Shown piece after piece: positions 1-64,000 of a DNA stretch of 64,000 nucleotides. The notes under the pieces are model-generated. The model made no database searches and was not told the origin of the DNA. It was given only the letters and a program-made list of their open reading frames with translations. Position 1 is the first letter of the stretch. Each line of letters starts with the position of its first letter. Source of the stretch: Trichoplax adhaerens (Eukaryota > Animalia > Placozoa); NCBI RefSeq assembly GCF_000150275.1, contig NW_002060943.1, positions 10,850,878-10,914,877 of the forward strand, given 5' to 3'. Position numbers and translations under genes: made by a program.

Positions 1-261
1 CTGGTAAAAATTTCTATTTCTTGCAATGATATCGAAAAGTGTATTGAAATCCGTCTGAATTTGCATAGCTTGATCTAGTAATTTTTGGGGAATTACAGTA
101 GGTAACAACGTCACCGGCAAGTGATGATATGAATGATCCCGATCATCATTTCGAATGGCTTTCATCAACAAGCCGTGGCAAGAGCACCAATCTCGAATTT
201 TTTGTACGATAGTTGATAGCTGGTCAGGTGTTAACTCATCCACTTTAGGTAGCGTTGCCAT
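1..261 (-). CDS. GSS: Glutathione synthetase paralog A, exon 1 (gene continues off the left edge)
   Basis: Manual translation from the ATG at 261: [85 protein letters not shown]. This is co-linear and highly similar to exon 1 of the complete GSS at 4680-4954 ([20 protein letters not shown]). Confidence 0.88.
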   Translation of the reverse strand, partial: MATLPKVDELTPDQLSTIVQKIRDWCSCHGLLMKAIRNDDRDHSYHHLPVTLLPTVIPQKLLDQAMQIQTDFNTLFDIIARNRNFYQ

Positions 262-1472
262 TTTGTCTTATTAAAATCCAGAATACGGCATTTGAAAAGT
301 GAGATTTTGATTGACTCCCACAACAATATATACTATTTTTCCCTTAGTATACTACTATATCAGTTACTACTTATACGATTTTTTTTTATACTGTACAGTA
401 CTATCCTGTACACTGTATTGTCATATATATCTTTATCCATTCTTCCTTTCTTACTATTTACGGTGCAGTATATTGCATTTCATTCATTACTGCAACAGGT
501 GCACTCGTCATACTGACTCAGCATTCTACTGTAGCTGTCATACTTACAGACTATACCGGACGGGACTCTGCTGTACGGACAACGGAATCAGCAGGTGCTT
601 GAAATATTCCCAGAAATTTCCAGATACATGTAATGTAAATAGTTTGACAGAATGCTGCATCATCGTTTAACTTAATGGTTAATTAAGACATTTTATTGAC
701 GCTAAAAATCTGAATTGTCAGTGTCTACACTAGCTGGACGTAATATACAATACTGTGCAGCTTACTTACTATAAATACCAACAGTTGTATATCTTCGGAA
801 GTATTTATAGTGTCTACGAATGCAAATACTGTAGACTCAGTGGGCATCGAGCCACTCAAATAGGCTTCCAAACCCTTAACCTCTCTAGACTAGATTCGTT
901 CGATAAGTGGCTACGACTTTTTAAGATATTAACCAGTATACGGCCACGCAAAGTGCAGAGCTATAGTATACTCAGCTGTTCAGCATTGGATCGAATAAGC
1001 GAAAAATATCACGGAAAGTTGCAAAAAGTCAGTACTACCTAGTCGAAGTATAGTTGTAGACTTGTAGTACACCTCAACTATCGTTATTCCTACCGTGGTC
1101 TAAAAGTAGTCCTGCTCTTACCCACCAATTGTTAGGTGTGGTTATACTTCAGCCGATATAAACTAAATGTATAATTTCCATATTAATTCTATATTTACTT
1201 TCAAACTAGTAAATGAAATAAAAAATCATTGCATGCAATATTTTATCATTTTACTAACCTACTAAACTATTATATACTGTATATACGCAAGTATTCAACA
1301 TTATAATTGTTAGTCTCTCCCGATAGACATACATGCAGCGTTTCGTTAATGTATCACAACAATTAATATAACTGTATTATTATAATCATTATTTAATTTT
1401 ATTTCTATCGCAAAATTATGATAACATATACTTCATAGCTATGACAAATTTTTTAAAATGTTTCTCCATATT

Positions 1473-4400
1473 TCAAACTAAATACACTGAATCTAACCCT
1501 GCCGCTCCAATTCCCACTCCACCTTCATTTTGGCTAATACTTTTAGTTCGTAATAGATATCCACAAGCACAATTACTAATTACTTCATTCGGTCCACGGC
1601 TAAAACGGTTAAACAATAATTATGATTTAGATAAAAAGTTATAAATCGATAAGTGTAAGAAACAATCTTGCTTTCAAGATATTTTAAGTAGTAGTGTCTT
1701 GCACTCGCTATCGGATTAAAAATAACGCTATCCTATTTTTCCTATGACAATTTAAATAGCTATTTATTATGGACATATTTATGGCACACTATTAATGTAC
1801 ACTTCGGTAACATATTACCTGATGAGAACTCCATATATTCCTAATTCACTGATAACTTTTTCAGTACCCTGAATTGAATTATTTGTAGTGATGATACAAT
1901 TATCAACTGCTGGAGGAAATATTCTATCCATGAGAATGTAAGCTGACTTTTCATCGTCATTTGATGATGAACTTAGAAAAGTCCGTATTTCTTCCCCGAA
2001 CAGGTTATTCCCTATCAGAAGAGATCAGGTCTATATTATGTCGTTATTTTCTTAATATATCAACAACGTAACATAGTACAGTTACTAGCAAACTTTCTTA
2101 ACTCACTATCAATTTTCGTGGAGCATACGTACAGGAATAATACTTACCTCCACCCTCACGTGGGGGTTTTAAAACAAAATTTTCCGGATTTTTAATGGCC
2201 ATGGCTATTGACTCTTTACCTTGGTCACCCTGAAGATATTTTACATGAAATTAAAATTTTTAAGACAGAAACTAAAAATACCTTCAAGTTACCTCATGTT
2301 AAATTAATAAAGGCTATCATAATACAAGCTACGTAGATATTTTCCGTTTAGTCTATTTCTATTAGCAAGACAGTTCCGTACAACTGTATTAGAATAGTGT
2401 AATTCTATTATATCGTTATCATATCTTAAAAAGCTAAGGCATGAAATGCTACATGATATGCATATAATCTTCTTCTACTTAACTACATTATCATAACCAT
2501 TAGTTAATCGAGACTGTAGTATTACCTCTAGTGAGTATAAGCCGGTAAACGTCGCTCTTATCCTTTCTACGGAACTCTTATCTGGTAACAATCTGAAGTA
2601 TATAATTGTATAATTTGTTTTTAACATTTCCGACATAACGTCTATTTATTGGTACAGTATGCGTACTAATTAAATTTACTATATATCAGATATTTTAACT
2701 CACGATTCTAAAACACCTGGTGTAGATAGTACTTGCTGTATCTTTTTAACTCCGGCTAAATGACTTGCAATATTTGGAACTTTGATACTACGTGATCTCT
2801 CGGCTAACAATAGAGCGTCCCATTCCTGCAAATTAATAGAACATCTATAACATTAATTGATCAAATTGACATTTTTCTATAAATTGGCAAGGTATACCTT
2901 TTGGCTAGGGTAGCAATATGGTGCGTAAGCGGAACGGTAGTAGACCAATGCAACTTCTTGTTTCTTGCTATATTTTAACATAACATAGTTATAATTGTAA
3001 ATAAACTTCCTGAAACGTAATACTGAAATGACATTGTTCTAGAATCCTATAAATGTGAAATACATACGAATCAACTTACTAGTATAAGGTCTTATCATCT
3101 CCTAATGTAGCGTTTTCTTCAATATCAGCCATTGTACAACGAACAACATTAATTGAAGGATCTCTGAAGAAAATGTAATCGGATGCTAACTCAATTGATG
3201 TCATTTAATATTACTCTTTTACAATGTACGAGCATGTTAGAAATGAAGTGAGATGCAGCATGGCAACAGACTTACAATTTCATGATTGCATATTCAAACA
3301 GCCGTTGATCACAAATATTATTTTCATCAGGTAGAACCACAAACAAAATAATAGCCCTAGGATATTAGTATGATAAGTAAGTAATTCATAATGTTGTTAA
3401 TATTTTTAACATTACAAAGAGTACACAATATCTACAACGAGAATATCTTGTAATCCTTGATCTCTCTTTACTAACTTACTTATCATTTTCATACATTTTC
3501 CAAGCTAGATGCACTCCCTTAGCAAATGGCTCTAAACAGTTATTAGTAGCAATCTAGAAAATTTCATTTAACTACTTAGATATTAAAGTCTACTTAAAAG
3601 GCAGAATGCTATAGGTATTTTCCTAAATTTATCAATTTCATAATTATGTGTAGTACCCGTTCTAAATTGTAATCGTCAGTCAAACCCAATTCCCGTATAA
3701 CGTATCTGAAAGGTTAATATTTAGTGCAGTTTAATAGAATGTTGAGCATATATCGTATCACTAGGTGATCAGGTAATAACCTCAATATAAACGTCAATTT
3801 GTACTTAGTTATTATCATGAAAGTCAGTTGCTCGATGTACTGTACTACTACTAACCGATGGAGTGACGGTACGACAGAAGAACTTCCAATGAAACCAACG
3901 GAAACAGTATTAAATTCAACTTGTTTTAAGCTTAACTGGTTATTACTGTTGCTTTGATCCAGCATGTAGTCTGATCGGGTGAGCATAAAATTGATTGGCT
4001 AAGAGTATAAATAACTAATTAATTATACGACTAGGTTGTTTTCGCTCATCATATCATAGAACCATATCTAGCTCGAAGACACATCGTTTGATTAAGTAAT
4101 AAAAGTACAGTTCATATTGATTCACTTTTATCGCAACAACTTATTGAAGCTCTTCTTAACTATATCCTAACTGACTTGAGCAATTCCTTCTTTCAGGACT
4201 TGATTGTAGACATACATTAATTTTGAAGCGTATTCATCGTCCTGTAACGATCTAAAGGCACATAAATTATCGTTCAATTATATCATTAATTATTAATTAT
4301 TTCAAGGTACGTAGTTTGATCATCATTGATGTTTTGATAATAGGATAAAAATAAGCGTCTTGCATTTTATACCGAATCGATATTGCATGGAAAAGTAATT

Positions 4401-4954
4401 TATTTTAATAATTGCAGTATGATCATAATACAGTATTCAATTTAAGTAATATTTATAAGCTGCGATTGCTAGTATGTACAGATCTCCTACAAGAGAATAC
4501 AGTAGAGTACGCGTAGGCGAGTAGGTACTCTATGCTCTCTTCGTCTAAGTAGCAATGAACTAGTAGCATCTCGATAGTGTATGATAAAATGAATTCTACC
4601 ATTGAGCGTGACTAGTAACTACTATCATACATATGGCATCGATCTGCCATCCAGTCGATGATGGCTAGTGCTACTTTACCGCTTCAAATTTTCAGATAAG
4701 AAACTTGTCTTTCTTGTGATGATATCGAAAACTGTATTGAAATCCATCTGAACTTGCATAGCTTGATCAAATAATATCTTTGGAATTGGAGTAGGTAACA
4801 ATGTCACTGGCAAATGATGAAATGAATAATCATGAGGATCATTTCGCTTGGATTTCATTAACAAGCCGTGGCACGAGCACCAATCTCGAATTTTCGGTGA
4901 GATGGTTGATAGCTGGCTAGGCGTTAATTTATTCGTTTGAGGTAGCGTAGCCAT
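1473..4954 (-). CDS. GSS: Eukaryotic glutathione synthetase (ATP-grasp) paralog B, multi-exon, complete
   Basis: Exon 1 is 4954-4680. Later exons read [67 protein letters not shown] and [10 protein letters not shown]. The last exon (about 1599-1473) reads [29 protein letters not shown]. The junctions I checked are GT-AG and phase-compatible. Confidence 0.95.
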
Positions 4955-5071
4955 TTGGTCCTGTATTGCAAAATTTTTGTTATGAAGTTATGATCACTAA
5001 TTCTAACAGTAGTAAATGGAGCGGAAGAGGTCCTTGTCCAACCACTCGATCGTTGCGGGCTGCCGGTTGCA

Positions 5072-5527
5072 ACAGTACAGTACTGTACTGTACAGTACAG
5101 TATTGCGAGAATTGTTCTACATGTACTGTGGGCCACTACTGTGGTATTAGAAAAAGAGAGGGAGTGGCTATTGGGGGAAAGCTTCTGTCTGTCTTGTCTG
5201 TTTCCAGAGTTGAACATGGTATGTACTGTAGTACTGTACAGTACTGTACTGTACAGTACAGTACAGTATTGCGAGAATTGTTCTACTGTACTGTACTGTA
5301 CATGTACTGTACTCTTTTTCTAATACCCCAGACCACAGTACTGTACAGTACTGTACAGTACTGTGAGGTACTGTGGTCTGTGGTATTAGAAAAAGAGAGG
5401 GAGTAGCTATTGGGGGAAAGCTTCTGTCTGTCTTGTCTGTTTCCAGAGTTGAACATTGTATGTACTGTACAGTACACATTACAATAGCATAGTAATAACA
5501 GTACTGTACAGTGTACAGTACAGTATA
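5072..5527. repeat. (CAGTA/TACTG)n palindromic array with a ~240-bp tandem duplication and an internal inverted repeat, upstream of GSS paralog B
   Basis: Dense tacagta/tactgta runs. The block gtggtattagaaaaagagagggag...ccagagttgaacat occurs at about 5141-5217 and 5380-5456. 5312-5340 is the near-perfect reverse complement of 5369-5397. Confidence 0.9.
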
Positions 5528-5956
5528 TCAAAATTGACGTTACTCATGCTACAAAATATTAGTTACATAATGCCTAAAGGCTAATAAAGGGAGCTGACAA
5601 TCGTGCTGGGGCAAAAATAGGATATTCCTGCCTGCAAGGACTACAGTACAGCACGTACGTACCCCTTAAACGTTTTCCTGCGCAGAAGCACAGATTCTTT
5701 TTTCTAAAAAATCGCCATTTCTCCTTCTTTCTCCAAGAAGAAATGGCGTTCCTGCACGAAATCGGTGTTCACTCGTACCTTCACCGAGCTGCACACGTCA
5801 CATACGGATACTAAAGCTTATACTGTACTCAGTGTAATGCTGTCATCTAGAGTTAAGCGTGCACTCAGTTGCACGGTACAGTTTCTGTAGTTGTCCCTGC
5901 TGTACAAAGTACAGTATGTGCTGTCTGTATGAGTGAGTCACGTGACTGTGCTACAA

Positions 5957-6025
5957 TACAGTGGAGGTCTCTACTGTACTGTACTGTACAGTACACTGTA
6001 CAGTACAGTAGAGACCTCCACTGTA
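5957..6025. repeat. Perfect 28-bp inverted repeat within a CAGTA array
   Basis: tacagtggaggtctctactgtactgtac (5957-5984) pairs with gtacagtacagtagagacctccactgta (5998-6025). Confidence 0.9.
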
Positions 6026-6370
6026 CTGTATTGTACAGTACAGTGTACAGTATAGTATGATGACTGGCATAAAATTTGATCGAACAGTGGCGTATTGAAC
6101 GCTAATCACCCTACTTTAAAAAGGTCACTAGCCATAGTTTATACTTAATAGTAATTATTATTGTTTTCCTATGAAACTCTTACTATTAGTAATTTACGGC
6201 TGTTATCACGCAATATTTCAACTTGAATGACCTTTCCCCTATTGCGAACTTGCGATAACCCTTTGCTAGATTGACAGTACTGTACTGTACTGTACACTGT
6301 ACAGTACTATGTCCAGATCCAATTTTTTGCTGACAGCATCCGGAGGCTTCATGAAAAGAACTTGTAATAA

Positions 6371-6691
6371 ATGACTCAAAAGACGAATCTCGTGACTGCT
6401 AGTGTTTGAGGAGTATGCGCATGCCTTGTTGGTAGTAAAGTAAAGTAAAAGGCGTCTTTGGTTGACCTGGACCGTCACTACGTGCTACGTACCGTGCCGT
6501 TTCATCATCTTGCTAGTACGATTGAGTAATCAATGACTCAAATGACGAATCTCGTGACTGTTTTTAGTGGGTGAGGAGTATGCGCATGCCTTGTTGGTAG
6601 TAAAGTAAAAGGCGTCTTTGGTTGACCTGGACGTAGTACGTAACTACGTACCGTGCCGTTTCATCATCATCTTGCTAGTACGATTGAGTAA
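6371..6691. repeat. 162-bp tandem duplication in the proximal promoter of the SLC52 gene
   Basis: Copies at 6371-6529 and 6533-6691 are near identical. Each contains TGACTCA, TCTCGTGA and TGCGCATGCC. Confidence 0.92.
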
Positions 6692-6805
6692 CTCCGCCGA
6701 TTCCATCGATTCGGTGGAATAGATTGAAAATCCATTCACCAAGTTAACACCAATTAATGCAAAAGTTATCGTAAAGTAATCGATACAAGTGGATCTATCC
6801 CCAAA

Positions 6806-9800
6806 ATGGTTTCTGTCACACTTTTGGAGAAAAATACATCATGGACAGTTTGTTTTTTAGCAGTATGCTTTGGCATCGGTTCGTGGGTTGCAACCAACAG
6901 TATTTGGGTAGAATTGCCAATCATGGTCAATTGTTTACCGGAAAGTTGGAACTTGGCCTCCTACATAACAGTCATCATCCAAATCGCTAATCTAGCTCCT
7001 TTAACGTATTCTCTGTTAAAGCATTGGAAACCTAACGTAGTGAAAGAAGTGCCAGCAATCTATGTAGTATTAGTGACTGGAACTGCTTCTTGTCTATTAC
7101 TAGCTTTTTTTTGGCGTTCAATTGCAATAGTTGGTGGTGAACCACATAGTATTGGACTGTTAATCCTTGGTTTTACCCTGGCCATGACTGATTGCACTTC
7201 ATCGGTGACATATTTACCATTTATGGCCACTTTTCGCGAAGTATACATGCCTGCTTACTTAGTTGGTGAAGGACTTAGTGGTTTATTGCCTGGGTTAGTT
7301 GCACTTGGTCAGGGAGCTAGAAATGGGGCTGGTTGTTTTAATCAAAATATTTCTGTCGCTACCGTTGCAACAACTATGCATCCCACTACTGGCCCCTCAA
7401 TAACTACAGCAGGTTAGTCATGATGTACTGGATATTTTATCCTTCAGTCTTGTGTTTGAAAATTAAAAATTCCATATCCTGTGCGGTATTGTCTTAGGTC
7501 AAGTACGACGTAAATCAAACTATGTTTCACCTCTGTTGATCGATGGAAGATAGATCTTCATATTGAACATCCTAGCTTACAATGACAGGAGTACTGTAGT
7601 GAGGCAGTTTTGCCGATTAATGAATAGTCTTTTTATATGCGTCACTAACGATTAATTGTTCACTATTTTCAAGCCCCACGGGCCCCTCGTACTCCATTCT
7701 ATCCTGATAAATGCCGTACAACCACATTAATGCAAAGCTTGGATCGATGCGATTGCAACGCAAATAGTAACATTTTCCATATAAAAATGGACCGTAACTG
7801 AATGCGGTTACTTGTAGTGTCTATATTTACTCCCATCATAAAGTATTGATGAAATTTACAAGTTTTTTGATGAACATCCTTGTTGTAAATTGTCCATCCC
7901 CGACTATAGAACGTACTCACACTGTGGTAGTAATCCATGCTCGCTACGGTACTACTTAACTTAATGCTTACCTATCGACACGTTCGGCAATGCTATAAAG
8001 CACGCGACAAAAACTTCAACAACGCGACGTAGGAATAGCGTCTGTTTAAATTCCTCCTGCTGGGCAGATGCACAATTCATTTTCTCTGCACATTATACGC
8101 TGTATGGACGTATACATACGGTAGAATTGCGATATCATGCCATAAGAAACAGACTCTACGCGGATTCATGAAATAACATCAAAGGGTAGTAGACACAATT
8201 TTTCACAGAGATCAAATTGGGTAGATTCAATTAGTCATTGAACACCAGATGACTAAGAACATTGACGCCACGCGGATTCATTAAAAGAAACATCAAAGGT
8301 TGTACTTAAATGGAAGATTTATGTCCATTAAACACCTGATGACTAGCTACAGTACCACAGTTGCAAGCGCAATAGCGTATTGATTGACATACCGAGCATA
8401 CTTTGTTTTGTTCGGTTTGTTAATTAGAATATATATTTAATTATTGTCAAGTAAAAGGTACAACTTAGCAGTACGTGAAGGATCACGAGGAAGGGCTTGA
8501 CTAGTACTTTATTAATGTGCACTGTGTGTACAGTAGAGTGAAAGATAAAATTACAATATGATCAAAGACTCCTTCAGTGAGTTTCAATCAAATCGAATAT
8601 ACGGTTAAAAAATTACGCTCAAGTTGTTAAGACCATCCGCTTCTATTGCGCATTATGTTATTATAAGCTATTTATTTACTTTTTTATTCCATACTACTGT
8701 TTATTATTCCTTGCAATAATTTCTACATATGCATAACGAATCATGTCTAATAGTAATTTATATATGGGAATGATTTTGTAAAATACTAGCGACATTAAGT
8801 TTACGCACGCTTCAACCTTATTGAATTAGCAATCTATAATATAATTGACTATCATCCTGCATGATTGCTTCTAAATTTACGGCAATATGTTTATACAATC
8901 AGCATGATTGGAAAGATTGTTAACGATAATATAGCAAAGTACGAGTATTTACATACACTGCTTGATCAAAGTCCTCGTCTCTACCCATTGCCCAAAAAAG
9001 TGCCCATGTTTATGATATCGCCGACAAGCTTTTGTTAATTAATGTATTATAATTATATATTGAATATACGACGTTGTTGCCCAAGTTATAAGTCTTATTT
9101 GAATCTATTAATTTAATAAATGGATAAACAGCATTAATATTAGATATTGCCATGATAACCGCCGCGTCGGCAACACTGAACTTTTAAAGGCTACGCACAT
9201 GCAGGATATATTACTATGTTGATGAGATTGAAATCCGTAAACTAATGAATGAATGGGCGATATTGATATTCGATATTGCCAACATGACCGCCTAGTCAAC
9301 AATACTAAGCATTCTTTGTGAACTTATTAAGTCTATCTACATACAAAACACGATCACGAGACATGGACTACTAGAAACCCACATATACTAGATACGTATA
9401 TTAATTGTAATTATAGTGTTATATGTACCTTGCAGCTGTAATTAAAACCGTATTTTAGGAGAAGGTTTAATACTGAAATAATGACACTGATAGAACTTCT
9501 CTATTTACTATACTCAGTGTACTGTAATCTACTGATGGTATACTCTATGCGTCAAGAATGAATATTGATTATCTCCTAATAACGCGAGTATTATGAGTGA
9601 AGAGTGTGCTAGTAATTATTATTATATCCACTCTTTAGCAACAGTACACCATAGAAATCATGCTATATATAATCCTGAACTTTTCCTCTATTAACTGTAA
9701 ATTTAATATTTTATTCTATTTACTTCCTTCACTCTGATAGCCACTCAAGCAACCCCGCCTCAGAATTTAACCTTATGCGAACAAACACTTCGTTCCGTTA

Positions 9801-10946
9801 GTTTCACACCAGAAACATTTTGGTTTATTTTATTTGGATTAACTATTGCATCTGCTTTGGCTTTTATCGCTATGAATTATCTTCCTTTAGCGAAGAAGCA
9901 CTACGTCATTCCTAATACGTATGAAAAAACTGAAGATAATAAAATAGACGGTAGTGAATTAGCTTGCAATAATAAATCGGGTTGTCGTGATGAAGCTGCT
10001 TCGGATATGGTGAGTATTCGAAATCCAATTTATGTACGACATTGTAGCTGTGTCACATCGTACGTAACAAGTACAACATTATAGAGAGTGGATATCCAGG
10101 TATAGTTCCATGACACTAAAATGACAATATTTTATCTTTTAGGAGAAAAAAAAAGACCCTCTTCCGTTCAAAGTATTTATGGCTTTATTATTTATGCAAG
10201 CGTGGGTCAACGGATTAAGTAATGGAGTCATCCCGTCCATTCAGTCGTACGCTACTTTACCTTATGGTGGTACTGCATTTCATCTAACTGTCACTTTATA
10301 CTCTATTGCTAATCCTTTAACTTCATTTGCCTACTTCTGGCTGCCCTGTTATAATCGTGTCGTAATTGCAATATTAACCCTACTTTCTACGGTTTGCGGC
10401 ATCGTGATTATCGTTTTTGCAGCTATGAGCCCATCGCCTCCCTTACTTGGCACAAGCGGTGGATCTGCCTTGACGGTAAGCATACAGAATATCTGTAGAT
10501 ATGCTTGTTCTGTGAAATGGGGAGTTTTACCCATAGTTACTGCTAGAATGCCCTTTCTTGACGAAAATTGCCACATTTAAATGAAGTAAAATTTGAATTA
10601 TCAATTCGTTATATTAAGCTTCATTCATCAAAACCTGGTGTCGTAATTAGTCCAGTTTATTTGTATTACGCTATTACAATAATAATTAGACACACACAAT
10701 GTCCAAGTAAATTAAACTCTCTCATGATGCTAACAACGCGTATTTTATCTAATAATGTAGGTTATAATAAATGTTGGTTTTGGCGTTTTGGTGACTTATG
10801 TTAAAGTTGCCATTATATATCTATTACGATTACAAGGCCGACGGGCTTTATTTTGGTGTGGCGTATCACAGCAAGTTGGATCTTGTATTGGAGCTTTGAT
10901 AATGTTTCCAATTGTTAGTATTTTTAGACTATTTCAGTCGTGTTAA
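6806..10946 (+). CDS. SLC52A: Riboflavin transporter, SLC52/RFVT family
   Basis: Family motifs FGIGSWVATNSIWVELP, LPESWNLASY, DCTSSVTYLPFM, GEGLSGLLP, NGVIPSIQSYATLPYG, ANPL and QQVGSCIGALIMFP. Exons are 6806-7412, 9741-10009, 10143-10475 and 10761-10946, in compatible phases. Confidence 0.95.
8158..8350. repeat. Diverged ~112-bp tandem duplication in SLC52 intron 1
   Basis: cgcggattcat..aacatcaaagg and catt.aacacc.gatgacta each occur twice. Confidence 0.6.
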
Positions 10947-12049
10947 ATTTATGCACGTATTTAATGTTGAATAAGATCCTGTAACTATACTTGTGTATTT
11001 ATTAGAAATCTTACATTTACTGCTAATTTATATAATAACCAATGCATAATTGAACAATAGCTTTCATGTTATTGTTACGCGTACATCTTGGAACTTTTTA
11101 TTATTATATGAATTTGAGCAATCTTCAAGGAATGTGCAAGTGAATTCCGCGTCTGCCATCTTTGACAGCTCATCACGATTGAGGATGATCAAATGAGAAT
11201 TATATTCACCAGCCAGTTAATATGTGCGCGAATAAAATGTAATCTTATTATTATCCATTGTGCATGTTACTGCATACTACGTCGCTGTCGTATTTTGATG
11301 GTTGTACGGGATTTAGGGGAAACATCGCTAAGATAAGCGTATGTAATAATTTGGTATTCATTAATAGATATTCTTTATGGAGAGAATACTAATATAATCA
11401 GTGTGCTACTACTTTATATGTTATACAATTTACTAGTTATTAGTTATGAATACCTAAATACCATAGAAATAGAGTTTTTGTTTTTTTTCAGTATACCGTA
11501 GCAGTTTAATATGCTTGATTGAAATACCTAGTTTCACTTCAATGGCATTCTGCATAGTACAGTAGCTCAGTAATTTGCATTGATTATGCACTGCATCGGT
11601 AGACTGTTACTGTAAATGCACTAAATATTGACATTTTGATAGAGAGTATTGCACAAATGTGACAGGAAATGCATATTGACATTTAAGATTCACTGAGACA
11701 GTTTTTAAGCTCACCAAAGCCATTTCCTGCGTTACATGAACTCGATCAAAAATGCAATCGGAAATGCATATTGATGTACAAGATTTATGGGAACGATTTC
11801 CAAGTACAGTATACGAGCATCGTGATATCAATCCGTTACGGCTGTGTCCACCCTCTTGCCATTCTGTATGTATCGATTCTTTTTCCTCCTTATTCCTTTC
11901 ACCTCTCAGAGCAAGGGCAAATTCGGACCGTATTGCACAAAATAGCTGGATCAGTTATAGCAATGGTGACTTTCGATGATTCATTGGCTGCTCATACGTC
12001 ACAAACGCTAATAAATTCTAGATATCATCTCTAAAATAACTCTTACTAC

Positions 12050-12358
12050 TTGCAATTTGGCGTCTATTTGGTAAGACACTCACGATAGGAACTATTATAA
12101 CTTCAGTAATCCCAGATGCAAAATCTCTGGCTTACCTTTCAAGACAGGTGTGAGAAAGAAAATAGGGGTATGCTGAATTTATTTTACGTAACCTCTAAAG
12201 TAACTTTTACTCTTTGCAACTTGGTATCTATCTGGTAAGACACCCAGGACAGCAACTATTAACATAGAAGGTACCTCTTTTAGTAGTCCCTGATCTAAAA
12301 TCTCTAGTTTACACCTCAAGACAGGTAAGAGAAGGACAAGAGAGAGTATGCTGAATTT
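12050..12358. repeat. Diverged ~165-bp tandem duplication upstream of SAMHD1
   Basis: ttgcaa.ttgg..tctat.tggtaagacac...aaaatctct.g...caagacaggt..gagaa....gtatgctgaattt occurs at about 12050-12180 and 12214-12358. Confidence 0.75.
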
Positions 12359-12901
12359 TTTTTTTGAATGGTCTCCAGCTCACTATTCAGTAATTGGGGT
12401 AATGACGACACAGGAATGGCTTGCTATATGCATGACTAAAGCATGCTCTGGTTACATACTGTATCCTATAACGTTGGCTATTATTTCCTACACTTTACTG
12501 CCATACAACAAGCCTGTATAGAATGCTATCATTTTCGAGGCTGTTCACAGCTGCAGCGGCGTGCCATAGTCTAATCAAGCCACAGAAATTCTCCGATGCA
12601 CTTGATAGCTCGCCTTGAAGTATTTAGCTTGAAATAAACTACAAGATTGCAAGAGTGGCGTTGAAAGAAGATTCTACTGGCCACAGTTAAACAGCGGATA
12701 CACTTTCTAGACGCTAGCTTTCAAAGTTATTCAAGTTAGTACAGGTTGTGCTAAGGATCGAACTCGTTGTCAATCAACATTTACAATCAAATCCAAGTTG
12801 TTGCATCTTGGTAACTACTCTGGCCTAAGTGAGCTCTTAACGCAAATTACAACACTGTCTTTTTAATCGAATTAAACGAGCAAGTGGATTGATATCGAAT
12901 A

Positions 12902-15900
12902 ATGTCGCAAAAGAGGTTATCACAAGCAGAATTGATTGAGCTAGCAAAGCGTAAGAAATTAGAAAATCCTTCATCCGGAAATGACGAAGGTAGTGAGACT
13001 GAAGCAGATGATGATCTCAGCCAGCAGTCTTTAATGACACAAAGTAGAGCACCACCTCAAGTTAAGGTATTGTCGAGTTGACCTAACTTAAATTCAGATT
13101 AATGGCAGTTTTCATCTTTAAAATTTATGGTAGTTGTGCTATGTTTACTTTTAGTAGAGTTTATAATTCAAGCTACCTTTCCAAGAGTGCAGCAGTAAGC
13201 TATCAATAGTACGACCAATGACAACAGAGATTGGCTATACGATTTCACCTACTGTACTTACTTTCTACCTTGATGGAATCTTTAACCTAGCGCAATGCAT
13301 GAATTATTATTTATTACTAGTAAACCTGCCGTTCAAGTCTAATTTAATATAGCCACTGCCTATGTAGCACTCTAAAGTAAAAGGTACAAGTACAGCACGC
13401 GAAGTATCACAAGCGACGATTTCACTAGTAATAATACTGTAGCTCAAAGGATTAACTTGAGTAGTCAGAAGGTGCTTCTACGTAAAGTACTTGGCCACGG
13501 GTGCTTAACTTACGCAATCACGTCTCAATATTTACTTTCCCAAATGGCCATCTATATATTTAATTTTAAAATAAAAAATATGAATAGTAAAATGCCAAAG
13601 CCCGGTGTTACTAATTCACATTAGAGATAGTAAAATACTGTACGGTAGAAACCCTTTTGTACAGAATTACCAAGCTAAAATGGACACCTTGTTACTATAA
13701 GCTATTTATACAGTATGTATAATCCCATCAATCCAAATATGCCATTTACAGTTGGCTAGCATTAATTGCACCCCAAATTATTGATCAATAATGATCGGTG
13801 TAAAGTGCGCAGACCCCAAGCCCAGGACCAATGCACACAAACTAGCAACTAAATAGTGTTGAGAGAGAAGAGCCTAACTTTACTGTCTCTGTTTTGGCTC
13901 TATTTAATTATGATAACCTTGCACATGGGCCACAATAGAAAGAAGTCTTCGACTTTTACTAGTTATTCCTTGAAATTAAAATATTGTACAGTATAAGCAG
14001 ATTTAAAACAAAATCAAGGGGGAAAATTCTCAAAGTATACGTCTGGTGAATGTTAGCAAATGAATTAAATTAAATTAATTCCGCAGCGAAAGGAGTAAGT
14101 AATAGGTTACCGCATAGGCTTTCACTCCTATTATTAAATTATGGCTTCAAAAAATGTCTGGAACACATGTCATTACATTCAAGGCCCAGAGTGATGTCGT
14201 TAGTATTAAAATTAAGCGTAGCCTTGGGAGTATGAATGCCATAAACCAAGAGGAAAATTTCTGCTTTGTATAACCACAATTTTATCCCCTTAATTTATTG
14301 TGGACGTAGAATAGTATTTATTTTCAGACTAATCATACAAGTATGTTACTCATCTCTTGGTGTAATTTGATAGCTTATTTATATTTTGAGAGGCAACGAT
14401 TCCTGGATCGCTGTCATTATATACAATAATAATAATACTGTACATATTCATAGTAATATCCGTAAACTCTACACTGAAAGTAATTTTTCTATCATATACT
14501 GTCATTCAACTCAACAACCTCCTGATGTTGAGAATATGTATCAAAAATTAATATAATCCAATATCAAAGTACGTTAGTAGTATCTTAAAAGGTAATGGAA
14601 TGTTTCTGTTTAACAAGTGGTACCGTATTAATTAATATCATATCATTTCGTATTCATTGATAATTATAATTAATTAATAATAAACAATAACCAAAATGTG
14701 CATAACTACTTGATACATCTAATCCTTCATCGTAGTAAGATTTACTTCTATGTAAGACTATGACTATACAAAATTAGTCTTCTTTAATCGCTCACTATCC
14801 CGTCTCAACTTATGCTTTACAACAATTAGTTGATTATATAAAAAATAACTTGTTATAGCCCTAATTTATTAACAGCACTCCAGCACAAACCTCACTGCGG
14901 TAGGGCCATAGCAGCCAATCTTACAATCAGTGGTCATATGTAATTTTCAAAGTAATCTGTGTTAATAAATTATCAAAATTAAAACTATCGTCTGATTTAC
15001 AGTGCTGAAGTTTATTACAGATCATTATTCAACAATATTCAAACAAATTTTTATATCCTGTAGTAGCCATAGCAAAGTTGCAACACCAATACGTGCTTAC
15101 TTGCTCTAACATTACTAAACTTTGTCTAGTGCAAGGTATTCCTCAGGTCAGCATACTAGTACTAATTGTAAAACTAATTCTTAGATTTTCAACGATCCAA
15201 TTCATGGCCATATCGAAATGCATCCATTATGTGTTAAAATCATCGATACACCACAGTTTCAGCGATTGCGCTATATCAAACAACTTGGTAAGTTTATTAT
15301 CAATTAGTACGAGTAAATTTATATTTTCTTGTAATATACTTTATAAGTGCCACTATAATTTTCACAAGTCTGCATAGATTGCAATGATAGCTTCGCAAAC
15401 TGTCTTACATTTATCATCGTCTAAATAGACAGAAGTACTTATAAGTAATAAAGATACCTTTTTAATGTTACAAGATATAGTAGATTAGCGGCTATTAAAA
15501 ACTAAAAAATTTTACATTTCGTGATTTATTTAATAACAATGACTGCGAAATACCCCTATTATATATACATCAGTGGCCTACCTTAATCACAGTTAGTATA
15601 ACACGTAATATGGATACTTTTACGATCTTAAAGAAGAATATACGTTAATTAGAGGTAGTATTTTACTCTGCCTGTAAGCGAATGCAATTATCATATCGAT
15701 AGATAATACATGATTGCTTACATCCAAAAAGAGAATACATTAGTGACTTCCCAAGTATCACGAGAAATACGTACTCCTAAGTCATGCTACTGAATATATA
15801 CATAATCTTAATATAAAGTCTATAGTAAACATATTCAAATATTTCATACTCTACAGGTTGCACATTTTACGTATTTCCTGGAGCTGCACATACACGATTT

Positions 15901-18900
15901 GAACATTCGATAGGGTAAGCTGTAAAAGAAGTAACGATTGTTTTAAAAGTGCTAATCTACGTTTTACTATCACTATAAATCAAACTTAATCTTGCTCTAG
16001 TTATCCCCTTTAATTTGTTCTATTGATGCAGCATAAGCATACTGTCGCACCTAAGAAGTAAATAAATTGAAACTGGTACTGTAGCAGCGATAGTTTTATC
16101 AAATAGTGTCATACTATAATTCTAAGTCTAGATTCAAACTGAATTACTCAATTTCTGAATAAAGACATACAAATTTGTTATTTAAATCCTCATTACCTTA
16201 ACCATAAGGAGATTTTAATGATACGACAACTATAATTACACAATTACATTCCAATCCTTCTTTGTCTATATTGGTCAATAGGGTTGGTTATTTGGCATGG
16301 AAATTAGTTAAGAGTATACAATCTCGACAGCCTGAACTACGCATCACAGATGTTGATGTTTTATGCGTCAGTCTAGCGGGACTTTGCCATGATCTAGGTT
16401 AGTATTTTACTTCTTGCTTGTTGAATAATATAATTGGTCACAAGTGTTACTAATTTTAGTCCAATATAGCTAACAGATAGTTTATCGTGACAACTAGATC
16501 TAGTTGACAGTTACATACGCTCGTATATAGCTCACTTTGTAAATAAAAACCTGCAAGGGGAAAATGATATACGAGTACAGTAATCTCAGGAATTAAACAG
16601 TTGAGCCATATGATAGCCTCTTTATTATTGCTCCCAATTTTATTCTTAATAGCTCTCCTTTAATATCCAACAATTATGCATACCTTTCGTAGGACATGGT
16701 ATTCTCAGTCATGTTTTCGATAACGAATTCTTACCAAGAGTTCCAAAAGATGTCTCTAAGAAAAACTGGAAGGTGACAAATCTTAGCCGCCGCACTTTTT
16801 TGAAACAATTAAATTTTGTTATATGTCGAAAAACGGATTCGTATTACTTTATTATTTAATACTGATACAATGAAGCGAAAAGTATTAATATACCTTTCTT
16901 TCATGATATAAAATTTTGACTTACAGCATGAAGCTGGATCTGTGGCTATGTTCGAACATATGATAAAAACGAATGAATTAGAACCAGAGTTTAAAAAATA
17001 CGATTTATGTGATGAAGATATTTTATTTGTAAAGGAGCAGATTTTTGGACCAATTAACCAGGATGCCAAATTACGAGTAATAATATCAAGAGTTACTGTT
17101 TATTAAGAATAGATCACTGTTAAAGCATTATTACAGCTACGAATCTGAAATGATAATGTCCGTAAGTGTACCCTAACTACCACAATATATTTTTTATAGG
17201 GTCGGGGTCCAGAAAAGAGATTTCTCTACGAAGTAAATTTTCGAAATTCTCTTTAGTTAGCAATTAATAAATTTCTATATCATAAGGCTGAGCTCATGTT
17301 CTAAGCCTGTTATAGTACATAGATATCAAGGCGAAATATTAGCAAATTTTTTATTCATTAGATAGTAGCGAACAAACGTAACGGAATTGATGTCGATAAG
17401 TGGGATTACTTTGCACGAGATTCACACAATCTTGGCGTATCGATTTCCTTTGATCACCGGTACATGAAAGCAATATTATCGAACAGTGATAAATCAGAAA
17501 ATCCTTTACCTGTATTGGTTCTATTACCTGATATTAATATCTTCTTTACATTTCTGATTCAAACCTTAGGCGTTCTATGCATTTTGTGCGAGCAATAAAG
17601 GTTAACGATGAATGGCAACTTTGTACCAGAGATAAGGTAAATTTTAAACCTCTTTTATACAGAGTTACAAAATATGCTAAAACTAACATAAAGCTTTTAC
17701 TTTCTTTATGATGTAATAGGAGGTTGACAATACGTACGATATGTTTTACACACGTCATATGCTTCACAAACGTGCTTACCAGCACAAAACCGTAAAATTA
17801 ATAGAGTCCATGTGAGCCATTCTTTCCATATTTAGAAATTGTTTATTGGATTGCAATAGTTAATTAAATATTACCACTAGGATTGTCGAAGCACTCTTAA
17901 TAGCAAATGATCATTTAAAATTTCCAGGAGCCAACGGAAGGTCTCTTCAGTATTAGCTGGCTAACTTACTAATCATTTATCCTAATTTTTTGTTGCTTCG
18001 GTACTTAATTAAATATAAATAACATAAATAATTTATTGATTCTACTAGGATGCTAAAACTGTCTGAGACTATAAATGACATGGTAGCATATACTAATGTT
18101 ACTGATTATGTAATCCAGCAAATTAAGCTGTCGACTGACCCAAAGTTAGATGACGTAAGATACTGTTATTCTCACGTTTTTACTGTTACCTTCATAGAAA
18201 CAAGCATAAGATACTTTTATCTTATAATTAGGCTCGTAAGATTCTTCAAGCCGTAGAAAAACGCCAGCTGTACAAATGTGTTGGACGCACGGCCCCGTTC
18301 TCGGTAGCCGAGTTAAACAAGGTTGATTGTGTTTATTAAAACCTGACTACAGTAATTGAAATAACATACCAAACTTTAAGCAATACATTTAATTGTGTAT
18401 GAATACTACTTTTCGTAGACCGAAGATCAGATTCAAAATGAGATTGCTGCATGCAGTAAAGACCTGGGAGATTATTGTCATGTAACCAGTAGAGATGTTC
18501 ACGTTCGTGTAAGTTACAGACGTAGGAGGTACTTTTATGAGTTTCATTGTAACGTATTAATATTAACATCGATACTGAGTAATATCTATTTACCAACAGA
18601 AAGTTAACCTTAATTATGGAATGAAAGATGAGAATCCTATCGAACACATACGCTTCTACTACAAGTATGACGAAAATAGAGCAATAGCTTTCAAGAAAGG
18701 GGAGGTACGAAATAAAAAGCAGAAATTTAAAAATTTGAAGACGGAGACAGTATACCCTTTGTAACCTACAGGAATAATTTATCATGATGTGATGACTTCA
18801 CGGTAACTTTTATGATTCAAGCTTCTAATTTAAATAAAACTACTAAATTTTGTTAAACAGGTCAGTAGGATGCTACCTGAATCCTTTAACGAGCAGTATA

Positions 18901-19453
18901 TTTTGGTTTCCAGCCGGAATAGGGATAAAGAAGTAATTAATGATGTTAAAAGGTAAGACAATAATTCATACTTTGAAATAAATCGTTATTTTAGTGTCTG
19001 GTATCTGCTACCGTATTAAAAGATTAAAAGTTAGCTGAAGATCTCCGTTACTTTGCTCCTAATACTGTAGCTTATCACAAGCATGCTTATTGTCTTAGTA
19101 TTAATCAATCATATTGTCTAATTATTTCAATAAACCATAGATGTTTTATTGAATGGTGCAGGAGAAACAATCTACCAAAGCCTAAAGTAATGCTTACTTG
19201 AATTTATTAATATTTATAAATAATAATCACATTGCTATTGCTAAATAGACTGTAGTTGAATTAAAATTCGTAAGAGGAACCATACCGAAAATTATCAGGA
19301 CATTACTTCTAAACTAGTAACGATACTAATTGTTTAATTTCTACACAGAGCGCAAAAGTAGGCGAGGAACTCACACCTATGAAAAGTAGAAGAAATTTTA
19401 AAGAAGAAACTCATGAACGGACGGATCATAAACTAAAACCCCTCGAATTTTAA
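12902..19453 (+). CDS. SAMHD1: SAMHD1-type HD-domain dNTP triphosphohydrolase, apparently without a SAM domain
   Basis: Exon 1 (12902-13066, MSQKRL...KRKK...PPQVK) joins in phase 0 to the exon at 15185 ([34 protein letters not shown]). Later exons read [40 protein letters not shown] and YGMKDENPI. The last exon ends ...[10 protein letters not shown]...PLEF* at 19453. Confidence 0.95.
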
Positions 19454-21098
19454 CTAAAGGTTGCTGTACTCGAGGTAAATACGAAATCACTTACAACGTT
19501 CGTATTTTAATTTATACAGTACAGTAGAAGATCCAAGAATTAAAATTTACTCATATTATTGCAATTTTTACAGCTAGCAGCAATATTATCCATTCATTTC
19601 TATTGACTTCGTTAAAGTTTATCTATCCTGGTTGTTTCGTTAATGCGTATTGTTTTTATTAGTATTGAAGCCATAGCTTCAATAGTAGCAAATTCATGGT
19701 CTTAATATTTAAATTTCAAATAATGTACTGTTATAACTATTTTTGTTGGCTTTGTAAAATCGTATCTCCACATACGAAGTACGATATCATGTATCACGTG
19801 TTATTGCTTAATTATACACTGACTATATCTAAAATTGATAATTAATCTTTACGAAATTTTGGCATACCAATACATCCACTGATTTTTTTAATTTCCGTTA
19901 CTTTAATATTATTTTAATCCAATCCCGGTGTATTTTCCGCTAACCTTAATTACTGTTATTAATCTAATTATATTTTAATTAGTCTTTAAGACTAAAAAAT
20001 TTTTACGTTAGTTCTCAGTTACTGTTAACAATTTCATGAATAATCGGTCGCATTTTGATTCAACGTTTTAAATCTTTGGAGTTTCCTTAATAAAAGCTTT
20101 TAAATTCTTACTAACTGCGTCATCGATTTGGGGTCTCGCTTTAGCGATCGGTACTAATTGTATCATCAATAATCAGGTTTCAACTTGTTAACCAGTTTAG
20201 AGCGTCCTACTGTGCTTTGCTAATTCAGTACAATCTATAGAAGTAGAAGAAAAAGCTTTCTTATATCGCCATGGTGCAATCTTTCATTGCAAAGCCATAT
20301 CAATTAATTCAGTGCGACAACAAATATTTAGACCACTTTTTAATACCGATGTTTTTTACATATGTAACTATATATTACAATACGTATATATATTTTCTAA
20401 AGTATGTTACTTTAAATAGGTAATGTTTTTAAAGATGTCTAGAAAATAGTCTACATCGAAGAATAAAATACTAAATACATAAATATTTGAAATGTTATTC
20501 ATTCAAAGAAACGTCGTAATGTTTACAATCAAGCGGCAACAAATGCGAATAAAATAGTGTAAATTAATTAGTCCACGCCTTGGTAGCTTATGATTCTGAT
20601 ACAGATACCAGTTAGCTGTATTTTAAGAGCACGTACAGCGTAATATACTGATTGTAGTTTCGTAAGTCATTATTAAACTGATTCAATACTGAAATACACG
20701 TAAACAATATTATAATAGTTTCAAAGTAAAAGTTTTATCATTAATTAAGAAGGCTACGGCTTTGTCATTATCAAATGAGAAATCAGAAAATATTTTACAT
20801 AATCTTTTAGATAATTTGCAAAATCTCCTATCAACAATGCTAACGTACAATGCCACCATTATCAGATAAGTTTTCCTCAAGTCACAACCTACAGCAATTA
20901 TAAACATCAGTACAATGTATGACAGTTTAAAATAATTTTACTTTTTAATTTTTGATCAGGGGGTATTTTATAGCATTAAATTGATTAAATTTAATATTTA
21001 AAGTTAGTCCATCACTGCATTTTTAATTGGCTAACGTCAACATTAAATTATAAGGAATAAATTGAAAATGATGGCTATATTTAATAGTAAACTTACAA

Positions 21099-28007
<6,909 letters not shown>

Positions 28008-28503
28008 ATTACAGATCAATACTACAGTATTATGCACTCGATTGGTCTAGATTAAGACAAAGAACACTATCTCTAGCTAATGCAAGAGAGGAAATAACGA
28101 CAAATTGGAGTATCGATTGAATAAAGCAGAAAAAGAGTTAGCCAAGACGATCCAAGATCATCAATCTATCGTCGAGACATGATTCGATTAACTAGCATCC
28201 ACCAACTTGTCTATCTATTCGTCTCCACCAATACCAATGCAGTAAGTAAATCCTCTACTATTCTACACTATAAATCAATCCTTTTCTTCCTTTGAACGCT
28301 GAATTTTACAGCATACAGCAGTAAATGCTGCCAATGGATCCAAGATATCAACAAGGATAGAGCGAATTTTCTCCCTTTAAGTGTCTTGATCCACAAACGA
28401 TTGTCAATGACGAGAGGGCGATGAATGGTCTTGGTGTTTTACTTAGCAGCTGAGCTGAGACGTGTCATATCGCCCGTCGAGTCTACAATACTATCCGTAT
28501 TGC

Positions 28504-28613
28504 CTGTAGTACTGTACTGTAGCCACTCCAGGTTTGGACTGTAGGGTGAAAGAAAAACCGTGGTACAGTGTACAGTGTACAGTACAGAACAGTATACTGC
28601 ATTGTACACTGTA
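28504..28613. promoter_or_regulatory. CAGTA/TACTG array upstream of ATP2C1
   Basis: ctgtagtactgtactgtag ... gtacagtgtacagtgtacagtacagaacagtatactg, next to a probable non-coding first exon (minus-strand donor near 28441). Confidence 0.6.
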
Positions 28614-28655
28614 GCATTTTCGAAAAAAAACGATCTCCGTCACACAGCACGAATA

Positions 28656-28762
28656 ACATACTAGTCCTTTCATTACGACATACTAGTCCTTTCATTACGA
28701 TATACTAGTCCTTGAATTACGACATACTATTCCTTTAATTTCGACATACTAGTCCTTTAATT
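28656..28762. repeat. 22-bp minisatellite, about 5 copies
   Basis: Unit gacatactagtcctttcattac repeated with few substitutions. Confidence 0.92.
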
Positions 28763-28838
28763 TAATTTATTTGAATTAGAATACGCAGTATGCGACACAG
28801 ATGCACCGGTGTGAGTGACGAACTAAAAGTAAACTGTT

Positions 28839-28848
28839 GTGACGTCAC
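28839..28848. promoter_or_regulatory. Palindromic CRE (GTGACGTCAC) upstream of ATP2C1
   Basis: Full TGACGTCA octamer extended to a 10-bp palindrome, in a CpG-richer promoter-like island. Confidence 0.45.
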
Positions 28849-28931
28849 CGTGGACATGCGTAGTCATCCACAAATTAAAACTAATACTGTACGGTAATTT
28901 GAGTCTCAGTCAGTAATGCATTGACTGAGGA

Positions 28932-29017
28932 CTACAGTACTGTACAAGTGTACTGTACAGTACAGTACAGATCTGTCAACGGTTTTCTACAGTACTGTAC
29001 AGTACAGTACTGTACAC
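28932..29017. repeat. CAGTA/TACTG palindromic array
   Basis: ctacagtactgtacaagtgtactgtacagtacagtacag ... ctacagtactgtacagtacagtactgtacac. Confidence 0.85.
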
Positions 29018-29052
29018 AGGGATTCAAAAAATGAGGGAAAAGTTTTCCTCAA

Positions 29053-29390
29053 AAGAAGACCTAGACAGATCACTCTTGGACGGACAGATACTGTTGGCCT
29101 CAACTTGTCCAAATACTGTTCCAAATACCTCGTTAGAACAGCAGTTTAGTATAGAAACGATCCAATTGGAATGGATTAATTTTTTCCACTAATAATATTA
29201 TATTGAATTTTATTATCTGTAACTAAGTGCTGCTTGGAAACAGATCGTCGATGCTATTTTAGTAATTAAATTAGTGCCAATGATTTCGATACGGAAGCTC
29301 CATACTAAGTCACCATTTTTCGATATTGACGGCCTCATTTGGTCAGAAATGTCCGTCTGTCTGAGGGAGTGATCAGTCAAGGCCTTCTTC
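29053..29390. mobile_element. Possible degenerate MITE-like element with ~36-bp imperfect terminal inverted repeats
   Basis: aagaagacctagacagatcactcttggacggacaga (29053-29088) resembles the reverse complement of tccgtctgtctgagggagtgatcagtcaaggccttctt (about 29352-29389). The interior is non-coding and no target-site duplication is clear. Confidence 0.35.
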
Positions 29391-32300
29391 TAGTGACATA
29401 ACAGCGGAGACTTTTATGTTGAAGAGGCTAACGTTAGACAAGGGTGGATGGAAAGTTGTTGGGAATTTCTAGGTGTATTCCGACTAAAATGGCTACTAAA
29501 TTTTCATACATTTTAATTGAAGGTTTAATTGTGCGCACAGTACAGTCTCTACTGTACACTGTATGCAGTACACTTGACCTATGGTCAGTGATTATGAAGG
29601 ACTGAACAAGAGGAAAGAAAAGGATCTGTCAAACCTATACATAAGACACAAATACTGCGCTACTGCATAAAAGGACAGCCATGGACTACTAAATGACGAT
29701 GCATCTCGTAGTCCATGGTACAGCACTCCATTATGATCATGCAATGATATTGTAGCGGTAGTGTAAATAAGCAGATACAGTAGAACCGTGATGGACTGGG
29801 GACGAAAGTAGTCGTCATGAAATAGTTCAAAGTGATATCTGTGCAGGTTTTTCGGAAGCGGGATACAAAAAAGTCTAAATGAAGGGTTCCTGCATCTGTG
29901 TTAAGGATAGGGTGAGGATGAAATAAAGAATGGAACTTGGATCGCATTGCTTGACTAACGTAATAAATTCTGCAAAAAGAATGTAATAATAAGTATGTCT
30001 AATACTGTACTATTCTGATATTCAGCATAGATAGGATGAGCCTATACACGTAAACTGACTCATCTAGGACTTACTTTCCTCCATGCTAAAAAGACTGAAC
30101 CTTAAATGAGAGAAAAAACTTTATCTACCCTCTATGCACCTGCCTAAGAATCTCCTCTACAGCACTTTAGACAGATAGTCTCACTAAGAGGATTCAATTC
30201 TACTACTGTACTTGATTTAGTATTAGTAGTCTATAAGTAATTTTTGGGTGACATATTACATTGTCCAACGGCTATTTCGGGCAGAGAGGTTGCTCGCGTG
30301 CTTCAGGATCACTTTCGGTTGCTTATGTTATTATATATCAGCGGCTAAATGTGATCTACAAACGTCTTAGTAACTTTATGCTTCAGAGGAAAACCTTGGT
30401 TTTACGGGGATGTGAATTGTAAATATTCGTCCAGCTCAACGCATATTATCAACATTACCCAAAACACACAGTGCACGCTCTTGCTGCTACTCCACAGAAT
30501 TAACTGCAGCTTGATTAGCCATGATCAATTATCTTGACTTGTTTCTATACGCTATTACTTTCTCCTTTTAAACAACAGACTGCGCTTGTCATTGGTATAA
30601 TCAATAACTGCAAAAATAGAAGAATTTTCTCTTGTTTTTGAATTTTAATATGCTGTACATTGATCTGCTCGACAATCGGAGACTTCGATTAGTTAACTAT
30701 CTCACGAAAATTTAGACGCCTTTGCTTCTACGTTAAACAACTATAGAACTCTTCTTTTATTCAACTATCTGCCGAGCTAAAATACCCTTCGGCAGCTGCT
30801 ATAATGTATGATTCATAACAGTTCAAGAAATTTAGTTTATATTGGATAGCTAAATTAGTACAGAAATTATTCATAATCTTGGATGTACTGTACAGTACTG
30901 AACGATTCTAGATACAGCAACTAGATTACACTATGTCCATACACAGAATTATTTATAGTATCATCTACTGTATAATTGAATATCTTCAGGACATTCATCA
31001 CAAACGTTACAAAACATAACACTACAATCAATTAACATTATTACCGTCTAAGAACTCTTACTAAAGTACAGGACAATTTACTGTAACAAAATAATAACTA
31101 CCGTAGTTCTTACTGCAAGTCATTATTAGTTATCTCCATATATAAATGTTAACCACTAAATTTAGTCATTTACTCTCCACGGTGGTTCGTACCGTGACAG
31201 TGCGATATTGATATTTTATCTTCCTTGGCCGTAAAAAAAAAAATATAATAACTGAAATATCGACTGTCTCCATTGATATCTGCTCGAACCATCGAATTCA
31301 CTTTTCTCTTAATTCGATGACTTAAAATCGGTTAGAATTCTTGACTGATATACAGGGTATAATAATAAATAGGACCATAAGGTTTGCAGCAAATACTTTT
31401 CCATTCGCCAAATTTTATCGACAGAAATATATCGGAAGGCGCCATCATGTGTAACTACAGTCTCCATGCGCATTTTTCGTGAAAGTGTAAAATGTAAATG
31501 TATAAAGTTAACTAATAACATCTGTTTTACAATATTTGATAAAAATAGAATACTGAGAGCGTCTTAATGTCAATATCATTCCTATTCCATGAAAGGAAAT
31601 TACATTGGCTAAAAGTTATAATAGGAATTGTTCATTTCGTTGGCATGATTATTATAATTATCAGCAATTAGGTGTCTATATTACCATGAGTAGAGAGAAT
31701 AGGTAGGGAGAAAACTAAATTTTTTCTATAAAGACTCTGAAACCGTGGATCCAATTACCAATTCTCGTTCAGAAATTAAAGCTATCAGTACGCGTCATCT
31801 AATTTCTAATGCAGCCTTTGAAAGTCATTGATCATGAATTTCAAGGTTCACCTACTCACTTTACTCGCCATATACATCAATGTGAAACTTCTTCTACTTC
31901 AAATACGTACTCAAGGTTGAAATCAGACTTGCCCAATATACTAAATTCCCTATTGTCGTTAATCTATTTACATTAACCTACGGTGCAATGCACGTAAAGT
32001 AATTATAATCACATTAGACCATAGTCTTAAGATTAGAATAAAAGCCTATTGAAATGTAAATATCATCGTGGGCTTCAATGTCGGGGTATCAGTTCTTTCC
32101 AGAACCTCTTTTAAATTCTACCATTGGTAACAAACAAGAGCTGAGTAATGTCATGCCTAAACTGCCATGATGAGATAGACGATAAATAATATGACTGCTT
32201 GGCAATACTGCATTATAATGAGCAAAAATAAAACAACAAACTAATATAATATATTTTAAATCCACTGTAGTCTAGATCATCTTATTTATCAATCATTTTT

Positions 32301-32814
32301 ACCGTTGAAAATTACTGTAGCTCTGATAAACATGTACAACCAGCCTTAAATTATACCTGGTGATAATGAGATATTTTATGTATATTTTATCATTGTAATT
32401 TGTAAATTACCAATTTTTTTATGTCTGTAGAAATATAAAATTAATCTAGTCATCGCTACAGCGATTAGAATCAAGGAAATAAAACAACCACCATTGCTAT
32501 ATCAATTCAATTGGAATTTCATTATGCAAAACAACTAGATGGAGGCAAGATAAAGGCAAGACACAAAATAGGTGGACCTATGTTAATGCCAGGTAATTCT
32601 CGCACGTGATAGAATCGTTTCTATAATTGAAACAGATCAATGGAATGATACTAATTATATGCTGGTACTTAGAAATGGATGATCAATTCAATGATATTAC
32701 CTTACTTATTTAAACAGATATCACTTATAAATATTTCTTTATAATATCCAGGAGATTAGTAATAAATTAGAGCTGAAATAAAGGTATCATTGCATACGCC
32801 ATACTATCTATCCA

Positions 32815-32864
32815 NNNNNNNNNNNNNNNNNNNNNNNNNNNNNNNNNNNNNNNNNNNNNNNNNN
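32815..32864. other. Assembly gap (50 N)
   Basis: Run of N. Confidence 1.
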
Positions 32865-34883
32865 TTTCTGCTATTATACAAATTATTTTATTAGTAAGTT
32901 GCCATTTCTGTATATACTTGAGATCTAAAATACCATTGCTAGCCACATCAAATGGGGAAAACAGTTTTTATCGAAAAATAATAATTACTTTGATCTAAAA
33001 CAACAAGTATAGTATAATACTTTGGCTAAGATTGAAAAACTTTAGAAAAAAATATAATATATTATGTGAAATATTTCCGTTCTATCTCCACTACAAATTT
33101 ATATGATAATCATTTCATTATAAGAAAAAATGGGCAAAATGATTTATCCTTCAAGAATGACAACTTTAAAAGAGGACGACTGTTATCAAATAATTTTGAT
33201 TGGTCAGATCTACTTAAATAGTATCCAAAAGAACATAAATAGAATTGGCATTATAAAACAATATGATAAGTTGTCGATATTAAAAGAATTACCTCGTTCA
33301 AAATCGATTTTTTATACACTAAACAGAACCAATAAGAGCTGATCATCTATGTTGAATACTCTCTTTTTTTAACCATATGTATGTGTAAAAGTATCTACTC
33401 AAAAAATCGGTTTCAAACAAAGACGATTAATATTTAATCTTGCTTATTAAGGCCAACAATACATTTCACTACCTTGGTTGTAGAATAATATTTATTCGTA
33501 GACAATATTTTACGACAATGTTACTTTCTATCGTTAAGAATAATGGATTTAGAATCGTTAAATTAATTAAAATTCATCTGTTCCTACCTACATCATCAAT
33601 ATTTTATTGTATCAAGTCGTTTAAACGATGACAATACTGTAACTCAATTATACAGCAATTTAAGACAGGTGTATTTCTACTCATACTGTGATATTATTTT
33701 TAAAAGTACAGTATTATGATCATATTGATTTCATTTTATTTTGTTTCCTTATTACTTATCAAGAATCAATTTCTTAAAAATATATCTCACTCTGCTCTTT
33801 CTCCTATATATATATATGTGTGTACATATTAGACCTCAGGATATGAAAGATATCATTTTCACCAAGGAATTTCTATCATTAAAGATACTGATGGAGTTCA
33901 TACCTAACTATTAATATTATAAAGTTAAAACGAAATAAGCTACAGCTCATTCAAACCCTTCGGACTGGAATAGATATTGAGTAAAAGAAAAAGTTTGCAC
34001 CTAGGACCACAGCAACAGTCAAATCATATTATCCAACGATACTCGATCCATTTGTTAGTGCTAACTTTTCATGAATTTAAAGAGTCCTCATGGTTGATTC
34101 CTACTATTTACAATAAGCTTATACCAGTAAATATTTCTGATTGATCTAGCAATCTAATGCCCCTTACATTGCCTAGAAATTAAAGCGAATTCTTTATCGT
34201 CAACATTTCACTTGGCATCTTCTGATTGCTTTCCATCGAAACTACAATCAAGCCGTAAAACTGATCCATTTAGTTCTTTCATAGAGAAACCAAATCATAT
34301 TTTATCCACTCCCAACAGACCCATAATTTAGTTTCAATATAGTTACAAATTTTCATTTGGATTATTACTGGCAATCTAGCAGAGACAATTCTAAACATTT
34401 TTCATTATATACCGGTATTTTTCTCTTGTTCAGCATTATTATTATCACTAAATTTACTTACTACTTACTTATACCGGTCTAAATCTTGTAGATTATATTA
34501 CTTCTTTTCATCTTGGCATTAATCTGCATTTCTAATCCATTATCAAGCTATTGGATCAATTTTTAGACATCACAAGCTCACATAGTAAAAAGTTCTTTCC
34601 CTACTAATCTATTCCTTTCCTTTTAATTTAATAAATTAATAGGATTGGCTATTTAATTTATTATAAGTTTTCTAATTCAGCTAAAATTCATCCTTTTAAC
34701 AGTAGGAAAACTTTACTAACAAATTTAACTTAATGGCAGATTACTATTGATCTATAAGTGAATAATCGGGATCATAAAAAAGAGGTGCTAAGCATTACAT
34801 ATTCTAGTCCAGATCGCGAACAGGCCAAGGAAGCAAAAGTTATTTTTTTTTTTCGAAAGATATCGTGTCAAAATCCGGTCAAG

Positions 34884-35846
34884 ATGAATTTTTCCTCAGT
34901 TACGCCGACACCAGCTATCCATCTGCAGGTCCCCCTTATTATTCATATCATGTATGGTATTCTATCCAATATTGCAATAATCGGTAACTTATTAGTATTA
35001 ATAGTAAGTATTCATTCAAGATCGGTCATAAAAGGTCCTCTACATACTTTAATATTTTGCCTAGCAATTATGGATATGATGACAGGTATAGTCGCTTTTA
35101 TAACACCAGGTTTTGCTTTTGCTTATGATACATTCCCGTACCCAAATGGTACTGCTGGATTACTCTATTGCAGATTAATTGATTCAGAATATTTTTTCTT
35201 CTCCTTTGGATTTGTCTCTATTTACATCGTTTTACTTATAAGCCTTGAACGATGGTGTGCGATTGCTAAACCATGGCGCTATCAAATTGTTTTTTCAGTC
35301 AAAAATTGTAGAATAACCGTTTTAATTATAGTTGTACTACAATTATCGTTAACACTGGAAAATACGTTGAATATGAACCATAAAAGTGGAAATATACCAC
35401 CATGTATATGGGGCTCTATTTTCGCTGATGCATTAGCAAGAAATGTCTTTTTTATTGTTATGGAAACTATACGCTTATTTATACCAGTATGTATAATTGT
35501 ATTGTGTTATCTTGATATTGCTCGACGACTACTCTCTAGAGCTAAAATCGGTCATACAGAAAACACTATCAAAGCAGCAGCACGTCGGCGTGCAACAGTT
35601 ATGGCATTTTCAGCTTCAATAATGTTGATTATATGTTGGCTGCCCAATGAATTATATTTTACACTTTATCAATTCAAAGTCATTGACCTAGATGAAATCT
35701 TACATAAGACATTTAAAATACTCATTATATTCAATTCTAGTATTAATCCATTCGTTTATGCTTCTACAAATGAATTATATCGCAATGGCCTCTTTAAATT
35801 ATTTGCCTATTCAAGATGGCGCTGTTATAGCAGTTCCAAAGCTTAA
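34884..35846 (+). CDS. Intronless class A (rhodopsin-like) GPCR, peptide-receptor-like orphan
   Basis: Seven hydrophobic segments with GN (TM1), LAIMD (TM2), C...SLERW (TM3), CWLP (TM6) and NPFVY (TM7). The first ATG is at 34884 (MNFS, an N-glycosylation sequon); the ORF track's start at 34758 is a GTG. Confidence 0.93.
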   Translation: MNFSSVTPTPAIHLQVPLIIHIMYGILSNIAIIGNLLVLIVSIHSRSVIKGPLHTLIFCLAIMDMMTGIVAFITPGFAFAYDTFPYPNGTAGLLYCRLIDSEYFFFSFGFVSIYIVLLISLERWCAIAKPWRYQIVFSVKNCRITVLIIVVLQLSLTLENTLNMNHKSGNIPPCIWGSIFADALARNVFFIVMETIRLFIPVCIIVLCYLDIARRLLSRAKIGHTENTIKAAARRRATVMAFSASIMLIICWLPNELYFTLYQFKVIDLDEILHKTFKILIIFNSSINPFVYASTNELYRNGLFKLFAYSRWRCYSSSKA

Positions 35847-38800
35847 GTAATCACACTTAATTACTCTTTAACAGTATTGAAGAACTTAAATTAGCCTATC
35901 CTCGGTAATAGCAATCCGATTTTAATATTTATCGCCAAAATGTAAGGCGATTATAACCAATCTACTTAATATGACGGACTATAGGAAGTCAAATCCATTA
36001 GTAGCGTGAGGCAGAAAGACAAAGGATTAATGAAAGGCTTCCACAAATAGTTTGAATCAGAATGTTAATATGATCATGACATAAAGAAGTTTTATATCAT
36101 GGCCAAAAAGCCGAGAAAATTGAAATAATTATTCTTGTTATTAACAGTCGTGACGGCAAAATAGAGTAACAGCGAACCTATAGTAGCTAATCAAAGTAAT
36201 GATCCCGATGATAGCTGAACTTAAGAAAAACCGTATTTGTCAACATAGATTACAATATACAATTGATTGCTTTTAAGCTACCATGTCTAGTATACGTAGA
36301 GTGTGTATTAGACAATCATCTAATAAATAGCTTTAACATTTTAACCAATTATAATCAATAATTGCATTTGCAGCAATTTTATTAGAATTTGTAAATTAAT
36401 TGCTAGGAATTATTGTAACCTATACGTGTACAAGCTAAAATAATTCAAGTTTAACACGTCTGATTTTCTTAGATTACTATATACGAGTATTAAATACGCA
36501 TATGCGATTAACAATATTCCTACAGATTTAAATAATTTATATTGGAAAGAAAAATATATTAGTGAAATCATAAGCACCATTTCAAAACATTATTTATCAT
36601 TCAATTTCTTGTAATATTTGCCTCTTTCATTGCCGGCTGTTATACCTATCTCTATCTGAAGCCATTACTTGTTACTATTACAACACTCACTTTAATTACG
36701 ACCTAGTATTCTCAGCCTGATGCAACAGCCATTAATCCACTAGGATTAAAGATCTACAATTAAACTATGTAAATTACTGCAGAACATTTAATTTCTTCCT
36801 CAGTTTAGCTGATGCTTATGTCTCAATAAAGAATGGGGTTCAAAAATATTTCTGCGCCATAATCAGATACTTAATGGGATTAATTTAATGCTAGGTATAA
36901 AAGATTTTTGATCTGTTTAATATTTATTTATATTATGACTGATTAGCAGTGGTATCATAAATCTAGTATTAATCATATTAATCTATTTTTACCTTCGGTA
37001 ATACCGAAAAATCTGTAGTATTTATCGCGGTAACTTTATGGATTTTAAAATTCATCATTTATACTTTCGCATGGTTTGTAAATCAATAATTAGAAGTAAA
37101 TTTAATTTATGCGGCATCATTATATAATGATACTTAAGTTTACGGCTAAATCATAAATTATGTAGTGTTATCGTCCTACCATTTACGTATGATGCATTAG
37201 CTACCAGAGTTTGATTGACTCTAAATTTCCTCTATTGGCAACAATTCTAAATGTAAACTAAGTGAAAATTTTAATTTAGGAATTGCCTTATATCTAAGTG
37301 ATTACTCAAATCTAATTTATCTCCAAGTTAATCAGACTTTTAATAAAGCGTATTGCAGTAAAGCAATTTAAAAAATTCTTAGATAGTATGGCATATGTTG
37401 CGATATATCCGTTCATCCCATTTTTCAAAGCTACTCAATTTGATTTGGAAACATTAGATCAAAGATTAATATAGTGATTTCTGTTTACCATAGTCTACAT
37501 TTACCTCCTATATTACACCGTATATTATCTACCTTAAAATTGTTCAGTATTACGTTAAACATCGGAATTAAAAGATTAACTGAAAGAAAGCCCTAACGTG
37601 ATCTAAGAATTGTTCAATCAAAATAATAACAAGATACTCATAAAAACAGCAGATAATCCGTCACTTACTAACTCGTATTCTAATAAAGCTTCACGAATCA
37701 TAAATAGATTTAATGTTTATCATGACTATTCTGATTATCTATTGCTTACATCACGTAGTTTGCTCGGTTAAAAGCAAGGACTAGGACAACAAAAGTCGTC
37801 TTAAAAATGCTAACAAAACTATTGACATAGTTGCAATTATTTGCAGATAGGCAGAGTTTTTTATCTATTCTTATTTATTGCTTGTTCATAAGTAAACAAA
37901 GCGTGTCATTAATTACCATATTTTTTTAGCTGGCTAGAATATTCTTAATTGCAATTCTTAGATTGAAAATATCAGATCATTTTTTCAAATAATTCCGCCT
38001 TCATAATACTGCTACATATCGCCATAAGTAAATGAAATTATGGTATAGAAAGAAAGTTGTATCATATTTATGCCTCCCTTTAGTTGCATTCGATTTAAAA
38101 ATATACGTAGGTAATAATGTATCTCACAGACTTATAAAATTCTTCATAATCATTCCTTAGTTCTATCTGACTGTTTATTGTAATATAGAGTATATTGGAG
38201 TATTTATGTACTTCAGTACATTAGACTCGACAATGTTATTTGTATAAGTTTAAAAATTAGGGGATTTCATTTTAATTCTTTCCCATTATCGATTTGAGAA
38301 TCACTTCGCATATCGGATAAACTCTCTCCTAGAATATCAATTTTAGTTCATGAAGGACTAGAAGCAAATTTTATTATATATGATACTAATGAATGCAACT
38401 ATTTGGATTTGTACGTAATATTTTTGAGGTAGCATTTAAGCTGTTGAATTAAATATAAGATGTTGCTATTATTAATAGCATAAGATAAGATCAAAACAAT
38501 TCTCAGAAAAATTCAATATAGACTTTTTTTGTAGTAATTATACCAACATAGAAATAAATGAACGTATTGCTATAGATAAAATATAGAACATATAACCATA
38601 TAACTGATAATTGTAGAATGAGATAGAGTTATAGATTTAAGAGAGATATACAAGTTCGAGACATTTATCTGTTATACGTTTTTGTAGTACTGTAAATCAT
38701 GACTTAATTTCCAGAATGATGATAAATATTTCCAAGATATAGACATAAATAATGAATCTACGAGATGCTATCAATTCTTCGATAGTCGAAGAAATTAATC

Positions 38801-39439
38801 TACGTAAATAATTAATATATAACCTATAAAACTGTAAGTAAATTTTCATAGGAGCCAACTTCAATTAGAAAAAAACAACCACGTCTTATGTTTCTCGTAT
38901 ATATGCATAAGTGGCAATTTTATGCAAAATGTGTGTTATATCATCCTTTCTAACCTAAATTATAACTTGAAATCATCGATAATTTTGGTAATAAATGAAT
39001 TATGATGAAGTAAAACATCGTTTATGAAGAGTACACCTCGCTGGAAAAATACGTAAGCATTGAAGATCTTTCCAGTATACCACAGCGAAGTAAAATATAT
39101 GAGTAATAATAAAGATTTAGCAATACTGCTATTTATGATTAAACTGTGGTATTTTTAGTAAATATGTGATCACCTATTTCCAATTAAAATCCTTTACTCA
39201 GATAAATGAATCATTGTATCGTATTTACAAAAAAGAAGTGTGTAAATTATAGAGTCCAGCTTTAATGTACTTAGGTTAAATTGTGTACGGTGGATATCTG
39301 GTAAGCATGATCGACGAGGTCATGAACTAATACTATACCGGTAATGTATACTAACCCTATCATATAAAATATGAAAGCTGTTAACCCATGCATAGTAATG
39401 ATAGAAAATTTGAAGCTGAAAGTAAATCCTTTCTAAAGT

Positions 39440-40050
39440 ACCGATTGATACTGATATCGTCGATTTCTTGTCATCAGCAAGTGATATTTTAATGATATTT
39501 TGCAAGTTTGCACTAAGATACCTGCTTTATCATCTAAAGTGTATAACTCATTCACGATATGGTAGGCATAATAAAGGTCTTGCAGTTGTAAATAAATTAT
39601 TCACAAGTTCTTTAGTACTAGCCTATTTAAGATATCAATAACTTCTTATTACAAATGAGCGATATTTATTTGGAAATTTTCATGCTACCGTACTGTTATA
39701 AGCTTACATTGTCATACAAATGCCACCAACAAGGTTCAAATACGTATGATATCAATGATGGCCTTGAGCGGGTTATTGCTATCCACTATCGGCGACGCTT
39801 TTAACTACCGAATGGTATTAAATACCGACACCGTATTAGAAATTTGTGCTCTTACGTAATATAAAACTCTCGAATGACGATTAATAAAGGTCTTGAATCA
39901 AGTTTACTACCCATCATTAATAGTGTCATTGGTAACACTAGTTATAACTTAATTATGAGATATAATATAGGGGAATATGCGATCTGCTGGCAATAAGGTG
40001 TAAACTGCATACTCAGAAACAGTATGGATATAATAATAATTACAATATAC
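39440..40050 (+). pseudogene. Probable decayed class A GPCR pseudogene
   Basis: Interrupted reading gives GLAVVNKLFTSSLVLAYL (TM2-like), YLFGNF (ECL1-like), L*AYIVIQM and, across frameshifts, MISMMA-LERVIAIHY (TM3 E/DRY-like), in the correct order and spacing. Confidence 0.4.
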
Positions 40051-42950
40051 CCACATATTTACTTTCATTAACATCTAAAGAGTATAACTTCTATATGCTA
40101 CTGCGTAATATCCTAAATTAAATTAACATTTATCTATTATTGATGCGGTTTTTGACTAACGAAATACTTCAAATTAATGTAACTTTTATATGCTACTACG
40201 TAACTTCCTAAATTGAATGAATATTTATTTTTCTTGATTTTGTAATTAGCTAGCGAAATGTATTTATTTATACACTGTACACTTTCATTATCATTTAAAT
40301 TTCGTACATACGCAACTTGAAAAATTCCAGCAAATAACCCGTTCCAAAGTTCTAATGAATTAGCGGATATATGACCCTGAAATCTTAAATTAAGAATGAA
40401 ATGAAAACAAGTTCAACTCTAGATTATTTATTTTAAGTAATCCTGTTATATTTCAAAGCTCGTATACACTTTTCCTCTATGTATTTCGAAGATGGAAATT
40501 TGGGTGCGATTGCAATAAATAGACTCCACAGATCTAACAACATCCTTTACATTATACAATCTATGCTGTAACGATCAGTTCTAGTACTACAATCAAAGGA
40601 CCTCACATTTAAGATCATTAGAATGAGTAACCCCTCGTCGGTGGTACTATGGGTTACATATTTTATGAATAGAATATAAATAGTTTACATAAGGCAATGC
40701 CGCTATTATTCCAACTAAAAAAACGGCATTGATGTTAGCGTCAAGTTTAAAACATAGAAGTGAAGGTCATAAAATTCTATAGTCATTAAATTTTAATTGT
40801 GACAGCACATGATCTTAGCTAACACATGATAGGCAGCTTGGACTTCATATATAAAACAATTAGTCTAGATAAATCATAAATTAAATGATCTATTTTAGGT
40901 TATGAACCCATTGACCACCATGAATCAGTAACGAAGAGGAGAAAAATTTTTATCGCTATGTTAATCTTGACCGTACGTACAGTGAAGATCATTTGTACAT
41001 GATGAAACTAGTCGTTACACGAAAATTCGTAATAATACGCGTATTTAGGGCTACGGTATCGAAGTTGTTTATATTCACTACCTTATTCATTAACAGGTAA
41101 ATAAATTGTAGAAAACGAGCGATTAGGCTATGTTCCTAATTATTTACTACTAATAGATGGTATAAAGTTTAAAAGCAGGTCATTTCGACCTTATCATAAT
41201 AATGATACGAAAATTGAGACTAATTATATGGATTGTATAGCTGTCTCGAATAATTATTTGATGTTTATTTACACAATACTACAAAGGATCCACTATTTAG
41301 CCATAAAAGGCAGCATGATATAATAGTAATATATCTGCTACTAATACATACTGAACTACAAGCAGAAATACTCCATCATGCATGTCCTCCAGAATAATAT
41401 ATTGGGAGCTATTTTAGTATTATTTATCAGTTCATTTCTTCAATAAAGCTAAAAACGATAAACAATATCCTATAGACGTGAAATGAGATACGGCATTATA
41501 GACTTGGGAAATGTTAATGAGTAGAATTTTAAAGAGTGGCAATCGTAAAAAATCTTAACCCTATTGTGTAGAATTGAAATTTTACGGCCTTTTTGATGGT
41601 CTATCTTTACATTTTAGAACTCTTTAAATGACCTTAGGGGGTACTGTATAAAAATCTAAAAATCGAACTAAAATTATGGGGTGTGAGGGTGAAATAATCA
41701 GTTAAACTTTCTAGGAAATTTTAATTACAGCAAGGTCACCGTTATAAACATGATACTTTCTCAAAAATTTTACCAGCCTATTGGTATTGAGATAGGTATC
41801 TAGGAAGTCATCACTACCAGAAATGGAAATTCGATATGTTAATTCAAGTGAATATTCTATATTGTTCTTTATATTAGACTGGGATTAGAAAGTTTCCATT
41901 TATGGCGTAAATGCACTACCTCTTAACATGAAGGTGTAAACAGCTACTGATAATATCGAAAGATCAGATCAAATGATTACTACTGCAGTAACTAGATGAT
42001 TGAATAAAGTAATCAATGACGTTTTTAGAAATATCTATCTGTCTGTCAGAGAGCCTTTATCCAGTGTATTAATTTCTTTAAAAATTTATTTCACCAAAAA
42101 AAGGAGGTGGTTTCGAAAATGGCATTCGTTTATAATAAATATATATAATCAATGCGGTAATGACGAAGTCGTTGGAGTAAATATATGCTATGGTTGTTAC
42201 TTTCAGATCTGTGTTACATTTAGATATAAATGTTTAAAGTCATATTGTATTAGTTAAGTGAAGAAGATGAAAGTTGTAAAATGTTGATCTTGAAAGTGCT
42301 TTACATTTAGAGTTAATTATAATAATCTATTATCATCTTTTTCTTTGTTATAGCTAGCTAGAGCATTAATCTTATGCAAGATGGCTCAATTCATTATGAT
42401 TATCATGGTTAACTTCGAATTAATCACAGCTTTTCATATTTTTTATTTTCACTCACATAGAATGCTTGTGTTATTGAACTATCGTTAAAAGTAGGAAATT
42501 TAAATTAATCGTACGATAATTAAAAACAGCACGAATATTACAGTTTCTGTAATATTTTTTATAGGAGTATTAAACAAAAATAAAATATCATGATAATTGT
42601 ATGCTGTTATGATGCGATACATATGATGGAGAGTAAATTACCTGTAAGTAAAGATAATTCAGTCCGTTAGCTTACATATCCTGAAGAACAGTATCGTACA
42701 AAACGAAATCTGATTAGTTTTAATGTCATACAGCAAATGTGACCAATAGCTTTTTTAAGAGTAGGCACATTTAGTTAATGACTCTAATCATCGTAATTGA
42801 TTATCAGATGTTTTGCTAATTAATTACAGTATATGTAGTTGCGATGAATCGTCATATTACTGTATATTGGTCGCTGATGTATTAAAGACGAAATAAAAAA
42901 TAATCTGGCCATTTGCATATCTACTCAAAACGAGTATCAGTGTGCTCTTG

Positions 42951-43428
42951 GATTAACCTTTTCATCATAACAGTACCTAAGTTACTTAGAGGCCCAAAAT
43001 ATAGCTATACTAGTATCATATGATTATTATACTTTCAAAGTAGATTTACTGTGTTATAAGAGAGTATCCATCGAAAAGAATTGACCACCGTAAATGTAAA
43101 CTACAATTTATTTAATTGTATGATTACGCGTATTTATTGCGATTAAAACTATTACCAGAATTAATATAGCATGCCTTATCTACAACATGAGTAGCTGTAG
43201 TTATAGATTCTACCCATTAGCTTTGAAATGCAGCTAAATAAAACAATCCGGCTGTATAAGTATATGCATGCTCCGGGATTAATTCTCTTCATGAAAACAT
43301 TACCTACGTTACTTAGAGACCCCCAATGTGGTTATATCATGTGATTATTATACTTTCTGAATAGATTCACTGTATTTTGAACACTTATTGAAAAGTATGC
43401 ACCACTGTAAAGGTAAACTGCAATCTAT
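42951..43428. repeat. Diverged ~160-bp direct repeat pair
   Basis: gattaa..ttcat..aaca.taccta.gttacttagag.ccc...tgattattatactttc...tagatt.actgt...gaaaag...accac.gtaaa.gtaaact.caat at about 42951-43111 and 43277-43428. Confidence 0.75.
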
Positions 43429-46400
43429 ATATACGAATTGTGTTAATGCCAACGATTGATTACTAAGCTCAAGTACAAAAGGATCGAATTATTTGTACTA
43501 CAAGACTATAATTTGATTTAGTATAACATTGTAAGTGCAGCATGAAGCATTAACGGAAGGTATAATTTATGATTGTAGCGATTTTCGCTTAATTTTTTCG
43601 TATTATGCACACACAATACGTACAGTTATCTTCATGAGTTGCTATTCGTAAATCCATGTAGCAGTTATGCCGTCGATTCGTTACACACATACAACACTCT
43701 AAATCATTTGCATGCAGAATACGAAAAGTAAAATCTGTTTTAGTAAAAGATTAATTATCAATGCGATGGCAGAAATTTGCAACGTCTGGTTTGCCGTGAT
43801 ATCTGAGAAGATTCTCCATATACTCGTTAGTGCTATAATTATATACAATATTGACAATTACATGATATGTGTTGTTGTGTGTTTATGAATTAAACTACCA
43901 GTGCATAGACTATCTATTAGTAACCTCCATACTTGTCTCTTTTTGTTGCTTGTAAATTTATAGTAAAATAAGTAATAAAGATTATTAAAGAAGCACGAAC
44001 TTAATTGACTGATAATATCATGATACAGCACCATATTATTATAGTCACTATTTAGCATCTAGTATATGATAATTAATTAATTATTCACATAATGATGTGT
44101 CTAGAGTGATATCCCATATTGTCATGGTAATTTATCCGATTTCTAGCAACATCTGTAGCGCTTGTATCGGTTACTAATTAAATATAGACGGAATAAGGTT
44201 AATATTATTCTTGGCCAAATTATGTACATAGTTATCGAGATAATGATAAAAATTCCACCTATTCTTCTCGTTGTTATTTATTCCGATAAATAACACGAAT
44301 ACAAAAAAGTAATTGTTTCCGCATTCCTCTAAACGTAGCACAGAAAGCATTTTTTGCACCTTTTTATAAATAAATCTTTCTAAAAGAGTCAATAGTTTAC
44401 GCCATATTTTAATATTAATTAATACAGCTTTAACAATTCTCATTAATTCACGTTTTCTCTTGCCTTGCTATATCTTCTACAATAATAACTTATTATCATA
44501 TCGTTTGAAATGCTTTCTGTAATATTAAAAGTAGAATGAAATAGATCATGGTTATAGTCCCTGATTATTATTTAGAAAGCAGAATAATAATCACTGTAGT
44601 ATGTAGCGATATCTAGGAAGTAGAACAAGGTATCTTACTATATTGGCAGCCCTATTCAGATTAAGAACCTAGAATTTAGTGGTAAAGACATGATACTTGT
44701 CACCAACTGCTAATGTACGGCGAAATCATGCCCATAATAACATTTACATTAATGCCTTTTACGTTAGTGAGTGCAAAACAAGTTTGTCTGATTTCCAATT
44801 TTCTGTAATTGTTCATTGTGCAAATCAGATTGGCTAGCTAAATAACCTTGGCCTGTCCTCGATCTATTCCGTTGTTGCAATAGGTATAGCAGTCTTTTCA
44901 AAACTTACTAAGTTAGTACTGTAAGCGTTAAGTAATTTTTATCTTATCTAGTTAGATTTTTTGGATCTGTTGTGGTCGATTTGCTTAAAGCTTACTACTC
45001 CGAATATTTTTCCAACCTTTTCATCAGCAATAATATTATTTGCAATATTCGGTATTTTTCGAAATCAGTAACCGTCATAAGACAACGACTACCGCAAAGA
45101 GAAGTCCTTGTAGTAATTCCTGGTTAAGATAGGACGACCCTAATTTTAATAGCCAAAGTACGAGTAGATTACGGCTGACATCTAGGCTGCATGTATTTAA
45201 TGCTAGGTAAATTTTCGATCAATTATCGGGTGCCTTTACTCAACCTATTTCTTTATTCTGCAGTTACTGCAAATAAAGACTATTTGATTGCCTCATTCTT
45301 CAGTAGCCACTATCCACGCAAACTTTCTAAGCTTTATTATAAGCTAACTTCAGCAATAATAATTAAAGTGAATCAGACAATTTTTAATTAGCACCATATG
45401 ATATACTAGAATAAAGAAGTACAATAAATAAACTATATTAAACAACCTCATTCCTCTGTTATTGTCATGTCTAGTTCATATTTAAATCATTAGCTAGGTT
45501 TATAAATAGTTCATTATAAATTTCAGATCTATTTCATCTTGAGACAGATCATGTCAAGAGTAGATAATGATATGATTTAACTATTGGCTTTCGAAGTCTT
45601 GATGTAGCAATTAATGACAGAAGTTACTGAATGGCATCAAAAAATATGCTAAACGATCTCTTTCTGCTACCAATGTTATAGGTATTTCCGGTTGAATTCA
45701 TTAGCTACCTTTACAAACTGCAGATTACTGCTTCCGCCTTACTTTTAATAGATAACGATATCCTTCGTTGTACTATAATCAACAACCCTCTTAACTGACA
45801 CAATATACAGAATATCCGTAATATTGGTCCTTTCTTAGAATGGTATTCTTTCACATAAAGGACAAATAGCAGTGATTTACCAGCACCAATTTAGCCTTAA
45901 TTGACTCTACTTTTAAGCCTAAAATGTGGTATTCCAGTAAATTATTGAATTTTTTAGTCATGTTGTGTACCATACTTGTAAATTCTACTATTTAATTCTC
46001 TATACGGTATACCTATTGCTAGGAAAAAGTTATTTAACTTCTTAAGAATGTAGTATCGATTCGTAATTTACTGATGTTAAAGATAGAAGTTTGTACTGGT
46101 TTCTGTATAACGCTGCGCTTTGAGTAATGCAAATGGGTGCCTGGAAGCATTTGCATACGTGCATGAATATTTTACTATCATACTGTTCTGCTAATCATTG
46201 AAACTTTCATGGAATAGAAATCACGATTAAAATGTCTCACTAATTACACCCATAGTGTTATAAATTCTATTATTTCAACTTTAAAAGAACTAATAGAACA
46301 TAGCGGCAAACAGCAATCTATCAATAAATCTATCTCACTATCGTTTGTTCTCGAAATCCTGATGTAGTAGTGATACTGGCATAATTATCCTCTAATTTTT

Positions 46401-46802
46401 AGTTAGAAAAGATATTACACACTAGAAAACCTCACAGTTCTATTGATGACATTATTTCGTTGAATTTTAAAGAATTGTACTACTTTTATAAGTACAGAAA
46501 CATAGCCTTAATATCGAAGGAAGATCAAGAATTTTTAGACCGTTCTAAGAACAGAACATTATTTCCTACACGTGCTGTTCAAATCAGAATCCTAAGAGTA
46601 TTTTTCAGATTTCTATATTTCACTAAAATCTTATTGTTGAATCTACCTTACTGGATTACAGCTATCGCTTGTTAATTTAATTTTTCTTGCACAATCGAAA
46701 TACAGAAAATGCAATAATCCTATTAATTTAGAATGCAATCTGGCAGAATGATTATTTAAATTTCATTTATTGATCTAAGCATACTCTAATTAGCGCCGTT
46801 AA

Positions 46803-46867
46803 AAAGTAGATATACGTGAGTATTAATTTACTCATATTGTTAATTAATACTCACGTATATCTACTTT
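46803..46867. repeat. Perfect 26-bp inverted repeat with a 13-nt loop
   Basis: aaagtagatatacgtgagtattaatt (46803-46828) pairs with aattaatactcacgtatatctacttt (46842-46867). Confidence 0.92.
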
Positions 46868-48171
46868 GCGTCCACACTGTACAAGAATTTAACTAAAAAC
46901 GTTAAGAGAATTACTGCATTATGATTGTTGTTATGTCACTGGTAATAGTAATCTATCGAGTAATATCACTTAAGTTTACAGCTAAAAAAATGTGATTAAT
47001 CATTGTAAACTGTATTTTAAAAATCAATCGCTTACGTGAGAAAATATTAGTCTGCTAAAGACTGATCAAATATTTCGTTTAAAGAGAAAGATAGAGGAAT
47101 GAATATATTTACACATTGTAATAATGATTGCCAAGAAATAAATATTACAGGCGATACAGTATTAATAATAATGGCTAGAATTATTATCGACGAAGATTAC
47201 ACTTGGTGTTACTACAAATAAAATTGAAATAATTTTTTCATTAACACACGATATTATAATTTTTCGAAATAATATAGTGATACAGTTAAGTCGATACAGA
47301 AGTCAGAATCGGAGAAGGAGTCATCTTGTACACACATACAATAGAATAGTAAAGATCTTGTTCAATCCGAAATCGAATTTGCTCACAATATATTATATGA
47401 GCTATTACTTCTAAGCATGATCGTTATATGAATTAATATTCAATGCTACCTCATGCTTATAGTCATATATAACATTCGTAGTCATTTTAAAGATGAGTTG
47501 ATGAACTCTAATTTTTACCGACAATTTCCCAACTGTCGTCGAAGAAAAGATTAAGAATAGCTTTTAATGATTACAATTGTCAGACTATTTGGCAACATAG
47601 TCTAATGATCAGATAGTATACTATCGAGTAACATGCTGTAACAAAGGAAGCATATAAAAACGGAATTGGTATCAATTAAACTTCAAGTCAACAATAATTG
47701 CTTTATCGTATCATGACAGCATTTTTTCTCGCCGTCTACAATAAATCAATTACTAACGCCATTATCAGGCATATATCACGATATTGATTAAATCGATTGA
47801 ATGGTTGATCAAGTATGAAATTTAATGACATACAGTAAGAATAGCTAACAATGTATATGGGCTAACATCGCTAAGCGCTGCTGGTTAATATTGAGATGGC
47901 GTAGTAATTTGACAACCGCTATTCAAAAAATATATTTTACTAAGTTATAGTTGAAGGCACTACTTTCAAATAATAAGTTAACTTTAGTCAGTATTAGTAT
48001 GTTTTGTGATCATTAACTTCATCTTAACACCTCAATAATGGTATAACGTTTTTAAGCTCGACTAAAAATTAATTGATGAATAACATCTGGCTAACTTAAA
48101 GTTACTAGAATCATATTAAATTAGCTACCAATTCGGTTAAAAGTTACTCACAGTTAATATTTGAACGTCGA

Positions 48172-49074
48172 TCACGATCGTTTAGCAAATTTAGACTTAT
48201 GCTTAGGAATTTTAGGATCATAGACTGCATTTTCCATATCTATATTCGGCTCATAGCCGATCTTTTTTTTGATTTTATAATTTGTATTGGTCATTTTTCG
48301 ATCTTGATTTGGTATGATAGGCTTTATATCATGTTCACCAGTAGTACCTAATGAAAAACGTCTAAATTTATGGGTATGATTTGATTTTCCAATCGATTTA
48401 CCTTGATGAGTTGAGGATAAATCTCGATAACTATCAACAATTTGTGATATAGTTTTGTGTGCGTCAGAGGAACGACGATGATTAATAGTTTGACCAGTTG
48501 TTGGATGAGTAAAAGTATGCTGATGCGGTGATGATAGCCTATCAGTCGTTTGTAACTGCTTGATTGAAGGCGGTGTTTTTGGTGAAGATGGAGCCGACAT
48601 ACTTCCTGTATCAAATATACTAGGTAGTGAGTTATGATGACCGCGTCTTCTTCTACACCCTTGCTTTAGTAAAGCGTCGTCGATGAGAACAGAATTAGTT
48701 GTTGGTATATTATGTAATGACCTTGATGTAGGCAATCTATTCTTATGTTCTGGAAAGTCATCGTCGAAAGAAAATAGTGACGTCTCGCTAGATTTAAGAT
48801 TGCGCCTTCGTTTGGGTGTTGTTGGTGCACTTTTGCTCTCAAATCCATCTAAAGATATATCAGAATTACCACTTATACTGACTTTATCTAGTGATGCTTG
48901 AAGGGATGAAATTGATTTCGACATGTTGCGAATGGCTTTATCTTCCGATTTAGCTATACGATCTAGAACGGATGTTAATCGTTCTTTCTCTCGTTTATTG
49001 GCATTACATGATCGTCCAATAGTTTTACCTGGTGGATGAAGACTAAATAAAGTTGCAGGTGAACTAGGTAACAT
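48172..49074 (-). CDS. Uncharacterised intronless 300-aa protein: short N-terminal coiled coil plus Ser/Pro/Thr/basic disordered region
   Basis: 903-bp ATG-initiated ORF in very AT-rich DNA. Amphipathic segment ANKREKERLTSVLDRIAKSEDKAIRNMSKSISSLQASL. Many RRxS and SP/TP motifs. Confidence 0.75.
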   Translation of the reverse strand: MLPSSPATLFSLHPPGKTIGRSCNANKREKERLTSVLDRIAKSEDKAIRNMSKSISSLQASLDKVSISGNSDISLDGFESKSAPTTPKRRRNLKSSETSLFSFDDDFPEHKNRLPTSRSLHNIPTTNSVLIDDALLKQGCRRRRGHHNSLPSIFDTGSMSAPSSPKTPPSIKQLQTTDRLSSPHQHTFTHPTTGQTINHRRSSDAHKTISQIVDSYRDLSSTHQGKSIGKSNHTHKFRRFSLGTTGEHDIKPIIPNQDRKMTNTNYKIKKKIGYEPNIDMENAVYDPKIPKHKSKFAKRS

Positions 49075-50751
49075 GGCTAATTGAAGTTAAAAGGAGCAAG
49101 AATAATAGTATAATTACAATGAAGAGCTGAAATTGGCAACCAATTTCTTTTTGATCTATATCAGGTTATATCGCGAAAAGTGATGAATAGAATTAACTTT
49201 TTTGAAAGAAAAGATTATCATAAAGATTCTATTTCTACCTTAGATCAAAATTTAAAAGGAAAAGAAAATATCTAATGATCAAACTTCGTAATGAATATCG
49301 TGATAATTTTTATAGTGTATATTAATCAACATTAGAAACGCTCTAGTCCATTATTAAATATGAATCCATAGCCATTATATCGTATCAATTGAATTGCAAT
49401 AAAATTGTATCATTTCCTTTCCAGTCCGATTTTCTCAATGTCGCCAACCTTTTCTCTGTGTCTGTTGCAATCAGTATTCATCGCAGGGTAGCGACAAGAA
49501 AATAGTATGTCATTCTGTCACTGCTAATAAGCTAGTTAAACTCAGTTGTAAGCAATTTTAACGATACAGTCTTAATAAGGAACAACAAAGTACATCGCTA
49601 AATGACTGTAGCGAAAATAACTAGACTAAAGCTATTTCAATAATACTACAATAGGCTTTTTATTAATCATTTTCTTGTTATTTAAATTGCTACTCCTAAA
49701 AGAATTGATACTGGGCAATTATCATAAACAATTGTGATGCAATTATGTTCCAATCTATTATGTTCTCATCTGGTCTGTAGTACAGTATACGTATACTGGC
49801 AGTGCGTTACGTATGATATGGTAAAGGAAGCGAAATGAGAGATTATCCATATACGAATAGGTTACAAATATATTATACATTCATATTATACTATGGCGAT
49901 CGTACTCTAACTTTTCTAAGTTATAATTAAAATTACTTCTGAATAGTTATATTCACTGCTCTGGCCATTCTTTTTACTTCGTTTTATAATACACGAGACT
50001 AGCAACATTAATTAATTCTTACTTCATACTCCAAATATATTGTGTTGTGTCTATCAATTGTTTGACTATGTCGTCTATAAATAAATACGAGTATGCATAA
50101 ATATAAACGAATAATATCAATGATATGAATCTCAAGTCTCCAGACAAAAGTGATACTTTTATTCATAAACGGCACGGACTGAGCTCTAAAAAGTTGAGCA
50201 TTTCTGTCCAATAAATAATAGAGATCCAAATTAATAATTGTCTTAGCTGCAAATTATCACAGTACCTACACAGTGATAAAATAGTGAAATCAATAAATCT
50301 GGCGATGGGAATACTTCATGATGTTTGATAAATTCTTAACAAATCATAATTGGTTTTACCAACTCTTACCACATTGATGTAGCATAAAATAAAATCTATA
50401 ATACAATATAGTGTAGTTGTTGAAATGGCTTAAGTGATCATATAACACTCTAGTTTGAGGTAGCACGTGTAGTATATTCTGAAGTACTTGAACACATTTT
50501 GATGTAGGGCAGTAAAATAGAGTATATATAGTGCAATTTACATTAATATAAAAATTTACAGCATCTGTTTTGAAGTAAAGCTCTTATATTTAAAGATGCA
50601 GGAATTTACAATACTTTCATAAATTTTAATTCATAATTAAAAGTATTTTTAAACGTGTTGTGATTTTGTAATGTAATATCTTATTTCATACAAAAGATTC
50701 ATAACTTTAAAGGAAAGATGCAACAATTGTGCTCAATAAAATAAAGGCAAT

Positions 50752-53700
50752 TTAAATTACGGAATGGTAAACTGTCCTTTTTCCTTCTTTCTTAGNNNNN
50801 NNNNNNNNNNNNNNNNNNNNNNNNNNNNNNNNNNNNNNNNNNNNNGTGACATACCACTAAAAGTCTCTCTGTAGTGACCACTACTGCAAACTGACGTACT
50901 TCTTTCCCAACATGGATATATGGGCCACATTCTCCCGTAATCCTTTCAAGTCGTAATTATTCGAAATCGAGTTATCAGTATAAGATTGCGTAGAGATGAA
51001 TATTATAATTACGACCCGTTAAATAAAATTTCGCTACCATCCGTATGTGCACACACATTGAAGAGGTTGGTCAAAACTTAGATAACATATTTAATTGCTG
51101 TAATATAAAATCTACATAAAACTTACGCCTCTACGAATATCTTCCATACTGACATAATTTTTATATCTAGCTTCATCTGCCGCGCTGAAAATGAAATAAT
51201 GTGATTGTAAGAAAACAAGACTTATTGGAGTGTAATTTTTAAAGCCATGAAAAATCATTTCTAAAGTAGCCTTCAATCACGGTACCTAGTAGCAACTGCA
51301 AATAATTCTGGACCAGCTACGCCTTTACCGAGTGAAAATATACTTTCGCTGCTGCTGCTATTACTATTACATTGCGTTCCATTCGGTGAATGTCTATAAT
51401 CCCGATTCCTATAGTAATCGCCACCACTTGCTAACGATAACGAACTTCCAGAATAATTACTGTATTGACTACCACTGATGTTACTTCCTAAAAATAAGTA
51501 CAATACGGGTTATGTAGTTATAAGTATCGTAGATAGCAAAGCCAACAATATACGTTTATACCTATACTTTCACTTAAGCCTGAGCCAATGATGCCATAAT
51601 TTCCTCCATGAGCGTATTTACGATAATTTATATCACGGTGATCTACATTCCTCGCTATTTCGTAATGTCGATTACCCCACGCAGATTGATTACTATGAAC
51701 TAAAAAATACTTAATTAAGATAAAAGTGTGAACCTTGATTCAAAAATTTTTGAAATTTAATTTATTGATAAAAGTACCTGTGCGAACATGCCTTGTACGT
51801 TCATCATTTTCTCTTCTAGAAAGAAATGCGATTACATTTTGTATGTCTGAGTCTGATGGAAGGTTTGATGCAATACCTTCTGGGTTCACTAGATAAGAAA
51901 TACTTTAATAAATTTTATCGCGTAATGATTACAAGTTACAAAGAATCTTTGATATCGCTGGGTTAAATTTTGACTTACTATTTTCCATTTCATCGGCAGT
52001 AGGGATATCAATAAAGGAAGTGGCTTCAAACCATCCACCAGGAACGTCTTCTACCTCTTCTGTAGCCTATGTACGTTGAAAAGAAAAATTCATAATTTAC
52101 TTTAAATCAGAATAATCGTCTAGTGTAAGAAATATCTATATTTACAATTCACATGTCTCTCAAGTTAACTAATTATTACACACACCACGTATTCATGATC
52201 AGGTCCATAAGCATCATAGTCGTCTCCGTCACTGATCGATTCTAAAGGCATGATATTATTACTTGATTGAAAACTTAATGAATTATCCTTAGATGAATTA
52301 ATTTCTGGCTTTGATTTCCAAGTGTTAGGCGAACCGTGAATCGAGTGACTTCTTCGACCTTTCAATTGAAAGTTACAGGAGTCAAAATATTATAAACTTA
52401 ACCCTTAATGGATCACTTCGTATTGCCATAAAGACGATATCTTGATCTGCAATATGAATGGATGAAATTAAAAGAGTACAATACCTGGTTGGTATGATTC
52501 ATCCCTATTCCATTGCGTTCGATTATTAGGGAAAGAATTTCTTTTGGCTTGATCATCTTCCATTGCGGCTGCAAAGGCATCACTCTCCAGAATTGTAGGA
52601 GATTCGATCGTTGGCAAAGGATCTCTCGATGTTTTTAACATACCGCTACCTTTACTTTTAGATTTTTTACTAGAGAAAAGCTTAAAAGGTTTACGCTTTT
52701 GCTTATCAGATTTGTAGTGCGTCGGTGTTATCATTGAGGGTGGAGATTCCAATCGTTTTTGAAGAGTGACATACGGTAGCTGTTGAGACCTAGTGGAATA
52801 TATAAAGATATCAGTTAGACCCGGTAAGACTTTACCAGTCAAAGTACAGAAATTATGACTCATAACAATAGTATATATTTTATGCATAATCTATATTTTA
52901 GCTTACCGGCCGGCAATAAAATCTTTGATATTGAAAAAAGCAATGTACGTTGCATCTACCACACCAAAGTGATCACAAGGGTCTATATCACGACATAAAA
53001 GGCCAAACGTAGCAGAATCTTCAACAAGCCACCTAGTGTTCCAATCAAGTAAGGCATATCGTATTTAAGCGATTGACAGTGTTAAATATTTTTACAGACT
53101 GATAACAATACAATTGTGAAATTATACCATGATGAAGGAACAGCAACAATGAGGTTATCCCCGTTCGCCATTATCTGAGCTGGATGAGTATCTTTAGAAT
53201 CACTACTCTGCTTGACCATAACCTTATTAGGAGAATTTTATGCTCATATAAGTGCAATACAAGAAAATATAGATTACTGATATCATATGAAAGACTGGGA
53301 TAATTTTTATGGTGATCCAGTTATTAATGTAGTCTGCGTGTAGAAAGGCAAGAAACATACCAGATTAGACTTCCCAAAAACTAGTTGGACAGCAATTTTA
53401 GACGAATAATTAGCGACGGAGCGAGAAATCTGATGCAATACGCTGATAGCAAGATCCTTTTGTAGATCAGCTGATATATGTAATCGGTTATGATAGGTTG
53501 TGGCCGATATCAATTTCATTACGGCTTTCTATATAAATAAAAATAGAGTCTAGTACTCCCACTCTTACTTTTATAGTTATATATTTACAATCTTAGGAAA
53601 TATTGGTAAAAGATGTTAACGTGTACGAATGTAAAATACAAACCAATTTAGTATCAACATTTTCTTGCACATTATCAGTATCGGCTCTGTAATTCTCGCT

Positions 53701-55529
53701 AGTAGAAAGTTTCTCACCTACATATAAGTATGATCATACACTGTGAATAGCTAGTGCAAATTCGACTAGTTCTAAATAATGATAGTAATGATGTCTTGCA
53801 GTAAAGCTATGTATATATATAACATATATATATATATGTAAGATAAAAAAGATTAATATTTTTATGGTTGCACAAAACAGCAATAATTCGGTCATAAAGT
53901 ACATTACTCCAAGTAAGTGCAAACCTATTTTTATAGCAATCTGAGGTATATCACGGTTGATTTGCTCCATGACATCTTGTATTGTCATGGTACTGCTATA
54001 TTCACAAGGTTTCCGGGCCTCATAGGAGCTACAACAATCCTATTCAAAATCAAAGAAACGACTTTCAATATAATGTGCTACCTTTGAAAAGATTGTTCGA
54101 CACAATTGTAATATTCAATCACATACAACCTTAAGAGCATCACGTAATCCATCAGGGTTTAAATGGAAAGCTGCTACAACTTCATAGTTATCGTTAAAAG
54201 AGTCAAGTCTTTGTCGATATAGCTGCGAATAGTTGTTAAAATTGATTGTAAGTCTGACTATTGTTAGAATGTTGTCCTTTATCCTCAACGTACAACATGC
54301 AGTAAGACATGTATTTGCAATTATTTATTCACGAAATAATAACAGTAACATCTATCCATGTACGCGTTGTAATAATAGTATTATATTTCAATATACCTTG
54401 AGTAAGTTATCTAATTTTTGACTCAATTCCTCGCTCTTCTCCGCAGTTAATTCTCCTCCGCTTAATCCTCCGGATAAGTACTCCAGATCGTTGATGTTTA
54501 ATCCATATCCGTTGCGCAAGTTGCTAGTTAGCTACAATATACATTTTAAAAATACTCTTTATTATAATGTGAGATTACTCTTGCTACTATTTTACTATAT
54601 TGCGTACAGTATAGCAACTAGTCGTGAGAAAGTAGATAGCTAGTGATATCGCAATATTGAACTGGTCCTACGATAAAAATTTTAAAGACGATGAGAGGCT
54701 GATTTCACCTTAATGACGTTAAACCATTCCTTGGTAGCATCTTTTACAGCAGTTGATAGAACGCTACTTCTAATAATTTCCCCAACCGAATCATGATTAT
54801 CTAACGCTTTGTGGGCTTTGGCAGTAGTCTGAAATGCTTTTGACTCGATATCGATTAATGAGAGGAAAGCTGCTCCAAGTTTCTATCGGGGATCAATCAA
54901 CATAAAAGCGATATGAATGGCAATCAATACAATGAATTAGTTGGTCATCTATAATCGCATCAAATAATTGAAGAAGTTAATGTTATTCTAACTTGAACAC
55001 GGTATTCTAGCATACTACTCATAATGCTAGCCAATTTATTATCTTCCATAGCAAATTCCTTGGAGGCTGACTGTAGTTTCACTTGGGTCATTTGATATCG
55101 ATTGGATCCATCACCACTATTTTCGCATTTCTGTAATTTTTCACGATAATTTTCATACGTTTCAAAGCTCTTTTTATGTGCATCAATTGCTTTCTTAGCT
55201 GTTGGGAAAAGGGAATTAAATTGATCTACTGTAGCAACAACATTTTGTGATAGTCTGACAACACATTTGTCAACGACTTCTTTAATTTCATTCATTGTGT
55301 TGGTATGTTTAAAAGTAGCTTCCCATAATGGTGTTTCTTTAAAAACTGACGTAAAAGCTTCGGCTAGGAGTAGTCCAGCGTTGCTCATCTTTGTTAATAT
55401 TTGCGAATAAGAAGTTAATGCTTGCTGTAAATTTAATACATCACCCTCTAAATTCTCGACTTGAGCTAGTAGTCCACTATGGTAGTCTAATTTACCCATG
55501 CTTTTAGTACGTCGCTTTATTGAAGCCAT
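50752..55529 (-). CDS. Multi-exon protein with an N-terminal BAR-like helical domain, an unidentified central domain and a long disordered C-terminus
   Basis: Exon 1 (55529-54993) is BAR-like (QVENLEGDVLNLQQALTSYSQIL...LLAEAF...VDQFNSLFPTAKKAIDAHKKSFETYENYREKLQK...QVKLQSASKEF). About 16 further phase-compatible GT-AG exons follow down to about 50855. The 3' end crosses the N gap, so the stop near 50752-50759 is uncertain. Confidence 0.8.
50796..50845. other. Assembly gap (50 N)
   Basis: Run of N. Confidence 1.
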
Positions 55530-55621
55530 GAATTTCCCTTTACACCTTTTCAACCGATTGAACTATCGATAATAATAATAATATATGAGAATAAATGCTG
55601 AGATCGAAAACGTTTGCCCGG

Positions 55622-55933
55622 TCACAGTACCGTACTGGACTGGACATACAGTACAGTAATAGTACTGTACTGTACTGTGCTGTATTACTGATTACAGGCT
55701 CGTAGCATAGTGTACAGTACAGTACATGTACTGTAATTGTAGGAATTTGCGTCGAGTACTGTACTGTACAGTACAATACAGCGGTACTGAGTACGGAACG
55801 GAATGAGAGTGCGCAGTTACTTACAGACGACATCCAGGACTGTACTGTACTGCCATCCAGCAAACTTGAATTCGTCGGGAACTTCTAGAAGCTACAGTAC
55901 TGTACAGTACTGTACACTATACACTGTACTGTA
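55622..55933. promoter_or_regulatory. CAGTA/TACTG array in the divergent promoter between the BAR gene and ECH1
   Basis: Multiple runs such as agtactgtactgtactgtg, gtgtacagtacagtacatgtactgta and ctacagtactgtacagtactgtacac. Confidence 0.7.
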
Positions 55934-56909
55934 GGTAAACTTCCCATGACCTCCACGGACTTCGGAGTCAAGGGTGGATCCGAAATACGGTACAGTAGGA
56001 AACTTACGTATGAGGATAGAGTTAAGCTGCAAAAACAATTTCTCTCTATTTCATCTTTGGCTCAAGCGAATATCCATTTCCGAATCGTGCTATCGCGGTA
56101 GGAGTTCAATTAATGAATTCAATTCAAGGCAGACTTACTCAAATAATAACAGAGGTAAATGCAGATAAGATTAATCTTTTCCTGTTATGCGATCATGGTC
56201 ATACAGGATACTGCAGTGGACTGCAATAATAAATTAAAAATACTGTACTTGGACAGTGCTCTACTTGCCAGTGCAATCAAGTTTGGGAAGCAGAAAGGAA
56301 TTTATTACGCGTAATTTACGCCTGCTTCTGCTGATGAAAACTTAATTGAAGGACGCCTATGAGACACCAGCTACAACGAGTTACGCACGATGAGCCTTCG
56401 TTTGCAATCATTGCAATACAGTACACGTAAAAGCAAGATAACCTGTAGCGAGTGCGTGCTAGCTCATTCGCTGCATAGACATAATTCACTATTCCCATAT
56501 CCTACTTCATGCAATTATACAGAATACGAGTATATGCCATCGAATACGTCTCTACATATTAAGACTGCATTAGATTGCCACCAGATACACTTACTGTAGA
56601 GTACTTGAAAACTGTAAAATTTCTTAAATTAAAAGAACTCATACTGTCTTTAAGATAGTACTGAAGTTAATAACGAACATTCGTTTTCGTAACCATCTGC
56701 TAGATGTCCGTAAAATAGGACTCTATGCTTATATGCGAGTATTCTTCCATTACGATTGTCCTCACATGAGACTGTCACCTATCAATGTTATGTATAGTTA
56801 TGTGCGGATAGTAAGATAAGCGTATGCTCTTTTTTTCTATTTCAGATCTCCTCCGCTACACTGATTAATCAGAACATTTTCATTTATTACAATAATCAAC
56901 TTTAAAGAC

Positions 56910-58952
56910 ATGGCACAATCTTACAGTTTTGATACTCTACGTGTAAATCAGCCATCTGAGTTTGTCTTCCATGTGCAGTTAAACAGACCACAGAAACGGA
57001 ATGCTGTAAACAGACAGTTGAGACGGTACATGATCTATGATACGTACTTTGATATGCTTTAGATTATACCATATATGAAATCCACGACTAATTTAATCAA
57101 TCCTATACAGCGGTACGGTTTAATGTCATTTTTTCTCTTTAGGGACTTGAAAAGCTGCTTTGACCAATTAGCTACTGATCCTAATTGCAGAGCAGTCGTA
57201 ATTTCAGGAGCGGGCAAAATGTTTACTTCAGGTACTACATGTAGTCATATACAATTAAGTATTGCACAGTAATAATACTGGTAAAACCGAATATGTATTA
57301 AATTTCTTATGCCCAGTAACTATATGCTATAATAGTGGATCGATAGAAGTTGTGAATAGAATATTAAATTGACCATTGCACTAATTAATCTTGCAGGTAT
57401 TGACCTTGCCGATCTTAACGTCTTGCCTGATCGTAACCTTGATGCTGCTAGGATGGGTTTAAGACTTCATCAGAATATCAAGGATTTTCAAGATGTTTTT
57501 ACGGCTATGGAGAAGGTACCACTTCAATACTATAATCTAAGCGTTTTAACATGCACCATATAAGAATATATGCTAGTATGATACGTTTCATGTGGGTGTC
57601 AGAGTACTTAATATTAAGAGAGCTCAATTGCACTAGACCAAAAGAGTTTTATTATGCTTGAATGATCTTATTGCCTTTGACGGTTTTGATTGTAAATAAC
57701 ATTGCAACAGTGTCCAAAACCTATAATTGCTGCAGTACATGGTGCCTGTGTTGGCGCTGGTAAGACGGAGATATGAGTTTGTTTAGCTACCTCTTGCAAA
57801 ATAAGGATAATTATGCACTAAATCTAGTCATTTCCATGCTTAATAATATTTATTGCTCAGGGTTTAATAAACGCGGCTCTACTTATCTTCACTTTATAGG
57901 GATTGATTTAATTTCTAGTTGCGATATCCGACTTTGTAGTAAAGATACTTATTTCTCTGTTAAGGTAAGATTGATAATTCCCGTAGACTATATCGATTAT
58001 TATTATTTACAGTCAATAGATTTATTTGTACGCGTGTAACAGTTCTAAAGCATAAGTTCTATAATCTTTCAGACGTTACCTAGATTTATCGTAGTTCTAT
58101 GCAGGATACAAAAAAATTACAATATAACCGAAATGATTAATGAATGCTCTTATACTTCAATGCACGTATTTACTTGTGCATATTCCTATAACAGGAAGTC
58201 GATGTTGGGCTTGCGGCCGATGTAGGAACTTTACAACGCCTCCCCAAAATTATCGGAAACAATAGGTAAGTTATGTTTGCAATTTTAAATGTCGGTGAAT
58301 TTTTTATGTGCGATGTGATTAATTTTGTATTGTCAATTAAATACTGCAGTATAGTTCGAGAATTAGCGTTTACGGCTCGAAATTTTTCATCTGATGAAGC
58401 AAAGGATATCGGCCTTGTTAGGTAGAACGCTTTATCCCCGTATTGTATAAAATTGTAATCTTATCTTAGTGTTACCCATAAGTAATGGCATATAATACGG
58501 TAAATAATAATGCTTTAGGTGCTTGTTTTAATGAGTAGCCAGCTTCATGCCGATAAATGAAGGGACTTGCTCGTTGGTTGTATATTAATGATTTTTTTCT
58601 TTTATACATAATAACTGTAGCAATGTGCATGCCGATAATAATACGGTCCTCCAAGCAGCGTTAAAGATGGCTTCATTGATTGCCGCTAAAAGTCCAATAG
58701 CTGTTCTATCCTCGAAAGTTAGCCTTAACTATTCTCGGGATCACACAGTAGATGAAGGTTTAGAGCACATTGTAAGGAGATACACCTACACGCTTGGCTG
58801 ATTTGAAATTTTTCAGCTGATTAATTATTTATCTAATGCATTCCTGTTGAAAATAGGCAGCGTGGAACATGTGTATGTTACAATCGGAAGACATGGGGAA
58901 AATTTTTAAGTCTTTTCAGACAAAGGCGCGACCTGTATTCAGTAAATTGTAG
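56910..58952 (+). CDS. ECH1: Delta(3,5)-Delta(2,4)-dienoyl-CoA isomerase (crotonase fold) with PTS1
   Basis: VQLNRPQKRNA, CRAVVISGAGKMFTSGIDL, CPKPIIAAVHGACVGAGIDLISSCDIR, KEVDVGLAADVGTLQRLPKIIGN, KSPIAV, LNYSRDHTVDEGL and WNMCMLQSED, ending PVFSKL*. Confidence 0.96.
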
Positions 58953-60297
58953 ATTGTACTGCTCTGCTCTTTACGCTGGTTTTCGGATAGTAATAACAGG
59001 AAATCGTACCTTGGAGAATCTGTATAACTATCCGATTACATTATTATCATCATACGGTAATATTGTTCAACCTTTGCTGCATTTACCGCATATTGGGCGA
59101 TAGCCTTAGCAAAATTAATGAATGACCTGCTTTATGTATATATAAAGTAGTAGGGTAGTTTGCGTAGTTAACAATTGCATCATTATTTGTAGTACATCCA
59201 GTAAGAAATGCATAACCAAGTTATATAAGCTTTAAAAACATTATGTTACGAAGGAAGATATTATAATACGAATAGACCATATAATTTGTTATAAATGAAC
59301 TTACTAATTAAATTTGTACTTTGCCAAAAACTGTCGTTAATTCATATTTTAATTGCAAACACTTCCTTACGTTTAATAAAGTCTTTCCTATTGCTAGCTC
59401 ATTCAGTCAAAGATACTGTAAAATATGATTAATCAGACATTTTTATCGTCAATACTTACTTTATTGATCTGATATACCTACGTACGAAACATAATGCAGG
59501 TGTCCATACGGTGAAGATCATCCAATATCGTGTTAATGATTGCTTTCCTGCATTAACCATTTAGTGGCTCCCTATATCATAAGATATATCGATACGCTAT
59601 TTACATACTTGGCCGCTACAGAACGCAATAACTGCATCACATTAATTAAATAGATATTGATTGTGTGCGGATTTTCTGTAGGGAGACCTATAATAGATTG
59701 CTTATTTGTCGCAAGTTCAATACGTTGGTCATTACTAATTTTTTAGTAGCCCACTTAAAACAGTATTGTAAGGTACTGTGTTTCTCTTTTCACTTCTGCA
59801 TTGGCACCAACAATTGGAGATGATATTGTGTGCTTGCTTAGTTTCTTAAATTGATTTATTTCATTGGAAGTACAGTACTAGAGATTTTTTTTCATTGCAT
59901 ATTACTTTCGTATAATAACTCACTGGTTTCACCGAGTTTTGCACCTTTCAATTTCTTTCAAGAGCTCTAATTTAACTTGGATAGGCACCAATATTGATGA
60001 AAGCCTGTTTACTACCACAGTGTTTCGTCAAGACTTGGTTCGTGTGTTTACTACATGAACGTCATTCTCGACAGACTGACAGACATCGCTACGGATGACA
60101 CGATGGACCTGATTTATCCGCGAAAATTAAAAAATACACGATTTGACCTGATATCTGCAACGGTCTGTGTAGATTGTATTCTACCGTCGGACTTGTTCAA
60201 ATTATAAAGGAAAAGTATAAATCGTTGAGTAGTCTTTGATACAGTATCGTACCAAATGCAAAATCTCCAGTCGAAACCCCACAAGTTGCCTTTACCG

Positions 60298-60344
60298 GTG
60301 TACAGTACAGTACTGTACTGTAGTCTACAGTATACAGTACAGTA
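60298..60344. promoter_or_regulatory. CAGTA/TACTG array upstream of the SF3B3 non-coding first exon
   Basis: gtgtacagtacagtactgtactgtagtctacagtatacagtacagta, followed by a CpG-richer stretch and a donor AG|GTAATA at 60583. Confidence 0.65.
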
Positions 60345-61382
60345 GCAAAGTGGCTTCGATAAGCCGCATACGAGTACCAGTACCAGTACCAGTTGACTAC
60401 CGACGCAGTCAAATCATGCGCGACTCAAGCCAAAACGGTTGATCAATTGTCAAGCGTCAGCCCGTGTCGAATTCGTCGCAGCTACCTCAGAATAGCCTAA
60501 ATAATCCTATTCCGAATCGCTGCTCATCCAGTCATTGAAATTGCTCATCTTGGCTATTTTTGTAAAGTGAAGATTAGAAAAGGTAATATATCGGCTATGG
60601 ATGTAATTATTTATTGGATTCAATGTATTGACAGCTAGTACTAGCTTGCAATGGAGTCGTCATTGGAGAGATGAACAGTAAATCATTGAGATGATTCGAC
60701 AATGACCATTATTCAAAGTTGAACTTTTCTTGAGCAAATGGAATACGGATGATAGCCCCTGTTGTCGCGCTAATAATTACAGAATAGACAGTAACATACA
60801 TTGACTGTGAATGAGATGTGTAGAGTAGTTAAATAGTTTGATCAACGAGGCCATTTCCTGACAAGATATCATCCATTGGTCCAAACAAACTACAGCCACC
60901 GAAACGTATTCTCGTCATAGGTAGAACCTAATCGGATCATTTAGTACTGCAAAAGTCGAATAGATTACTTAGTAAAATTTTGTGGTTAATTGGTATTTTT
61001 CGAGCATCTTTTCATGTTGAAATTGAGTATAGTAGAGATACTTCACTACTAGGATATTGGGAAAATTGGTCATCTTTCAATAGATAGCCAGCGCGATTCC
61101 TGCGTATTCTTAGAATAACTTTTGCTGTGCGTTCAATGCATAAAATGGGTCATTAGATCACAGTCATCCAATTTAGATAATGAATGTCGTTCATTTGTTT
61201 GCCGTTTACTTCGTTGGCCTGAATATCTCACATAATGATTGCGATTTGTGTATTTTAGATATACGAGGTAAAGCTAGCCAAGTTGCGAATACGCGTTCAT
61301 ACTTGTAACAACTCAAACTACTTGCACACGTTTACGTATCTTTATGGGTGATAAATGATATTTATAGTCAGTAATCTTTAGC

Positions 61383-61626
61383 CATTTGAGATACTCAAGA
61401 ACGATGAAATAGATGAATACAAAGCGACGCAAATTATAGAATAAACTACGTAATATGCAGATACAATATCCGCCAAAATCGTGTTTATGAGTTAAATATT
61501 TTGGCATTTGAGATACTCAAGAACGATGGAACAGATGAATACAAAGCGACACAAATTGTAGAATAAACTACGTAATATGCAGACACAATATCCGCCAAAA
61601 TCGTGTTTATGAGTTAAATGTTTTGG
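61383..61626. repeat. Near-identical 122-bp tandem duplication in the inferred SF3B3 5'UTR intron
   Basis: catttgagatactcaagaacgatg...gagttaaat.ttttgg at 61383-61504 and 61505-61626. Confidence 0.93.
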
Positions 61627-62167
61627 TTAAATTGTAGTAGGTGGTGGGATTTATTATGTCTCCTCAACATCGTCTTGAAGAATATTGTTTATGCTATATA
61701 CTCTGTACTCAGTTATTCCAATGATTATAATTGTCTACCAACTGTAAGTAAAGCAGCAATACATCTTGCAGAATATTAAACGCTATAAATATTGAGAGAT
61801 TCCCCTTTGGATAATATCTACAGCTGTAACACATAAAATTAGCCTATATTGTGTAAAACTGCATATTATTCCATCAACGCGTTGACTGCGAGGTAACTAC
61901 TGGCTTGAATCCAAGTGCTATATCAGCGATGCCGTAGCAACAATTCCTACATCTTATGCGCCTTTGTGCATGGTGATAAAGTGCCATATTTTATTTCGCT
62001 GTTAGAGCAATACTATTTGCACAGTAATGTACAACGTTAAATCCTAATCATGAAATACCAATAATTTCAAATATCACTATCACACTCTTTACAATTTATG
62101 ACAGTAGATTAATAAAAGGATTACGAATGATAACTTTTATCAATTTTTCTTTATACCCCGAATTTAG

Positions 62168-64000
62168 ATGTACCTATACAGTCTAACTTTGCAAAAATCA
62201 TCATGTATAACATGTGCTGTTCACGGTAATTTTTCTGGTACCAAACAACAAGAAATTATTGCAGCGAAAGGTAAAGTGTTGGAATTACTTCGGCCAGATG
62301 CAAATAGCGGTAAAGTTCACTCGATAACGACATTAGAAGTATTTGGAGAAATTCGTTGTCTTGCTCCTTTTCGCTTAACTGGTGGAAGCAAAGGTCAGAT
62401 GTCTTGTTTGATTAAGTTAAATGCTTGTGTGTTTTACCTTCCTAAGAAATTTTTAAATTTTACTTTAATAACTCACACCTGAAATACTTAAGCTAACGCT
62501 AGTAGTACTGTTACTTTAAATGTTACATATATTTTTAATTACGATCAAATCCTGCTTTTAGATTATGTGGTGATTGGTAGCGATTCTGGCCGTATTACTA
62601 TCTTAGAGTATATTCCATCTAAGAACACTTTCGAAAAGGTAATTGATAATAAATGGTATTATCTATAGACTAGCTAAAAGACTTAAAATATAATGCTTAA
62701 GATGATTGTTGATGAATCACCTAACTATAGATTCATCAAGAGACATTTGGTAAAAGTGGTTGTAGACGAATTGTTCCTGGTCAATATCTAGCAGTCGATC
62801 CAAAAGGAAGAGCCGTAATGATAGGTAAGAATAAAGTATAGTATCGTTAGCTTGTGGAACCTCGTATTAAACTTAGATTATATTCAGTATAGAACTGATT
62901 ATTATTTTAGTTGTGAATATACAGTACTACTTTCGCACTTAGAAAATCCAAATTACTCCTTCTCAATTTTTTGATCATTCCAATTTTATCACTTTAGGTG
63001 CAATGGAGAAGCAAAAACTTGTTTACATTTTAAACCGTGATACATCTGCCCGATTAACCATTTCGTCGCCGCTTGAAGCTCATAAATCTCATACTGTAGT
63101 ATTTAGTGTTGTCGGTATTGACGTTGGATTTGAAAATCCGGTGTTTGCTTGTCTTGAAGTCGACTACGAGGTACGGTTTAAAAAAAATTTAATAAGTTCA
63201 ATAGAACTTATTGACCATTTCATTTCTTCTCAAATTTTAAAGCTTCATCATAATGAATGTAATCATTTTTCGTAGGAGGCTGATAATGATCCAACAGGAG
63301 AGGCTGCTTTGACAACCAGACAGGTTAATCAATGACTTTGTAATGGAATTATTACACTATAGAAGTTGCTAAGTGTAGCATATATTTACAGATGCTTACA
63401 TATTACGAATTGGATCTTGGTTTAAATCATGTTGTTCGAAAATTCACGGAGACATTACAAGATTTTAGCAATATGCTGATTCCAGGTAAAAGGAAATGCT
63501 AGCGTCATTAATGTTTAAATTATTCTTCGAATATTTCTGACTGCGCTTGATAGTAGTTTACATATTACGAACTGATACTAAGCTTTGATAAGGTGCACAG
63601 AATAAATTGTAATTGATGTTATTCTCCTAACAGTACCTGGGGGTAATGACGGACCAAGTGGTATTTTAGTTTGTTCAGAAAATTTTATTACTTATAAGAA
63701 TTTTGGTGATCAACCTGATATTCGGATGCCAATTCCCCGCCGCAGGGTAAAATTTGCATTTCTTTTTGCTGTTGGTGGCTCGTTTAACGTTACCTGTAAA
63801 TTTATATAATATTCAATATAATAATACTTTGGCACTTAATTTTAGTACGACTTATCCGACCCTGATCGTGGTATACTATTTGTTTGTTATGCCGGTCATA
63901 AGACAAAGGTAATATAGACTAATTAGCTAAGGAATACTTGAAGGAGAGTTATACCATTAAGAAACCCTCTTTGATTTGAATTGTTCTGTAGCTATTCCAC
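62168..64000 (+). CDS. SF3B3: Splicing factor 3B subunit 3 (SAP130), 5' part; continues off the right edge
   Basis: [10 protein letters not shown]...[64 protein letters not shown] and [14 protein letters not shown]. Exons are 62168-62393, 62562-62638, 62731-62824, 62998-63170, 63276-63323, 63392-63485, 63634-63746 and 63846-63908. Confidence 0.98.

What the first reader, a model, noticed from the sequence alone, without database searches (positions are those of the whole stretch)
1473..4954. Glutathione synthetase paralog with intact catalytic core but rewired substrate loops: candidate synthetase of a non-canonical glutathione-like peptide
Seen: ATP/Mg and catalytic motifs are intact (RSDY, E-x-N in KQVEFNT, K in GVKK, KPxREGGGNN, SELG, LRTK), but every substrate-contacting loop departs from consensus. 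The A-loop is EGGVGIG rather than GGVAAG. The H-loop is TVSVGFIG rather than TISASFGG. The S-loop is [10 protein letters not shown] rather than FR(A/D)GYxPxxY. The gamma-glutamyl segment is VVLPDENN rather than VVQxxERN. The G-loop is KPPRE rather than KPQRE. Established: in legume homoglutathione synthetase, replacing the A-loop Ala-Ala pair with Leu-Pro switches the acceptor from glycine to beta-alanine. Inference: this duplicate may ligate a different acceptor amino acid and/or a different gamma-glutamyl dipeptide, giving an undescribed thiol or gamma-glutamyl peptide pathway in an early-branching animal.
Basis: partly seen in the sequence, partly recalled or inferred. Interest (0 to 1): 0.8.

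Follow-up and report, generated by a model that had tools for sequence, protein, structure and literature searches.

The report
Trichoplax tandem glutathione synthetase pair
This is an intact, expressed gene, one of two side-by-side copies of the glutathione-making enzyme in the simple animal Trichoplax; both copies share most of the odd loop changes and this one keeps nearly every residue that grips the normal substrate, so it likely still makes ordinary glutathione, though one unique change at the glycine pocket is worth an enzyme assay.

Summary
The motifs are all there, in an intact 13-exon, 480-aa gene whose 12 introns are spliced in RNA runs. A second copy starts at window 261; DNA depth indicates two copies. 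Both carry KPPRE, RSAY, Ser151Gly and Gly at human Ala462, so this is not a rewired spare beside a canonical copy. A published four-placozoan table places all Trichoplax GSS models in the one orthogroup shared by all four species. 'Every loop rewired' is overstated. R125, S149, F152, E214, N216, Q220, R267, Y270 and R450 are kept. The Ala-Ala pair occurs in only 53 of 139 diverse homologues, and 15 of 139 have more deviant loops. Assayed enzymes lacking Ala-Ala still prefer glycine (fission yeast, a nematode clade-2 enzyme). Genuinely rare: A462G (0 of 145, 0 of 118) and Q366P (1 of 148, 0 of 118). Best reading (about 0.7): a lineage-diverged housekeeping glutathione synthetase, tandemly duplicated and partly homogenised. 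A widened or changed acceptor remains possible (about 0.2). No assay exists, and I could not scan the genome for a third copy.

The parts
1473..4954 (-). GSS copy A, whole gene: 13 exons, 480 aa, eukaryotic glutathione synthetase
   Evidence: Pfam PF03917 and PF03199 far above cut-off for the database models P0001/P0002
4680..4954 (-). exon 1 (ATG at 4954); 92 of 92 aa identical to the Trichoplax sp. H2 protein P0001
4176..4251 (-). exon 2
3856..3998 (-). exon 3: R125/D127 (3966-3977), E144/N146 equivalents, H-loop TVSVGFIG (3885-3908; Ser151->Gly, Gly153->Ile)
3657..3705 (-). exon 4
3480..3553 (-). exon 5
3276..3356 (-). exon 6: gamma-glutamyl segment; E214, N216, Q220 equivalents kept, Gln211->Leu
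3080..3163 (-). exon 7 (within the tract nearly identical between the two copies)
2898..2967 (-). exon 8: S-loop (2910-2939); R267, Y270, P272, Y275 kept, Gly269->Ala; identical in both copies
2704..2825 (-). exon 9: Arg283->Leu, K305 kept; identical in both copies
2526..2592 (-). exon 10
2148..2229 (-). exon 11: G-loop KPPREGG; K364, E368, G369, G370 kept, Gln366->Pro (2161-2163)
1819..2011 (-). exon 12: G371-NN, M398, I401, E425 equivalents
1473..1599 (-). exon 13: R450, K452 kept; A-loop EGGVGIG (1506-1526), Ala462->Gly, Ala463->Ile; stop codon
1..261 (-). exon 1 of tandem GSS copy B (ATG at 261; gene continues left of the window); 82% nucleotide identity to copy A over 84 codons; matches database protein P0002
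   Evidence: transcript contig in run X18; DNA contigs continue from here into further GSS exons
2500..3225 (.). tract (exons 7-10 and their introns) so alike in A and B that short-read contigs collapse it at about twice the single-copy depth; gene conversion inferred
   Evidence: collapsed vs unique depth 69 vs 35-40, 67 vs 38-41, 125 vs 60-65, 49 vs 30-32 in 4 of 4 DNA runs

Best explanation
Copy A is an intact, spliced, tandemly duplicated eukaryotic glutathione synthetase that likely still joins gamma-glutamyl-cysteine to glycine with ATP, its loop changes being mostly inherited from the Trichoplax ancestor of both copies rather than marking a new pathway. Mechanism, inferred from the family: two Mg ions and ATP held by E144, N146, K305, K364, E368, E425 and K452 equivalents phosphorylate the cysteinyl carboxylate, which R125 positions. 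The gamma-glutamyl end is held by R267, E214, N216, Q220 and Y270. The G-loop glycines and the A-loop close over the site, and R450 plus the main-chain amides at 461-462 orient glycine for attack on the acyl phosphate. Because the A-loop grips glycine through backbone amides, Ala462->Gly is predicted to change loop flexibility and kinetics more than product identity. Shown: gene structure, splicing, two copies, residue conservation, predicted fold. Inferred: activity, substrates, cytosolic location, gene conversion.
For: Open frame and spliced RNA in two studies. All 9 scored contact positions and every catalytic or ATP residue checked are kept, apart from a conservative Lys400->Arg. The S-loop residues whose mutation cripples the human enzyme (R267, Y270, P272) are kept; D268 and Y275 mutants keep 36-65% activity (PMC6297838). 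The A-loop binds glycine through main-chain amides, and the T. brucei enzyme, crystallised with glutathione, has Met at 462 (PMC2845819). Fission-yeast GSH2 (Ala-Thr) is glycine-specific, and even Leu-Pro alone left it 8.6-fold glycine-preferring with no beta-alanine use (PMC3473041). [quoted passage not shown] Loop score is lower in 15 of 139 diverse homologues (residual z -1.4); 43 of 139 also have at least one private loop residue. Both copies share the rare changes. All Trichoplax GSS models fall in OG_6167, the only GSS orthogroup present in all four placozoans. Trichoplax has GCLC, GCLM, glutathione reductase, ChaC and GGCT. Its CblC binds glutathione with K 18.9 uM against 25 uM for human (PMC11910325). 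The AlphaFold model of P0001 (pLDDT 95.7) matches human GS 2HGS best, TM 0.94, rmsd 1.5 A. The N-terminus is not hydrophobic, so no signal peptide is apparent.
Against: Gly at 462 is in 0 of 145 and 0 of 118 homologues and lies at the known acceptor position. Gln366->Pro is in 1 of 148 and 0 of 118. With a 'seen in at most 5 others' threshold, copy A has 6 rare loop residues, and only 13 of 139 homologues have as many. The S-loop score is matched or undercut by only 8 of 139. Ser151 and Gln211, listed contacts, are changed. Gly269->Val cost the human enzyme 97% of its activity, and Y275 bonds to R283, which is Leu here. In fission yeast, A-loop changes alone did add serine use. Copy B's A-loop (GGIGVG) resembles the GGISVG of an inactive nematode GS-like protein. 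The homologues used as 'normal variation' are mostly unassayed and include paralogs. GCLC is also duplicated in Trichoplax. A versus B exon 1 gives dN/dS 0.55 over only 84 codons, which is relaxed for a housekeeping gene. The published T. adhaerens annotation lists one GSS where the DNA shows two, so a missed third copy is possible. No thiol measurement for Trichoplax was found. The fold was predicted for the chimeric P0001, not copy A itself, and cannot tell GS from homoglutathione synthetase (3KAL TM 0.93).
Confidence: 0.7

Rival explanations
1. Copy A, or both copies, keeps the gamma-Glu-Cys donor but has a widened or shifted acceptor pocket (Gly462 with Ile/Val463 and Pro366), and makes gamma-Glu-Cys-Ala, -Ser or -beta-Ala besides or instead of glutathione.
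For: Gly462 is unique in both samples and Pro366 nearly so. These positions close over the acceptor. A-loop swaps added serine use in fission yeast. Soybean homoglutathione synthetase has Leu-Pro at the same pair. A and B differ at 461 and 463.
Against: The legume switch uses bulky Leu plus Pro, not Gly. 86 of 139 homologues lack Ala-Ala. Assayed non-AA enzymes remain glycine-preferring. No canonical copy is evident to supply glutathione, yet the downstream glutathione machinery looks ordinary.
Confidence: 0.18
2. Copy A prefers a different gamma-glutamyl dipeptide (non-cysteine second residue), fed by the second GCLC copy, giving an ophthalmate-like or other gamma-glutamyl tripeptide.
For: The H-loop beside the cysteinyl residue is changed and differs between copies (GFIG in A, GCAG in B). 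Gln211->Leu is specific to A. Two GCLC models exist in T. adhaerens and three in H2, against one each in Hoilungia and Cladtertia.
Against: R267, E214, N216, Q220, Y270, R125, S149 and F152 are all kept in A. The H-loop is among the most variable loops (24 of 139 score as low). Ordinary GS already accepts gamma-Glu-aminobutyrate (PMC6297838), so such a product would need no new enzyme. The GCLC sequences were not examined.
Confidence: 0.07
3. Copy A is a weakly active or decaying duplicate under relaxed selection, and copy B does the work.
For: dN/dS 0.55 in exon 1; longer end branch for A than B (0.15 vs 0.07); A-specific Leu211 and Ile153.
Against: Open frame, 12 correct introns, transcripts in three runs, and all catalytic residues kept. 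The rarest changes are shared with B.
Confidence: 0.05

Closest known systems
Eukaryotic glutathione synthetase (EC 6.3.2.3; human GSS, PDB 2HGS; Pfam PF03917 + PF03199)
   Same: Fold (TM 0.94, rmsd 1.5 A for the P0001 model), about 40-44% identity to animal GSS, all catalytic and Mg/ATP residues, 9 scored substrate contacts, G-loop glycine triad, acidic residue at 458.
   Different: Ala462->Gly, Ala463->Ile, Gln366->Pro, Ser151->Gly, Gly153->Ile, Gln211->Leu, Gly269->Ala, Arg283->Leu; present as a tandem pair with a homogenised middle tract.
Legume homoglutathione synthetase (soybean, PDB 3KAJ/3KAK/3KAL)
   Same: Arose by tandem duplication (as stated in PMC3473041); altered pair at human 462-463; same fold (TM 0.93).
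   Different: Leu-Pro there versus Gly-Ile (A) or Gly-Val (B). The legume enzyme sits beside a canonical GS, whereas both Trichoplax copies are altered. No activity data here.
Clade 3 GS-like effectors of plant-parasitic nematodes (PMC5919673)
   Same: Animal GS duplicates with intact ATP-grasp core and catalytic arginine; the A-loop of GSS22 is of the GGI-small-V-G type like copy B.
   Different: They replace all six gamma-glutamate-binding side chains, gained signal peptides and lost canonical activity. Copy A keeps five of six, has no hydrophobic N-terminus and has one sister copy rather than dozens.
Nematode clade 2 GS (Gpa-GSS5) and fission-yeast GSH2
   Same: Non-Ala-Ala acceptor loop in an otherwise conserved pocket; the nearest functional analogues.
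   Different: Both were assayed and prefer glycine. The S. pombe pair is Ala-Thr; I did not see the GSS5 residues (figure not held). Neither is known to me to have Gly at 462.

Membership tests
Eukaryotic glutathione synthetase | PF03917 and PF03199 domains; permuted ATP-grasp fold | tested here: met
   404 and 104 bits against cut-offs 25 and 21 for P0001 (91% identical to copy A); best structural match 2HGS
Eukaryotic glutathione synthetase | Mg/ATP and catalytic residues D127, E144, N146, K305, K364, E368, G369-G371, E425, K452, R125, R450 | tested here: met
   All present in copy A (residue roles from PMC2845819 and bioRxiv 10.64898/2026.06.09.730884)
Eukaryotic glutathione synthetase | gamma-Glu-Cys pocket: R267, E214, N216, Q220, Y270, S149, F152, S151, Q211 | tested here: inconclusive
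   7 of these 9 kept; S151->G (27 of 147 homologues share it) and Q211->L (6 of 148) changed
Eukaryotic glutathione synthetase | Glycine as preferred acceptor; makes glutathione | not testable with these tools
   Needs an enzyme assay; R450, G459-G460, V461, G464 kept, 462-463 changed
Homoglutathione synthetase | Leu-Pro at human 462-463 | tested here: not met
   Gly-Ile in A, Gly-Val in B, Leu-Pro in 3KAJ
Homoglutathione synthetase | beta-alanine preference | not testable with these tools
   No assay
Nematode clade 3 GS-like effectors | All six gamma-glutamate side chains replaced | tested here: not met
   5 of 6 kept (mapping of the second Gln to human Q211 is my inference)
Nematode clade 3 GS-like effectors | Signal peptide for secretion | tested here: not met
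   Highest 11-residue Kyte-Doolittle mean in the first 35 aa is 0.41; no dedicated predictor run

The most novel reading that the evidence does not exclude
The only glutathione synthetases of Trichoplax, both with Gly at the acceptor position and Pro in the G-loop, make a glutathione homologue (such as gamma-Glu-Cys-Ala or -Ser, or a non-cysteine gamma-glutamyl tripeptide from the duplicated GCLC). This would be an animal counterpart of plant homoglutathione, with the two copies dividing the substrates.
Probability: 0.2. Interest if true: 0.75.

Novelty: new member of a known kind. Interest (0 to 1): 0.3.

Why it matters
If the best reading holds, the value is modest. It is a natural test of how far the GS acceptor loop can drift (Gly462, Pro366) without losing glycine specificity. 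It also corrects public models: the H2 protein RDD41221.1 appears to be a chimera of the two copies, and the cited T. adhaerens annotation lists one gene where there are two. If the novel reading holds, a free-living animal would make a glutathione homologue, which in the papers I read is described only for plants (with unidentified thiols proposed for nematode effectors). Both the enzyme assay and the thiol profile are cheap, and glutathione levels in T. adhaerens were unreported as of PMC11910325.

Tried and rejected
Genome-wide search for a third GSS: no genome is held, the assembly index did not complete, and the JGI metagenome scan confirmed 0 of 78 pattern matches. Absence of a canonical copy therefore rests on protein searches (2 of 26 candidates; best 120 of 1977 shown; best 150 of 3333 shown; 2 of 33) and on a published table. 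No Hoilungia or Cladtertia sequence was obtained, so I do not know whether their OG_6167 genes share the rare residues.

Single-sequence AlphaFold of P0001 failed (pLDDT 34); the run with a 110-sequence alignment succeeded. The ligand-free model cannot address specificity. A first exon-boundary script crashed on two mis-set frames, and a first dN/dS script used the wrong start for copy B; both were redone.

Trees give A+B full support but no credible sister: the quick IQ-TREE run stood in for an unfinished careful search. In FastTree the nearest row, unnamed P0123, is 1.68 substitutions per site away, and copy A's root-to-tip rank is 51 of 161, so it is not an unusually long branch. P0288 proved canonical and unrelated.

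Rejected: pseudogene (open frame, spliced), assembly artefact for the duplication (both copies in 4 of 4 DNA runs), and P0001 as a third gene (it is A up to about residue 190 and B-type afterwards). Look-ups of earlier scan findings gave nothing relevant. Supplements of PMC12013895 had no hits. No complex prediction was run, since glutathione cannot be given as a ligand.

Full report
Gene and organism. The minus strand at 4954-1473 carries a spliced gene. Exon 1 is 100% identical over 92 aa to a protein named glutathione synthetase of Trichoplax sp. H2 (P0001), so the window is from Trichoplax; I did not determine the strain. RNA contigs laid on the window skip 12 introns: 12 of 12 in runs X18 and X19, 11 of 12 in X20 and none in X17, which looks like DNA. 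X19 and X20 are one study and X18 another, and X18's RNA label is a guess. With those joints all introns are GT-AG and the CDS is 1443 nt, 480 aa, with no internal stop.

Two copies. A second GSS starts at 261 and leaves the window. In 4 of 4 DNA runs, contigs run from the window's left end into further GSS exons. The stretch 2500-3225 collapses into one contig at about 1.6 to 2 times single-copy depth, and exon 12 appears as two contigs of single depth each. That indicates two near copies, with exons 7-10 and their introns homogenised; gene conversion is my inference. A more distant paralog would not have mapped. Copy B is transcribed as well: X18 has a contig over 6-316, and B-type junctions occur in X18 and X20. 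P0002 matches B's N-terminal 349 aa. P0001 equals A in exons 1-4 (181 of 181 aa) and is B-type from about residue 190. Its C-terminal letters appear as the alternative sequence in DNA and RNA runs (loose ends and inserted letters), so I use it as B's C-terminus. Exon 1 of A versus B: 82% nucleotide identity, dN 0.17, dS 0.32, ratio 0.55 over 84 codons, no interval computed.

What the loops really show. Human numbering was taken through a rodent GSS in the alignment. Kept in A: R125, D127, M129, E144, N146, S149, F152, E214, N216, Q220, R267, Y270, P272, Y275, K305, K364, E368, G369-371, M398, I401, E425, R450, K452, acidic 458, V461, G464. Changed: S151G, G153I, Q211L, G269A, R283L, Q366P, K400R, A462G, A463I. 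B shares S151G, G269A, R283L, Q366P and A462G, and has S211, C152, A153, I461 and V463. Exons 11 and 13 differ between copies (22 of 27 and 33 of 42 identical), so the shared Pro366 and Gly462 most simply predate the duplication.

How unusual. Among the 118 best non-placozoan hits (vertebrate- and insect-rich), A462G, A463I, Q366P and G153I were each seen 0 times, G269A twice and S151G 17 times. Among 149 representatives of 50%-identity clusters the counts are A462G 0 of 145, Q366P 1 of 148, G153I 2 of 147, R283L 3 of 148, G269A 4 of 148, A463I 5 of 145, Q211L 6 of 148 and S151G 27 of 147. For the scores I dropped 10 of 149 rows that were incomplete. Of the remaining 139, 53 have Ala-Ala at 462-463, 15 have a lower leave-one-out loop score than A, and A's non-loop score is at the median (residual z -1.4). 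In addition, 43 have at least one private residue at 37 pocket positions, and 13 have as many rare residues as A at the loosest threshold. A's loops are thus in the deviant tenth but not an outlier. Named examples with similar loops: a Cryptococcus GSS cluster with RSAY and GGVAIG, and Sycon with GGVIIG. Caveat: these homologues were chosen by likeness to the query, are mostly unassayed and include paralogs.

What experiments on other enzymes say. PMC2845819 (results and conclusions read): the A-loop binds the glycyl carboxylate by main-chain amides, position 462 varies, and T. brucei has Met there. PMC6297838 (abstract through S-loop results read): R267, Y270 and P272 mutants lose most activity; D268 and Y275 mutants keep 36-65%; G269V loses 97%; Y275 bonds to R283. 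PMC3473041 (main text read): wild-type fission-yeast GSH2 has Ala-Thr and uses only glycine; Leu-Pro alone gave some serine use but stayed 8.6-fold glycine-preferring; beta-alanine use needed four changes. PMC5919673 (abstract, passages and one results part read; its supplementary figure and tables not seen, and they hold the actual residues): clade 2 GS prefers glycine despite lacking the pair, while effectors without activity replace all six glutamate-binding side chains. bioRxiv 10.64898/2026.06.09.730884 (passages): G369, G370 and D458 matter, and these are kept or conservatively changed here.

Is there a canonical copy? In the supplements of PMC10580291 (searched rows, and the first parts of files 3 and 4; the placozoan orthology sheet lies wholly inside the stored part), genes named glutathione synthetase number 1 in T. 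adhaerens and 3 models in H2, all in OG_6167. Hoilungia has 4 and Cladtertia 3, spread over OG_6167, OG_9176 and OG_9333. That OG_6167 holds copies A and B is my inference from their being the only H2 GSS models. The T. adhaerens gene sits in a module ('grey') that has no cell-type row in the annotation sheet, while the two extra Cladtertia genes share a dorsal-epithelium module with GCLC and GCLM. Trichoplax has GCLC (duplicated), GCLM, glutathione reductase, ChaC and GGCT. Its CblC uses glutathione with human-like affinity, and tissue levels were unreported (PMC11910325, passages). So at least one of A and B most likely makes glutathione, and both have Gly462 and Pro366. The weak point is that the annotation misses one of the two copies in T. 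adhaerens and I could not scan the genome.

Structure. AlphaFold2 on P0001 with 110 aligned sequences gave pLDDT 95.7. The best Foldseek match is human GS, TM 0.94, rmsd 1.5 A; soybean homoglutathione synthetase scores 0.93. This confirms an intact fold and says nothing about the acceptor.

Print. Searches for Trichoplax with glutathione synthetase (4 papers), with glutathione and placozoa (66 papers, 25 listed) and with metabolomics terms (4 papers) showed no study of this enzyme or of Trichoplax thiols. Apart from PMC11910325, I saw those only as listings, and the library lacks most subscription papers.

Verdict. A real, expressed, tandemly duplicated GSS with two residues rarely or never seen elsewhere at the acceptor site. 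It is most likely an ordinary glutathione synthetase that drifted in the Trichoplax line (0.7). An altered acceptor (0.18), an altered donor (0.07) or a weak duplicate (0.05) are the rivals. Interest 0.3: not the wholesale rewiring first described, but a cheap assay could still give a surprise.

Noticed in passing
P0001 (RDD41221.1): The public Trichoplax sp. H2 GSS model looks like a chimera: identical to copy A in exons 1-4 and of copy B type afterwards, one residue short at the junction.
   Followed up: partly
window 1-10: Copy B's exon 1 leaves the frame of P0002 at a T run right at the window's edge, and run contigs align only from position 6; possibly a one-base assembly error in the window.
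   Followed up: partly
PMC10580291 supplement 4, OG_6741: Glutamate-cysteine ligase catalytic subunit has 2 models in T. adhaerens and 3 in H2 but 1 each in Hoilungia and Cladtertia, so both glutathione-synthesis steps may be duplicated in Trichoplax. Sequences not examined.
   Followed up: no
PMC10580291 supplements 3 and 4, OG_9176 and OG_9333: Hoilungia and Cladtertia have two further GSS orthogroups with no Trichoplax member; two Hoilungia copies fall in modules of the 'unknown_1' cell type, and two Cladtertia copies in a dorsal-epithelium module with GCLC and GCLM. A placozoan GSS expansion worth its own look.
   Followed up: no
P0035 and P0003 (Erpetoichthys calabaricus), P0074 (Babylonia), P0122 cluster (Acropora): Other animals have GSS-like proteins with parallel changes: the second reedfish protein has an SVG H-loop, Arg283->Leu and GGLMAG beside a canonical one.
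   Followed up: no
window 6806-10580 (+): SLC52 riboflavin-transporter gene head to head with GSS copy A (Pfam PF06237 on the first exon).
   Followed up: partly
window 5040-6320 and elsewhere: Dense short palindromic TACAGTAC-type repeats, with duplicated blocks near 5050-5470 and 6380-6690; high contig depth shows they are dispersed repeats.
   Followed up: no
window 34887-35843 (+), 62171 onward (+), 21099-28046 (-), 54960-55562 (-): Intronless rhodopsin-family GPCR and an RSE1/DDB1-type beta-propeller gene; by eye, a P-type Ca-ATPase-like gene and a coiled-coil/BAR-like exon (untested, labels recalled). Two 50-base N gaps at 32815 and 50796.
   Followed up: no
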